Below are positions 1-64,000 of a DNA stretch of 64,000 nt, in pieces; positions within the stretch are counted from its first letter, which is position 1; each line of letters opens with the position of its first letter. The stretch is from Candidatus Sericytochromatia bacterium (GTDB lineage Bacteria; Cyanobacteriota; Sericytochromatia; S15B-MN24; VGJW01), in assembly GCA_035285865.1 (NCBI GenBank), contig JAYKHS010000011.1, positions 96,001-160,000 of the forward strand, written 5' to 3'. Below the pieces are notes generated by a model, which worked only from the letters and a program-made list of their open reading frames with translations, was not told the origin of the DNA and made no database searches. The position numbers and the translations under genes are program-made.

Positions 1-1
1 G

Positions 2-541
2 GCCGAGTTCAACGAGATCGTCGTTCGCGTCGGCGACGCCACGAATCCGGCCCTGCTCGCCGAGGCCAACAGGATTCAGGCCGACGTGGTCATCGCTGCG
101 TGCGGCCGGGATCAGGACAACTACGCCATCTGCAAGATGGCACGCAAGCTCTTCGACATTCCCAAGTGCGTGGCGCGTGTGAACGACCCGCGCAACGAGA
201 CGCTCTTCAAGCTGGCAGGTGTCGACCACACCATCTCCGTCACCACGATGGTCACCAACGCCATCGAAACTCAGATTATCCCGGCGGAGCTGACCAATCT
301 CTTCACGTGGCACGAGCGCATGGCCATGGTCGAGATCGAGTTGTCCGAGCACAGTCCGGTCGTCGGGACCCGGATCCGCAAGCTCGACTTCCCGCCGGGC
401 TCAATTCTTGCCGCCATCTGGCGGAACAACGGCCCGCTCATCCCGGATGGCGAAACGGAACTTCGGGCGGGTGACGAGATCTTTGCCGTGACGATGAAGG
501 CACAGCAGGACGAACTGCGCCGCATGCTCCTGGGGCACTAG
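2..541 (+). CDS. trkA: TrkA/KtrA-family potassium uptake NAD-binding protein (RCK-N + RCK-C), 5' truncated by the window edge
   Basis: Frame open from base 2 (VGDATNPALLAEANRIQADVVIAACGRDQDN), then VARVNDPRN and a TrkA-C motif (SPVVGTRIRKLDFP...IPDGETELRAGDEI). Confidence 0.9.
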   Translation, partial: AEFNEIVVRVGDATNPALLAEANRIQADVVIAACGRDQDNYAICKMARKLFDIPKCVARVNDPRNETLFKLAGVDHTISVTTMVTNAIETQIIPAELTNLFTWHERMAMVEIELSEHSPVVGTRIRKLDFPPGSILAAIWRNNGPLIPDGETELRAGDEIFAVTMKAQQDELRRMLLGH

Positions 542-543
542 AC

Positions 544-2544
544 ATGGCTTCGGTCACGGTAGCCGCCAGATCCGCACATTCGGGCGGTCACCTGAAGTGG
601 TGGTTGGCAGCCGGTCTCGTCGGTGCCGACATCGGCACTTCCGTCTTCTACTCGACGGGCATTCTCCTGCCCCACGTCGGCTTCGCTGCCCCGCTTTTCA
701 TCCTGCTGGTCGTCATCAGCATGTGGCTGTTCAAAGCCACTTACCAGGAGGGCTGCAGCGTCAATCCGGTCAATGGCGGCGCCTACGCCATGGTCCTCGG
801 CTCGATCGGGAGAAGGGCTGCACTGGGGATCGGTTCGCTCACCCTGCTGTCCTACCTTGCCACGGCCGTGGTCAGTGCACTTTCCGGGGCCTACTACCTC
901 GGCTCACTTTGGGGCCATCACCCCTCCAAGCTCTTCGTGGTGCTGGTGGCCGCCTTGCCCGTAATCTTCTTCGGCCTGCTCAATCTGGTGGGCCTGAGGG
1001 AATCCACCCGGGTCGTGCTGGTCATCTCGGCCTTTCATTTCCTGATGTTGCTGGCCATGGACGCGTGGGGCATCGGCATGCTCGTGACGCAAGGCCTCGA
1101 CTGGCAGCGTTTCATCGACGGTGCAGCAGGCTTCCCGGGCCTCTCCGACCTGGCGCCGATGGGCATCATGCTGGGATTTGCCGGAGCGTTCCTCGGCATC
1201 ACGGGTTTCGAGTCGGCCGCCCAGATCGTCGAGGAGCTCGAGCGGCCCATCCACGAGGCCGTACGCAAGGTCTACGTGACCATCGTGGCCCTCGTCAGCA
1301 TCACCTCGCCCCTATCGGCCTTCCTCGCCCTCGCACTGGTGCCCACGGATCGGGTGGCCGGTGGCAAGGAGTTCCTGATGTCCGAGTTAGCGCGGGTCCA
1401 GGGCGGACAAACCCTGGTCCTGCTGCTGGTCATCAATGCCATGCTGACGCTGTTCGCTGCGGTCAACACCGCCTATGCAGGGGCAACCGGACTGATGACG
1501 ACCATGGCACAGCAGGGCAACCTGCCCGACATCGTCGGGCGACGCTGGACGGATCGCCACCCGGCACTGAAGGGTTATCCCTATGTGGCCTTGCCGTTCA
1601 TGGCCATCAGCCTCCTGATGCTGCTGGCCTTCCCCGGCCAGGTGGAGACCTTGGGCGACATCTACGGACTGGCCTTCCTGGGCGTGATGATCTCCTACTG
1701 CGCCGGCGTGGTGCTCACGCGCCTGAACTACCCCAACAAAATCGCCAAGTCTCCGTACCTGAATCGCTGGACTGTCGTCATCGGCGGCCGCACGCTGCCT
1801 TTGGCTCCTATCGTCGGCGGGGCCCTGCTGCTGGTGGCCGAGGTCGTCCTGATCGTGACGAAGAGCGAGGCAAGAAATCTGGGCAGTCAAATCCTGCTTG
1901 GCACCATGCTGATCATGGCCTTGTATCGTCTCGGCAAGGTCGAGGTCCGCATGGTCCAGCTGCCGGACCTGCGGCTGGGCATGGGGCAGCTGCATCAGGC
2001 GAAGGATCTCCCTGCGGATTTGCCACGCATCGCCATCTGCATCTCGGATACCGAACCGATGAGGCTGGTCAACCTGCTCACCTACCTGCTGCATCGTCAC
2101 GCCGAAGACCGAGCGATCGAACTCGTCATGTTCCACGCCCAGACGGCCGACGAGCCCGCAACCGTCTATGAGGCGCTCGAGCGCTTCATCTCGCAACATC
2201 TCGAGGAGTTCGATCTTTTCAACAACTTCGTGTTCGTCCTGACGGCCAAAGTTCTGCCAGGGAATCTGATCGAGGTGTTGCCCGAGTACCTGAAGAGTCA
2301 GCCCGAGGGGTCCTTTGAGGTCGTTTACATCGGCACCGGCAAGGACGCAACTTCCAGCGAGACGCTTCGTGAACACCTCTCCGGCGAAGTCGCCATCGTC
2401 GTCGAACGCATCGACGAGGCCAAGGTCCCGACGGGACCGGGCATCTGGTTCACGCAATGGTCCAAGGACCGAGCAAACTGGGGGCGGTTTCGCGGCACGG
2501 GTGACCTCGGTGCCCAGGGCTTCGACCCGGACAGGAGTTCCTGA
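544..2544 (+). CDS. APC-superfamily permease with cytoplasmic C-terminal domain (KimA-like candidate K+ transporter)
   Basis: About 12 hydrophobic segments; GADIGTSVFY, NGGAY and TGFESAA APC motifs; starts 2 nt after the trkA stop. Confidence 0.8.
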   Translation: MASVTVAARSAHSGGHLKWWLAAGLVGADIGTSVFYSTGILLPHVGFAAPLFILLVVISMWLFKATYQEGCSVNPVNGGAYAMVLGSIGRRAALGIGSLTLLSYLATAVVSALSGAYYLGSLWGHHPSKLFVVLVAALPVIFFGLLNLVGLRESTRVVLVISAFHFLMLLAMDAWGIGMLVTQGLDWQRFIDGAAGFPGLSDLAPMGIMLGFAGAFLGITGFESAAQIVEELERPIHEAVRKVYVTIVALVSITSPLSAFLALALVPTDRVAGGKEFLMSELARVQGGQTLVLLLVINAMLTLFAAVNTAYAGATGLMTTMAQQGNLPDIVGRRWTDRHPALKGYPYVALPFMAISLLMLLAFPGQVETLGDIYGLAFLGVMISYCAGVVLTRLNYPNKIAKSPYLNRWTVVIGGRTLPLAPIVGGALLLVAEVVLIVTKSEARNLGSQILLGTMLIMALYRLGKVEVRMVQLPDLRLGMGQLHQAKDLPADLPRIAICISDTEPMRLVNLLTYLLHRHAEDRAIELVMFHAQTADEPATVYEALERFISQHLEEFDLFNNFVFVLTAKVLPGNLIEVLPEYLKSQPEGSFEVVYIGTGKDATSSETLREHLSGEVAIVVERIDEAKVPTGPGIWFTQWSKDRANWGRFRGTGDLGAQGFDPDRSS

Positions 2545-2574
2545 CAGCTGTCCGGGTGCCAGCAAACAGACGAG

Positions 2575-2603
2575 GAAGCCCCCGCAAGACTTGCGGGGGC
2601 TTC
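2575..2603. terminator. Inverted repeat between convergent genes, probable bidirectional terminator
   Basis: GAAGCCCCCGCAAG-A-CTTGCGGGGGCTTC, perfect 14-bp inverted repeat. Confidence 0.75.
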
Positions 2604-2627
2604 AAGTGCACGCGGGCGCAACGAGGC

Positions 2628-3125
2628 CTAGTGGTGGCCGCCGTGTCCCTCGTGCTTGGCGCCGTCGCCGTGATGCTCGGCATGGCCCTCGTGATGATCG
2701 TGATGGGTGGCCTTCACGATAGCTTCGAACGCCCCATGAACGTGGTCAAGCGCTGCGATCATCTCTTTGTCACCCTTCTTGGAGGCCGCCTCGAGATCCT
2801 TCACGGACTTCACCAGATCTCCGCAGGCCTTGACACACTGCTCCTCGGTCATCTTGCATGCTGCCACCTCGGCAGCATGCTTCTGGAGGGCCGGGATGGC
2901 CGCACGGATGGCCTTGAGGTCCTTCTTCGGCAGGGCGTCATGGAACACGGGGTGAAGCACGTCATGGAAGGCCTCGAGTGCCTTGGCCATCGGCTCAGCG
3001 TGTCCGGCATCATGTGCCGCGTGGGCAGCATCCTTGGTGGCGTGCTCGTGGCCGTTGGCCCAGGCAGCGGGACTGGTCACCAGTCCGAGAACCGTCGCAG
3101 CGAACAACATGCGGCTGAGCTTCAT
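2628..3125 (-). CDS. Secreted His-rich helical protein, putative metal-binding
   Basis: AGGAG before ATG 3125; signal peptide ending AWA; HDVLHPVFH, CVKAC and a His-rich tail. Confidence 0.75.
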   Translation of the reverse strand: MKLSRMLFAATVLGLVTSPAAWANGHEHATKDAAHAAHDAGHAEPMAKALEAFHDVLHPVFHDALPKKDLKAIRAAIPALQKHAAEVAACKMTEEQCVKACGDLVKSVKDLEAASKKGDKEMIAALDHVHGAFEAIVKATHHDHHEGHAEHHGDGAKHEGHGGHH

Positions 3126-3254
3126 GGATCGTCTCCTGCAGGATGGAAGCGTGTGCGGGCTCCGCAGCTGTATCGCGACGGACCCGAGGTCATGGTACAC
3201 CCGTCCGCCGCCGCGTGGCCGTGTTAGGATGACGCCAGTGGAGGTGCCATCCGC

Positions 3255-3506
3255 ATGCAAGCCCGTCGCTCGTCCTCTCCTTCCGTCGTACCGGACGTCG
3301 GTGCAGGCTCAGCCCGTCGCCAGCAACCGGTCGAATACAAGGTTCTCGCAGAGCTGCCCGAGCCCCTGGAAGCCGGCCTCAATTCGCTTGGTGATGAAGG
3401 TTGGCAACTGGTGGCCACGGTACCTGCCTTCATCTTCCGGCGTCCGAAGATCGAAGATGGCGACGGCCTGCGGGCTCGGGTCGGTTTCGCAGCCCCAAGG
3501 GACTGA
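3255..3506 (+). CDS. DUF4177-like small protein
   Basis: EYKV...LNSLGDEGWQLVA...FRRP pattern; GGAGGTG SD; TGnTAGGAT extended -10 near 3222-3230. Confidence 0.7.
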   Translation: MQARRSSSPSVVPDVGAGSARRQQPVEYKVLAELPEPLEAGLNSLGDEGWQLVATVPAFIFRRPKIEDGDGLRARVGFAAPRD

Positions 3507-3517
3507 GCCTCCCCGCC

Positions 3518-4120
3518 ATGGCTGAAGGGCCCCGCGAGACTCGGCCTCTGGGTACTTCCGGTCCGGCCGGCGGCGATGCTTGGGTATCGTCCCGCGGCGG
3601 GCGTTCCACCGAGCGTCGTTTGTCGTCGACAGGTGGCGAACGGCTGCGGAATGAGCTGGTGGCTGCGCTTGAAGAGGCCGTTGACGAGGCCTCGGAGGTC
3701 ATTGCGCGCTACGACCGCGGCGTCGGGATTCTGGGATCGCTGGAGCTGGAGGGAGCCAGCGCACGGGAACGCAGCATCGCGCTGCATCAGTTCGAGGAAG
3801 CCATTCGCCTCCGTGACGAAGCGCGGTCCCTGTTGACGAGGATGGACAGCCTTTCACCTGTCGAAGCACTCGATGCCCTTGATCGCTGCCCTCCCGCTCG
3901 CCTGCTGGGTGCCCTGCATCCCTTGCACGGTTTCCACGACCACTTCTTCACCATCGCCGGATGCGCAGGCCTGTTCCCTCCACCTCGACCCGGGGAAGGG
4001 GGAGGCATCGGCACGCGACGCCTGCGGGCGGCGCTACAGCCCGCAGGCTCTGCCGAGCCTGCCGATTCACACCCCCCTCCGGGCATCTGGGCCCGCCTTC
4101 GTCGCTGGCTCGGGGGTTGA
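3518..4120 (+). CDS. Hypothetical protein
   Basis: ATG 11 nt after the DUF4177-like stop; helical core; ends GIWARLRRWLGG. Confidence 0.5.
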   Translation: MAEGPRETRPLGTSGPAGGDAWVSSRGGRSTERRLSSTGGERLRNELVAALEEAVDEASEVIARYDRGVGILGSLELEGASARERSIALHQFEEAIRLRDEARSLLTRMDSLSPVEALDALDRCPPARLLGALHPLHGFHDHFFTIAGCAGLFPPPRPGEGGGIGTRRLRAALQPAGSAEPADSHPPPGIWARLRRWLGG

Positions 4121-4146
4121 ATGGGCTGCGACACGATCCGCTGACG

Positions 4147-5193
4147 TCAGGCGATGACGATGCGACCGCTTCCGGACACCACTTCCCCAATCGGCCAGCC
4201 GATAGCCCCACGATGGGCAAGTGCGGACAAGAACGAACCGGCGGCATCCTTGGGGAGTGCCACAAGCAAACCTCCGGAGGTCTGGGGATCGGATAGCACG
4301 GCAAGCACGCGGTCGGCTTCGGCAACCGCTACCTCGAGACGGTCGCCCAACGCTGCGAGGTTGCGCCGACCGCCTCCGGTACCGGACCAGCGGTCCATTA
4401 CCGCCGGGACCAACGTCATGACCGGCACTCCCTCCCAGTCCAGCCGAACGTCACAGGCCGAATCGGGAAACATCTCGCGCAGGTGCCCCAACAAGCCGTA
4501 ACCCGTCACGTCGGTCACCGCGTGGACCTGGAGATCTGCAAGGGCCTCGGCAGCCGTCCTGTTCGCCGTCTTCATCCAACGCAGCGGTTCCTCGAGGTCG
4601 GAATCTTCAATCAGATCTCTCATCCTTGCGCCTGTCAGCAGGCCGCTGCCAAGAGGCTTGGTCAGAATCAGCACGTCGCCGGGCACGGCTCCCACATTGC
4701 GCCAGACATGGGCCGGGTCCACCACACCTGTGACGGAGAGTCCGAAACGCGGCACATCCTCGTCCGTGGTGTGCCCCCCCAGAACGGCGACGCCGTGGGC
4801 TGCACAGACTTCCATGCTTCCGGCGAGGATCGCTCCCGCCAAACTGACATCCAAGTCATCGAATGGGAATCCCAGCAAGTTCAGGGCCGTCCGCGGCACC
4901 CCACCCATGGCCCAGACATCCGACAGCGCGTTGGTCGCCGCGATCCGCCCGAAGTCCCCCGGGTCATCAACCATCGGCGGAAAAAAGTCGACTGTCTGAA
5001 CCAAGGCGAGGTCGTCGCGCAGCAGGTAGACCCCGCCGTCGTCTGAGGTGGTGTAATCCACCAGCACACGCGGATCCCGGGGTACCGAAAGCTGTCCCAG
5101 AACCTGGGACAGGGCCGAAGGGCCAGCCTTGGCCGCTCAGCCACCGCTCGTCGCGAGCCGCGTCAGCCGAATGCGGTCTGCATCGCTAGCCAT
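4147..5193 (-). CDS. selD: Selenide, water dikinase SelD, selenocysteine-containing (UGA at codon 19)
   Basis: Reading through TGA (5137-5139) gives MASDADRIRLTRLATSGG-U-AAKAGP...; QTVDFF, NALSDVWAMGG, GGHT, TDVTGYGLLGHL and DPQTSGGLL motifs. Confidence 0.95.
5092..5112 (-). promoter_or_regulatory. Putative bacterial SECIS element of selD
   Basis: CUGUCCCAG-GUU-CUGGGACAG, perfect 9-bp stem with a G-first loop 33 nt downstream of the UGA. Confidence 0.7.
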
Positions 5194-5201
5194 GCCGCAG
5201 T

Positions 5202-5522
5202 CTAGCACGCACGACCAGCGAGGACGCGATCAAGCGCGGATCGCGCACAGGCCTCGAGGCCGGCCTCCCGGGCCGCGGCGAAAAGCTCGCCGCGAACGTG
5301 CGGACCGTAGGCGAGTACGCGCCACCCGGCATCACGGGCTGCGCAGGCGAGTTCGAGCGCGTTCGGTTCGAGCAGATCGACGATGAACCAAGAATTCTCC
5401 GATGAAGGGAGGCCGGCCGGTACCTCGTGCCAGTGCCTGGCATCCAGCCCCAGGCCAGCAGCCATGGCCTCGATGCGACCCAACTCGAAGTAGTCCCTAC
5501 AGAGATGTGCCAACAAGGGCAT
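5202..5522 (-). CDS. Small receiver-domain-like protein (degenerate)
   Basis: AGGAG before ATG 5522; WFIVDL...VLAYGPHV...AAAREAG resembles a flavodoxin/REC fold. Confidence 0.6.
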   Translation of the reverse strand: MPLLAHLCRDYFELGRIEAMAAGLGLDARHWHEVPAGLPSSENSWFIVDLLEPNALELACAARDAGWRVLAYGPHVRGELFAAAREAGLEACARSALDRVLAGRAC

Positions 5523-7815
5523 GCGTGCTCTCCTCGGCCGGCAGATCCAGCCACTGCTCTTCCGTTCGCGCCAGATGACGCGGCCGGATCGGATCGGGAC
5601 ACCACTGGATTGGCGGCAACAGCACGTGCCCACCCGAGCCCGCAGAGGCGTCCCAAACCAGACGATGGCGGCCTGCGGTAACGTAAGGCAGGCGCACCTC
5701 GAAGCTGCCCGATGCCAACTGGCGCACAACCAGATGCCGCTGGCCGAGTCTGACCCGAGGTGCCCCGCCCCCGGTCCAGGAGGTCCAGAGCAGCCGACCA
5801 GCCGGCAATTTTCGCGTGACTTGCCACATCAGCTCCCCGGTGACGCGTCGGCCAGAATACCGAGGCGCATCGGCGTGGCGCAGGGAACCTTCAGGCAGTG
5901 GGGTCGCCGGTCGCGAGTCCCCCCGGACATCTGCCTGCCAGACTACCGTGAGGCTGCCCGAATCCCATCCAGGGGCGCTGCCGACCTCCAACACATGTCG
6001 CGCTGGCTTGAGGCGACTGCCGACCAACTGCCAATGACGAGCCCCTCGAGATGGTCGCCCCGGGCCAAGCGCAACGCCGTCGAGCCAGAGGCCAGGTGGG
6101 GCGGCACTCGCGGCCATTGCCGGCACTCGGGCCTGCAGGGCCGCGAGGGCGTTCAGCACGGCAGCCGTCTGGACCGGTGTTTCCCAAGCCGGGCCAAGGC
6201 GCTGCTGGTCCAGCCAGCGGTAACCCGCAAGCAGGGCACCTGGCTCGACCCCGACGTCCAGCAGACCCTCCAGGGCCTCGGCCGTCACGGTCACCCCGCC
6301 ATCCCAGTACAGGAGGCCCGAAGCATTACCCTTTCGACGCGTCCAGAGATGGCGCGCCGCCTGCGTCGCTCTCGGGTGGCCCCAGGCTTGGGCCGCGCGC
6401 AGCACATGCAGCAGGTCCTGTTCACGAGTCCCCTGCGGTGGCGGCCACGATGCGGCGAACCACCCGGGCATAGGCACGCCTGAGACCGCAAGCACTTCGG
6501 CTTGCAAGGCTCGTCCGGCAAAGTCCCGAGGAGGTGAGGGGAACCGCGGAAGGACCGGCAACAGTGGCCCGACGAGCGGCTGCATCTGCCCACGGGCAAC
6601 GGCCTCGAGCTCCCCGGGCTTCCAGCCTGGCGGCACCGTGCCGGGCCAACCTCGAGGCAAGTCGACCCATGGGAGACGGCGCTTCAATCGAGCAAGCTGC
6701 ACCACCGTGGCTGCCCGAAGTTCCGGTGTCACCTCGTCAGCGCGAGCAAGCGCCCCGAGGGCTGGAAGGAAACCACCCCACGGATTCGCCGTAGCCAGTA
6801 CCTCAAGGCGCAAGGAACCCGGAACGACATCCCCCGGAAAGGCCACCTCGACCCTGGACGAACGTCCCGGCGGCAGAACCGCGCGACGTCCGAATCTGCG
6901 CCGCTGCCCCTCAACGCGCATCGAACGCTCGGATCGCCAGGACGGCAGCACCCCGTCAAGGCACCAGGCAAGTCGGTGCTCACCGGCCGCAAGCGCTGGA
7001 ATCTCCAGGCTACCCGTCAGTCGGGCGAAAGGTGGAATCGTACAGAAGCTCGTGTCAGCAAGCGGATTAGACCGCAATTCGGCCCCGGCCATGCGAACCG
7101 ACAGACGAAAGCGCGCGGGATCGGGCCCGGGATTGAGGACGGCCCAGGGCACCAGCGGGCGTTCCCCGTAACGCACGGCACGCGGTGCCCTGACCGTCAC
7201 GGAGCAGGTCGCCGCATCCGGTGCTACGGACTTCACGTCTCGGACATCTCCGGCACCGGCAAACCAGCCCGGTCGAGACCAAGGCCAGCGAAGGACCTGT
7301 TCCACCTGACCGGCATCGGCAGAAGGGGGGACAGTGATGCGATCCTCAAGCTGCCCGGCCCTGAGGCGAAGGTCCCGCGCTCGGCTTGCAGGCGGCCAGG
7401 CGATTCGGCCGTCGCGAATCAGGACAACGCCACTTTCTCGCCCCGGAGGCTCGGTCCACCACGCAAGCCCTGAGCCGACCGGGGTTCCGTCCACGCGACG
7501 CACCCACAAGCCTCCGACAGCAGGATGAACGCGCAAGGTTGCTGTCCGGCGCGCGTCGGCGCCGATTGGCCAGATTCCCGGGACTCCGGTACCCACCCAG
7601 TGCGAGCCGCCCTGCGATCGCAGCAGCTCCGTTCCGGTCGGCAAGCCCCTTAGCACCTGCCCGGAAAGGACACTCCGCGCGCGCGACTCCCACGACAAGG
7701 TGACCGTCTCGCGGGCGGACCATTCGGGAGCGGACGCGAACGCCCAAGTACCCGCCACCGTCAGGACCAGAGGGATCACGGCGGCGGCTGGGCGATTGAG
7801 GGCTGACTTTGACAC
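5497..7815 (-). CDS. Divergent alpha-2-macroglobulin-like exported protein (start uncertain; ORF open to 7974)
   Basis: Signal-like N-terminus; A2M-like segments PRAVRYGE, VTVTAEAL and WLDQQRLGPAWETPVQTAAVLNAL; no CxEQ thioester. Confidence 0.5.
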   Translation of the reverse strand: MSKSALNRPAAAVIPLVLTVAGTWAFASAPEWSARETVTLSWESRARSVLSGQVLRGLPTGTELLRSQGGSHWVGTGVPGIWPIGADARRTATLRVHPAVGGLWVRRVDGTPVGSGLAWWTEPPGRESGVVLIRDGRIAWPPASRARDLRLRAGQLEDRITVPPSADAGQVEQVLRWPWSRPGWFAGAGDVRDVKSVAPDAATCSVTVRAPRAVRYGERPLVPWAVLNPGPDPARFRLSVRMAGAELRSNPLADTSFCTIPPFARLTGSLEIPALAAGEHRLAWCLDGVLPSWRSERSMRVEGQRRRFGRRAVLPPGRSSRVEVAFPGDVVPGSLRLEVLATANPWGGFLPALGALARADEVTPELRAATVVQLARLKRRLPWVDLPRGWPGTVPPGWKPGELEAVARGQMQPLVGPLLPVLPRFPSPPRDFAGRALQAEVLAVSGVPMPGWFAASWPPPQGTREQDLLHVLRAAQAWGHPRATQAARHLWTRRKGNASGLLYWDGGVTVTAEALEGLLDVGVEPGALLAGYRWLDQQRLGPAWETPVQTAAVLNALAALQARVPAMAASAAPPGLWLDGVALGPGRPSRGARHWQLVGSRLKPARHVLEVGSAPGWDSGSLTVVWQADVRGDSRPATPLPEGSLRHADAPRYSGRRVTGELMWQVTRKLPAGRLLWTSWTGGGAPRVRLGQRHLVVRQLASGSFEVRLPYVTAGRHRLVWDASAGSGGHVLLPPIQWCPDPIRPRHLARTEEQWLDLPAEESTHALVGTSL

Positions 7816-8294
7816 GGCAGTGGCCAGGGACGCACCACCACCATCGTACGGGAAAGCGGAGACGATTGGCCCTGCGACCCGGATGCGTGATATCTGGCCT
7901 CGAACATCGTGAGTGGCCCGATGCGCCACTCCGTTCCCTCGGTCCAATGCAGCAACCGATCGCCCTCGACCCACGCGTCACTCAGACCCGCTTCGGCGGG
8001 AGAATGCGACGTGCGACGAACAGCCCCATCCCAACAACCGAGCGCCTCGCCCAGCATGCCGACGGCACCAGTCGCATCCCCTTCGCCGACCAGCCAGAGT
8101 CGGTCGGCCCAACCGTCCACGGGACGACCGCGGGCGTCTCTGCCCGGGACGAAGAGTCGCCAACCGACAAGGCCCGGTAGCCGGAACTCCAGCACCGGCC
8201 ACGGGTAGCCCGCAGGTGGGGGAGCCGCACCGACGCGCTCCTCCAGCACCTGGACAGGGGGGCCGGACACGACGACATGCGGTTCCGCTTGCAT
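7776..8294 (-). CDS. Hypothetical protein
   Basis: ORF from ATG 8294 fills the gap before the A2M-like gene; no recognised motif. Confidence 0.4.
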   Translation of the reverse strand: MQAEPHVVVSGPPVQVLEERVGAAPPPAGYPWPVLEFRLPGLVGWRLFVPGRDARGRPVDGWADRLWLVGEGDATGAVGMLGEALGCWDGAVRRTSHSPAEAGLSDAWVEGDRLLHWTEGTEWRIGPLTMFEARYHASGSQGQSSPLSRTMVVVRPWPLPCQSQPSIAQPPP

Positions 8295-8378
8295 GCCGCA
8301 ATCGTGTTGCAAGTCCCGCAACCCGTGGACGGCCGTTCGGAACGAGGGGCCCTGTTCCCCTCCAACGTGGTTGAACCT

Positions 8379-8407
8379 TTGCCGCTCCGGGTAGGCCGTG
8401 CTAGGAT
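8379..8407 (+). promoter_or_regulatory. Sigma70-type promoter for the kinase-DGC gene
   Basis: TTGCCG-N17-TAGGAT with extended -10 TG at 8399-8400, 36 nt upstream of ATG 8444. Confidence 0.55.
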
Positions 8408-8443
8408 GCCCACTGTTGGCCTTGTGCCATCCTCCACCCGTAG

Positions 8444-11400
8444 ATGATCGAGCCACTGCCCCACCGTTACCGGGTGATATCCACGCTCGGCCAAGGCGGC
8501 ATGGGTGTGGTCTACCGGGCCGAAGACACCCAGGATGGCCGCGAGGTTGCGGTCAAGGTGCTGTCCGCGCCCGAAGACGACGGCGAGGCGCTGTTCGGTT
8601 TCCGGCAGGAGTTCCGTACGATGGCGCGCCTGCGTCATCCGCACGCCGTCGAGGTCTACGACTTCGGCGAGACTCCCGGCGGCCAATCCTACTATTCGAT
8701 GGAAGTCGTCGAAGGCAGGGGACTCGACGAGGTCCTGCCGATGCCGGCCGAGACCGTTCGAGACGTCCTGATTCAGGTGCTCAGGGTCCTGGGCTTCGTC
8801 CACGGCCAAGGCCAGGTCCATTGCGACATCAAGCCCGAGAACCTCAGGCTCCGCCATGACGGTTCACTGAAGCTGATGGACTTCGGCCTGATGGTCGACG
8901 TGGGGTCCTCCGGCTCGACCATTCGCGGAACACTCGCCTACATGGCCCCGGAAGTCGCGCGTCGCGGCAAGCTTGATGGACGGGCCGACCTCTACTCGCT
9001 CGGGGCCGTGGCCTATCACCTGCTCACGGGGCAGGTGCCCTTCCCCGGCGACGACCCCGTGCTGGTCCTCAAGGCCCATCAGGATGAAGCGCCGCCCGCG
9101 CTGCCGGATGACGGAAGCGTCCCCGATGATCTCGTCCAGTTGGTTGATCGCCTCCTGCAGAAAGATCCACGCCATCGGCCGGCATCGGCTGCCGAAGCGC
9201 TCGCCGAGCTGGGCATCCAGACGGATGAGGAGCGCCGCACGCAACTGCTTGGCAGTCCGCTCGTCGGTCGCGCCACGGAGACTGCCGCCCTCCACGACGC
9301 CCTGGCGGGGCTGTCCGAAGGGCGGCCGGGTATCGTGACCATCACGGGCGAGCAGGGCATGGGCAAGTCCCGCCTGATCGACGAATTCCGCTTCCACGTC
9401 CAGTTGGAAGGCATCACGTACGTGGCCGGCAGTGCCCAGGGCACTGCCGTCCCCTACGGTCCATTCGCCCAGGTTCTGCGGGCCCTCGTGCCCGTCGTCC
9501 CGGCCGGGCTGCTCGATGCCCATCGTGGGGTACTGGCGCGGCTCATGCCCAGCCTTGCGCTGGAGCGGACGGTGGAGCTCGATCCGGATGAAGAGCAGGT
9601 ACGGCTGCGTGCGGCGTTCGCGGACCTTCTGGGTCACGCGGCCGAGCGCGGTGTGGTGCTTGTGCTTGATGACTGGCACGACGCGGACGAGCTGAGCCGC
9701 AAGATGCTGGACCACGTCCTGCGCAAGCTGGAGGACGGCCGATCGCTGGTGGTTCTGGGCGGTCAGCGGCTAGCGGTTCGCGGCAGCCTGCTGGAGCTCA
9801 AGGCACTGGATGCCGATGCAACGGGCGAGATGGTCCGGGCCATGCTCGGCACGAACCAGGTCGACGACGGGTTCGTCTCGGCGTTCCACCAGCTGACGGA
9901 CGGTCATCCCCTCTTCGCCGAGGCTTCGCTCCATCTGCTTCTCGAGCAGGACCTCCTGGTCCGGCGCGACGGGGCGTGGACGACTCGGGAACCGCTCGCG
10001 GCCCGACACCTGCCCAGCAGCGTGCAGGACCTGCTCAAGGGACAACTGGCGAGCCTCGGGGCCGATGCCCGCGATCTGGTCCTCGTCATGGCCCTGCTGG
10101 GCGAACCGGTTTCGCTCGGCTTGCTGGCCAGGATCCTGAATCTTGACGGCGAATCTCTGCTCGAGCGCGTGGAGCCACTCCGCGGGCAAGGTATCGTGGG
10201 CCAGGATGGCGATACGCTGCGGTTCGTGCAAAGCCAGTACATCCCGCTGCTGCGCGATGAGCATCGCGAAGGGGTGGCCGATTGGCACCAGCGCATCGCC
10301 GAAGCCTTGCTGCACCAGGCCGGTGGCGATCCCGAGGCCGTGCGGGAAGCCCGGATGGCAGGCCAGATGGCGCGACACTTCCTTGCCGCCGGTACGGATG
10401 CGCGCCGTGTGGTGATCGCCCTGGTAGCCGGCGAGGAGAATCTCAAGCTGTTCGCCCTGAGCGTGGCTCAGGAGTTTCTGATGGCAGGCCACGCCCTGCT
10501 GGGACCGGACAACGACGCCTTGTCGTTGCGTTACCTCTCGGCACTGGCCAATGTCGAGCGCTATCAGAACCTCACGGTAGAGGCCCTCGATCACGCCCGG
10601 CAGGCCTGCGTGCTGGCCGACCGACTCGAACGGCCGGCCGAGGCGGCCAATCTCTCCACGTCCATGGCCGTCCTGCACCAGATTCGTGCGGAGTTCGACG
10701 AGGCCCTGGCGTGCGTGACACGGGCAGAAGAACTCGCCCAGAAGCACGGTCTCGTCAAGGAGTGGCTGCGGGCGCTCAAGACGGCCTCTCGTATCCATTA
10801 CAAGCGGACCGACATCGTGCAGGCCATCGAGACCTGTCGCCGGGCGCTGCCTCTCGAGCACCTCGAGGGGGGGCCCCACGATGTCTCCGCGCACCAGGCC
10901 TTCCTGGGTTTCCTGCACGTGACGAACGAGGTGCCCGGTCTCACGACGCGGGAACGCATCGATCTCGGGGTGCGGTACCTCGAGCAGGCAGCCACCTTCC
11001 GCCGGACCTCGGGCGACAGGGTCGGACTGGCTGACAGCTTGAACCTGCTGGGCAACGCCCTCTGGCAGTTAGGTCGATTTGCAGAAGCCACGACGGCCTT
11101 CCGCGAGAACCTCGAAGTCACCACCGAACTTGGGGTCACGAACGACGAGGTCTGCGCGCTGATCAACCTCGCCATTCAGGCTGAGGAACGGGGGCAAGCC
11201 GACCAACTTGTCTCTTGGGGACGCGACGCCCTGCGTCGGTCCGAAGAAATTCGCAGCGACGACTATGCGTTCATTGCCGGCCACCTGCTGTCCCTGGGAC
11301 TGGCCCTCGAGGGTCGTGTAGACGAGGCCTTGATCGTCCGTTCCCAGGCGGATGCCATCCTTGATCGGGTCCCCGAAGGCGGGCGGATTTTCCTCGAACT

Positions 11401-13828
11401 GAACGTCCTGCCGTACGCGGCACAAGCCGACCTGGTCCTCGGTCGGACTTATGGGGCCCTCCAGGCGGCGAATCGGGCGTGGGAGCATACCGAGGCCACT
11501 GGCGTCCGCGAGTTCGAACAGCGAATTCTCGTGCTGCAGGGCGAGGCCTTGGTGCAGTTGGGAGAGGCAGCCGACGCCCTTGCTCTTTCGCGCCGCGCCA
11601 AGGCCATCGGCGAGGAGGTCGGCAGCCCCTCCACGGTGGCCCGTGCAGGCAGAGTCGAGGCCCAGGCGCTTTGGTCTCTCGGCGGGACCGACGAGGCGGT
11701 TGCCCTTCTGGAACCGGCGTGGACTGCTGCGGAAGCGTGCGGAGCAACGGGTGTTGCTCGGGATGTTGCCGAATTGGGCATCTCCCAGATGGTCGCACTT
11801 GGGGACCGCAAGGCCGCGAAACCGTGGCTGGACCGTTTGGAATCACTGGCCGATCTGCTGCCTGAGGCCGACGCGCAGGCGCGCCTGCAGATGGGCCGGG
11901 CAAGGGTTGCAGGGCGAAGCGAGGCCGGTGGCAAAGCTCTGGTTGCTGCTGCCCGATTGCTCGACGAACTGCTGGCCGGTCAGGATGCTGACCACGTCGA
12001 GGACTACATGTCCTTGGAGGTCCGCTGGGCCATCCGCCGGGGGGATCCGACCATCCCGGTCGTGCTGCGTGCCGACGAGGGGGTATCCGGGGCCGGTGGT
12101 GCCGATCTCCAGCGCCGTTACCTTCTGGCGCTCCAGGAAAATCGGACCCTGCAGACCGAACTCGAGAACGTGACACAGACCCGTGACCAGCTCGAGACGA
12201 TCGTCGACTTCTCGCGAAAGACCAGTCTCGAGAACAATCTGAACGAGCTCCTGCACCAGATCATGGACCAGATCGGGAATCTGATCGGGGCCGACAGGGG
12301 CTTTCTGCTGTTGGCAGACAGGGATGCCGACGGCAACGTCTACCTGAGGCCCAAGGCCACCTACAACATCTCCACTCAGGATCGTCGGCCCCAGACTTGG
12401 AAACGACCCGAGACCCTGGCCCGGACGGTCTTCGAGTCCGGACAAACCCTCTACATCGCCGATGTGCGCGACGGGACGGCCTCCGAAAGCACCCGGAGCG
12501 TGCTCGATCTCAATGTGCGGACCGTCCTATGCGTGCCCCTGCCCAGCCTTGATCTGTCGAACGGTTCATCGGGGCCCGCGATCGGTGTCATCTACTTGGA
12601 CAGGCAGGCCATAAACAATGCTTTCCAGGAGCGGGACCTGAAGCTGGTGGAGACACTCGCCTTGCAGGCTTCGCAGGCCATAGACAAGGCTCGCCTCTAC
12701 AGTTCCGTGACGGACAAGGCCCAGAAACTGGAGCACCTCAACGATCTCGCCAAGGTCGCCTCGACGACACTGGAGCTGCAGCGCGTTCTGGACGTCGTGG
12801 TGCGCAAGACCCTGCAGCATACCAATGCGGAACGCGCCTTCATCTTCCTCAAGGGCCCGGACGGGGGGCTGGTCTGCGAGCGAGCGATGAACAAGCAGGA
12901 GTTCGACATCCAGGACCAGCACGATCAGGTGTCCATGTCGGTCACGACCTCCGTCCTGCAGTCGGGAGAACCCGCCTGTCTCAGAGACACCCGAAACAAT
13001 TCGGTCTTCCAGGCCCAGAAGTCGATTCTTGACCTCGACCTCAGGACCGTGATGTGCGTGCCTTTGCGCCGACCCCAGCCCCCCCAGCAAACCGTTCGCA
13101 AGCACGACCAGGACAAGCGGAACCGCATGGCTCCCATGGAGACGCGTGCACCGCGGGAAGAGTACGTCGGCGTGCTCTATGTAGACTCCAAGGTCGTTGT
13201 CGAGGAGTTCTCGGACAAGGATCTTGCCCTGCTGGAATCGATCGCCAGCCTGGCGTCTTCGGCCATCTACAACGCACAGATGTACAAGCGGGCGACGGAG
13301 GACGCGCTCACCGGCCTGTATTTCCGTTCGTACCTCGAGACCCGCATGGAGGAGGAAGCCCACAGGGCACAACGAACGGGTGGCGAGCTGTCCATTCTCC
13401 TTAGTGACATCGACCACTTCAAGCGCTTCAACGACACCTACGGCCACGCCGTAGGCGACGACGTCCTGCGTCACGTGGCTCAGACCATCCGCAAGACCAT
13501 CCGCGAGGACGACGTTGCCTCGCGATTCGGGGGAGAGGAGATGGTCGTGCTCATGCCGGATACGGGGCCTGCGGGTGCAGCCGTGCTGGCCGAGCGCCTT
13601 CGAGCCTCCATCGAGTCGAACCCGCTGCCCGGCTCGGACGGCGAACCGCTCAAGGTCACGGTAAGCATTGGCCACGCCTCGCTCCAGCCCGGAGAAGAGC
13701 CCAAGCACATGCTGGAGCGGGCAGACCTCGCGATGTACCGTTCCAAGCATGGCGGCAGGAATCGCGTTTCGGCCGCTGAGGAGCAGAGCAGCGTCAGCGG
13801 CGACCCTGCCCCTCAGGGCCATGGCTGA
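8444..13828 (+). CDS. Ser/Thr kinase - AAA/STAND ATPase - TPR - GAF - GAF - GGDEF diguanylate cyclase
   Basis: GQGGMGVVY, VAVK, HCDIKPEN, DFG, APE; Walker A GEQGMGKS, Walker B LVLDD; TPR-like helices; two GAF domains (RTVLCVPL, RTVMCVPL); DIDHFKRFNDTYGH and RxxD-x5-GGEEM. Confidence 0.92.
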   Translation: MIEPLPHRYRVISTLGQGGMGVVYRAEDTQDGREVAVKVLSAPEDDGEALFGFRQEFRTMARLRHPHAVEVYDFGETPGGQSYYSMEVVEGRGLDEVLPMPAETVRDVLIQVLRVLGFVHGQGQVHCDIKPENLRLRHDGSLKLMDFGLMVDVGSSGSTIRGTLAYMAPEVARRGKLDGRADLYSLGAVAYHLLTGQVPFPGDDPVLVLKAHQDEAPPALPDDGSVPDDLVQLVDRLLQKDPRHRPASAAEALAELGIQTDEERRTQLLGSPLVGRATETAALHDALAGLSEGRPGIVTITGEQGMGKSRLIDEFRFHVQLEGITYVAGSAQGTAVPYGPFAQVLRALVPVVPAGLLDAHRGVLARLMPSLALERTVELDPDEEQVRLRAAFADLLGHAAERGVVLVLDDWHDADELSRKMLDHVLRKLEDGRSLVVLGGQRLAVRGSLLELKALDADATGEMVRAMLGTNQVDDGFVSAFHQLTDGHPLFAEASLHLLLEQDLLVRRDGAWTTREPLAARHLPSSVQDLLKGQLASLGADARDLVLVMALLGEPVSLGLLARILNLDGESLLERVEPLRGQGIVGQDGDTLRFVQSQYIPLLRDEHREGVADWHQRIAEALLHQAGGDPEAVREARMAGQMARHFLAAGTDARRVVIALVAGEENLKLFALSVAQEFLMAGHALLGPDNDALSLRYLSALANVERYQNLTVEALDHARQACVLADRLERPAEAANLSTSMAVLHQIRAEFDEALACVTRAEELAQKHGLVKEWLRALKTASRIHYKRTDIVQAIETCRRALPLEHLEGGPHDVSAHQAFLGFLHVTNEVPGLTTRERIDLGVRYLEQAATFRRTSGDRVGLADSLNLLGNALWQLGRFAEATTAFRENLEVTTELGVTNDEVCALINLAIQAEERGQADQLVSWGRDALRRSEEIRSDDYAFIAGHLLSLGLALEGRVDEALIVRSQADAILDRVPEGGRIFLELNVLPYAAQADLVLGRTYGALQAANRAWEHTEATGVREFEQRILVLQGEALVQLGEAADALALSRRAKAIGEEVGSPSTVARAGRVEAQALWSLGGTDEAVALLEPAWTAAEACGATGVARDVAELGISQMVALGDRKAAKPWLDRLESLADLLPEADAQARLQMGRARVAGRSEAGGKALVAAARLLDELLAGQDADHVEDYMSLEVRWAIRRGDPTIPVVLRADEGVSGAGGADLQRRYLLALQENRTLQTELENVTQTRDQLETIVDFSRKTSLENNLNELLHQIMDQIGNLIGADRGFLLLADRDADGNVYLRPKATYNISTQDRRPQTWKRPETLARTVFESGQTLYIADVRDGTASESTRSVLDLNVRTVLCVPLPSLDLSNGSSGPAIGVIYLDRQAINNAFQERDLKLVETLALQASQAIDKARLYSSVTDKAQKLEHLNDLAKVASTTLELQRVLDVVVRKTLQHTNAERAFIFLKGPDGGLVCERAMNKQEFDIQDQHDQVSMSVTTSVLQSGEPACLRDTRNNSVFQAQKSILDLDLRTVMCVPLRRPQPPQQTVRKHDQDKRNRMAPMETRAPREEYVGVLYVDSKVVVEEFSDKDLALLESIASLASSAIYNAQMYKRATEDALTGLYFRSYLETRMEEEAHRAQRTGGELSILLSDIDHFKRFNDTYGHAVGDDVLRHVAQTIRKTIREDDVASRFGGEEMVVLMPDTGPAGAAVLAERLRASIESNPLPGSDGEPLKVTVSIGHASLQPGEEPKHMLERADLAMYRSKHGGRNRVSAAEEQSSVSGDPAPQGHG

Positions 13829-13927
13829 CGCATAGTCCTATCGGCCGGTCTGTTCCCTGCCCTGTGGTTTTGACTTGTACCTCGCGGGGCAATTTTCCGT
13901 TGGGTCCATCTCTGTCGAGGTCATCGC

Positions 13928-16147
13928 ATGCGTCATCGCCGTCTCGGCTTCCGGGTGCTGGGTGCCACGGTCCTCGCCGGCTGCGTGCAGAACTCGACGC
14001 TCCTTTCCCAGACGGTGATCGTGGACCCGCCGGCAAAGCCCACCGACGTCGCGACCACGCCGGCGCCCGCCAACCCGGCGAACCAGCCTGTCTACGCGCT
14101 TTCGGACAAGGAGGCGCAGACCCTCGGATACATCAAGGTGGCACCTGGCCTCAATCTGACCGGTAGCGTGCTGGGACCGGAGCGACTCGTGGCCAACGGT
14201 GCGGCTGGGCTCATCGCCAACGGTGCGGCTGGGCTCATCGCCAACGGTGCGGCCGGGCTCATCGCCAACGGGGCAGCGGGTCTCATCGCCAACGGGGCAG
14301 CGGGTCTGATTGCCAATGGTGCCGCTGGGCGTCAGACAAGCAACAACCAGGTCACTCTTGACTATCCCGTCGCAGATGGCTGGGTAGCCCTTTCCTCTCC
14401 TCAGGGAGCCTTGCTGGCAAGGCCCGATGGCCAGCCTTACGGGGGCCTCACGGATGCTTCCGGCTCATTCACGCTTGAGGCACCGGCAGGGCAGATGGTC
14501 GTCACCGTCCTGCTCGAAGGCAACCGCAGACTTTCTGCACTCGTGGTCAACGACAGGGCGGACGGCAAGATCGCCGTGGATCTCGGGACCACCCTCGTCA
14601 CCGAGTACCTGCGCAGCCGAACCCGGAGGATCGGCAAGGATCTGGAGCGTGTCTTCGCCGCAGATGTCGGTCTCGTGCAGTACAAGGAGCTTGTGGCGCA
14701 GACCAACGCCATGTTGCGGAACAATGACCTTGCAGGCCTGACGGCTGCGGACCTCGGACTCGATGCCACCGAGTCCATGCTGCATCGGTATGCCCTTGCG
14801 GTCGGGCGCGACAACAGCGGTCTCCTGGGTAAGGCGTGGGTCGCGATGATGAAGCGCATCCTCGGCGAGCAGGCTCCGGTCGAAGAACTGATGCTGCAGC
14901 CGCTGGCACTCGACACCTCCGCGCTCGAGGCTCCCGTCAGCGAGACCTCCCGCGTGCTGGCCTTCGACCGCGACGCGGGTCGTATGTATCTGAACAGCTA
15001 CGGTTTCACGACGGAGTCCCTCATCGCCCTTGATGCCCAGGCAACGGCATCGCGGGTCGTGGCGAGACGGTACAAGTTCGCCGCCAATGGCATGTATGAC
15101 GTCCAGGCCATCCTCCCGGATGGGCAAAAGGACAGCGTCCTGATATCGGGTGTCTTCGGGGACCTCTTGGACAGCAGCTACTACCCGATCTTCGGCCTCG
15201 CGCGCCTGGATGGCAGCAGGACATTTGCGCCAGAGGGCCCGGAGCTCGCCCCGTTCCTCCGCGGAGAGTGGCAGAACGCCAGCCTGCTCCGGCCAGCCTT
15301 CGATGCCAGCGATTCCGTGATTCCGGAGACCGGCCTCGGGTACTTCATTCAGGACCTGGCACTTGCCACACCTGAATCGTCCGGTGCATCCCGATCCTTG
15401 TTCGCTGCCGATCCCGGACTGGGATGCGTGCGGGTCTTCGAGATGGCGGCGGACGGCCAGATAGCCGGGGAGGTCGGCCTGATCGGCAATGGCACCGACC
15501 TCCCACCGGAAGAGCGGGAGGCCAGGGCTGCAGCCCTTCCGAGTGCAGGTACGCAGACGGAACTCTACTTCATGGCTCCTACCAACCTTTGCTTTCACGA
15601 GGCAGGCGGGAAACGTCTGCTCTTCGTTACGGACACCGAGAGCGGCGTCATCATCGAGGTCGATCTGTCCGACAATTCGTGGCGCCGCGTTGCGGGCAAG
15701 CCCGCGCCTGCGGACAGGTCCCAGAGGGAGCAGGCTCGCAAACTGGGCATCGACCCGACCAGCATGCTCCCCGTGGACGACGGCAAGCCTGCAGCCGTCG
15801 TTGCTCTGAACTATCCCCACAAAGTGGTCATCGATACACGCAGGCGGATGTTCATCGCCGACTCGGATCACCAGATCATCCGGATGATTCGGCTGGACGA
15901 TCCGACCCGTCGCATCTGGACCGTGGCTGGCAGCCTGCTGGAAACGGTCATCAAGGAAAACCCCGGATCCCGAGCCATGGTGGAGCGCTACATGACTCAA
16001 CGCTCCGTCAATGTACGAGACGGTGAATCCAGTGTCGTCACGCTGGGAGAGGTCAACTCCATCGCTCTCGACGGGAATGGTGACCTGCACCTGACGGATG
16101 ACCGCACCCGTCGCGTCCGCGTACTCCGCATCGGCAACAGGCCCTGA
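13928..16147 (+). CDS. Lipoprotein with (LIANGAAG)x6 repeat and C-terminal NHL/beta-propeller region
   Basis: Lipobox VLAGC; NHL-like motifs LNYPHKVVID...MFIADSDHQIIR and IALDGNGDLHLTD. Confidence 0.85.
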   Translation: MRHRRLGFRVLGATVLAGCVQNSTLLSQTVIVDPPAKPTDVATTPAPANPANQPVYALSDKEAQTLGYIKVAPGLNLTGSVLGPERLVANGAAGLIANGAAGLIANGAAGLIANGAAGLIANGAAGLIANGAAGRQTSNNQVTLDYPVADGWVALSSPQGALLARPDGQPYGGLTDASGSFTLEAPAGQMVVTVLLEGNRRLSALVVNDRADGKIAVDLGTTLVTEYLRSRTRRIGKDLERVFAADVGLVQYKELVAQTNAMLRNNDLAGLTAADLGLDATESMLHRYALAVGRDNSGLLGKAWVAMMKRILGEQAPVEELMLQPLALDTSALEAPVSETSRVLAFDRDAGRMYLNSYGFTTESLIALDAQATASRVVARRYKFAANGMYDVQAILPDGQKDSVLISGVFGDLLDSSYYPIFGLARLDGSRTFAPEGPELAPFLRGEWQNASLLRPAFDASDSVIPETGLGYFIQDLALATPESSGASRSLFAADPGLGCVRVFEMAADGQIAGEVGLIGNGTDLPPEEREARAAALPSAGTQTELYFMAPTNLCFHEAGGKRLLFVTDTESGVIIEVDLSDNSWRRVAGKPAPADRSQREQARKLGIDPTSMLPVDDGKPAAVVALNYPHKVVIDTRRRMFIADSDHQIIRMIRLDDPTRRIWTVAGSLLETVIKENPGSRAMVERYMTQRSVNVRDGESSVVTLGEVNSIALDGNGDLHLTDDRTRRVRVLRIGNRP
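14186..14329 (+). repeat. Six tandem 24-bp coding repeats (L[V/I]ANGAAG)
   Basis: Unit CTCATCGCCAACGGTGCGGCTGGG with mostly synonymous variation. Confidence 0.95.
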
Positions 16148-16154
16148 GGTGACC

Positions 16155-18386
16155 ATGTCTTACTTCCGCCTTGCTCCAGCGTTTCGCGTGGCAGTGACCG
16201 TTCTTGCGGCCACAACATCGGCTTGTGCCATGCCCCCCTATCCTGCAACCAAAACACCGGGTAGGGTGCCGACGGATTCCAGCCAGCCGATGGCGGAGGG
16301 AATTGAGGTTGCAGCGAACCGGGTGGACGGTGCGGGCTTCGTTGCCGGGCCGGGCGTGCGTTATCGCGTCCTTGAGGGCACCATCAACGGGGGATCCACG
16401 AAGGTTTCCGGTACCGCGATTTCCGCAGGCGGCGTGCTTGCCGGTGCCCTCGTGACCTTCATGGATGATGACGGCCGCTTCCTGGTCCTTCGGGATCCCG
16501 AAAAGACAGACAGGTTCGCCTTGCTCTCCAGCCGGTGTGATGCCGAGGGACGATTCGAGACCCCAGCAGTCTTCCCTGTCGACCAACCTGTCGTGGCGCA
16601 GGTCCTGTTCGGCCAGCAACGACGCCTCATGTCCCTGGGCAAGGCGGGCGCGCCTCTCGCGATCGATGAAGCCTCGACCATCGTCCTCGAGTTCCTGCGT
16701 GGAACCCAAGTGGCGCGTCATCCCGGACAGGCCTATCTCACGGCGGGCACCAAGGCAAGCGCCAAGGTCGTGCTGTCGGTCTTCACCGGAGAGGCCGAGA
16801 GGCTGCGTCTCGCGGTCAAGGACGGCGTGTTCAGCTTGCCTGCGAGGGTAGGCAACGAGGCCATATCCGATGCGTTCACGATTGGCCGAGGCAACGAGCT
16901 GGCCAGGGATTACCTGTTGGGCATCGTGACCGGCAATGTCGATAGCCACAAGGCCTGGGGAACCGTTCTCGAACACGTGCCACTGGCCGTGCTCACGGAC
17001 GCGGGGAATACCCTGCTCAACAACCAGACCCTTACGCGTCCTGCTACCGCCACGCAGGAAGCATTCGGCGAACCCATCAACATCGAAGCCTCCGGCAGCA
17101 GCTACTTGCTGGTCGGGGGGCGTGCGGGACTCATCGACCGGGTTTCGGGCGGTCAGCGCATCACGTACCTCGGCAATTTGCCAAGCGGTGAAGATCCATC
17201 CGTCTGGCGAGACCCCGTGTCTGCGGATGGCTCGGAGACCGGGAACCTGTTTGCTGGCAGCTTGCTGGCGAATGGCGACATCGCAGTGACGCCTGCTCTG
17301 ACGCTCCGCACCCTGATCGAGGCCCGGCAGGACAGCATGGGCAACGTCGCCATGTGTTTCGACGAGTCAGAAACGCTCGGATTCGCATGCAGGGTCTCTG
17401 GCACCTACTTCGGCAGGGCCATGGAAGCTGGCCGCTTCTATGCTCTGGGCAACGATAGCCTGCCCTTCCGGGGCGAGCGCGAGACGGAACTCGCCAACAC
17501 CAGATGGGGAAGGCCTTTCGGCCTGGCTTTCGATGACGCCGACAACCTCTTCGTCGCGGATCGCGGGGCGAACCGCATCCGGATGGTCAACCGAAAGACG
17601 GGAGTGGTCCAGACGGTGCTCGGAGATGGATGGCCCTATACCGAATCCGTGCTTGGTGGCCTCGAAGGAGGCCTGGGAGACCTCGCCTACGCCCCTGTGA
17701 CCGAGGTGGAGACGCCTCTGCAGGGCGGCGGTACGGCATCGGTCGCCGTGCCGGACTTCGGCCGGATGAAGGACAGCTCGGACGGACTCCAGCCCGGCCT
17801 GACGGCGTCATTCCATCGTCCGACCCGAGTGGCGTGGCAGCGGCGCAAGGATGGGCATGCCGAGCTGTACATCCTCGATCTCTACAACCAGGCCGTACGT
17901 CGGGCTGTGGCTCCACTTGGCGATGATTTCCGGGATGCCAGCGTGACCACGCTGGTTGGCGCGGCTGCTGACGAGATACGTCCGCTGGATGCGTCGACAT
18001 CCTACGTCGTGCCTGTGGGCAGGCCGGGCAAGACGCCAACCACGCTCCGGCCACTCTCCGAAGTGGGGCTGGACCTTGTCGAGGTCGTTTCGGCTTATCG
18101 GTGGGTTCAGGCCGCAGACGCGGGCATCGCCCTGGATCGGGCGCGCCAGCGCCTCTACGTGACTGCGCCGAATGCCCGGCAGGTCGTGATGGTCGACCTG
18201 ACGACGAATCAGGGGCGCGCCATCGCGACGGATGGGGGCGGGCTCTTCGAGGGACCGGCCATGGGCACGGTCATGCCGACCAAGCTCGGTGGGCTCGGGG
18301 TGTTGGCAAACGGCGACGTCATTTTCGCCGACACGGCCAACAATGTGGCGCGCCGTCTGCGCACGGGAATCTGGATTCCGGAGTGA
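16155..18386 (+). CDS. Lipoprotein with NHL/beta-propeller repeats
   Basis: GAGGT SD, ATG 16155, lipobox-like TSAC; PFGLAFDDADNLFVADRGANRIR and GDVIFADTANNVARR. Confidence 0.85.
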   Translation: MSYFRLAPAFRVAVTVLAATTSACAMPPYPATKTPGRVPTDSSQPMAEGIEVAANRVDGAGFVAGPGVRYRVLEGTINGGSTKVSGTAISAGGVLAGALVTFMDDDGRFLVLRDPEKTDRFALLSSRCDAEGRFETPAVFPVDQPVVAQVLFGQQRRLMSLGKAGAPLAIDEASTIVLEFLRGTQVARHPGQAYLTAGTKASAKVVLSVFTGEAERLRLAVKDGVFSLPARVGNEAISDAFTIGRGNELARDYLLGIVTGNVDSHKAWGTVLEHVPLAVLTDAGNTLLNNQTLTRPATATQEAFGEPINIEASGSSYLLVGGRAGLIDRVSGGQRITYLGNLPSGEDPSVWRDPVSADGSETGNLFAGSLLANGDIAVTPALTLRTLIEARQDSMGNVAMCFDESETLGFACRVSGTYFGRAMEAGRFYALGNDSLPFRGERETELANTRWGRPFGLAFDDADNLFVADRGANRIRMVNRKTGVVQTVLGDGWPYTESVLGGLEGGLGDLAYAPVTEVETPLQGGGTASVAVPDFGRMKDSSDGLQPGLTASFHRPTRVAWQRRKDGHAELYILDLYNQAVRRAVAPLGDDFRDASVTTLVGAAADEIRPLDASTSYVVPVGRPGKTPTTLRPLSEVGLDLVEVVSAYRWVQAADAGIALDRARQRLYVTAPNARQVVMVDLTTNQGRAIATDGGGLFEGPAMGTVMPTKLGGLGVLANGDVIFADTANNVARRLRTGIWIPE

Positions 18387-18387
18387 A

Positions 18388-20739
18388 TCAGCGCCGCGCC
18401 CCGGAGGGCACGAGCCTGAGCAGGGTGCCGGAAATCCTGTCCAGCATGACGAGTTCCCCATCCGGGCCGACTGCCAGCGGACCTGGCCTGAGCCACTTCT
18501 GATCCAGCAAGGGGAGGTAGGTGCCTTCAGGCTTCCTCTCGCCTTCCCCACCTGCGAGCACGGTACGCCCTGAGGGCTCGAGCACGATCAACCGACCATG
18601 GTTGCCATCCGCTATCCAGAGGTCACCGCCCACCAGAGCCAACCCACTGACCACGCGCAGGCTGACGGCCATGGGATCGACCGCAACAGGGCCCCCGTCG
18701 AGCCCTCCGTGCCCGACAAGCGCCGTGAATCGGCCTGCGGGACACATGCGTCCCCAGAGGCGAACATCCTGACGCGGCCATGCCCAGACGCGCGCGGTGC
18801 TTCCGACCAACAAGGATCCGTCTTCGGTCCACGCGAGGGCTGATGCCCGCACAAGCGCCTCCTCGGGTGCAACCACAGGAAGGTCGGGCTCTGGAAAGGT
18901 CTGCCCATGGGCAAGAAGCAGGGTCGACCATTGTCCATCGGGCGAAAGGCGCATCAGTTCAAAGCGTCCAACGGACTGGATGGCGACGGCGAGGCCCCAG
19001 TCACGATGCCAGGCCACCGGCCCCGGCACGCCATCGTGGCTGGCAAGCCCCGGCACGGCGGGCAAGCGAGTCCAGGAAGCTGGCTGCACGTCCACGCCGC
19101 AGACGCGCGTCGCTTCGGGTTGCCATACTTCGAGCGCGCGGTCGCTTTCGCTCACGAGCACGACACCGAGCCCGAGGCGCGCAGCCTGACTCCACCTGAC
19201 TCCGGCGCCATCAGGAGCCGATCGAACGACTCGGACCTCGCCATCCGGGGCAAGGCGGCGAATCTCCGGTAGTTCTGGCAAACGGACCGAGCTCACGGAG
19301 CGCCTGTCACAGAACCACCATCCCCCATCCGGCCCGGCCAGCAACCATGCTGGATGAAAGAGGCGGACGCCTGTCCGGCCTTCGGTCTGGCCCGTCCCTG
19401 CACCAGGAGCCTCAAGCAGGATTCCGGCAAGATGGGAAGAGACCCTGACATCAGCCGTGGCCATCAAGCTACCCAGCCTCCAAGTGCCAAGATGGCGCCC
19501 TCGGACAGTCGCCCTCCAGCCGCCATCCTCAAGCACCGCCCAATCCGCCGATCCACTCCAGGACCAGGCCCCGGCATCGGGCAGCGGCCTTCCTCCGACA
19601 TCGAGCACCCGCAGGCCGGGATTCCAGACCTCGCCCAGGGCGATGGAAGCAGTGGGAACGTCCACGGACCAACTGGCCGCCACCGAGAACGTGGCAATCT
19701 CGGACCGTGAACCGTCCACCGCAACGGTAATCGGCCCCGTTGCCAGCAGGTTCGGCCAGACGAACCGGATATGGCGATCATCAAGGCGACGCGCCTGAGA
19801 GAGTTGAACATCCCCCACGTAAAGGCCCCAGGGACGCCCGCTCCACGAACCGAAATTGTCTCCCTCCACCGTCACCTCGGTGCCGGGAGCCACCACATCG
19901 GGCAGAACACGTCGGATACGCGGAGGAGGCTCTGCGAGGATCACCTCGCCGAGCGAGACCTCCGGCCCCTCGAACGCCTCGAGGCTGCGAACCTGCGCAG
20001 GTAGACCATCGGCGATGAAGGCCACCGCCGACGTACCGGGCGGGACACCCGCAAGGGCGAAGAATCCGTCGGAACCAGGCCTGACCCAACGATCCCCACC
20101 GGGCAGGAAAACCACGACTTCCTCGGGACGACGCCCGGGTGGGACGGCCACTTGGCCTCGGATCGTCCACGTGCGGGCGAGGACGACTGGCCCGAGATCC
20201 AGCGTTGCCGTGGCACCCTGCAGGACGATCTGGCGCGAGGCCATCTGCCCGTCCTCCGAGCCCACGACCTTGAGGGTGAAGTGACCGGTTCTCGGAGCGT
20301 CCAGAACGAAATGCCCCTGAGCATCCGACCGGGTAGCCGACAGGATGCGGACGGGCACGAGCGGACCGACCGGATATCGCAGTGCCAATGGTGATGTCTG
20401 CAGGACGCCATCAAGGGGCGTGGACTGGAGGCTGCCATCCATGGGTGTCGACTGCAACGCACCATCCAGTCCGGAAGTATCGGCGGCATCGACGAAACCG
20501 CCAAGACTCTCCGACGTCGGCGCCCCCTCGGGGACGTTGAAGCCCTGGATCAGATAGACCTTGGCCAAGTTCACGGCAGAGCCGCGCAAATCCCGCACAC
20601 GCCCCTGTATCCGCGTCTGGAGAGCCGATCCGCGCACGTCTGTCGCTTGGGGGGCACGAGGCACAGGCAACTGCAAACAGGCCGCCAACAGGGCGCACAG
20701 CAAGCATGTCCACCAGGCCGAGCTTCTCACGGCAGCCAT
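18388..20739 (-). CDS. Lipoprotein with carboxypeptidase-regulatory-like, IPT/TIG-like and beta-propeller regions
   Basis: Lipobox LLAAC; IQGRVRD...SDAQGHF; PGTEVTVEGDNFG; LWIADGNHGRL. Confidence 0.75.
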   Translation of the reverse strand: MAAVRSSAWWTCLLCALLAACLQLPVPRAPQATDVRGSALQTRIQGRVRDLRGSAVNLAKVYLIQGFNVPEGAPTSESLGGFVDAADTSGLDGALQSTPMDGSLQSTPLDGVLQTSPLALRYPVGPLVPVRILSATRSDAQGHFVLDAPRTGHFTLKVVGSEDGQMASRQIVLQGATATLDLGPVVLARTWTIRGQVAVPPGRRPEEVVVFLPGGDRWVRPGSDGFFALAGVPPGTSAVAFIADGLPAQVRSLEAFEGPEVSLGEVILAEPPPRIRRVLPDVVAPGTEVTVEGDNFGSWSGRPWGLYVGDVQLSQARRLDDRHIRFVWPNLLATGPITVAVDGSRSEIATFSVAASWSVDVPTASIALGEVWNPGLRVLDVGGRPLPDAGAWSWSGSADWAVLEDGGWRATVRGRHLGTWRLGSLMATADVRVSSHLAGILLEAPGAGTGQTEGRTGVRLFHPAWLLAGPDGGWWFCDRRSVSSVRLPELPEIRRLAPDGEVRVVRSAPDGAGVRWSQAARLGLGVVLVSESDRALEVWQPEATRVCGVDVQPASWTRLPAVPGLASHDGVPGPVAWHRDWGLAVAIQSVGRFELMRLSPDGQWSTLLLAHGQTFPEPDLPVVAPEEALVRASALAWTEDGSLLVGSTARVWAWPRQDVRLWGRMCPAGRFTALVGHGGLDGGPVAVDPMAVSLRVVSGLALVGGDLWIADGNHGRLIVLEPSGRTVLAGGEGERKPEGTYLPLLDQKWLRPGPLAVGPDGELVMLDRISGTLLRLVPSGARR
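20389..20469 (-). repeat. Three tandem 27-bp coding repeats
   Basis: LDGALQSTP MDGSLQSTP LDGVLQTSP. Confidence 0.85.
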
Positions 20740-22592
20740 TCCAGGAGGTGGCCAGACAGCGGGTCGGCCTGAAGCAGGCGACCATCCCCAAGCGGCATCA
20801 AGGACGTAGGCCTGCCCAGGCGCACCGCCAAGGCCGGAAGGGGAATCTCCCCCGGCGTCAGGGGAATTCCGGTCACCAGCCCTTCGCCTGCCAACTGCCT
20901 GAAGCCGGCATCGGGGCTCCAGCGCCACAGCCGCGCTCGCGCCACCTCCGCCAGCAGCAGGGAATCGCCGAGCCACGCCATGGCCCGCACTTCACCGGAA
21001 GGAGCTGCAAGGGCGCGCCGATCCACGACTTGCCAATCCGAACTGCCTTCCGACCTGAGCCAGATGGCGCCCGGACCTGCAACAGCAACCTGGCCCAACC
21101 GCCCCACGGCCACGGACTCCGCACGGCTACCCGGGGGCAGGGATAGCAAGGTACGCCCACCTTCGTCGCGCAAGTGGCCTGCCTCTGACATGATCAGCAG
21201 CCCATCGGGCCGGACGGCAAATGCATCGATGCTCCCTCGGGCAACTTCCCGGGAAGTGCCATCGGACCACTGGAAGCGGCGCAGGACATCAGCACCCGGG
21301 CCGGTGCGCCCGAGAACAAGGACCTGCCCTCTGGAATCGACGGCAATGGAGCGCGGTCGATCGACGTGCCAGGGCAGAGTCTGCCATAGGCCCTCGGGAG
21401 AGCGATGCAGGCAGCGAGCACCGAGATGATCCCCCACGAGCCAACCACCATCGGGAGCGAGGGAAAGGGCATAGGGCGTCACGCCCGCCGGCAGGACAGG
21501 CAAGCGACGAAGCCGGGCATCGTCAATCAGAACGGACGCCGTAGCCACGAGCGACCCCCCGGTGACCACGAAATCCAGACGATCGAAACCTGCTTCGGTG
21601 CGACGCGTACGTACGATGGCCGCATCCTCGAGCATCGCTCGATAGCCGTCATCGGCCTCACCTTCCACTTGAGCCTGGGGAATGGACCCGTGGGGGACCA
21701 CGGAAGGCAAGCCGACAAGGCGGAGTGCCCGCATGCGATGCCAGAAAATGCCGAGACCCTCGACACCGTCGCGGATGACACGCACAGGACCGGACACGGC
21801 CTCCTCAGGGACACGTACCTCCCAGAGACCGTCCGCCACCTGGCGTGGGGCCACGGCCTCGGCGCCGGTGAATCGAATCGTGAAACCGCCCTGAATCCGG
21901 GGATCGACCGCGACGGACAGGATATCCCCGGGACTGCTGAAAGCCGGGGAAAGGGCAAGCAGGGGAACTTCCTCCGGACGCACAGGGATCTGGAGATTGG
22001 ATGCGTCCGTGGCACTCGGATTCCAGAGGGCGACTCCCGTGAAACCGGTCCCGCGTACCCGGATACGCCTTACACCTGCAGGCATGCCATCGATCCTGAA
22101 CCCACCTTCAGAATCAGCCCACCCGATGCGCGGGAGACCCTCGACTTCAATCCGGGAGCCAATCGCTCGCGGCAATTCCGGAGGAACCTGAAGGCGACCG
22201 GACAGTGTCAGGGCAGCCTCCCACATCGGGGTTGCCATCCTCGTGACACCGGCACTCCAATGGAATCCCGTGCTTCCCGTGACCCAGTCACGGCCCTCGA
22301 GCTGCACCAGCAGCAAATCCGCCCTGCCGAAGGGCAACGCCCTGCCCGGAAGTGCAGGAAGGGATTCAGGCATCCCGAGCGTGCGGCCCGAGGAATCCAG
22401 CGCCACCCAATGGAGCGTGATCCGGTCCTCGGGCAGTCCGGGATAGCCAAGGTCCTCGGGGAGAATGACGGAAGCAATTGCGGACTCCACGTCACGGCCC
22501 CGGTCCTGAACACCGGCCACGCCGAGCTCCTGTTGGAAGCACCCGGCGAGCAGGGCCCCGGACAGAAGAACGTATCTCTCGAGGGCTGACAC
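20727..22592 (-). CDS. Lipoprotein with Ig-like and beta-propeller regions
   Basis: Lipobox LLAGC; ADSEGGFRIDGMPAG; PRSIAVDSRGQVLV. Confidence 0.75.
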   Translation of the reverse strand: MSALERYVLLSGALLAGCFQQELGVAGVQDRGRDVESAIASVILPEDLGYPGLPEDRITLHWVALDSSGRTLGMPESLPALPGRALPFGRADLLLVQLEGRDWVTGSTGFHWSAGVTRMATPMWEAALTLSGRLQVPPELPRAIGSRIEVEGLPRIGWADSEGGFRIDGMPAGVRRIRVRGTGFTGVALWNPSATDASNLQIPVRPEEVPLLALSPAFSSPGDILSVAVDPRIQGGFTIRFTGAEAVAPRQVADGLWEVRVPEEAVSGPVRVIRDGVEGLGIFWHRMRALRLVGLPSVVPHGSIPQAQVEGEADDGYRAMLEDAAIVRTRRTEAGFDRLDFVVTGGSLVATASVLIDDARLRRLPVLPAGVTPYALSLAPDGGWLVGDHLGARCLHRSPEGLWQTLPWHVDRPRSIAVDSRGQVLVLGRTGPGADVLRRFQWSDGTSREVARGSIDAFAVRPDGLLIMSEAGHLRDEGGRTLLSLPPGSRAESVAVGRLGQVAVAGPGAIWLRSEGSSDWQVVDRRALAAPSGEVRAMAWLGDSLLLAEVARARLWRWSPDAGFRQLAGEGLVTGIPLTPGEIPLPALAVRLGRPTSLMPLGDGRLLQADPLSGHLLEWLP

Positions 22593-22593
22593 G

Positions 22594-24093
22594 TCAGGGG
22601 GCGGTCTTGACCCGCCTGACCCGATTGGCAGAGAAATCCGTAATCAGGATATCGCCCGTCGCATCCACGGCGAGGTAGGTCGGAAGAGCGAGTCGCCCTG
22701 CAGCAAGGGGCACGGGTCCATCAGGCTCGGTGGCAGGTCCCGGTCCGGCAAGGCGGTGAACGAGGCCCGTGTTCCTGTCGAACAGACGAAGGCGGGCGAG
22801 TGTGGGCTCGAGGAAGACAAGATGACCCTCCGGAGTCACGGCCATGGAGCTGGCCTTGAACACGCTGGCTTGAAGGCCCGGCAGGCCATCGCCCTGATCC
22901 ACCTGGCTCTTGACGTCGGTGCTGGCGCTATAAGGGGTACGAGGCCCCTCGCCAATCATCGGATACACCCGACCGGCTGTCCGCCGACCACCAAAGCCCT
23001 CGATGTCCTGAAGGCAAACCAGCATGATCCTCGCGACACTCAAGGACTGGGTGGTGCTGTCCTGTTGCGTCAGCAGCTGGGTGGACACCTCACTGAACCA
23101 GACATTGCCGTCGGGATCCACGTGTGGCGCTGACGGCCCGGCAATCGGTGCCTCCGCCAGCAGCGCACCCTCCTCACCAATCAGTCCGGTTGCCGAACCG
23201 CTCCCTGCAAGGACGACCACGGCCCCATCGAGATTCAGGCGATAGAGGTACCGATGGGCGGTAATGCTCGCCTTGTTCTGATTGACGACCGTGAAGACAA
23301 GCGTCCCATCCGGGGCGGCTGAAAGGCCATTGGGCTTGCCCAACTCGGCAGGCAGGGGGACCACATGCGCCTTGCCCGCCTCGAGGTCCAGACCATAGGC
23401 ACGACCCGATGCAACGGGCATCAGCAGAAGCTGGCCGGACCCGTCGACAACCCACACGGAACCATCGGGGGAAACGGCCACCTCGGCAGGAACCGCGGAA
23501 GCCGTCGTGCCCAGAAGGCGGACTTCAGCCTGATTGACCGGCACTCCTGGTGCCGCAGGCGTTCCGGGCACCTGACCCGCCCAAGTCGCTGCCACTCCGT
23601 GATCGTCGACACGGATGACACCGTGGCCACGGTCAAGAACCAGCCCTCGACCATCCGGCAGAAAGGCCACATTCGTCGGTTTGCTCAGGTAGGCAGAAGC
23701 CACTGGCAGACCATCGCCCAGCATCCCGCCCGGGGCATCCGCCGCCCCGTTCTCGATACCGCTGCCGAAGCCGGCCGCCACGGTCCAGAATGCAGCCGGC
23801 GCCCACGCCTGCTGCCTGGCCGGGGCGACCGCCGGAGTGGGGCCAGGTGTAGGCTCAGGCGTTGCTGCCGGGGTAGGTTCGGGAGTCGGCACCGGGCTAG
23901 GGGTAGACTCAGGCGTTGGTGCCGAGGAAGGCTCGGGAGACATGGACGCAGACGCCACGCCCGATGCCGACGGCACCGACGTTGCCTGAGCAAGGGTGGT
24001 GATCCGCTGCAGCAGCGCCCCGTCCGAGCACGCGACCAGCACGGCAAGCGCCAAGGGCGCAGCGATGAAAGTTACCGAACCAAATTTACGCAT
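22594..24093 (-). CDS. Lipoprotein with Pro/Thr linker and NHL repeats
   Basis: Lipobox LVAC; PEPTP linker about 23821-23937; LALPTYLAVDATGDILITDFSANRVRR. Confidence 0.85.
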   Translation of the reverse strand: MRKFGSVTFIAAPLALAVLVACSDGALLQRITTLAQATSVPSASGVASASMSPEPSSAPTPESTPSPVPTPEPTPAATPEPTPGPTPAVAPARQQAWAPAAFWTVAAGFGSGIENGAADAPGGMLGDGLPVASAYLSKPTNVAFLPDGRGLVLDRGHGVIRVDDHGVAATWAGQVPGTPAAPGVPVNQAEVRLLGTTASAVPAEVAVSPDGSVWVVDGSGQLLLMPVASGRAYGLDLEAGKAHVVPLPAELGKPNGLSAAPDGTLVFTVVNQNKASITAHRYLYRLNLDGAVVVLAGSGSATGLIGEEGALLAEAPIAGPSAPHVDPDGNVWFSEVSTQLLTQQDSTTQSLSVARIMLVCLQDIEGFGGRRTAGRVYPMIGEGPRTPYSASTDVKSQVDQGDGLPGLQASVFKASSMAVTPEGHLVFLEPTLARLRLFDRNTGLVHRLAGPGPATEPDGPVPLAAGRLALPTYLAVDATGDILITDFSANRVRRVKTAP

Positions 24094-24186
24094 TATAAAA
24101 AAGTGTAACAGATGGCAACACACCGGACGGGCGACATGACACGCATCCGCCAGCTTGATCTACAGGTCAAATAATGTCATACTGAT

Positions 24187-25848
24187 ATGAGATACCATGC
24201 TGAGCTGGACTTGAGCAGTACCGCCACGGGGATTCATTTGTCTCCGATTGACATCATCCCGCTGGGGCCCTTGCTGGCTGTCGGCTCCTTGGGTTTGGCA
24301 ATTCTTGTTGCCGTGGACGAGTTGCCTGCATCCCCGGTCAATCTCGGGACCCTTCGGCATCTTGCAGAGCAAGCGCTCCGGCGTCACTTCTCTGCTGGCA
24401 TCAGAGTTCACGGACCCAACCTGCATTCGGCATCCGAGTGGTCCTGGCTCGGGACCACGATTGCCGAGCTTGCCGCGGAAACCGTGCAAGTTGCGAGCGA
24501 CGGCCGCGAGGCAGGCTCGACCGCTGACTTCTCCATCGTGAAGATTGCCGATTCGAAGGCCACGCTCTGGCCTGATCATCCGCTGGCGCAACCGCAAGAC
24601 GACCAAGGATGGCAGCAGTTCAGCGACACCGCCGTGCGGCTCACACGACTCGGAGCGTGGGCGGAATCGCTCGGCGATACGCGATGCCTTGATGAAGTCA
24701 TTGCAATCTGGCGCTTGCATCCGCCAGCGGCGACCAACAACGAGCTCATGCCGCTGATTGCAGCAAGGCGGGAACTCGCGTGCGGCAATCCTGCCGAAGC
24801 GTGGGAAATGCTGGACCGGTGGCAGCCCAGCGCACGGGCAGTACGTCGCAGCCGCTGGCTGGCCATGGTCAAAATCCTGGAGTTCCTTGGTGACTATCAG
24901 GCTGCGAGTGGCCTCCTCGACCTCGCCGAACGCCTGTCGGACCCCAAGGACTGGGAGGTCCGGGCACACAGGGCAGTCCTGCAACTCAGGCTCGGCCACC
25001 TGGATGATCTGGCTGCATCCCCGTTGCCCGACGACAACGCCGAGCGTATCCCCGACACCGTTGAATCGGCGATGTGGGCGTCGACTGTCGGCATCGCATG
25101 TTTCCGCCTCGGACGCTACCGGAACGCCATCGCGTGGCATCAATTGGCTCTGTCGGTCAGGAATCGGCTCGGGGACCTTGTTGCCGTGGCGAGAAGCTGG
25201 AACAACATCGGCAATGTCCACATCGAGTCCGGTGCCTTTGATGAAGCGCGCGAGGCCTTTGAAATGGCCGAGTCCCTGCTCGCGCAAGCGGGAGAAGTCG
25301 TGCTCAGAGCGACGGTAGCCAACAATCTTGGCAGCCTGCTGCTCCTCACTGAACGATTCGACGAAGCCAGAACAACCGTTTCACGCGCTTTCGATCTCAA
25401 GGAGGCCTCTGGCGAAGCACCAGGGCGCGCAATCGCCCAAGCGACTTTGGCGGCCATCGAGCTCGGTGCAGGCAATCTTGAGGAAGCGAGGAGGTATCTC
25501 TGGGACGCTCGCATCACGATTGAATCCTGTGGGCTTGAAGAGAACTTGCCGGATGTCGGGATTCTGGATGCAGAGCTCGCGCTGGCAGAAGGCGCCCATG
25601 AAAGGGCTGGCAAACTGCTTCTGGATCTACTTGCATGCGTCGAGGCGAGTCGACCGACGTTGTTGCCTCGCATCCATCGGGGGCTGGCCCGGGTCGCACA
25701 CGAGATGAGCCAGCACTCAAGGACCGACCACCATCTGTTTCAGGCCCTGCGCGCATCAGGGAACAGCGAGCGCCGCCACGAGCACTCGCGAACGCTTGCG
25801 CTTGCCGCGAAGCTCGGACGTCCCCTCGAGGACGCAGATGGCGCATGA
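24187..25848 (+). CDS. Tetratricopeptide repeat protein
   Basis: TPR motifs VARSWNNIGNVH...AREAFEMA and ATVANNLGSLL; unrecognised N-terminal region. Confidence 0.8.
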   Translation: MRYHAELDLSSTATGIHLSPIDIIPLGPLLAVGSLGLAILVAVDELPASPVNLGTLRHLAEQALRRHFSAGIRVHGPNLHSASEWSWLGTTIAELAAETVQVASDGREAGSTADFSIVKIADSKATLWPDHPLAQPQDDQGWQQFSDTAVRLTRLGAWAESLGDTRCLDEVIAIWRLHPPAATNNELMPLIAARRELACGNPAEAWEMLDRWQPSARAVRRSRWLAMVKILEFLGDYQAASGLLDLAERLSDPKDWEVRAHRAVLQLRLGHLDDLAASPLPDDNAERIPDTVESAMWASTVGIACFRLGRYRNAIAWHQLALSVRNRLGDLVAVARSWNNIGNVHIESGAFDEAREAFEMAESLLAQAGEVVLRATVANNLGSLLLLTERFDEARTTVSRAFDLKEASGEAPGRAIAQATLAAIELGAGNLEEARRYLWDARITIESCGLEENLPDVGILDAELALAEGAHERAGKLLLDLLACVEASRPTLLPRIHRGLARVAHEMSQHSRTDHHLFQALRASGNSERRHEHSRTLALAAKLGRPLEDADGA

Positions 25849-27392
25849 TGAACGGCTTTGACCTCCGGGACGGAGTCTTCCTTGCCTCCCTCTTGCGGCA
25901 TCTGGAAAGCGATAGCTGGCAAGAGGCCGCGTGGTTCCAAGACGTCGCGGAGATCACGCAGGCCGAAGCGGCGCACTACGATGCGTCCGGGGACCTCCGG
26001 CTCGTTTCCGTCCCCCGAGGCGACGGGGCCAACACGAGTCAGCTCCCCATCCCAGCCTCACTTCCGGTCGGGTCCGATGCCTGGTGCATCTTGCCGTTGG
26101 ATCAGGGTGAGTACCTTGCGGTGGCGACACGAAGCCCAATGGGAGAGGGCATGCACGCTGCCATCAGAGTCATGGTGGCCCTCCGTCGGCAGGCCTTGGC
26201 GGGACGGCCGGAACCGCAGTTGCCTGATGCCCCTTGGGCTCAGGCAGGTCGGCTGCTGTCGCGGGGACGGTTCGACTCACTCGGCCTGACGCCTCTGCTG
26301 GTCTTGGCATGCAGAACGCTTGGTGCGGTGGATGTCCTGGTCCTGTCTTCGACGGAGGAAAATCGTCTTGATGTCGTTGCCCGCGCCGGTGGTGCGGAGG
26401 CAACGTTAGCGGAGGCACCGACCACCACCACCGGACGCACGGCCTGGGTGGACAGCCTGCTGGACTCGGCGCGTGTGCGCTTCACGCGGGGGGCCAGTGC
26501 CATCGAAAGAGAGTTGCCAGGCCTTGAATGCCTCGGCCAGGTCGGTCTCACCCTCTGGCATCCCCTGAGGCGCCGCGGAAGCCATGTTGGCATGGTGCTC
26601 GTCATCTGGGATGACGAGGCCGAACTGGACAGTATCCGCAGTCGATGGCTGGGGAGCCTCGCAGACCTGCTACAACTGCTATTCGAGCACTCGGCCATAT
26701 CTCGGGAACTGCAACATACCCGCCTGACCGTCAGGCAGCATGAGTCGAGAACCGGCGAGGATCAGGCCTTCGTCAAGCAGTTGCTTCACGACTTGCGCAA
26801 CGAAGTGCACGCGCTGGCGCTCCTCGCGGACGATATGCATCAACTGGCAACCCAGCAAGCCGAAGTCGAGACGACGGAGAGCCTGGTGCGGCAGGTTCGA
26901 TGCATGTCAGGTTACCTTGGCCAGGTCGGTCGCAATTGGCAGGATGGTCGGGCGTGGAACGAATCCGCCGGCTTGCAGGTGGCCGACATCTTGAGCAGAG
27001 CCCTCCAGATGGAACCCGCGCTTCAAATGGTCACGACGGATGATGCCCAGTCAGTCGAGCTCCTTTGTCCGCGTACTGTTGCGAACGATCTCGTCGCGGT
27101 CCTCCTGCAAGCGATGGAATCCATCGCACCGGGACACAAGCCGCGCCTCTCGACCCTGCTTACGGCAGGGTGGCTGACACTTGCCGTCGACACACCGGAT
27201 CTGCAACTCGCCGCTCATCCGTCGGGAATCGTGCGCTTGTCTCCACGGCATTTCGGGATGGCCGCAGCAGAGGCCATCTCCATGGTCGAAGACCTCTGCG
27301 TTGCGCACGGCTTCCAGTTCGGTGTCCGCTTGCATCCAGGACATCCACCCCGCCTGCATGCCTCGGTACGCACGGAGTCGTGGGGCCAGTAA
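25845..27392 (+). CDS. GAF + HisKA-like protein with degenerate ATPase domain
   Basis: ATGA overlap with the TPR gene; GAF-like LWHPLRRRGSHVGMVLV; H-box LLHDLRNEV; no clear N, G1 or G2 boxes. Confidence 0.65.
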   Translation: MMNGFDLRDGVFLASLLRHLESDSWQEAAWFQDVAEITQAEAAHYDASGDLRLVSVPRGDGANTSQLPIPASLPVGSDAWCILPLDQGEYLAVATRSPMGEGMHAAIRVMVALRRQALAGRPEPQLPDAPWAQAGRLLSRGRFDSLGLTPLLVLACRTLGAVDVLVLSSTEENRLDVVARAGGAEATLAEAPTTTTGRTAWVDSLLDSARVRFTRGASAIERELPGLECLGQVGLTLWHPLRRRGSHVGMVLVIWDDEAELDSIRSRWLGSLADLLQLLFEHSAISRELQHTRLTVRQHESRTGEDQAFVKQLLHDLRNEVHALALLADDMHQLATQQAEVETTESLVRQVRCMSGYLGQVGRNWQDGRAWNESAGLQVADILSRALQMEPALQMVTTDDAQSVELLCPRTVANDLVAVLLQAMESIAPGHKPRLSTLLTAGWLTLAVDTPDLQLAAHPSGIVRLSPRHFGMAAAEAISMVEDLCVAHGFQFGVRLHPGHPPRLHASVRTESWGQ

Positions 27393-27446
27393 TCACATCG
27401 GATGCCGGCTTGTCCGCCGGGCTTGCTGCGGGGTAGGATGCCCGCC

Positions 27447-28691
27447 ATGACTCCAAAGGAAGCCGCCGAAGCCCGGATCGGCCGTGCGGAGGAACGCCTC
27501 GAGGACACCTTCAGGGCCATTCGCGCCACGGAATGGGCCAACACCCGAAGAGTCCTGGAGGCCTTTCAGGCCGCACGTGTCGGTGAAGAACACTTTGCCG
27601 GGACAACGGGCTATGGCCATGACGACCTCGGCAGGGAGTGTCTGGACACCGTCATGGCCACGGTCCTGGGTTCTGAGGCTTCCCTTGTACGAGGCAGCAT
27701 CGCCTCCGGTACTCATGCCATTGCCTTGGCGCTCTACGGTGCGCTTGCACCGGGCCGAGAGTTGCTATACATCACGGGACACCCCTACGACACGCTGGAG
27801 GAAGTCATCGGCCTTCGGGGAGGCGGGCAAGGCTCCTTGATGGAGTGGGGTGTCGGCTATCGGGAGATCGATCTGCTGCCGGACGGCCAGATAGACCTCG
27901 CTGGCTGCCTCGCGGCCATTTCGGACAAGACTGCTGTCGTGGCGATCCAGCGTAGCCGGGGTTATGCATGGAGGCCGTCCCAGTCCATTTCGCGGATTGA
28001 AGAAGCCATCAGCACGCTACGGAAAGCCCACCCGCATCTGGTCTTCTTCGTCGACAACTGCTACGGCGAATTCGTCGAAGACCGCGAGCCAACCCACGTC
28101 GGAGCCGATCTCATCGCGGGTTCGCTCATCAAGAACCCGGGGGCCGGCATCGTGCCAGCGGGTGGTTATGTGGCGGGCAGGGCCGATCTGGTGCACCGAG
28201 CGGCCTGCCGACTTACCGCCCCGGGAATAGGTGCAGCCGGCGGAGCGACGCTGGATTCGCTCCGGCTCATGTTCCAGGGACTCTTTCTGGCTCCCCACGT
28301 GGTTGCCGAAGCCGTCATGGGTGGAGTTCTCGCTGCTGCGGTCCTCGAGGAGATGGGGCATTCCGTCGATCCGGCTCCCACGGATCTGCGCACCGACATC
28401 ATCCAGGCGGTACGGCTCGGCTCGGCGGAACGCCTCGTGACCTTCTGCCAGACCGTGCAGCGTACCTCGCCCATCCACGCGCACGTCACCCCGGAGCCCG
28501 CAGTTGTTCCGGGCTACGCCGATCATGTGGTGATGGCCGCGGGAACGTTCATCGAAGGCTCCACCATCGAGCTCTCGTGTGACGGCCCCTTGCGTCCACC
28601 CTACGTCGCGTACTGGCAGGGAGGGCTCAGCTACGGCCATGCACGAGAAGCCTTGGTTCGCGTGTGCAAAGCTCTGGACCAGTTGGCATGA
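27447..28691 (+). CDS. Methionine gamma-lyase family PLP enzyme (YnbB / aluminium-resistance family)
   Basis: GTTGYGHDDLGR, SGTHAI, QRSRGY, VDNCYGEFVE, AGSLIKNPG, MAAGTFIEGSTIELSCDGPLRPPY. Confidence 0.92.
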   Translation: MTPKEAAEARIGRAEERLEDTFRAIRATEWANTRRVLEAFQAARVGEEHFAGTTGYGHDDLGRECLDTVMATVLGSEASLVRGSIASGTHAIALALYGALAPGRELLYITGHPYDTLEEVIGLRGGGQGSLMEWGVGYREIDLLPDGQIDLAGCLAAISDKTAVVAIQRSRGYAWRPSQSISRIEEAISTLRKAHPHLVFFVDNCYGEFVEDREPTHVGADLIAGSLIKNPGAGIVPAGGYVAGRADLVHRAACRLTAPGIGAAGGATLDSLRLMFQGLFLAPHVVAEAVMGGVLAAAVLEEMGHSVDPAPTDLRTDIIQAVRLGSAERLVTFCQTVQRTSPIHAHVTPEPAVVPGYADHVVMAAGTFIEGSTIELSCDGPLRPPYVAYWQGGLSYGHAREALVRVCKALDQLA

Positions 28692-29134
28692 CTGGCCCCA
28701 GGATTCGACTTGGCGCAGTCCTGATTGAAAGTGGGCGACTCCTGCTGGTCCGCCATCGCAAAGAGGCGCGTACCTATTGGTTACTGCCAGGTGGCGGCCT
28801 GGAGTGCGGTGAGAGCATCGCCGAAGGACTCAAGCGCGAAGTCCGGGAAGAGACCGGATATGAAGCGGAATTTTCTCGGATTCTGGCGCTTGTCGAGACT
28901 CGGGCACCAGACGCCACGCGCCACATCATCCATGTGGTCGCCCTGATGATCCTCGGAACCAAGGGGGAGCGGAGCGATACCGATCCGAGACTGGATGGCC
29001 ACGAATGGTTCCGCGCAGCAGACCTCGAAGGACTCGATCTGCGTCCTGCGGTCAACGGCTGGCTTGCATCAGGTCTGTGCGAGGGCTGGTCGGACAGCGC
29101 GACCCACCTCATACCCGACTGGATTAACGACTAG
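28688..29134 (+). CDS. NUDIX hydrolase
   Basis: Nudix box GGGLECGESIAEGLKREVREETG; ATGA overlap with the upstream gene. Confidence 0.9.
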   Translation: MTGPRIRLGAVLIESGRLLLVRHRKEARTYWLLPGGGLECGESIAEGLKREVREETGYEAEFSRILALVETRAPDATRHIIHVVALMILGTKGERSDTDPRLDGHEWFRAADLEGLDLRPAVNGWLASGLCEGWSDSATHLIPDWIND

Positions 29135-29232
29135 AATAGTTATCCAAGTAAATCATAAACCCAGCACGACAGTGATCTTGCGAATTATTTTGACCAGCTC
29201 AGGCACTCAGCAAGGATAAAGATTAACCTCAC

Positions 29233-29982
29233 TCAAGATTTCAGTGAGACACCAATATTCCACTGCCGGAAGCTCATGAAGCGAGCCAGTTGGTCTGCAG
29301 TCACCGCAAGGGGTCCCTGCATCGAGTAGGGATCATTGATGATGAAACGATCGCCCTGAAGACCACTGACGAGAATGAAGTGGCCTCCGTCGAAAGGAAC
29401 GTACTGCTGGGGACTCAGGCCAGCATTGTACGCAGCAGGATTACCTGCCAGAACGATCAGTTCACCCTGTCTGACGGCCTGCTCCACGGCTGCCGGAGAC
29501 TCGACGTAACGAGTCTTGAGACCAACCGCCTCGGCACCACGCCGCACATCGACTTCACTGGTGAGTTCGAAGGGATCCTGCCGCCCCGTCATGGCCTGGC
29601 GCACCTGCATGACAAGCGCCTGACGATTGACCTGTGCGGGGACACGATGCAGGGCAAGCAGGGCCATCGCGAGAGAAGCCGGACCACAATTGGCCGTCGA
29701 GGAAGGCGCGTCCGGGTTGTAGCGCGGGTGGCGGACCTGGGCCACGAAGAACCGCTCGGGATCCCCAGCAGGCAGAACAACACCCGCAGACTGCGAACCG
29801 GGAACCCCTTGACCAACTGCCTTGTGACGCGCCGCGAGGCGCTCCAGAAGGTCCAGTCCCTCCTGCCGGTCTCCGGGCATCGAAGGCATCGCGGGAGTCG
29901 AAGGAACAGCACCACCCAAGGGCGTAGCCAAGCGCCCGAGGATACTTGAGGCGGAACCCTGTTGAATATATGGAGGCGTCAC
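29233..29982 (-). CDS. C39-like cysteine peptidase family protein
   Basis: NCGPASLAMAL, GHFILVSG and INDP supply Cys/His/Asp catalytic motifs. Confidence 0.8.
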   Translation of the reverse strand: MTPPYIQQGSASSILGRLATPLGGAVPSTPAMPSMPGDRQEGLDLLERLAARHKAVGQGVPGSQSAGVVLPAGDPERFFVAQVRHPRYNPDAPSSTANCGPASLAMALLALHRVPAQVNRQALVMQVRQAMTGRQDPFELTSEVDVRRGAEAVGLKTRYVESPAAVEQAVRQGELIVLAGNPAAYNAGLSPQQYVPFDGGHFILVSGLQGDRFIINDPYSMQGPLAVTADQLARFMSFRQWNIGVSLKS

Positions 29983-30153
29983 CAGATTATTGTCGCCCGG
30001 AGAAGGCTCGCTCGTGGTTAACGGGTGGTCAAGTTTGCATCAGAAATGGTCCGCGATTGCTCCTGTGGCAACAACAAGCCTCAAACCCAGTGGTGGCAGC
30101 CATTTCCATGGGCCGAGCCCTGGCCCCAGAAGAAGCGCTTGAGTCGCTTCAAA

Positions 30154-30181
30154 ACGTCGCATAAGATTAGTTATGTCAATA
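30154..30181 (+). other. dif-like XerC/XerD recombination site
   Basis: ACGTCGCATAA-GATTAG-TTATGTCAATA, 11-6-11 layout, compared with E. coli GGTGCGCATAA-TGTATA-TTATGTTAAAT; lies in AT-rich intergenic DNA. Confidence 0.8.
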
Positions 30182-30189
30182 AGACCGCC

Positions 30190-30620
30190 CCGCTCCACCT
30201 CTTCGGAGAACAGGCCGACCCTCGCTGTCGAGTTCGAGTTCGGGCGGCGTCCTTCGATGCTAATGCATTATGTCATCTCCGGGCGCATCGCCCTCGACCT
30301 ATGACTCGGCTTGCCATCAGAATTTGGTAGCCCCAGGCGCCATTCTGGAGAGCTGATGTCCGAAACCTAAGTGACGCAAGCGCTTTAGCCCATCCAGCCC
30401 TGATTCGGGTCGGCCGGAGCCTGCGGCAAGCGCGAATCCTGTCATCAGCCGGCCCCTTCCAGAGGGTCAATGGCCGCCCCTATCTGGAGCCGCACCATGC
30501 CACCAGGGTCTCGTCGGCCGGTCTTGACCACCCCCGTTTCGTCGGTGCGATCTGCCCGACGTGGCATCGCGAGATTCATCACGGCCAAATGGCAAGCAAC
30601 GAAATGCTGAATTGGTCAGT
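30190..30620 (+). pseudogene. McrA-like HNH endonuclease remnant
   Basis: GRPYLEPHH...DHPRFVGAICPTWHREIHHG from 30472; ACGKRESCHQPAP in another frame just upstream; no intact start; two zinc-ligand Cys replaced. The 5' boundary is approximate. Confidence 0.75.
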
Positions 30621-30895
30621 TGCCCGGCCGGAATCGAGCCGCACGACCGAAGCAGACATCAGGGTCCAGCGAGATGCGCCCCATGGACCTGAATCTCAAG
30701 AGTCGGGCAACCTCTCCGTGGGCACGAGCCCGAATCGCCACGGTCGAAAAACTAACCACAACATTAGTTAACCAATGCAGCCATTCACCAAGAACATTAT
30801 CGGCAGCCCAACCCATGCTCTCCATCTTGAGTAATCATAAATCCACCTAATCATGAACCTGAGAAACTATTCAGTCATATCACCCAACAATGAAA

Positions 30896-30925
30896 GCCCC
30901 CGACTCCTTCTCGGGAGTCGGGGGC
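30896..30925 (-). terminator. Intrinsic terminator of the 30950-31240 gene
   Basis: 12-bp stem GCCCCCGACTCC/GGAGTCGGGGGC followed on the minus strand by TTTCATTGTT. Confidence 0.8.
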
Positions 30926-30949
30926 GTGATGCCATCGCGGGCGGACTGG

Positions 30950-31240
30950 CTACAGGCCGGGGGGATTCTTCCGCTCAGCCACGGGAGAGGACGTCGCCAC
31001 CTTCGGACCGGCCATCTCCTCGAACGCGCTGATTCGGTTACGGAGATAGTAGAGGGTCTTCAGGCCACGGGTGAAGACATCCTTCAGGTTGCCGGAAGAG
31101 TGCTCGAACTTCGCCAGATCATTACGCTGGTTGGCCTCCTCCACAAGGTCGATCTCGACCAGGCCTCGGATGAAGTCCTTCTCGAGAGCGTTGATCTGCC
31201 GATGGATGACCTCGACGTTCTCGGCGTGATTGGCTGCCAT
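30950..31240 (-). CDS. Small helical hypothetical protein (96 aa)
   Basis: GGAAGGAAGG before ATG 31240, GC-rich third codon positions, own terminator. Confidence 0.75.
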   Translation of the reverse strand: MAANHAENVEVIHRQINALEKDFIRGLVEIDLVEEANQRNDLAKFEHSSGNLKDVFTRGLKTLYYLRNRISAFEEMAGPKVATSSPVAERKNPPGL

Positions 31241-31432
31241 GTCTGCCTTCCTTCCGAAGCGGAATGTGCGTTTCATCTTGCTGGAGTATAGGGATTGACG
31301 GCAGGCGAACGGCCGGGATTATGTCAATCGTGACCGCCGCCACGACGAACAGCCAGCCTTGGCCGCGACGACGGTGGCCCCGAAACGGAGGGGATGCAGG
31401 ATCAAGTGGTACCCCGCTGTCAGGAAGGGCCC

Positions 31433-32164
31433 ATGATGCGATACACCAGACCCGACCGAATGCTGCCGGTCCTGCTCGGCCTCTCAGGCTGCCTTGGCGG
31501 CGCCGAGCCCCCCCCGGTGGCGAGTGTCGCTGTGCCCGAGACGACCTCGCGCTCGCGCACGGCCATTGGCTGCGGGGACTGGACGCTGGAGAGCGGGCCC
31601 GGCACCTCGCTGTCACTCTACCGCGGAGCCCGCAGCCTCTCCGTCGACCTCTTCCCCGATGAGATCTCCGGGGGTGCCAGCCTGCGCCCCGGAACGCCGG
31701 TTGCCGACATGAGTCTCGTCTCCAGCGTGGTGCTGGCGTCGGAGTTGCCGGAGGGAGCACGCATAGAGTGGGGCCTGCACGATGGATCCGACCGCCTGCC
31801 CAAGGCTGCGATCAGGTTGGAGCGCGAGGGCATTCCATCCGTAAGGCTGCTGCGACAGGCCAGACCCGGTGAGGCGGCCACGATTGATGGCCTCGTCGTC
31901 GAGGCACAACGCCTCGAGGCGACCCGCGGCACCGTGGTCCTACAGCGCCGAGGCCCATCGGTCCTGCTCAAGGCCCTGTGGGGCCGGGCCACCATGGTCC
32001 AGCGCGCTGAGATCGGCAGTGCACCGCTCGAGCTTTCCGTATCCCTGTCGTGGCCGAGAGGTGCCGACAAGGCGAGGGGACGCAGCATCGGCCTGCTGTT
32101 CGAGCGCCTCGAAGTGCAAGACACGAGCGGGCGCATCACCCAAGACGTCCTGGCCTGCCCGTGA
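31433..32164 (+). CDS. Hypothetical lipoprotein
   Basis: AGGAAGG SD; lipobox LSGC. Confidence 0.6.
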   Translation: MMRYTRPDRMLPVLLGLSGCLGGAEPPPVASVAVPETTSRSRTAIGCGDWTLESGPGTSLSLYRGARSLSVDLFPDEISGGASLRPGTPVADMSLVSSVVLASELPEGARIEWGLHDGSDRLPKAAIRLEREGIPSVRLLRQARPGEAATIDGLVVEAQRLEATRGTVVLQRRGPSVLLKALWGRATMVQRAEIGSAPLELSVSLSWPRGADKARGRSIGLLFERLEVQDTSGRITQDVLACP

Positions 32165-32170
32165 CCCCTG

Positions 32171-33394
32171 TCAGCGCACGAGCGCCTGTACGGCAGCCAG
32201 TGCATCGATGCGGCCGGCACCGAACGCGGTATCGAAGCCCGGCTCACCGAGATCCACCGAGGTCTTTCGAATGTGCTCGGCCACCTCGGCGGCCGTCCAC
32301 TCCGGCCTGAGATTCCAGACCATGGAAGCCAACGCCGCAACCAACGGAGTGGCCATCGAGGTCCCTGACAAGACCTGATACTTGTCATAGCGATCGGTTG
32401 AAAGAATCTTGGATCCGGGGGCTGTGACGCTGATGTGGCTGCCACGATTCGAGAACCCGGATCGGGTGTCGTCCGCGCGGGTTGAACCCACCGCGAGGAC
32501 ACCGGGGTAGGCTGCCGGATAGCTCGGTTCGTCGCTGTCCTCATTGCCCATGGCGGCAACGACGAGGACACCCTCGCCGACGGCCCACTTGATGGCCTGT
32601 GACAGCGTGAAGTTCTTCTGGGGGGCACCAAGTGACAGGCTGACGACCTTGGCGCCCCGGTCGACGGCATGCACGATGCCCTGAGCAATCTGGTCGTAGG
32701 TCCCCATGCCTTCCCAGTCCAGAGCCTTGACGACCAGCACCGGGGTATCGGGCGCACCGCCTGCGACACCAACGCCATTCCCGGTAGCAGCGCCGACGAT
32801 ACCGGCACAGTGCGTGCCGTGGAAGTGGTCATCCTTGGGATCCGGATCCTGATTGACGAAGTCCCAGCCGGATACAACCTTGTCCTTCAGGTCCTCGTGG
32901 CGAATGTCCGCACCGGTATCGACGACGGCAACCGACCGCCGAGAACCTCCTCGGGCAAGGGTCCAAGCCTCGGGAAAGCGGCACTTGCCGAGGGCCCACT
33001 GCTCACCAAGCATGGGATCGTCCGCGGCGCGCAAGCTGAAGGAGGGGGGACGTACCGAGGGAGGCTCATCCTGCCTCGGCAGTCCGAGACCTGCACGCCC
33101 GTTCGGCTCGGCCCAAGCCGCGCCCGGCAAGTGACGCGCACGCGCAGCGAACGCCGCCGGGTCGGCTGCGGCGTATACTTCCAAGCCGAGGCGCGCCACA
33201 CGCCGGACAGGCGCCACACCCATCGCCTTGCGGCCTTGCACGGCCAACGCACCGGGTGCCCACGCCACGACGACCTCCCGGACGGAAGTGGCCTGAACCC
33301 GGGAGCCTGAGGCGGCCAGCGGCGTTCTTGCAGCAGGAAGACTGCCGCAGCCGACCAGGCCCAGCAAGGTCAAGGCGATGAAACGATTCACCAA
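32171..33394 (-). CDS. S8 subtilisin-like serine protease, lipoprotein
   Basis: Lipobox LVGC; VAVVDTG, HGTHCAG, GTSMATP triad. Confidence 0.93.
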   Translation of the reverse strand: MVNRFIALTLLGLVGCGSLPAARTPLAASGSRVQATSVREVVVAWAPGALAVQGRKAMGVAPVRRVARLGLEVYAAADPAAFAARARHLPGAAWAEPNGRAGLGLPRQDEPPSVRPPSFSLRAADDPMLGEQWALGKCRFPEAWTLARGGSRRSVAVVDTGADIRHEDLKDKVVSGWDFVNQDPDPKDDHFHGTHCAGIVGAATGNGVGVAGGAPDTPVLVVKALDWEGMGTYDQIAQGIVHAVDRGAKVVSLSLGAPQKNFTLSQAIKWAVGEGVLVVAAMGNEDSDEPSYPAAYPGVLAVGSTRADDTRSGFSNRGSHISVTAPGSKILSTDRYDKYQVLSGTSMATPLVAALASMVWNLRPEWTAAEVAEHIRKTSVDLGEPGFDTAFGAGRIDALAAVQALVR

Positions 33395-33497
33395 GGACGC
33401 CTCCAGAACAAACGGCGAACAGGTCTTGTAAAGAACGGTTTAACATTGGAATAATAACCTTATAACCGACCTGATACAAGTCCCCCCGAGGTAGCCG

Positions 33498-35786
33498 ATG
33501 GCCGTCCAGCAACCGACCCGTGAGGAGCCTGCGACGGCTTTCCGTCCCTACATCCCGGATCATGCATCACTGCGCGAGTTCGGTATCCTGCCCCTCCTCG
33601 TGGGGACCCTGCTCGGTGCCGTGTTCGGGGCCTCGTCCCTCTATCTGGTGCTCAAGGTCGGTCTCACCGTTTCAGCCTCCATCCCGGTTGCCGTGCTCTC
33701 CATAGCGCTGTTCCGACTGCTGGGCAAGTTCGGTGTCCGTCCGGCAACCATCCTCGAGAACAACCTTGTCCAGACCGCGGGCTCGGCTGGTGAGTCCATC
33801 GCCTTCGGGGTTGGGGTCACGATGCCGGCCATCCTGATTCTGGGCTTCGACCTCGAGCTCACGCGCGTGATGCTGGTGGCCACGCTGGGCGGGTTGCTCG
33901 GCATCATGCTGATGATTCCGCTTCGCAGGGCACTCATCGTCAAGCAGCATGGCGTGCTTGCCTACCCCGAGGGCACGGCCTGTGCCGAGGTCCTGAAGGC
34001 AGCAGCCTCGCCCGAGTCCCGTGCAGCCGCATCCGGGGCAGAAGGTGCGACAACGACGTCGGTGACAGACCCGGCCAGTGCACGGGCCATCTTCGGGGGG
34101 TTCGGCCTGGGCTTCGTGTACCAGATCCTGATGCTGGGCCTGAAAGGCTGGAAGGAAGTTCCGGAGAGGGTCTTCGGTGCCCCGCTGGCCGGTGGTTCCG
34201 TCGGTGCGGAGGTCTCGCCCGCCCTGCTGGGCGTCGGCTACATCATCGGTCCCCGGGTGGCCGCCGTGATGACCGCAGGCGGCGTGCTGGCATACCTGGT
34301 CTTCATCCCGGCCATCCGCTACTTCGGAGGCTCGGGCATCATTCCGCCCGGTCTGGTGCCCATCGACAGCATGGCGCCGGGGCAGATCCGCGGAACCTAT
34401 CTGCTGTACATCGGAGCCGGAGCCGTGGCCACCGGTGGCATCATCAGCCTGTTCCGCTCCCTGCCCCTGATCGGCCACAGCATCCTTGCCGGACTCGATG
34501 ACCTGCGCGGCAGCCGGGAGGCGGGCTCGGAGGCCGTGCGACCCCGAACCGACCGGGACCTTCCGCTGGGTCTCGTGCTTGGCGGAATCCTGTTGCTGAT
34601 CGCCGGCATCCTTGCCGCGCCATCCCTGCATATGAACCTGCTAGGCGCCCTGATGATCCTGCTCTTCGGAGCCCTCTTCGCGACCGTTTCGTCGCGCATC
34701 ACGGGCGAGATCGGCTCCTCGTCGAACCCCATCTCGGGCATGACGGTGGCGACCCTGTTGCTGACCTGCCTGGTCTTTCTCGGCCTTGGCTGGACCAGCC
34801 ACAACGACTACGTCACGGCCCTGTCGGTCGGTGCCATCGTCTGCATCGCCGCATCCAATGCCGGCACGACCTCTCAGGACCTCAAGACCGGCCACCTCGT
34901 CGGAGCCACGCCGCGCCTCCAGCAGATTGCCATCCTCTTCGGGGCCTTCGCTTCGGCCCTTGCGCTGGGCCCCGTACTGCTCGGACTCAATCAGGCCGCG
35001 ACGGTCTACGTCCCCCAGAAGGTCGTGCTCACGGAAGGAGCCAGCACCAGCGTCCGGGTGGCCTTCCCGGAAGGCTTCCGGGCTCCTGTGGGCGAATTGG
35101 GCAATGAGGAGCGCCTCGAAGGCCCGCAAGCAGTCGACGACAGGGCGACCTACCGCGTCTGGCAGCAGCAGGATCCCGATCGAGGGCCTGTCGGCAAGTA
35201 CCTCTGCCGCGAAGATGGAACCGTGACCTGGCTCGTGGATCCCGGCATCAACGGCAGTTGGGACCGGCGACCGGACGGTACGACGGTAGCCAAGTACGAT
35301 GCCCCGAAGGCCACGCTGATGAGCTACATCATCAAGGGAATCCTCAATCGGGAGCTGCCTTGGACCCTGGTGATTCTCGGTGGCTTCGTCAGCATCGTCC
35401 TCGAACTGGCGGGCATTCCCTCCCTCGCCTTTGCCGTCGGCCTGTACCTGCCTCTGGCGGCCTCGGTGCCCATCATGGTCGGTGGCGCCATCCGCTGGTG
35501 GGTCGATCGACGCAAGCCAGCGCTCGAGGGCGATGCTGACGAGGGCAGTCCCGGCGTCCTTCTGGCCTCTGGCTACATTGCCGGTGGTGCATTGGCCGGA
35601 ATCGTCATCGCCTTCCTCGCAGGCGTGACGCAGGCCTTCTCGGCCTCGGTCGAGGAGTGGTCGACCGAGCACAACCCGTTCTTCGCGGGCCCATGGTCGG
35701 ACGCCCTGTCGCTCCTGCCGTTTGGCCTCCTGGCATTGCTGCTGCTCAACGTCGCTTCCCGCCGACCGAACAGCCCTCGCGCCTAG
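33498..35786 (+). CDS. OPT-family oligopeptide transporter
   Basis: LKVGLTVSASIP, ENNLVQTAGSAGES, YPEGTACAEVL, SSNPISGM, SQDLKTG. Confidence 0.93.
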   Translation: MAVQQPTREEPATAFRPYIPDHASLREFGILPLLVGTLLGAVFGASSLYLVLKVGLTVSASIPVAVLSIALFRLLGKFGVRPATILENNLVQTAGSAGESIAFGVGVTMPAILILGFDLELTRVMLVATLGGLLGIMLMIPLRRALIVKQHGVLAYPEGTACAEVLKAAASPESRAAASGAEGATTTSVTDPASARAIFGGFGLGFVYQILMLGLKGWKEVPERVFGAPLAGGSVGAEVSPALLGVGYIIGPRVAAVMTAGGVLAYLVFIPAIRYFGGSGIIPPGLVPIDSMAPGQIRGTYLLYIGAGAVATGGIISLFRSLPLIGHSILAGLDDLRGSREAGSEAVRPRTDRDLPLGLVLGGILLLIAGILAAPSLHMNLLGALMILLFGALFATVSSRITGEIGSSSNPISGMTVATLLLTCLVFLGLGWTSHNDYVTALSVGAIVCIAASNAGTTSQDLKTGHLVGATPRLQQIAILFGAFASALALGPVLLGLNQAATVYVPQKVVLTEGASTSVRVAFPEGFRAPVGELGNEERLEGPQAVDDRATYRVWQQQDPDRGPVGKYLCREDGTVTWLVDPGINGSWDRRPDGTTVAKYDAPKATLMSYIIKGILNRELPWTLVILGGFVSIVLELAGIPSLAFAVGLYLPLAASVPIMVGGAIRWWVDRRKPALEGDADEGSPGVLLASGYIAGGALAGIVIAFLAGVTQAFSASVEEWSTEHNPFFAGPWSDALSLLPFGLLALLLLNVASRRPNSPRA

Positions 35787-35828
35787 ACCGATCGCGGGCC
35801 ATGCTCCCCTCTATCGGGGGGCATCGGC

Positions 35829-37412
35829 ATGGCCCGTGACGTCTTCTACTCGATCCGCCTGGGATCCTTTCAGGATAGCGACGGCGATGGCATCGGGGAT
35901 CTGGGCGGCCTGATCGGGCGCCTCGATCACCTCGTGTCGCTGGGCGTGACGGTCATCTGGTTGCTGCCGATACATCCTTCGCCCGGACGTGATGATGGCT
36001 ATGATGTCAGCGACTACCTGGAAGTGGACGCCCGATATGGCAGTCCCGAGGACTTCAGGAAGCTGGTCGCGGCCGTCCACGCACGCGGCCTTCGCCTGAT
36101 CCTCGATCTGGTCCTCAACCACACGTCGCGTGCGCATCCGTGGTTCGTGCGTGCGCGCCATGCGCCATCTGACCATCCCGACCGCGCCTGGTACGTCTGG
36201 AGTCCGACCCCGGATCGCTACCCGCAGGCAAGAGTCATCTTCGCCGAGGAGGAACCTGCCAACTGGTCATGGGATCCAGTGGCCGGCGCCTGGTATTGGC
36301 ACCGGTTCTATCGGGAGCAGCCTGACCTCAACTGGGAACATCCCCCGGTGCGTGCGGCGATGCTGCACGTGATCGACCATTGGCTGGATCAGGGCGTGGA
36401 CGGTTTTCGCCTCGACGCCCTGCCCTACCTGCATGAGGCAGAGGACAGCCCATGCGAGGGCCTGCCGGAGACCCATGCCACGCTGCAGGCAATCGCCCGC
36501 CATGTCCGGGCGCGGCGGAAGGACGCCATCCTGCTGGGGGAGGCCAACGGTAGCCTCGAGGGCATCCGCACCTACTTCGGCCACGGGCAGGGCTGCAGCC
36601 ACATGCTGCACTTCCGGCGCATGACCGCCACCTATCTTGCGGTGGCCCGCGAGGCGGCAGAGCCACTGGCTGCTGTCCTCGGAACCGAAGGCCGCCCCCC
36701 GGCAGGCTGCCGCTGGGCAACCTTCCTGCGCAACCATGACGAACTCACGACCGAGCATCTGTCGGATGCCGATCGAGAACTCCTCCTGGCTCGATTCGCA
36801 CCACGCGGAGGCCAGCGACGGTTTGGCGGGATTCGCAGGCGACTCGCACCCCTAGCGGGTGATGCGAGGCTATGGCAGTTGCTTCACGCCCTCTGGCTGC
36901 TTTCCCCAGGCGACCCCGTCCTCTGGTACGGGGACGAGATTGCCATGGGGGACGCCCCCGGCCTCCCGGACCGCATGAGCGTCAGGACACCGATGTTGTG
37001 GGACGAGGGAGCATCCGCAGGCTTCACGACGGCCCGTGAAGAAGACCTGCCGCTGCCGCTTGCCCGTGCACGTGGCGGGCCTGTGTCCATCCAGGCGACC
37101 GCCACACGGTCTGCGCTGGGCTTCGTGCGACAGTTGCTCGCCATCCGCAGGGCCCATCCCGAGATCGAGGACGGCAGGCGCCGAATCGAGCACGCCGGTT
37201 CGCTTCTGGTCGTGAGCCCCCCGGCCGGTGCGTCAGGGTTGCTGGTCGTCGCATGGGTCGGAAGGACAGGAGGCGTCGTGGATCATGCCCTCGAGGTCGG
37301 CTCGGATGCGCGGGTGGAGCGTTTGATCGGAGGCCGGACTCTGACCCTTGTCGGAGGCAAGCTGCATGGGCGAATGGGACCTTGGGGCCTTGCGGTGCTT
37401 GCCGTGCGGTAG
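35829..37412 (+). CDS. GH13 alpha-amylase family, trehalose synthase (TreS)-like
   Basis: [48 protein letters not shown]. Confidence 0.85.
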
Positions 37413-37447
37413 AATCGAGCAGTTGTTGCACGACTCAGGAGAGCCCG

Positions 37448-40171
<2,724 letters not shown>

Positions 40172-40187
40172 GACGACGCCTCGGTCG

Positions 40188-40229
40188 GCAGCACGGCCCC
40201 TTGGAGGACACTCCGGGGGGCCGTGCTGC
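40188..40229 (+). terminator. Long hairpin after acnA, probable terminator
   Basis: GCAGCACGGCCCC-TT-GGAG-(GACA)-CTCC-GG-GGGGCCGTGCTGC, about 19 bp with two G-U pairs; no U tract. Confidence 0.6.
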
Positions 40230-40274
40230 TCCCGGTCATCCGGCATGGAGGCAAGAGGCCCCTGGCCAACGAGA

Positions 40275-40304
40275 AGCGGGGCCCCTCATCCGAGGTGCCC
40301 CGCT
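40275..40304 (-). terminator. Hairpin downstream of the second S8 gene
   Basis: AGCGGGGC-C-CCTC-ATCC-GAGG-T-GCCCCGCT between convergent genes. Confidence 0.5.
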
Positions 40305-40325
40305 ATCCTTGGGCAGGCCTGCGGC

Positions 40326-41576
40326 CTACTTCATGACTGCCTTGTAGGCATCGACACGACCAGCGCCCGAGTTAGAGTCCGGGCCGGGATTGTCGATGTC
40401 GATGGCCGTCGAAACCAGCCGGTCCTTGATGACCTTGGGGCTGCGCTCGATGCCGCGTCCGAGCATCAGGGCCATCACGCCAGCGGTGATCGGCGTCGAG
40501 AAGGAGGTTCCATTGGTGGAGCCATAGCCGCCACCCATCTTCAGCGTGAAGATGTTGACGCCCGGGGCCGCAACGGAGCACCAGCTGCCACGGGTGGAGA
40601 AGTCCGCCACCCGATCCTTGTTGTCCGTCGCGCCGACCGCGATCAGGTCAGGGACTTCATTGCCGGCGAAAGCCGAGGGGACATTTTTGCTGACCGTGCC
40701 CGTGTTGCCCATCGAACAGGCCATGGGAGTGCCCTTGGCCATCACGGCCTCGGCTGCGCGCTTCGTCGCCTGGACGGCCGTGGGGTACTCGGCCATGTTC
40801 GGCTTGAACGAGAGGCTCATCGTGATCATGTCGGCATTGTCCGCGGCCCACAGCATCGCTTCGCATACGGAAGAAGCCGAGTTGCCAACCTTGACCGGGA
40901 CAATCCGGGCGTTCGGAGCGACACCGGAGATGCCCTTGCCGTTGTTGGAAACAGCACCGACAAGCCCTGCCGTCATCGTGCCGTGGCCCTGGCCATCCTG
41001 CGGGGGACGACCGGGCTGATCGAAGTTGGCTCCCTCCTCAAGGACGCCCTGAAGGTCGGGATGCTTGAGGTCGACGCCCGTATCGACGACAGCGACCTTC
41101 ACGGTCCTGAGATTGCCGGCCTCGGCCCAGATCTTGGGAATGCCCATGGTGTCGAGGTACCACTGGTCCTTGCGATTGGGGTCAGCGTCCGAGTAGGCGC
41201 GGAAGCCGGGGAGGGCAACCGCCTCCTGCATCACGGGGATGTCCACCTCGGGCATGAGTTCGGACTCAACGAAGCTTACACCGGGCAAGGATGCGAGACG
41301 CTGCCGGGCCTTTGTCAGGTTACCCTGGACCTCGAAGACCTCCATCGCGAGCCGCGGCATCTTCTTGACGGAGGCAACGCCAGCGCCCTGGACGAGGGCA
41401 GCGGACCGCGCCGCCGTGGCGCCGTCCTTGAAGCCGACGATGAGGCGGCGCGCGAAGACAGCGCGAGCACCCATCAGGCTCGTGTCCTGCTTCATGCCGG
41501 TGACGGCAGGGGTCTGGACGCCGCAACCGACGAGCGTGACGGCGAGCAGGCCAAGGGCGCGGGACTTCAGGTTCAA
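40326..41576 (-). CDS. S8 subtilisin-like serine protease, lipoprotein
   Basis: GAGGAG SD with TTG start; lipobox LVGC; VAVVDTG, HGTMTAG, GTSFSTP. Confidence 0.93.
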   Translation of the reverse strand: MNLKSRALGLLAVTLVGCGVQTPAVTGMKQDTSLMGARAVFARRLIVGFKDGATAARSAALVQGAGVASVKKMPRLAMEVFEVQGNLTKARQRLASLPGVSFVESELMPEVDIPVMQEAVALPGFRAYSDADPNRKDQWYLDTMGIPKIWAEAGNLRTVKVAVVDTGVDLKHPDLQGVLEEGANFDQPGRPPQDGQGHGTMTAGLVGAVSNNGKGISGVAPNARIVPVKVGNSASSVCEAMLWAADNADMITMSLSFKPNMAEYPTAVQATKRAAEAVMAKGTPMACSMGNTGTVSKNVPSAFAGNEVPDLIAVGATDNKDRVADFSTRGSWCSVAAPGVNIFTLKMGGGYGSTNGTSFSTPITAGVMALMLGRGIERSPKVIKDRLVSTAIDIDNPGPDSNSGAGRVDAYKAVMK

Positions 41577-41696
41577 GGCGGTTCTCCTCAGCCGGGGGAC
41601 ACGAGAGGTAAAGGCTGAGTGAACTATAGACCAAAGAATGCTTGAACTTGCCTGTTTGGCAGCTGTTATTTCAAATTTCGGCTGCCGTCGCGGGAT

Positions 41697-43094
41697 TCAG
41701 GCGTGAATGGCCTTGCCGGTGACGGCAAGCGCGGCTTCCTTCAGGACCTCGGCAAGCGTGGGATGCGCATGCGAGGCCATGGCTAGGTCCTCGCTGCTGG
41801 CCCCGAAGGCTATCGAGACGGCCGCCTCGGCAATCAGGTCGCCGGCCCTCGGGCCAATGACATGGACACCCAGGACCCGATCCGTCTCGGCGTGCGCCAG
41901 AATGATGGCCTTGCCGTCGATGTGACCGAGCGCCCTGGCCCGGCCGTTCCCCCTGAAAGAGAAGGTGCCCTTCCGGAAGGGGATGCCTTCCCGTTCGAGT
42001 TCTTCGGACGTTCGGCCCACGGAGGCAATCTCGGGCTCCGTGTAGACCACGGCCGGGATGCTCATGTAGTCCACGTGTCCGTGGCCGCGGACGATGATGT
42101 CGACGCACGCCACCCCCTCCTCCTCGGCCTTGTGGGCAAGCATCGGGCCGCGGACCAGGTCACCGATGGCGTAGACGCCAGGCGCCGAGGTTCTGAAATG
42201 TTCGTCAACGGGCACGATCCCGCGGGGACCGGTCTCGATGCCGACCGTTTCGAGGCCGAGGCCATCCGTATTGGGCACGCGGCCCGTAGCCAGCAGCACC
42301 TTGTTGCCGATGACGGGCTCCGCTCCCTCGATGCGGACCGCGACCCGACCGTCCTCGAGCAGATCCGTACCCAGCACCTTGACTCCGAGTCGGAACGTCA
42401 GGCCCTGACGGCCGAAAATCCGCTCGGCCTCGCGGGCGAGCTCGGGCTCCATCCCGCCAAGCAGGCGCGGCAGGTATTCGAGCACCGTCACCTGCGCGCC
42501 CAGACGGGCCCACACCGAACCCAACTCGAGCCCGATGACCCCTCCACCGATGACGACAAGATGCTCCGGAACCTTGTCGTAGGCGAGTGCCTCCGTGCTC
42601 GTGCCGACGTGAACGCCGTCCACGGTGACACCGTTGAGCGAAGCTACTTTCGAGCCGGTTGCGAGGATGACATTCGTGGCCGTGAGGGTTGTCTCCGCGC
42701 CGGACTCATCCCGTACCACGACGGTTCCCGGCCCAGCGAGGCGCCCCCGCCCGACGAATCGGCTGACGCCATTCTTGCGGAAAAGCCCGTCGATGCCCTG
42801 GGTCAGGGCCTGGACCACCTCATCCTTGCGCGCCATCATCGTCGTCAGATCCAGGCTGACGCCTGCGACACGGACGCCATGAGCCTCGAGACCCGACCGA
42901 GCCTCGTGGAAACGCTCGCTTGACTCCAGCAGGGCCTTGCTGGGGATGCACCCCACCCGAAGGCACGTCCCGCCAAGCCGCGCCTCCAGCTCCACGCACG
43001 CCGTTCGCAAGCCGGCCTGCGCCCCCCGGATGGCAGCGACATAGCCGCCCGGACCTCCACCGATGACGACGAGATCGAACTGCTGGGTCTCCAC
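41697..43094 (-). CDS. lpdA: Dihydrolipoyl dehydrogenase (E3)
   Basis: GGGPGGYVAA, GGTCLRVGCIPSK, HAHPT. Confidence 0.96.
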   Translation of the reverse strand: METQQFDLVVIGGGPGGYVAAIRGAQAGLRTACVELEARLGGTCLRVGCIPSKALLESSERFHEARSGLEAHGVRVAGVSLDLTTMMARKDEVVQALTQGIDGLFRKNGVSRFVGRGRLAGPGTVVVRDESGAETTLTATNVILATGSKVASLNGVTVDGVHVGTSTEALAYDKVPEHLVVIGGGVIGLELGSVWARLGAQVTVLEYLPRLLGGMEPELAREAERIFGRQGLTFRLGVKVLGTDLLEDGRVAVRIEGAEPVIGNKVLLATGRVPNTDGLGLETVGIETGPRGIVPVDEHFRTSAPGVYAIGDLVRGPMLAHKAEEEGVACVDIIVRGHGHVDYMSIPAVVYTEPEIASVGRTSEELEREGIPFRKGTFSFRGNGRARALGHIDGKAIILAHAETDRVLGVHVIGPRAGDLIAEAAVSIAFGASSEDLAMASHAHPTLAEVLKEAALAVTGKAIHA

Positions 43095-43096
43095 GG

Positions 43097-44272
43097 CTAG
43101 ACCTCCAGCAGCATGCGGGCCGGGGACTCGAGGCAGTCCTTGATGCGCCGCAGGAAGGTCACGGCCTCGCGACCGTCCACCAACCGGTGATCATACGTGA
43201 GCGCCAGATACATCATGGGCCGCAAGACGACTTGCCCATCGACGCCGACGGGACGCTCCTGGATGGCGTGCATGCCCAGCACGGCGCTCTGGGGCGGATT
43301 GACAATGGGTGTCGAGAGCATGGACCCGTAGATGCCGCCGTTGCTGATGGTGAACGTGCCACCCTGCATCTCCTCGGGCTTGAGCTTGCCTGCCTGGGCC
43401 CGCGTTCCGAAGTCGGCGATGGCCTTTTCGATGTCGGCAAAGCCCAGACGGTCGGCATCGCGCAGGACAGGGACCACGAGGCCCTTGCCGCTGCCGACGG
43501 CCACACCGATGTCGAAGTAATGCTTGTAGATGATGTCCGTGCCCCGAACCTCGGCGTTGATCGCCGGGAAGGCCCTGAGCGCGTCCACGGAAGCCCGCAC
43601 GAAGAAAGACATGAAGCCAAGCTTGACGCCATGCCGATCCTTGAAGCCCTCGCCGTGCTGCTTGCGCAGGTTCATGACCGCCGACATGTCCACCTCATTG
43701 AAGGTCGTCAGCAAGGCGGCATCCTGTTTGGCCTGAACCAGACGCTCGGCGATGCGCCGACGCAGGGAGGTCATCGGCACGACCTCCTCGGACCTGGCCG
43801 CCGCCCGGGGCGCGGCCGCCGCCCGCAGCGCATCCTCCTTGAGCAGACGTCCACCTGGTCCTGTGGCCGCAGCATCCGCTGCCGTGAGTCCAGCATCTGC
43901 CAGCACGCGCGCCGCAGCAGGCATGACGACCGGAGCAGCCTTGGTCGGTGCGCCGGAGGCTGGCTCGATGACCGGCGGAGCGGCTGCAGGCGCCGCGGAT
44001 GCGGAAGCTGGAGGCTCGACTGGGGGAGCAGCCGACTCCTCGACCCGGGCGATGACCTCACCGACCTTGGCGGCAGCGCCCTCGACCTTCAGAACCTCGA
44101 GCAGCACGCCATCTGCGGGCGCAGGCACTTCGAGCGTGGCCTTGTCCGACTCGATCAGCACCACCGTCTCGTCCCGGCGGACGCGCTCGCCCTGCTTGCG
44201 GGCCCACGGGCCGAGCGTCACGTCGGTGATGGACTCGCCGACACTGGGCACGACGATGTCGCGAACGGTCAT
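43097..44272 (-). CDS. sucB: 2-oxoglutarate dehydrogenase E2, dihydrolipoyl succinyltransferase
   Basis: VPSVGES, lipoyl [22 protein letters not shown]. Confidence 0.96.
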
Positions 44273-44316
44273 GGTCTTCCTCTCGGGTTGTGAATGCGGG
44301 ACACGTCCCGCGTGGT

Positions 44317-47082
44317 TCATCGGACGGGAGCCACGGGCAGAGGCGCGAGGGCCTCGTCGAGGATGGCCCGGTGCTCCTTCTTGTGCTGCGAGGGACTGCC
44401 GGCTGCAGGGCTGGCCGATGCGGGCCGCGCCACGGGCCTCCAGGAGCGCCCGGCAAGGGCGTCGCCAAAGGCAAGCCTCAACCAAGGCCACGCGCCCATG
44501 TTCAAGGGCTCTTCCTGAACCCAGAGCACTTCGGCCTGTCGGGAGGCCTCGGCAAACAGGGCCGCAACCTCCTGGACAGGGAAGGGATGCAACTGCTCGA
44601 CACGGATGATGGCGACCTCGTGCATGGCCTTGGCCTCGCGTTCATCCATGAGATCAAAGGCCACCTTGCCCGTGCAGAGCAGAATTCGGCGAGCCTTGGC
44701 AACGGGCACCTGGTCATCGGTCAGCACCCTGCGGAAAGTTCCGCCCGCGAAGTCTGCCACCGTTCCCGTCGTGCGCCGGTGGCGCAGCAGGCTCTTGGGC
44801 GTGAAGACCACAAGCGGCTTGCGCCACGGCCGCAGAACCTGCCGCCGCAGGAGATGGAACAACTGGGCCGCGGTCGTGGGGTAGGCGACCTGAAGGTTGT
44901 CCTGAGCCGAGAGCTGCAGAAAGCGCTCGATGCGCGCGCTCGAGTGCTCGGGTCCCATGCCTTCGTAACCATGCGGCAACAGCATCACGAGGCCGTTGAG
45001 CAAGCCCCACTTGGCCTCGCCGCTGGTGATGAACTGATCGATATGGACCTGTGCGCAATTCGCGAAGTCTCCGAACTGGGCCTCCCACGCCACGAGACCG
45101 CGAGGAGTCTCCAGCGCATAGCCGTACTCGAAGCCGACCACGCCCATCTCGGACAGCGGACTGTTGTGAATGGCGACGGGCCCCTGCGCATCCGCGAGGT
45201 GTTGCAGGCTATTGTGGCGCCTGCCATCCCTGACGTCCGTCAGAACGGCGTGACGGTGGCTGAACGTCCCGCGACCGCAATCCTGGCCCGTCAAGCGCAC
45301 CGGATGGCCCGCGACGGCCAGACTGGCAAAGGCCATCGCCTCGCCCGCCGCCCAATCTAGGGGCTCATCCCCGGTCGCCATCCTGCGACGCTGCTCAAGG
45401 ATGCGCTCCACCTTGGGGTGAGGGGTGAACCCTTCCGGCATGGTGGCCCAGGCCGTCAGGAGCCGCTCCAGATCGGTGGAAGCAAGGCTCGTGTCCACAT
45501 CGGGGGCCTCGGCTTCGGGCCCACCGACCACACCGACCCAGTCACCTTCCGCTTCGTGGACCCCGGGCTTGCCTTCCGGTGAGCGGGCGAGCGCAAGCTG
45601 CCCCTCGAGCGCATCGCGAGCCGCGGTAACCATGCCATCCACCTCGGCTCGCGTCAGCACACCAGCGGCAACGAGGGCGTCTCCCTGTGCCACGTGCAGC
45701 GGTGCCCGCGCATCGATGGCCGCATACATCGCAGGCTGCGTGAAACGGGGTTCGTCACCCTCGTTGTGTCCACGCCGGCGATAACCGACGAGGTCCACCA
45801 CGACATCCCCCCCGAATCGGGCGCGGTAATCGACGGCCAGAGACAGAACCTGCATGACCGCAGCGGGATCCTCGGCCGAGACGTGGAATATCGGGGCATC
45901 CAGCATCCGGGCGACATCCGTCGCATACTCGCCGGAGCGCGCCTCATGCCAGGAGGTGGTGAATCCGACCTGATTGTTCACGACGAGATGCAGCGAGCCG
46001 CCGGAAGCGTAGGCCGGCAGGCGAGAAAGATTCAGCGTTTCCTGGGCAATGCCTTCACCGATGAAGGCGGCATCTCCGTGAATGATGACGGCCATGGCAT
46101 CCGTACCCCGGTGATCCCGAAGAGCCCGGGCACGCCCCATGGCCACCGGGCCAACGAACTCCAGATGGCTGGGATTGAAGCAGAGCGAAACCTCGACCGG
46201 GTCCGCTCCGGTGACGTCCCACGAGCGATGCCAGCCCAGATGGTACTTGACGTCCGCATGCCCGGGATAATCCCCGTCGGTATCCTCGAACTCACGGAAG
46301 ATACGCGCAGCCGGCTTGCCGGCAATGTGCGTCAGCACGTTGAGGCGTCCACGATGGGCCATGCCGATGACCAGATGCCGCGTGCCAGCAAGCCCCGCCC
46401 GCTGGATCAGGTGCTCCAGTGCCGGGATGAGAGTTTCGGAACCCTCGAGCGAGAAGCTCTTGGCCCCGAGAAACTTCTTCTGGATGAAATCCTCGAATAC
46501 GGCAGCACGCGTCAAGGCATCAAGGACAGACCGCTGACCGGCATTATCGAGCGGGGCCAGAAGGCGTCCACGCTCGACCTCACGGACCAGCCATTCTCTG
46601 GAGTCCACTGCATCGATATGGCCAACCTGAACCGCCACGCGACCCGCCCATGTCCGGCGAAGCCAATCGAGGAACGCCTGACCACCGGCGAGCCCGGCAG
46701 GAAGGCCGATCCCATCGGGCACGGGACCCGCCATTTCCTCAGGCGAGAGGCCGTGCCAAGCGGGCTCGAGTTCGGGAACCGGCCCCCGTGGAGTCCCGAG
46801 CGGATCCAGCGGAACCGCCCGATGGCCGTGTCGGCGGTAAGCATCCACAAGGCGGACCAATCCCGGACGCGACGTCCCCTCGGCAACGCCGCTGCCCCCG
46901 AACAACGGGCCCGCAACGGCAGCCGGACCGACACGCGTCGGATGCTCGGCGTGGGCCGCCGCGAAGGTGGCGCGCCAATCGGGAGCCACGGACTCCGGGT
47001 CGGACAGCCAATCGGCGTAGAGACCCTCGACGTAAGCCAGGCTCTGGGGATCAGGAAACGAGTTCGAGTTGGACACGGTCAT
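44317..47082 (-). CDS. sucA: 2-oxoglutarate dehydrogenase E1
   Basis: [46 protein letters not shown]. Confidence 0.96.
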
Positions 47083-47168
47083 CCGCACCTTCGGGGAGGA
47101 TGTGACGCCCTATTGTAGCCTGACGGCTTCACACGGGCCATCATGCGCCACGCTGCGAGGGCGACCGC

Positions 47169-50100
47169 TCAGTCCCCGGCGACCAGAGCAGCTCCCGGTA
47201 CCGGTGTGGCCACGGAATTCTCGGCGACTACAGTCGCCCTTCGGCCTCGGCCGAGGAGCCTGCCGGTACCTCCCTTGAGGTCGTCCAGCAAAGTGTAGAA
47301 GACGGGCACGACGAGCAAGGTCAGGAACGTCGAAGTGACCAGACCACCAATGACCACCACCGCCATCGGCGAACGGAACTCGGAACCGGCACCGAGGCCA
47401 AGCGCCATCGGGAGCATGCCAAGCACCATCGCGGCCGTGGTCATGAGGATGGGCCGCAACCGAACCTTGGCTGCCTCGATGACGGCATCCGTGCGCGTGC
47501 TCCCCCGCTCCCTCATGGTCAGCGTGAAATCGATGATCAAGATGGCGTTCTTCGTGACGATGCCCATCAGCATGATGATGCCGATGAGCGCCATCATGCC
47601 GAGATCCTTGCCGAAGACCAGAAGACCGAGAAACGCCCCGATGATCGAAAGCGGCAAAGAGATCATGATGGTCAGCGGGTGCAGGAACGATCCGAACTGC
47701 AAGGCCAGGATGAAGTAGATCAGGATGATGCCCATCAGGATGGCTTGGCCGAATCCCGAGAAGGAATCCTGCTGCTGCTTGGCCTGACCGTCCATGTCGG
47801 CAACTACGGTCGGCGGCAGCTCGAGCTTCGGCAGCAACTCGTTGCGAATCAGATCCGTCGCGGTGCCGACCGTCGTGCCGGGGACCAGATTGGCCGTCAC
47901 GTGGACCAGCCGCTGACGATTCTTGTGCTCGATCTGCGAGAATCCGCCACCGAAGGTGACCTCGGCAAGGCTGGACAACGGCACCGCCCCGCGCGGGGTC
48001 GTGACGGAGAGATTGCGAATCCCGTCGAGGTCCCTGCGGTAACGATCCGAGAGGCGCACCCACACATCCACCTCATTCGGACCAAACGTGATGGTGCTCG
48101 GCGTCTCGCCACTGGTCGCCAGACGCAGCGTGAGCGCCAATTGGGACGCCGTGACGCCGTACTGGGCCATGCGCTCGCGATCGGGCACGAGGCGAATCTC
48201 GGGCTTCTCGTCCCCGAGGGAGGACTCGAGATCCGCGAAGATGGTCTTGTCGGCCATCAGCGCCACGAGCCTTGAAGAGTACTGACGCAGCTCCTCGAGG
48301 TTGTCACCCTGAAGCTGGACGTCCACGGGCTTGTTGTTGCCGGGCACCAGGCTGAACTCATCGGCAAGAACCTTGTAGCCCGCCGTGCCCGCGAACTCCT
48401 CACGCACCCGCTTCGCCAGCTGGGCATCGGAGATGGACCGCTCCTCCTTGGGCACCATCAGGATGGACAAGCGGGCATCGTCGACGGTGCCGTAGTTGCC
48501 GATGGTCGTCAGCACGTGCGCCACCTCGGGATGTGCTTTGACCTTTGACGCCACGGAATTCGCCACGCGGGTGGTTTCCGCGAGCGGAGACCCCTTGGGC
48601 AACTGGACGCGTAGCAGGAACTCGCCGCGATCGGCGTTGGTCAGGAAGGTCTTCTGGATGAACTGCGTCAGGCTCAGGCCCCCGAAGAAGGTCACGCCGG
48701 CCAGAACCAGCACCAGACCGCGATGTTCGAGGCCCCAGCGGAGCATGTGTCCATAGCTGCGCTCCATGGAGCTCTCCCCTCCATGAATGCTCTGGTCCTT
48801 GGGCGCCACTTTGAGCAGGTACGCCGACATCATGGGTGTAAGGGTCCGTGCGATCAGGAGGGAGAAGGCCACGGCAAAGGTCACCGTCAGGCCGAAGCTC
48901 TGGAAAAACCTCCCGATGAAGCCGGACATGAACGACATCGGCAGGAAGACACCGATGATCGTCATGGTGGTCGCCGTGACGGCCAGCTGGATCTCCCCCG
49001 TCGCGTTGATCGCGGCGCGGATCGGCTCTTCCCCGAGCTCCATGTGGCGGTAGATGTTCTCGAGATCGACAACCGCATCGTCGACGAGAATGCCTACGAC
49101 GAGCGACAGGGCCAGGGTCGTCAGGTTGTTGAAGGTGAAGCCCATCAGGTACATCGGGATGAACGCGGCGATGATCGACAGCGGGATGGCCAGCCCGCTG
49201 ATCAGCATGGCTGGCACGTTGCGCAGGAACACGTAGAGCACCAGCACCGCCAGGACCGCACCGATGGCCAGGTGCTCCCAGACGGCCGCATTCGACATCT
49301 TCACGAACTTCGTCGTGTCCTGGGCCTTGGTGATCGTCAGGCCTTTGGGCAACGTGTCGCGAAGGGCGGCCATGCGGGTATCGAGGGCACCCACCATCTC
49401 GACGGCGTTGGCATCCGTCTGCTTGGTCACGGAGAGGATGACGGCCTGGGCACCGTCCACGGAGGCATAAGTCGTCCGATCCTTGCTGGTCTGCCGGACC
49501 GAGCCGAGGTCACGAAGCCGGACCTGCCCGCCCGCAGGCGTATTGACCACCATCCCGGACAGGTCTTCGACATCGGCGAACTTGCCCATCGTCCGAATGT
49601 TGTATTGACGCGGAGACCCCTCCACGACGCCTCCGGGCAAGTTGTAGTTCTCGGCCTGGATGGTCTGGAAGACGCCCGGCAGCGACAGACCATAGGCCTG
49701 CAGGCGCTCCGGCTCGAGCGCCACCTCGACGGCCGGTTCGACGTTGCCCGAGAGCAGGATCTGGGCCACGCCCGGCACCTGCTCGAGGCGCGGCTTGAGC
49801 GTGTCCTTGACCCAGGTGGACAGGGCCATGTCGGACATGCCGGGAGCCGAAACTGCATAGCTGACAATCGGCGTCGAACTGAAAGAGAAGGTCGAGAAGC
49901 TGGGGGGCTTCGCATCCTTGGGCAACTTGTACTGGACGGCGGAAATCTTGTCGCGAATGTCCGAGGCCGCCTCTTTCGAGGAGGTCCCCAGCTTGAGCGT
50001 CACGATGACGGTCGAGAGGCCGTCCTTGGATTGTGAGGACAGCGTATCGAGCCCATTGATGCCGCCCACTGCGTCCTCGATGGGCTTGGTCACCAACGTC

Positions 50101-50330
50101 TCGACCTCGGACGGAGCCGCACCGGGGTAGACGGTGTTGACGACGACGACGGGGAATTCGATGTTCGGGAAGAGCTCCAGAGGCATCTTCATGAACGAAG
50201 CAAGGCCACCGATGACAAGCATCACCATCAGGATGATCGTGGTGACAGGATTCCTGATGAAGAACGTGGAGAAGTTGAAGCCGGTCGGCTCTTCTCCGAC
50301 ACGGTCGCCTTGCTGGTCGCTCATCGACAT
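47169..50330 (-). CDS. RND efflux transporter permease (AcrB/HAE1-like)
   Basis: 1053 aa; GILVDDAVV, KNAILI and RLRPILMT proton-relay motifs. Confidence 0.95.
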   Translation of the reverse strand: MSMSDQQGDRVGEEPTGFNFSTFFIRNPVTTIILMVMLVIGGLASFMKMPLELFPNIEFPVVVVNTVYPGAAPSEVETLVTKPIEDAVGGINGLDTLSSQSKDGLSTVIVTLKLGTSSKEAASDIRDKISAVQYKLPKDAKPPSFSTFSFSSTPIVSYAVSAPGMSDMALSTWVKDTLKPRLEQVPGVAQILLSGNVEPAVEVALEPERLQAYGLSLPGVFQTIQAENYNLPGGVVEGSPRQYNIRTMGKFADVEDLSGMVVNTPAGGQVRLRDLGSVRQTSKDRTTYASVDGAQAVILSVTKQTDANAVEMVGALDTRMAALRDTLPKGLTITKAQDTTKFVKMSNAAVWEHLAIGAVLAVLVLYVFLRNVPAMLISGLAIPLSIIAAFIPMYLMGFTFNNLTTLALSLVVGILVDDAVVDLENIYRHMELGEEPIRAAINATGEIQLAVTATTMTIIGVFLPMSFMSGFIGRFFQSFGLTVTFAVAFSLLIARTLTPMMSAYLLKVAPKDQSIHGGESSMERSYGHMLRWGLEHRGLVLVLAGVTFFGGLSLTQFIQKTFLTNADRGEFLLRVQLPKGSPLAETTRVANSVASKVKAHPEVAHVLTTIGNYGTVDDARLSILMVPKEERSISDAQLAKRVREEFAGTAGYKVLADEFSLVPGNNKPVDVQLQGDNLEELRQYSSRLVALMADKTIFADLESSLGDEKPEIRLVPDRERMAQYGVTASQLALTLRLATSGETPSTITFGPNEVDVWVRLSDRYRRDLDGIRNLSVTTPRGAVPLSSLAEVTFGGGFSQIEHKNRQRLVHVTANLVPGTTVGTATDLIRNELLPKLELPPTVVADMDGQAKQQQDSFSGFGQAILMGIILIYFILALQFGSFLHPLTIMISLPLSIIGAFLGLLVFGKDLGMMALIGIIMLMGIVTKNAILIIDFTLTMRERGSTRTDAVIEAAKVRLRPILMTTAAMVLGMLPMALGLGAGSEFRSPMAVVVIGGLVTSTFLTLLVVPVFYTLLDDLKGGTGRLLGRGRRATVVAENSVATPVPGAALVAGD

Positions 50331-50333
50331 GCT

Positions 50334-51416
50334 CTACCCTCCGGCCTTGATCGTCAGGGAGTCACCATCCTTGACGAAGGCTGCCCCGTCCGCGACCACC
50401 CTTGCCCCTCGAGCGAGGCCCGAAAGCACCTCGACCCGCGCAGCTTCACGAAGGCCGGTGCGCACGGGCGTGCGGACCGCCCGGCTGCCATCGGCAACAT
50501 AGACCACCTGTTCCGCGCCGTCGGTCTGCACGGCCGACGTCGGGACGACCAGACCCTGATGCGTGCCCGCCGCGAGTACACCCACGACGTTCATGCCGAC
50601 CCGCAGACGCCCGGTGCGTTCCAGCGCGACCTTGGCGGAGATGAGCCGTGATTGCGGATCGACGACCTGGGCAATGTCCAGGATCCTGCCCCGGAAGACC
50701 TCGCCGGGCAGGGCCACGGAGGTTACGGTCACGGGCGCCCCCTCGCGCACCAGAGCAAGGTCGCGCTCCGAGAAGGCGAGTTTCGCCTGGAAACCGTCTG
50801 CCCGAGCGAGCGTGAAGAGTGGCGTGGAAGGGCCGGCCATCGCACCGACCTCCACCTGACGCTGGAGCACGATGCCCTCGATGGGGCTGGTGACGACGGC
50901 ATTCGCCTGCGTTGTCTCGAGCAGGCGGATGGAAGCCCGCGCCTGCCGAACCTGACTGTCGTTGAGCCGGACGCTGCCCTCGGCAGAGCGCAGCTGCTGG
51001 TCGCTGGCGACGTCCTGCTCCCGCAGCTCCTTGACCCGTCGCAGGTTGTCGCGAGCCAGCTCCAGGTTGGCCTCGGCCGCAGCAAGGGCACTGCGTCCCT
51101 GCTGCAACTGCCAGGCCATTTCCGGAACATCAAGGCGGGCAAGGACCTGACCCTTCCGCACGCGCGCACCCTCTTCCGCCCCCAGATCGAGCACGCGACC
51201 GGAGGACTTGGGGATGATGGTGACCTGCGCCTTGGGGATGACCGTGCCGGACAACTCCAGACGTCGGGACATCTGCTCGGTGCGGGCCGCCTCAACGGTC
51301 ACCGCGACGGGTTTGCGCACGGAAGAGGTCGCCTTGGACGCCGGAGCAGCCCCCTTCTGGCAAGCGACCAACACCGTCGCGCACAGGGCAAGGGAAGCGA
51401 TGGCCACGAGTCTCAC
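50334..51416 (-). CDS. RND periplasmic adaptor (MFP), lipoprotein
   Basis: Lipobox LVAC; EEGARVRKGQVLARLD, SPIEGIV, VEVLSGL. Confidence 0.93.
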   Translation of the reverse strand: MRLVAIASLALCATVLVACQKGAAPASKATSSVRKPVAVTVEAARTEQMSRRLELSGTVIPKAQVTIIPKSSGRVLDLGAEEGARVRKGQVLARLDVPEMAWQLQQGRSALAAAEANLELARDNLRRVKELREQDVASDQQLRSAEGSVRLNDSQVRQARASIRLLETTQANAVVTSPIEGIVLQRQVEVGAMAGPSTPLFTLARADGFQAKLAFSERDLALVREGAPVTVTSVALPGEVFRGRILDIAQVVDPQSRLISAKVALERTGRLRVGMNVVGVLAAGTHQGLVVPTSAVQTDGAEQVVYVADGSRAVRTPVRTGLREAARVEVLSGLARGARVVADGAAFVKDGDSLTIKAGG

Positions 51417-52885
51417 GGGCGTCCTCCGGTCGAAGCAAGGCCGACGCCCGTCGCCACGAAAGCAACCGGGTCGAGGCCCAAGGATTGAGCGAGACGCAAC
51501 TCGGCCGCGAGCGCGTCGTAATGAGCCTGGACGGAGCCGGTCCGCGCCTGGGTCAAGGCCGTCTGGGCGTCAATGACCTCATAACCGGTCCCGACGCCCG
51601 CCTTGAAGCGCACGTCGGACAGACGCTGTGCCTCAGCCGCCACGGCCAGCCCCGATTTCGCGATGCGCACCCTGTCGCGAGCCTCCTGACGACCCAGCCA
51701 GGCCGCCGTGATGTCCGTCGACAGTGCACGCCGCAACTGCGTGAGCTGCAGGTCCGTCTGCACCAGATCAAGGCGACCGGAGGCCACCTTGGAGGCGTTG
51801 CGCCCCCAGTCGACCAGCGGCACTTGAAGAGACGCCGAGACATTGAGCGACCGCCCGGTTGCCAGGCCCAGCTGCGTGTAACTGGCCGAGCCGATAACCT
51901 TGGGATACACGCTGGTCTCGGCGAGCGTGAGGTTGGCTTCGTCCATCCGGCGCTTGGCCATCAGCGTCTGGATTTCGGAGCGAAGCTCGACTGCCGGACC
52001 CAGATCCCGACCAGGCTCGAACGCAACTTGCGGCAAGACAGGCTGGGCCTCCAACGGACGCTGACCAAGCGGCTCACCCAGCGCGGTGCCCAGTGCCAGA
52101 CGCGCCAGCTCGAGACCACCCGAGGCGGCACGAAGCTGGCCCTCCACGGTAGCCAGACGACTCTGGGCCTGCAGAACCTCGAATCGGGTTCCCGTCCCGG
52201 CCCGGAACCTGCGCTCTGCGGATTCGACGTGGCTCTGGGCCTGACGCTGAGCCTGCACCGCGACCTCGAGGAGAGAGGATGCCCTGAGAACCTGCAGGAA
52301 ACCGTTTGCCGCATCATATCCGGCCTTGCGCAACTGGGCACGACGGTCCTCTTCGCCCATGGCTACGGAAGCCTCGGCAAGGCGGAGGCCCGCACTCGTC
52401 TGGAAACCGTCGAAGAGTACCTGACTGACGTTGAGTCCCGAGGTCATCAGCATGAACGGAGCGTCGGTCACTGCACCGAAACCGCCCAACCCGCCGAGTC
52501 CTCCAAGGCCACCCATGCCGAGTCCCCCACCCAGACCACCGGCCCCCACGCCGCCCTGCGCTCCACCCGGACCGCCGAGGCCGCCAGCCCCGCCGAATCC
52601 GAAACCGCCCAACCCTATGGCATTGCTGTCCACCTGCTTGAACATGAGGCCGGATGCGTTGGCACTGATTTGAGGATAAAGCCCCGCATAGGTCTGGGTG
52701 ATCAGCTCCCGGGCCTGAGCCACCTTGGCATCGGCGACAGCGACGGAGAGCGCACGGGCACGCGCGGAGGCCACAGCCTCCGCCAGCGTCAGCGGGGCGG
52801 ACGCCGGAGCGGACACCTCGGCACGAACCTCGGCGGCACCAAAGAGCACCAGCAAGCTAGCCAGCAAGGATGCCTGACGCGTCAT
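51413..52885 (-). CDS. TolC-family outer membrane factor with Gly-rich insertion
   Basis: LTLAEAV, YPQIS, QVLFDG, RFRAGTGTRFEVLQAQ, RFKAGVGTGYEVIDAQ. Confidence 0.9.
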   Translation of the reverse strand: MTRQASLLASLLVLFGAAEVRAEVSAPASAPLTLAEAVASARARALSVAVADAKVAQARELITQTYAGLYPQISANASGLMFKQVDSNAIGLGGFGFGGAGGLGGPGGAQGGVGAGGLGGGLGMGGLGGLGGLGGFGAVTDAPFMLMTSGLNVSQVLFDGFQTSAGLRLAEASVAMGEEDRRAQLRKAGYDAANGFLQVLRASSLLEVAVQAQRQAQSHVESAERRFRAGTGTRFEVLQAQSRLATVEGQLRAASGGLELARLALGTALGEPLGQRPLEAQPVLPQVAFEPGRDLGPAVELRSEIQTLMAKRRMDEANLTLAETSVYPKVIGSASYTQLGLATGRSLNVSASLQVPLVDWGRNASKVASGRLDLVQTDLQLTQLRRALSTDITAAWLGRQEARDRVRIAKSGLAVAAEAQRLSDVRFKAGVGTGYEVIDAQTALTQARTGSVQAHYDALAAELRLAQSLGLDPVAFVATGVGLASTGGRP

Positions 52886-53952
52886 CGGCCACCCCGGTCC
52901 GGTCGGTAGGCGACACCGATCCGATAGTCCTGGACAGCTTCGGAGAGCGCGCTGCTGGCCCCGAAGCGCCGCATGGCGACGAGTTCGAGATCGAGGGAGG
53001 ACTGCAAGGGCAAGGCAAGGGTCGCCTGCACGGTGGCCGGCTTGAACTCCGTGACGGCATAGGGCGCAGCGGGCATGCCGACGGACTGAAGAACGGCGTA
53101 GCTCGCACCCGCACGCAGGGTAGCACCGAAGAGCACCGTTCCGGCATCCAGGCCCAAGCCGAGCCCCTGCCTGTTCTGGCTGAAGTCCATCGCCGTGCCG
53201 GTCCAGGGGACGCCGGCATTGCTAGCCTGCGTGTAGAGTCCCGTCCATACGAGCGAGGGTGACCATTCGAAGGCGGCGTCGCCGAAGACCGGACCCGCGG
53301 ACAGACTGATGACCGTCTCCTCCACCGAGGGTTGCGGCTCGGGCTGCACGAGCAGACCGCCCACGTTGATCTTGGTCTTCACCCGGCTGGTCGCGAGACC
53401 GACGAGGAACTGGCCGAGGCGGACCTGGCCGCCGGCATCCAACATGTTGAGCGTCGTGCCCGACACGCTGCGCGCGGGTCGTGCACCTTCTCCATCCCGC
53501 AGCACCGTCCACTGCCGCGCCGAAAGACCAAGACCGAGGCGCGTCGGAAAGGCCTGCACAGGCACCTCCTGCTCGGAGACGACGCCGTCGCGGGCCGGAG
53601 TCACGAACGCCGCCTCGTAGACAGGGACAGGCTCGAGCACGATGCGGCGATCACCTGCGGCTTCGACCTCCCGCGTCACGAAGCCGGGCGCGGAAACCAC
53701 GAGCACGGCCAGCGGGATGCCGGGAAGGTCCAGCAGGAAGCGCCCCTCGACGTCCGTCACGGCAAGACCGACGTGCCCACGGACCGATACCAGCGCAGAG
53801 GGAATCGGCCGACCTGCCGGGTCGAGGACCTGCCCCGACAGTTGCTGCCGCGCCGAGGCCGCCGGCGCGGCAGCAGCGGGAAGAGCCGCCGCAGGCAACG
53901 CAACGGCAACCAACGCCAGGCCAAGGCTGCGAAGCACGACTGACAACGCCAT
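52882..53952 (-). CDS. Exported protein: carboxypeptidase-regulatory-like domain plus probable beta-barrel
   Basis: Signal peptide; [20 protein letters not shown]...TDVEGRF; alternating beta strands ending YRIGVAY. Confidence 0.7.
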   Translation of the reverse strand: MALSVVLRSLGLALVAVALPAAALPAAAAPAASARQQLSGQVLDPAGRPIPSALVSVRGHVGLAVTDVEGRFLLDLPGIPLAVLVVSAPGFVTREVEAAGDRRIVLEPVPVYEAAFVTPARDGVVSEQEVPVQAFPTRLGLGLSARQWTVLRDGEGARPARSVSGTTLNMLDAGGQVRLGQFLVGLATSRVKTKINVGGLLVQPEPQPSVEETVISLSAGPVFGDAAFEWSPSLVWTGLYTQASNAGVPWTGTAMDFSQNRQGLGLGLDAGTVLFGATLRAGASYAVLQSVGMPAAPYAVTEFKPATVQATLALPLQSSLDLELVAMRRFGASSALSEAVQDYRIGVAYRPDRGGR

Positions 53953-54347
53953 CACTGCACCACCCTGACGCTCACGGAGGCGTCGACGATATCCACGAGG
54001 TCGCCGTCGACGACAACCGCCCACTTCAGACGCTCGGCCCGGGTCGGAGCCTGTACCGGCGTGACGGGGACGAAGTCGAGTTGCGTGTCCGACAGCCGTG
54101 TCAGTGGCGTGGCCAACCCTCCGACGAGCAGCTTGAGACTCCGCGCCCGCGTCCAGCGCTCCGGCAAGGAAGATGCGCCGTCTGCCTGCAACAGACCACG
54201 GGCCGTCGTACCCGAAGCAGCCACGGTGTAGGTGACCGTGACCGTGACCGGCACGGCACCGTCATTGAGGGTCGCCGTCAGGGGCAGAGGGCTGTCACAG
54301 CCTGCCAGCAGCACCGCTGCTGCCAGACACTCTCGAATGCGTAACAA
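53952..54347 (-). CDS. Small hypothetical lipoprotein
   Basis: GAGGT SD with TTG 54347; lipobox LLAGC; TGATG overlap with the next gene. Confidence 0.65.
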   Translation of the reverse strand: MLRIRECLAAAVLLAGCDSPLPLTATLNDGAVPVTVTVTYTVAASGTTARGLLQADGASSLPERWTRARSLKLLVGGLATPLTRLSDTQLDFVPVTPVQAPTRAERLKWAVVVDGDLVDIVDASVSVRVVQ

Positions 54348-54411
54348 GGCGTGACCTCGACAAGAAGGAAACATCGACCCCCATTGTCGAGAGTCTGTCT
54401 AGATTTACAGT

Positions 54412-54440
54412 ACGGTAGCCACTTTGCAGAAAGTTTGCAA
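54412..54440 (-). promoter_or_regulatory. Sigma70-type promoter of the RND operon with overlapping palindrome
   Basis: Minus strand TTGCAA-N17-TACCGT; TTGCA-N7-TGCAA at 54424-54440. Confidence 0.45.
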
Positions 54441-54461
54441 CCGCAGCAAAGGGACCCGCTG

Positions 54462-55250
54462 TCAGGTCGCGAGGTAGCCGGTCGACCGAAGCGTCTCCGT
54501 CCGCTGGCGGTCGACCCGCAGATGGCTCAGGAAGGTCCGGGCCCGCTCAGTGGCCGGCTGTTTGAAGAATACTGCCGGTGGCGCATCCTCGATGACCCTG
54601 CCACCGTCCATGAACACGATGCGATCGGCCACGCGTTCCGCGAAGTGCATCTCGTGCGTGACGACCACCATCGTCATGCCCTGGGCCGCAATGGTGTTCA
54701 TGACTTCGAGGACCTCATGGACCATCTCCGGGTCCAAGGCACTGGTCGGTTCGTCGAAGAGCAGCGCGCGCGGTTCGAGTGCCAAGGCACGGGCAATCGC
54801 GACGCGCTGCTGCTGTCCGCCCGAGAGTTGGGGGGGCCAGGCCTCAGCCTTGTGCCCCATGCCGACGCGCCCCAGCAGGACGCGGGCACGCTGTTCCGCC
54901 TCGGTCCGGCTCGCGCCACGAACCAGCGTCTGGGGCAGCGTCACGTTCTCAAGTACGCTCAGGTGCGGAAAGAGATGGAATCCCTGAAAGACCATCCCGA
55001 CCTCCGCACGAAGCGCGGCCAACTCCTTCGCAGAGGCCACAAGCGGCTTGTCGAACAGCGTGATGCTGCCCTCGTCCACCTCCTCGAGCCGGTTCATGCA
55101 GCGCAACAGGGTGCTCTTGCCGGACCCGGAAGGCCCCAGGAGGACCACCTTCTCGCCTGCCTTGATGTCCAGGTCCACGCCCTGCAGGACCTTGAGTCCA
55201 CCGAAGGCCTTATGAAGATTGCGACAGGAGATGGCAACGGCAGCAGTCAA
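54462..55250 (-). CDS. Polar amino acid ABC transporter ATP-binding protein (GlnQ-like)
   Basis: GPSGSGKST, LSGGQQQRVAIARAL, FDEPTSALDPE, VTHEM. Confidence 0.95.
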   Translation of the reverse strand: MTAAVAISCRNLHKAFGGLKVLQGVDLDIKAGEKVVLLGPSGSGKSTLLRCMNRLEEVDEGSITLFDKPLVASAKELAALRAEVGMVFQGFHLFPHLSVLENVTLPQTLVRGASRTEAEQRARVLLGRVGMGHKAEAWPPQLSGGQQQRVAIARALALEPRALLFDEPTSALDPEMVHEVLEVMNTIAAQGMTMVVVTHEMHFAERVADRIVFMDGGRVIEDAPPAVFFKQPATERARTFLSHLRVDRQRTETLRSTGYLAT

Positions 55251-55253
55251 GAT

Positions 55254-56696
55254 TCAGATCCTCTGCAGTCTGGCTTCGGTCCACCGGGCAAGCAGGGCGG
55301 CCGGGTAGCTTATGGCGAGATAGAGGGCCGCCGTCAGGAGACCCAGACTGATGTAGTCGTAGGTTACGGAAGCCAGCATCCCGTAGCTCTTCGTCAACTC
55401 CACCAGCGTAATGACGGAAACCAGCGAACTGTCCTTGAACAACGCGATGAAGTCGTTGGTCACGGGGGGGATGGTCACCCTCAGGGATTGGGGCAGGATG
55501 ACGTGCCGAAGCGACTGCCATCGCGACATGCCGAGCGCGGCGCAAGCTTCGTGCTGGCCCTTCGGCACAGCCTGCAGACCGGCACGGTAGTTCTCTGCCT
55601 CGTTGGCTGCGTAGTTGAGGCCTAGCCCGAGGACACCGGCGACGAAGGCGTCGAGCTCGACACCCAGCTTGGGCAAGGCGTAGTACAGCATGTACAGCTG
55701 GATGAGCAGCGGAGTGCCCCGGACGATCTCGACATAACCGGTAGCGAACCACCGTACGGGTGCCGGACCGAACACCCTGCCGAGCGCGAGCAACATGCCG
55801 ACGGCCATGGCGAGGACCATCGCGGCCAAAGAGATGCGACAGGTCATCCACGCACCCTGAAGGAGAACGGGCAGATGTTCGAAAAGCCCCGGTCCATCCT
55901 GACGGGCAATGGGCTGTACGTCCCGATAGGTGGAAAGTTTCTCCTGCAGCGGATTCCATAGCCGCCAGCGACGCAAGATACGCTCCAGGCTGCCATCCTC
56001 GATCATGGAGCCAATGGCCCGGTCCAGCTCGCGCTTCAGCTCCTCATCCCCCTTGCGCAGCGCCAGGCCATAGAAGCCGAGGCCGCGAGTAGGCTCAATG
56101 AATCGGACCCGGGGATTGCGCGAGGCGTAAAAGTCGGCCACGGGCTGGTCGATGTAGACGGCGTCCAGCCTGCCGATCGCGAGGTCTTCATAGACCGCGA
56201 ACATGTCGGTGTAGTGCTTGATGTCTACCTTGCCTAGCTTCTCGAGCTCTCGGTGCGCCGCCGAACTCGTGATGGTCCCGACCTTGAGACCGCGCACGTC
56301 CTCGAAGACCTGGACCCGTTCGTCGCCCCGACGAACCGCGATGCGCTGCTGGTAGACGCAGTACGGGCGGGTAAAGAGGGCACCGCGTTGATGGTCTTCG
56401 GTAATCTCGATGCCGGCCATCGCCACATCTATGGTGTTGCGGGCAAGGGCCGGTATCAGGCTGTCCCAGTTGACTTGAACGGGCAGGAACGGCCGCCCCA
56501 CGCGCTTGCCAAGCTCATCGGCAATCTCGCGTTCGAAGCCGATGATGCGGGCAGGATTCTTCGGGTCCGCGTAGCCGTAGGGCGCTCCACCCTCGAGGTC
56601 GAGGCCCCAACGCAATTGCTCGGCAGCCGGCGCCGGCGCCGCCGAGGCAAGCCAAAGCAGGGCAAGGAAGAGCAAGTCGAGCCAACGTAGGCGCAC
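55254..56696 (-). CDS. Fused polar amino acid ABC substrate-binding protein and permease
   Basis: SBP family 3 N-terminal part; RGTPLLIQL, EAENYRAG, FKDSSLVS; GTG 56696 after GGGGGA (ORF open to 56744). Confidence 0.92.
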   Translation of the reverse strand: MRLRWLDLLFLALLWLASAAPAPAAEQLRWGLDLEGGAPYGYADPKNPARIIGFEREIADELGKRVGRPFLPVQVNWDSLIPALARNTIDVAMAGIEITEDHQRGALFTRPYCVYQQRIAVRRGDERVQVFEDVRGLKVGTITSSAAHRELEKLGKVDIKHYTDMFAVYEDLAIGRLDAVYIDQPVADFYASRNPRVRFIEPTRGLGFYGLALRKGDEELKRELDRAIGSMIEDGSLERILRRWRLWNPLQEKLSTYRDVQPIARQDGPGLFEHLPVLLQGAWMTCRISLAAMVLAMAVGMLLALGRVFGPAPVRWFATGYVEIVRGTPLLIQLYMLYYALPKLGVELDAFVAGVLGLGLNYAANEAENYRAGLQAVPKGQHEACAALGMSRWQSLRHVILPQSLRVTIPPVTNDFIALFKDSSLVSVITLVELTKSYGMLASVTYDYISLGLLTAALYLAISYPAALLARWTEARLQRI

Positions 56697-56806
56697 GGCG
56701 TCCCCCCAAGGATGACGCGCCATCGTACCAAGCCAGGCAGCCATTGCAAGTACCGACGGCGCAGGACAAGTTCCTGCAGTACTGATGCGTGGTTCGGAGG
56801 CTGGTG

Positions 56807-58189
56807 ATGTTGCGATGGCGGCCCGTCCTCTCGCTCATGCTGCTTGGTTGCGGTGCCACGGGCTGGACCGCTCCAACGGCGATCCCGGCGGCTGATCCAC
56901 CGGTCATGGTGGTCCTCGGCCCGCAGGGCGCACACGTGACGATGGTACGGCGTCTCGCCTTTCCGGAAGGCCAGACCCATGCCGTGCTCGGTGGCCTGCC
57001 GCCGGGCCTCGAAGGCGGCAGCCTGTCCCTCGAAGGAGTACCCGACCTTGCCGAGATGCGCGTCCGTCCGCACGCCGGGGACACGGCGAGCCTCGTGGCC
57101 GATGCCCACGGCAGCGAAGTCCTCGTGGAAACTCATCCAGGGGCCTCGCCCCGACCCGTTCGAATCGGCGGCCATCCGGAGCGTCCGCTCTACAAGATGG
57201 GAGAGGTCTGGTACGCGGAACTCCCGGGGAAGCTGGCATTGCCGTCTCTTCCGGCCGCAGCCGAGGGTACGCGGATCGACATTGGGCGCAAGGGCGGTGC
57301 GCCCCCTTGGCAGGGTCTTGCGACACTTCGCTTTCTCGATGGCCGGAGCCACTGGCGTTCGGACACCCGCATCGTGCTTGATGCCACGGCGCGCCGGGCC
57401 GACCTCGAGAACTGGGCGCTCGTGCAGTGGGCTGCCGGCGGGTACGGCAACAGCGTAGGCCTCGACCTCGTCGTCCAGCCTCTTCGTCAGGGTCCCGGAT
57501 GGGAGCTGCGGAGCCTCGCGGCCGACGCCATGGCACCCGCCCTGCAGGCGGAATCCGGCCTCTGGCGCTGGCGAGCGCCCGGTCCGGTTGACTCGGGAAG
57601 GAGCGGCCTTGTCCGCCTCCTATTGAGTACCAGAAGCGGTGTACCAGCGCGACTGGAGCAGGTATTCAGGCTCTCCGTGCCGTGGAATCCGTGGCAGGAT
57701 GACACCCCGCATCGCGCAGAAACCGAATTGAAGTTGGGCACGGATGGGGGAACAGGCCTGAACTGTCCCCCAGGACGCTGGCAGGTCAGTCGTCGGGACG
57801 CCACAGGCCGCCCCATGCCCGTGGCACAAGGCCAGTCATCAGGTGCGCCCGTGGATGCCCGGCTCAGCCTGGGACTCGGTCAATCCCTCGACACCCTGGC
57901 AAGGCTGGTCCAGAAGCGCTGCACCGACGACGAGAAGGGTTACAGGCAGGTCGCCCTCGAGGTGCGATTGACCCACGCAGGCAACGAACCGGCTACGGTT
58001 CACCTCTCGCTGCGGCCGGATGCGCCATGGAGGTGGCTCGCGGGCACGCCGTCGCCCGACCTGACCGGAACGACGGAACTGGCGTGGACGTTGACCATGC
58101 CTCCCGGCAGCACGCGGTCGATCGAGGTGGAGATGACGCGCGTTGCCTCCGTCAGCCGTGTCGCCGAACCGGGACCCGGACCACAGTAA
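56807..58189 (+). CDS. DUF4139/DUF4140-like lipoprotein (divergent)
   Basis: GGAGG SD; lipobox LLGC; ADLENWALV, PPGRWQV, LAWTLTMPPG. Confidence 0.6.
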   Translation: MLRWRPVLSLMLLGCGATGWTAPTAIPAADPPVMVVLGPQGAHVTMVRRLAFPEGQTHAVLGGLPPGLEGGSLSLEGVPDLAEMRVRPHAGDTASLVADAHGSEVLVETHPGASPRPVRIGGHPERPLYKMGEVWYAELPGKLALPSLPAAAEGTRIDIGRKGGAPPWQGLATLRFLDGRSHWRSDTRIVLDATARRADLENWALVQWAAGGYGNSVGLDLVVQPLRQGPGWELRSLAADAMAPALQAESGLWRWRAPGPVDSGRSGLVRLLLSTRSGVPARLEQVFRLSVPWNPWQDDTPHRAETELKLGTDGGTGLNCPPGRWQVSRRDATGRPMPVAQGQSSGAPVDARLSLGLGQSLDTLARLVQKRCTDDEKGYRQVALEVRLTHAGNEPATVHLSLRPDAPWRWLAGTPSPDLTGTTELAWTLTMPPGSTRSIEVEMTRVASVSRVAEPGPGPQ

Positions 58190-58628
58190 TGCCGGAACGC
58201 GCGAATTTCAGGCGCAGACGCAGGAATTCGCCAGCACGCAAAGGGTGAACAGGGCCCATGAGCATCAGATGCAAGCCGTCCGGACTCAGCCTTACGGAAT
58301 CTCGTGCGGGTATCCTGAGGCCGTCGACGGGGTTCATCAAGGCCCCTCCCCGGGGGCCTCGTCCTGCTGCGTGCACCCGCACCGCACGCACGCCCTCGGC
58401 CGACGCAGAGATCAACCGATCGGGCGCTCCGGAGCCCGTGATGCGCCCGTAGGCAGCAAGCACCTCGACTCCGGGCGGAGATTCGGCAATCCAGAGATCG
58501 ACGCGAGGCCGAGCGACCGGGTCGGCACGTCCCGTGCCATCGGCAGATACCGACGCATCGACCGCCCACCCTGGGACCAGGCCGCCGAGAAAGAGGCACA
58601 GGCCAAGGCTGGAGATCAAGGTGCGCAC
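58152..58628 (-). CDS. Periplasmic copper chaperone PCu(A)C
   Basis: H-x11-M-x21-H-x-M motif (VRVH...LM...GLHLMLMG); signal peptide. Confidence 0.88.
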   Translation of the reverse strand: MRTLISSLGLCLFLGGLVPGWAVDASVSADGTGRADPVARPRVDLWIAESPPGVEVLAAYGRITGSGAPDRLISASAEGVRAVRVHAAGRGPRGGALMNPVDGLRIPARDSVRLSPDGLHLMLMGPVHPLRAGEFLRLRLKFARSGITVVRVPVRRHG

Positions 58629-58637
58629 GTGTACATG

Positions 58638-59207
58638 CTACCCGCCGAGGGCCCGCGCGAGTTCGCCGCGAACGAAAGGCGGGGAGAGATGGCCCCGCAG
58701 GCGACCCCGCGGATCAATCAGGAACACGTCAAGGGAGTGCTCGATCTCGCCGCCGCCCTCGGCTGCAGGGGCAAAGGCCGCACCGAACGCCTTGCAAACC
58801 GCTTGCAAGTCATCGGGATCCGCAATCCGGACCCCGAGAAATGCAGGATGGAAGTAGGCAACATATGAAGCGAGTTGCCGCGTCGCGTCCCGATCGGGAT
58901 CCACGGTCACCATGACAACCTGGACGCGGTCGCCTCTGTTCCCGAGAGCGCGCACCTCCCTCGCAAGGTCCGAGAGTGCCGTCGGACAGGCCGTGGGGCA
59001 CCCGCGGTAGCCGAAGTAGACGAGTCCCCACCTGCCGGCCAATCGCTCCCACGTGAACGGACGGCCATCCGAAGCCGCCATCGCGACATCGGGGAGTTCC
59101 GACAGCCGCACGGACCACCACGCCCCGGTGAGACCCACGGCCAGTACCGACAGCAGGGCTGCCAGCAAGGACCGGGGTCCAAACCGAAGGCGTGGTCGTC
59201 CGCGCAC
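58638..59207 (-). CDS. SCO1/SenC family copper protein
   Basis: VYFGYRGCPTACP, VTVDPDRD, IEHS...FLIDPRG; N-terminal TM anchor. Confidence 0.93.
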   Translation of the reverse strand: MRGRPRLRFGPRSLLAALLSVLAVGLTGAWWSVRLSELPDVAMAASDGRPFTWERLAGRWGLVYFGYRGCPTACPTALSDLAREVRALGNRGDRVQVVMVTVDPDRDATRQLASYVAYFHPAFLGVRIADPDDLQAVCKAFGAAFAPAAEGGGEIEHSLDVFLIDPRGRLRGHLSPPFVRGELARALGG

Positions 59208-59214
59208 GAAACGG

Positions 59215-60504
59215 CTACTTGACCAGAGTCCGGTCGATCACGGAGATGCTGCTTTCGGTAATGTTCGAGACGAATGCCCGTGTTGCCGTGAAAGCGGCCT
59301 TGTGGTGCCCGACACCCACCTCAATGACATGCAGCACCTTGAAAGACACGGAGTCGATCACCGTGACCGAGGCGTCTCCATCGCCCATGACCCATATCTG
59401 ATCCGGGCCACCGGCTTCAGGAGAAGGTACCCTGTAGACATGGACGGGCGAGGCTGGCTTTTCGTCCAGCCTGCGGCCAACCAGGACATGGGTCAGGATC
59501 TGGCCGCTCGCCAGATCGACGACAGCCACTCGGTCCGCTCCCTTGCAGGTGACAAAAGCCCTGGCCTTGTCAGCCGTCAGGACGGAATCCGTAGGGGTGG
59601 ACAGGGTCGTGGCCTTGTTGACCACCATCCGGCCTTCGGGGTCATAGACCACGATGGTGTTGCTGGTCTTGTTGCCGAATACCAACCGATCCTTGCCGCC
59701 GACCAGACCCATCTCGATGGGGCCCGGCTCGTTGCCCTCCTTCAGGATGGTCTTGTCTCCCACGGGGGTGCCATCGGCAGGGGAGAGCGCCGATACGACG
59801 ACGGCATGGTCGGGACCGCTGGGCGCCGCGACGAAGGCCTTGCCCACGGCAATGAAGCCCCCCGCACTGCCGGTTCCGACCGGAGCAAGGTCGAAGGAGG
59901 CCGTGGCAGGACTTGCGGCGAAATCCGTCACGCCCGCAACCGAGGGCCAGCGCACCCAGAAGACGCTTGCCGGCACGGCGGACTGCTGGAGAAGCGCCGT
60001 GCGATCATCCCACCACCCCACCCGGGAGCCGGGCTTGCCCTGCATCGGGATGAAGGCGACCTGATCCCGGGTCGTCGGGGACACGATCCGCATGCCTTTG
60101 GTGGCGCCATCGAGGGCAATGGCGACGCGGTGCCGAGGATCGGCCTTGGTGTAGCTGGGACTCGCCGAAACCGTGGCACCGGGTGCCCCCGGGAAGATGG
60201 CCGCGAAGTCCAGAGTCTTCAGGACGGCCTTGATTCCGGCATCCGGCAACGTGGCGTCGAATTGCGGATCGATGATCTCCAGCTTTCCTGCGGAAGGATT
60301 CGCATTGAAAACGAGGCCTTCGGCCACATCGATGCCGTGGGGCCCCTTGGCCGTAGGGATCGTGGCGATCGGCCGGAGTGCCGGTGCCCCGGATGTGGTG
60401 ACCGTATTGATCGTGGTGTTGCCGGAAGTGCCGGTAGACGGGGTGCTGCACGCTGTCAGGATGGCAGCAAGCAGAGCAGTGGAAGTATGCGAGGACTGTC
60501 GCAT
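59215..60504 (-). CDS. YncE/YVTN-like beta-propeller lipoprotein
   Basis: Lipobox LTAC; GPHGIDV, DRVAVVDL, SVTVID, FVSNITESSISVID. Confidence 0.85.
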   Translation of the reverse strand: MRQSSHTSTALLAAILTACSTPSTGTSGNTTINTVTTSGAPALRPIATIPTAKGPHGIDVAEGLVFNANPSAGKLEIIDPQFDATLPDAGIKAVLKTLDFAAIFPGAPGATVSASPSYTKADPRHRVAIALDGATKGMRIVSPTTRDQVAFIPMQGKPGSRVGWWDDRTALLQQSAVPASVFWVRWPSVAGVTDFAASPATASFDLAPVGTGSAGGFIAVGKAFVAAPSGPDHAVVVSALSPADGTPVGDKTILKEGNEPGPIEMGLVGGKDRLVFGNKTSNTIVVYDPEGRMVVNKATTLSTPTDSVLTADKARAFVTCKGADRVAVVDLASGQILTHVLVGRRLDEKPASPVHVYRVPSPEAGGPDQIWVMGDGDASVTVIDSVSFKVLHVIEVGVGHHKAAFTATRAFVSNITESSISVIDRTLVK

Positions 60505-60556
60505 GGATTAGGAACCGATGCCTCCATGTAGCCTTGTCGGAACATTCCGACGAGGC
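60502..60556 (-). promoter_or_regulatory. Structured leader: hairpin pairing the SD and AUG of the propeller gene, plus an upstream hairpin
   Basis: mRNA CAUGGA-GG-CAUCGGUU-CC-UAA-UCCAUG (60528-60502) and GCCUCGUCGGAA-UG-UUCCGACAAGGC (60556-60531). Confidence 0.6.
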
Positions 60557-60574
60557 AGGGGTGAACGCGCTGAA

Positions 60575-60922
60575 TCAGGCGTTCGCGCGGCGCGGAGGCG
60601 GAATCGGCGGCCCCGGGGCCTGTTGGCTCGGCAGGTTCCTTAAACCGACCTGGGGCAACTGGGCAGGGCGTGCTTGCCTGACAGGCACGCACGCCGACCC
60701 GGGCATCGAGGCCTCCTCAAGAACCGGGGCCTCAGTGGACAGGCCCGTACCAGGGCTACCAGACTCCTCCAGCCTGTCCGGAGAGGCGCCACGCGCCCAC
60801 GAGCAGGGATGAGCCAGGCCCTGGTGCAGGCAGACGCGGGTACAAGCGGCATCGGCGTTGCGCACGCCCAACAGGACCACCACGAGTGACAGGATGCTGA
60901 GGAAGCGCAGCAGCACCCTCAC
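60575..60922 (-). CDS. CutF/CruR-like upstream ORF (signal peptide, CxxxC, C-terminal PPPR)
   Basis: GGGAGG SD, GTG 60922; MRVLLRFLSILSLVVVLLGVRNADA-ACTRVCLHQGLAHPC...APGPPIPPPRRANA. Confidence 0.7.
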   Translation of the reverse strand: MRVLLRFLSILSLVVVLLGVRNADAACTRVCLHQGLAHPCSWARGASPDRLEESGSPGTGLSTEAPVLEEASMPGSACVPVRQARPAQLPQVGLRNLPSQQAPGPPIPPPRRANA

Positions 60923-61953
60923 GCCCCCTGCCTCCCGATCCGTACCACCGCGCGCGCGGAGCCCAAATAGCCACGTTCGGGAGCATCCTCGAAGCCGGCT
61001 TCGGCAAGGCGTGCGGCGATGCGGCGGTGGCCCTCCTCGAGGGCATACCACGGTACGAACGCAAAGGCATGATGAATCGAGTGATAGTTCAGATAGTTGA
61101 AGAATCGCGCCATCAGGGGATGGGTCGCGACATTGCGGCAGCCGGCCCACTGGGTGTCGAAGAATGTCGGACCTGCACCCCAGAGGCCGTCGTGCTCGAT
61201 CTGGCCGCGGAACTGCATGATCGCGCCTACCACCCGTTCGAGAACGAACCACGTCAGGGCCCACGAAAGGGCCATCTCGAGGCCACGCCCACCCAGCATG
61301 TGCTCTCCGGCCCACCAAGATCCCGCGTACAAGGCCGCTTGAGTTGCCAGAATCCCCACCAAGTCGATCGCGAGCGCCGCGCGCATCTTCGGGTCCTCGT
61401 CCCGCAGGACGTAGGCGTGACGCGCCATCTCGAGAATGAGCCCGATGCCGCCCTCGAGGAACATCCGCACCCATAGGCGATGGCGCAGGCGCAGCCGCCC
61501 GAGGGGACCCGCGGCCGCCCAGTCCTCGGGAAGAGGTTCGATGCGTTCCGGATCACGCGTATCCGTACCGTTCCACTTGTGGTGGAGCAGGTGCAGACGG
61601 CCATAGGTCAGGTGAGGCCAGAAGAGGGGCCAGGACAGGACGGGCGGCAGGCCTTCGTCTATCCAGCGAATGCCGGTCAGCGTCCGATGGATGGCATCGT
61701 GCGTCAGGATCATGGCCGAGGCCACCCAGAATGCCAGCAGCATCAAGGCCACGCCCTGCAGCAAGGGCTCCCGGAGCACGGCACCCGTCGCCACGGCAAC
61801 CGCCAGGAGCACCATCACCAGGCCACGGAAGGCGATCTGGACGAGCCCGGGACCCGGACGCACGGTGGCCAGGTCCCGGACCAGAGCGGCAAGCTCGGCC
61901 ACGGGCACGGCCCGGGAGTAGGCCGGTACCTCTCGTGACGCGGCTGACTGCAT
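60919..61953 (-). CDS. Membrane fatty acid desaturase family protein
   Basis: Three His boxes HDAIH, HLLHH and HSIHH; TM segments. Confidence 0.9.
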   Translation of the reverse strand: MQSAASREVPAYSRAVPVAELAALVRDLATVRPGPGLVQIAFRGLVMVLLAVAVATGAVLREPLLQGVALMLLAFWVASAMILTHDAIHRTLTGIRWIDEGLPPVLSWPLFWPHLTYGRLHLLHHKWNGTDTRDPERIEPLPEDWAAAGPLGRLRLRHRLWVRMFLEGGIGLILEMARHAYVLRDEDPKMRAALAIDLVGILATQAALYAGSWWAGEHMLGGRGLEMALSWALTWFVLERVVGAIMQFRGQIEHDGLWGAGPTFFDTQWAGCRNVATHPLMARFFNYLNYHSIHHAFAFVPWYALEEGHRRIAARLAEAGFEDAPERGYLGSARAVVRIGRQGA

Positions 61954-62020
61954 GGTTTCATCATGCCCCGGATGGACCAAGGCTTTCAACCCCGATGACT
62001 CTGGACGAGGCCCGGAACCC

Positions 62021-62626
62021 TTGAATGAACAGGCCGTGGCGGATGCCTTCCGGGCGGGGCTTGGCATCCCGCTGGCCATGGCCTGGTCAGCGGATGCCGC
62101 ACAAGGCCCCGAATGGAAGGGTAATCCGAATGCCCACGCCAGACGCATCTCCGCGTGGAGACGCGGCCGCAAGGCCCTCGGTGAGGTCATGGGGCAACTG
62201 GGTCGCAAGGAGGACCCGACGCGCTGGGCAGCACCGGGGCCCGGTCTGTCTCTCGCGCACACCGAGGACTGGGCGGTCGCCGTCGGGCGATTGGACGGCG
62301 GTCTCGTAGGCATTGATCTGGAGAATGTGGACCGTGAGGTCTCGCTCGGAGCCCTGCTGCGCCTCGGCATCGGCCCGGAGGTTTCGGGTGCTGAAGTGGT
62401 GGTGGCGCGCCTGGTGCTCTGGACGGCACTCGAAGCCGTGCACAAGGCCAGATGCGTCGAGGGTGGCCTTATTCCCGGGCAGATCAGGCTGTTGCCCGAG
62501 GGGCCCGGGCACGGACGCGCCGAGGCTGACGGAAAGGACTACAGGTGGCTGGCGCTGCAGACCGAACGAGGCTTGGTCACAATCGCTGCCCCGATGGCTG
62601 ATTCCGTGGAACGGCCCGCCACATGA
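62021..62626 (+). CDS. 4'-phosphopantetheinyl transferase superfamily protein (start uncertain)
   Basis: SLAHTEDWAVAV, VGIDLE, WTALEAVHKA. Confidence 0.75.
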   Translation: MNEQAVADAFRAGLGIPLAMAWSADAAQGPEWKGNPNAHARRISAWRRGRKALGEVMGQLGRKEDPTRWAAPGPGLSLAHTEDWAVAVGRLDGGLVGIDLENVDREVSLGALLRLGIGPEVSGAEVVVARLVLWTALEAVHKARCVEGGLIPGQIRLLPEGPGHGRAEADGKDYRWLALQTERGLVTIAAPMADSVERPAT

Positions 62627-63083
62627 CTACGTGGGGAAGTCCGACCAGCGTGAATGAGGCGCCGTGGGCCGTCCAACCTTCCCGCAGATAGAACTCCAGA
62701 GCGGCCATCCGGGCGTTGCACCAGACCATGCTGATACCTGCCTCAGCCAGTCGGGCATCCAACTCCCCGAGCAGCATTCGGCCAATGCCACGGGAACGCC
62801 AGTCGGGGGCAACGGCCATGCCGCGCAACTGACACGGCGCACCGGGCAACTCGGGATGCGAATTGGGCACGACCGTACAGCAGCCGACCAGATTTCCTCC
62901 GTACCGGGCAACGAGGTGCAGGGCGCGCGGGTCGTCGTCCTCGCGGTAGACGCTGTCCTGCTCCGGGCGCCCGGGCCGCAGGACGGCATGGCGAAGGGGC
63001 CTTATCGTCGCAGCGTCCGTGCGCACGACCTCCACCCGATCCCGCAGGCTGAATTCCTGCTCGACTCCGGATTCGTTCGCCAT
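62577..63083 (-). CDS. GNAT family N-acetyltransferase
   Basis: LRHAVLRPG, QLRGMAVAPDWRSRGIG, WCNAR...FY. Confidence 0.9.
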   Translation of the reverse strand: MANESGVEQEFSLRDRVEVVRTDAATIRPLRHAVLRPGRPEQDSVYREDDDPRALHLVARYGGNLVGCCTVVPNSHPELPGAPCQLRGMAVAPDWRSRGIGRMLLGELDARLAEAGISMVWCNARMAALEFYLREGWTAHGASFTLVGLPHVVMWRAVPRNQPSGQRL

Positions 63084-63089
63084 GCGGAG

Positions 63090-63980
63090 TCAACCGAAGG
63101 ACGGAACCGAGGGCGTCGGCTCCACGGGGATATCCGGAGCAGGGGGCAATTCGGGAACTCCTGAAGGAGCAACGGACGGCAGTTGTCCCGGTGATGCCGA
63201 TGGTGAGGGAACGGTTTGTGGAGGACTCGCCACTCCGCCTTGCATCGGCACCGGCAGGAGGGCATCGAAGGCCGCCCTGAGCGCCTCCTGCTCCGAGCGG
63301 ATCCGCTCCAGCTCCTCCGTGACGTCCGCAAAAGTTCTCAAGGCATCCAGGGCCAAGGCATCCGCCTCGTCTTCGAGGTCCAGCGTCAGGCGGCGAAAAG
63401 CCTCCGCCGAAGCGTCATCGAGCACCTGCCCCTGGCCGAAGGTCTTCCGGAACCCGGCCGTTGCAAGGGTGGTCTCGAAGTTGACGGGCTGGTTCTCTCG
63501 ATCGAAAACCAGACTTTCAAGGACAAGCAGACGCTCGCCGACCGTCACGACGGTGCGCAATGCGACCGGCTTGGAACCTGGGGCCACGACCGTGAAAAAG
63601 CCACGAGCATCCGTGGTCTTAACGAGCGTCCGTCCATCCTGAAGCGTCACCTCCACTTCGGCTCCGGCCACCGGCAGGTCCGCCTCCTCGACTGCCTGCG
63701 CGAGCAGACGACGACCACTGCCTCGTTGCTGCAGGCTGCCCGAGCCATTGGCCACCAGGGAACCTTCGGCGTTGACGAGAATCCCTGCTCCGGACTGCTC
63801 CCGAACCCTTCTCTGGACCAGAACGCGCCCCGTCCACGCATCCACGGACACGGGCACAGGAGTGGGCGCGGAGAACGCTGCGGAATCCTGCAGAAGCACG
63901 ACCGCGCCGCTCGGCGCGCCATCCGTCCGGACGCACCCGCAGACCAGAAGCAGAAGGCACATCACCGAACAGAATCGCAC
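63090..63980 (-). CDS. Hypothetical lipoprotein with short Gly/Asn repeat and Pro-rich tail
   Basis: Lipobox-like VCGC; ILVNAEGSLVANGSGSL; PVAGAEV...TTDARGFF. Confidence 0.7.
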   Translation of the reverse strand: MRFCSVMCLLLLVCGCVRTDGAPSGAVVLLQDSAAFSAPTPVPVSVDAWTGRVLVQRRVREQSGAGILVNAEGSLVANGSGSLQQRGSGRRLLAQAVEEADLPVAGAEVEVTLQDGRTLVKTTDARGFFTVVAPGSKPVALRTVVTVGERLLVLESLVFDRENQPVNFETTLATAGFRKTFGQGQVLDDASAEAFRRLTLDLEDEADALALDALRTFADVTEELERIRSEQEALRAAFDALLPVPMQGGVASPPQTVPSPSASPGQLPSVAPSGVPELPPAPDIPVEPTPSVPSFG

Positions 63981-64000
63981 GACGCTTACCCCCTGCCGCA

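Follow-up and report, generated by a model that had tools for sequence, protein, structure and literature searches.

We find that a 115-residue ORF on the minus strand of the window (the whole stretch of 64,000 nucleotides analysed here) is a real, conserved gene, and that it probably encodes a copper-responsive ribosome-stalling leader, whichever way copper acts on the pause. The ORF, its signals and its upstream neighbour are as follows.

60575 to 60922, minus strand: leader ORF (P0001), 115 aa, with signal-like residues 1–25, the Cys/His segment C27-C31-H33-H38-C40, a variable linker and the C-terminal GPPIPPPRRANA
60931 to 60935, minus strand: SD (GGAGG) of the leader ORF, 8 nt 5' of its GTG, within the last desaturase codons
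60803 to 60844, minus strand: candidate copper-binding segment CTRVCLHQGLAHPC
60590 to 60601, minus strand: PPPR codons (CCG CCT CCG CGC), the predicted stall site, carrying the anti-SD GCCUCC (60599–60594)
60919 to 61953, minus strand: fatty-acid-desaturase-family gene, its TGA overlapping the leader GTG
61960 to 61989, minus strand: sigma-70-like promoter match TTGAAA-18-CATGAT, just 5' of the desaturase start

The ORF, which starts with GTG and is nested in a 299-aa frame (60575–61474), had been proposed as a gene in the initial annotation, and comparison within the genus (Ca. Sericytochromatia) bears this out: in 4/4 genomes it is 115 aa long, overlaps the desaturase stop as GTGA, keeps the signal-like N-terminus, the C-x-R-x-C-L-H-x3-A-H-x-C motif and the PPxPPPR end, and precedes the same propeller-SCO-PCuAC genes. 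Eighteen of its 41 N-terminal residues are invariant in the genus, and 12 of the 17 degenerate ones show synonymous codon differences; codon position 2 is the most conserved position of the frame, and the remaining two frames of this strand contain stops. Purine-rich sites resembling the leader SD are also present in congeners, and three of the congeneric copies are annotated by NCBI as 115-aa hypothetical proteins. A chance test on 17,114 six-frame ORFs of 60–170 aa from the same genome found five with PP in their last 15 residues together with Cxx(x)C and a signal-like N-terminus; of these, the leader ORF alone ends in PPPR. The desaturase is probably the first gene of the leader's transcript in this genus; the sigma-70-like match is the only one in 57900–63200, a consensus match only, with 0.3 expected by chance.

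Inspection of the leader's N-terminus, together with a hydropathy filter, revealed a basic start, a hydrophobic core and A-D-A/A-D-S at residues 23–25, features suggestive of a signal peptide for Sec export. The CTRVC pair singled out earlier is present (60830–60844, followed by H33, H38 and C40), and C27, R29, C31, L32, H33, A37, H38 and C40 are invariant (n=5 genus-type sequences), residue 28 being P in close strains; however, the leading Cys of CTRVC is confined to the genus, and what the wider family shares is the pair C31 and C40. The window leader ends PPIPPPRRANA, with 76 residues intervening between CxxxC and PPP; PPPR is invariant in 13/13 A2 leaders; it follows a linker of 20% identity and leaves 1–5 residues before the stop.

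Downstream of the leader lie three further genes.

59215 to 60504, minus strand: lipoprotein beta-propeller, 429 aa, lipobox Cys19, YVTN/Lp49/NirN/NirF-like fold
58638 to 59207, minus strand: SCO1/SenC copper chaperone (PF02630, E 4.9e-32), with CPTAC and His present
58152 to 58628, minus strand: PCu(A)C copper chaperone (PF04314, E 9.2e-23)

The leader stop is 70 nt from the propeller ATG; the structured gap after the leader measures 63–75 nt, while the following genes are 7–9 nt apart (propeller-SCO 7 nt, SCO-PCuAC 9 nt in the window). As had been proposed, the last two genes belong to copper chaperone families. The propeller, for which we read eight blades from the strand list, has three invariant histidines (His56, His355 and His401, at the inner-strand starts of neighbouring blades), and the motifs GPHG, PVHV and GHHK highlighted for it in the initial annotation proved invariant in 23/23 aligned homologues; these histidines may bind metal. 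Foldseek matched the propeller to 1l0q, Lp49, NirN, NirF and YncE, so that a fold class is shared with the YVTN/YncE/NirF-type beta-propellers (E about 1e-11 to 1e-12), at identities of only 9–14%. Of the YncE-like label given to it previously, a faint likeness survives (Pfam E 0.078) but the family assignment does not: PF21783 scored 12.7 bits against a cut-off of 27.1 and NF052280 12.6 against 400, YncE has seven blades rather than the suggested eight, and every family model fell below its cut-off, leaving the propeller without a named family. The faintness of this likeness, the GTGA overlap and the 16-nt SD spacing of the propeller gene (below) were points missing from the initial annotation.

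The region between the two genes has two further features.

60510 to 60614, minus strand: predicted three-way RNA junction (fold z = -4.12)
60521 to 60525, minus strand: SD (GGAGG) of the propeller gene, 16 nt 5' of its ATG, predicted to be paired while the leader tail is free

Three elements make up the junction: a long-range helix joining the last leader codons to the next SD, one hairpin at the stop codon and another between the genes (60556–60531). The genus consensus structure of the junction shows two-sided change at 6 of 24 pairs. The helix is predicted to hide the next SD: the predicted probability that the SD pairs with the PPPR codons is 1.00 in the window and at least 0.74 in 8/13 loci, including 4/4 of the genus, the pairing being weak in 5/13 loci and in three of the five held-out loci (0.05, 0.18, 0.36). 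The rare CCT codon occupies Pro 1 or 2 in 11/13 loci against 3.1 expected, a count that, like those for pairing, is overstated because the loci are kin; CCT could alternatively have been selected as a slow codon, not for pairing. The two loci without CCTCC pair via the next codons instead, one of them having a changed SD. Against 300 synonymous recodings the tail-SD duplex was at or below the 5% level in 8/14 loci (0.020 in the window). When the footprint of a stalled ribosome was masked, the window SD was still modelled as only 0.20 unpaired, because an intergenic UGCCUC is able to pair with it again; masking cut its opening cost by only 2.1 kcal/mol, to 15.2; the cost drops in 14/14 loci, which proves nothing by itself since masking can only lower it. 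The SD-to-ATG spacing of 16 nt in the window is 9–10 nt in congeners and about 15 nt in three close-strain contigs.

Other families of the order contain a Cys-rich family of about 50 proteins (mostly with 7–11 Cys) that have the same ending and the same genomic place. Homology of these to the genus ORF is only moderately supported by profile comparisons: a profile-profile match had 84% probability over residues 4–44 only, and against a profile built without genus sequences, which recovered 0/4 genus genomes, P0001 scored E 2.1 and P0028 scored E 0.018. The 55 database members end in PPPR (32), PPR (13), PP (8) or none of these (2), some distant ones in RPP or ARPP. DNA was available for 18 leader-bearing loci (13 A2, L081, L106, L093 and two read across exact contig-end overlaps of 16 and 29 nt), three of them blind profile matches and two added later. 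At these loci the following gene shares the leader's strand, lies 38–131 nt away and encodes a propeller (4), a barrel preceding a propeller (13) or a TonB receptor (1), and in 0/18 a multicopper oxidase or exporter; at several non-genus loci the genes upstream of the leader are divergent. SCO and PCuAC are present in five loci, nosDFLY lies directly upstream in L106, a multicopper oxidase is near L042, and an HMA-P1B ATPase and MerR adjoin L058; no copper marker was found in 9/18 loci (50 of 112 listed ORFs scanned, L035 and L081 left out). One leader paralogue (E 3.6e-6) precedes an OprC-like copper importer, a receptor that carries CGGRM in its plug and fits TIGR01778 best, though it scores below the cut-off of that model and is truncated by the contig end. 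OprC itself, which copper represses, uses CxxxM (PMC8610252); as only modest evidence ties the genus ORF to the Cys-rich family, this paralogue bears on polarity just indirectly.

Feature by feature, the leader resembles CutF of Rhodobacter capsulatus (cutFOG; PMC9973294) in length (115 vs. 118 aa), apparent Sec-type signal, CxxxC and the presence of EF-P in the host (COX1 is also present), in its C-terminal PPPR (PEPEGPPPRL in CutF; bioRxiv 10.1101/2025.02.05.636593), and in a gap of <100 nt to the next gene, whose SD is sequestered by a stem, here a predicted one. Changing PPP to PAP abolishes CutF control (bioRxiv 10.1101/2025.02.05.636593). With 115 aa, PPP and a gap of 70 nt, the leader falls within the CutF-like filter of Ozturk et al. 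2023 (<150 aa, PP in the last 15 residues, same-strand gene within 1000 nt), and C27, C31, H33, H38 and C40 supply the class trait of a Cys/His motif in the mature part. In contrast to CutF, its anti-SD is carried by the stall codons, not by a stem-loop between the genes, its CxxxC directly follows the signal rather than lying at mature residues 41–45, its downstream genes are propeller, SCO and PCuAC rather than the multicopper oxidase CutO, it is probably a second gene, coupled to a desaturase, and its lineage is Sericytochromatia rather than Rhodobacter.

With CruR (Bp2923 of Bordetella pertussis, DUF2946/PF11162; PMC9426467), for which arrest was shown in PMC12992588, the leader shares a putative export signal, a Cys motif, a proline-rich arrest-type end and a place at the head of copper uptake and delivery genes (for CruR: SCO, PCuAC, OprC-type receptors and MbnPH). 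The suggested membership of DUF2946/CruR did not hold, however: CruR has RAPP and CxxC where the leader has PPPR and CxxxC, the spacing from Cys motif to arrest is 45 ± 2 rather than 76, and PF11162 matched 0/13 leaders (window ORF and the 12 others of A2), 0/50 family members and 0/47 class genomes, in a genome search whose control genome passes the cut-off. Members of the CruR class are the first gene of a copper-homeostasis operon, and the leader in this genus probably is not. CruR works through Rho, whereas the output predicted here is SD pairing; Rho (TIGR00767) had no match over cut-off in 4/4 genus genomes (83–98% complete), which makes CruR's output unlikely here, and is present in most family-f3 genomes. 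By language-model features the nearest named atlas clusters were DUF2946, CzcI, DUF6660 and DUF6769 (0.93–0.94), a lead rather than kinship, with just 81–106 of 256 features shared with the last three and no Pfam match; CzcI has been cited as CutF-like (PMC9973294).

The direction of control was not given in the initial annotation. The mechanism that we rank first, at somewhat short of even odds, is a stalling leader with SD release in which copper releases the pause, so that propeller-SCO-PCuAC is on at copper scarcity. Judging from the sequence, Sec export would already have placed C27–C40 beyond the membrane once the ribosome arrives at PPP, 67–80 residues further on; given that CutF stalls on the same PPPR-type end, the ribosome would pause at PPPR, a pause that, as for CutF, would normally be relieved by EF-P and translocon pull. 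The paused ribosome is predicted to cover the anti-SD in the PPPR codons, freeing the propeller-SCO-PCuAC start, and the leader likely acts in cis. Gene context points to copper as the ligand, and copper, once bound by the exported Cys/His segment, probably ends the pause. If a stall turns the genes on and copper probably releases it, copper scarcity would leave the operon switched on, i.e., the polarity of CruR (stall on, copper off). That copper releases rather than prolongs the pause is the least certain step, and one to which we incline only modestly; with the same modest preference over CutF polarity, we see CutF hardware joined to CruR polarity.

The same leader and SD release could instead have CutF polarity, copper prolonging the pause and the operon being on when copper is available, for chaperone supply or periplasmic copper buffering. 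We regard this as doubtful yet a serious contender: the ending, apparent Sec-type signal, CxxxC, length and predicted SD-hiding stem match copper-induced CutF, the only tested protein to combine this exact ending with a Sec signal, and L058 has an efflux-type context, but the targets are of delivery or uptake types (SCO, PCuAC, an OprC-like receptor, and MbnPH beside leaderless copies), of a kind that is headed by CruR homologues and repressed by copper (Roy et al. describe these ahead of copper-repressed oprC and of a starvation-induced oxidase-biogenesis operon; PMC9426467), and a multicopper oxidase or exporter is next at none of the 18 loci. Stalling in response to another signal, whether periplasmic disulfide state, secretion/EF-P capacity or another metal (Zn, Co, Ni, heme iron), is unlikely, in that the metal-specific markers found at leader loci are all copper, or an HMA ATPase that could serve copper or another metal. 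The Cys content of the wider family would suit disulfides, thioredoxin-fold genes flank barrel-propeller pairs, cytochrome bd genes are divergent from two leaders, and CutF-like proteins are reported not all to be copper-specific; the same barrel-propeller pair also occurs behind TonB-HmuY-CbiX genes in three genomes, but these loci have no leader. More improbable still is a small secreted metal-binding peptide acting after export, with a proline tail serving as linker and no control of the next gene; coupled translation to the upstream gene, as for an ordinary operon member, and a metallothionein-like Cys content in the wider family would fit it, against which stand the invariant PPPR near the stop behind a poorly conserved linker, the SD pairing indicated by codon choice and folding, the long structured gap that follows the leader, and the prediction of one family member as largely unfolded (pTM 0.29). 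That there is no gene, only a chance frame or a conserved RNA, is scarcely credible even with no Pfam or NCBIfam family match and with Pro/Arg frames plentiful in GC-rich DNA, given the conserved 115-codon frame, its synonymous change at conserved residues, the stops in the other two frames and a pattern fitting 1/17,114 ORFs.

The principle of a copper-sensing stalling leader is already known; what is new here is the predicted pairing of PPPR codons with the next gene's SD, a genus without detectable Rho, and a paralogue ahead of an OprC-like copper importer. In its fullest form our reading is possible but has the odds against it: unnamed Sericytochromatia copper-sensing arrest peptides, combining an EF-P-type PPPR stall and Sec export, as in CutF, with CruR-like copper-off control without Rho and an anti-SD in the proline codons, would control a new three-His copper-binding propeller and an outer-membrane barrel with CxxCxC near its N-terminus, together a so far undescribed module for copper uptake in the cyanobacterial sister group. 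The literature consulted has only two characterised metal-sensing stalling leaders, CutF and CruR, with opposite polarity and different outputs. As the present family mixes their traits, with CutF's ending, CruR-type targets, forms rich or poor in Cys, and hosts with or without Rho, part swaps could test what decides whether copper prolongs or releases the stall. Such control would be placed in the phylum Cyanobacteriota, in a non-photosynthetic cousin of cyanobacteria; RAPP/RGPP leaders are reported to be largely absent from this phylum (PMC12992588), and CutF-like proteins to be minor outside three phyla. A copper switch of a known kind would thus extend to a new lineage via an unnamed protein family, and the His-triad propeller and the CxxCxC barrel, both without a name, are candidate copper-handling proteins.

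The 115-codon frame ahead of the copper genes is a real, conserved leader-type gene. The coordinates and motifs that the initial annotation had reported for it, including a Shine-Dalgarno sequence (SD) of its own and the order of the genes that follow, are all present in the sequence:

60575-60922, minus: leader ORF, 115 codons, GTG start
8 nt ahead of the GTG, minus: leader SD, GGAGG
60830-60844, minus: CTRVC
60590-60601, minus: PPPR codons
70 nt after the leader, minus: gene for the 429-aa propeller, then SCO1/SenC (7-nt gap) and PCuAC (9-nt gap)

Of the 17,114 ORFs of 60-170 aa in its own genome, this is the only one that combines Cxx(x)C with a signal-like N-terminus and a PPPR C-terminus. 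As the leader GTG overlaps the stop of the preceding desaturase-family gene in all four genus genomes, and the sole promoter-like match sits ahead of that gene, the leader probably comes second on its transcript here; no terminator-like site was found between leader and propeller in the window sequence. No NCBIfam family comes near a cut-off for the desaturase-family gene. Its start at 61953 abuts that of a divergent PPTase-like gene, at 61952, which gives a weak ACPS match (E 0.22); the two genes span 60919-62626. At 47169-52885 (minus) of the window lies an efflux operon of TolC-like, membrane-fusion and RND-type genes, all named by inspection.

Neither the leader nor its RNA matches a Pfam, NCBIfam or Rfam family. 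Kinship with DUF2946/CruR had been proposed at the outset, but profile searches of the leader and its family, including the class genomes, gave no DUF2946 membership and we rejected it. The leader does fall within the operational filter for CutF-like proteins set out in PMC9973294, its signal peptide being judged by inspection and hydropathy. Our literature searches, which for most papers covered the listing alone, turned up none describing a leader of this kind in Sericytochromatia; members could already be in list D of PMC9973294.

In other families of the order, the same propeller is preceded by an outer-membrane barrel, mostly of the Phenol_MetA_deg family and bearing CxxCxC behind its signal. 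Ahead of the barrel, 9 of 35 scanned loci outside the genus have an ORF of 124-150 aa that starts like a signal peptide, contains many Cys and ends in PPPR. A 13-row profile identified this leader in 16 of 47 class genomes, in single copy in each; all three matches beyond the training set come immediately before the barrel; one shares a contig with it, and two are joined to it by exact overlaps (16 and 29 nt) between contig ends. Database searches returned 24 and 39 family proteins (the names of the 10 of 39 representatives looked up were uninformative, and one member bears the NCBI label 'Pantanalinema sp.'), and a metagenome scan added at least one leader locus. Invariant in 50 non-genus members are P23, C26, C46, C48, C65 and P126; the structure prediction for a Cys-rich member was of low confidence. 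When 33 regions around barrel-propeller loci that lack a leader were scanned with relaxed leader criteria, seven ORFs emerged, none of them a credible leader.

Shared position, a shared ending and a profile-profile match (probability 84%, E 7.6e-6, residues 4-44) are suggestive, if not firm, grounds for placing the genus ORF with this Cys-rich family. The alignment matches C31 and C40 to the family's PRPC-x8-C. Only the genus has the first Cys of CTRVC, and it lacks the CxCxxxCxC block of the wider family. Since a profile built without genus sequences gave no significant match to the window protein (E 2.1), we keep family-wide claims separate from genus-level ones. In the genus genomes the barrel has been relocated: a CxxCxC barrel lies elsewhere in all four, at 99498-100562 (minus) of contig C26 in genome G000 (locus L107) and at loci L109-L111. 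The G000 barrel comes after a TlpA-like gene, where a pilus/secretin-like operon ends; gene and operon were named by inspection.

In the window, the 131 nt that run from the leader's proline codons up to the start of the propeller gene fold more favourably than all of 200 shuffles (z -4.12), and in the predicted fold GCCUCC of the Pro codons pairs with GGAGGC, with extra pairs on both sides. In the consensus for the genus, leader tail and SD close a predicted three-way junction, in which 6 of 24 pairs show two-sided changes among only four sequences. Across 13 leader loci, predicted pairing of the SD to the PPPR codons is at least 0.74 in eight and weak in five, and the five held-out loci give values of 1.00, 0.60, 0.36, 0.18 and 0.05. 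In 11 of the 13 loci the first or second Pro codon is CCT, against 3.1 expected, the loci being kin and the baseline (~13% of Pro codons) coming from a crude gene set; CCT may instead matter as a slow codon. Compared with synonymous recodings, the tail-SD duplex reached the 5% level in 8 of 14 cases, again among kin. The modelled effect of a stall weighs on the other side: with the footprint of the ribosome masked, the window SD is just 0.20 unpaired and the cost of opening it falls by 2.1 kcal/mol (range 0.1-8.6). Even so, the geometry of the predicted pairing indicates a sign, since a stall at codons that carry the anti-SD could make the propeller SD more accessible but not less. A small hairpin, differing in sequence, holds the start codon of the post-leader gene in most loci (60487-60504 in the window; equivalents in L031, L032, L038, L040, L042, L044, L062 and L063), which may be a second control layer or a GC effect.

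The preprint bioRxiv 10.1101/2025.02.05.636593 reports that CutF stalls on PEPEGPPPRL, that it needs PPP and its signal, and that EF-P relieves the stalling. EF-P is present in the leader's host. By the time PPP, 67-80 residues further along, is translated, export would have placed the Cys/His segment outside the membrane. A ribosome paused at PPP would mask the anti-SD and promote initiation at the propeller gene, and SCO and PCuAC would follow at 7-9 nt. The Rho route of CruR is unlikely here, as Rho was over the cut-off in none of the four genus genomes and none of the eight genomes of family f4; in the order it is patchy (9 of 27 genomes; present in 7 of 10 of family f3). The leader resembles CutF in build and probably CruR in polarity. 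The leader's targets serve delivery and uptake, like the genes that CruR homologues head, which are of the kind repressed by copper (PMC9426467 and PMC8610252); for this reason we tentatively prefer stalling that is released by copper and consider copper-induced stalling, the direction of CutF, less likely.

Copper-type markers occur at 9 of the 18 leader-bearing loci with DNA, the scan behind those of L106, L042 and L058 having covered 50 of 112 listed ORFs:

Five leader loci: SCO and PCuAC
L106:394-3967, same strand as the leader and ending 24 nt ahead of it: nosD-F-L-Y
L042, ~4 kb away: multicopper oxidase
L058: HMA-P1B ATPase with MerR
L093:1486-1860: second leader paralogue, ending PPDRPPWRRG, 70 nt ahead of a TonB receptor
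L093:1931-2647, directly after that paralogue: this TonB receptor, OprC-like, with CGGRM in its plug (best model TIGR01778)

COX1, a client for SCO and PCuAC, is encoded in the genome. Leaderless barrel-propeller pairs stand behind MbnP-MbnH or TonB-HmuY-CbiX genes. That the leader reads a signal other than copper is improbable. The MbnP-MbnH-barrel-propeller operon, with no leader detected, is found in L049 (just downstream of a response regulator) and L061, and by inspection in L056, L057 and L065. L037, L041 and L043 carry in order a TonB receptor, HmuY, a CbiX-domain protein, barrel and propeller, a second, heme or cobalt-type, context of the pair in genomes that also have a leader-type locus. 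In L040 and L062, genes for cytochrome bd, a copper-free oxidase, are divergent from the leader.

The propeller model is confident (pLDDT 87), and a structure search related its fold to YVTN, Lp49, NirN, NirF and YncE at 9-14% identity. His56, His355, His401 and the lipobox Cys are kept in 23 of 23 homologues; by the strand list each His starts the inner strand of one of three neighbouring blades, making the triad a plausible candidate metal site. Propeller homologues are present in 36 of 61 genomes searched, the closest (74-78% identity) in Ca. Sericytochromatia, a class that is the non-photosynthetic sister of cyanobacteria, and Ca. Tanganyikabacteria.

The expectation that homologous loci keep the leader before copper genes was borne out in the three other genus genomes, where it is 115 aa long and lies between desaturase and propeller-SCO-PCuAC. 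A genus-alignment protein search returned five genus-type proteins only and no intermediates. Conservation is limited to both ends: in three co-linear copies identity is 0.72 (residues 2-42), 0.20 (43-100) and 0.60 (101-115), and of the invariant residues with degenerate codons, 12 of 17 at the N-terminal end and 4 of 5 at the C-terminal end differ synonymously. Among the rows listed for close-strain contigs from four DNA runs (five positions near an indel pair excluded from the codon tally), three of four changes at the leader ends are silent, the fourth being T28P, which gives the genus consensus, and the residue is altered in eight of nine linker codons. A free secreted peptide is very unlikely, and a frame that is no gene scarcely credible. 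As a copper-responsive stalling leader, the gene would carry this type into a new lineage on a principle shared with CutF and CruR, with a testable twist: an anti-SD within the stall codons, and no Rho.
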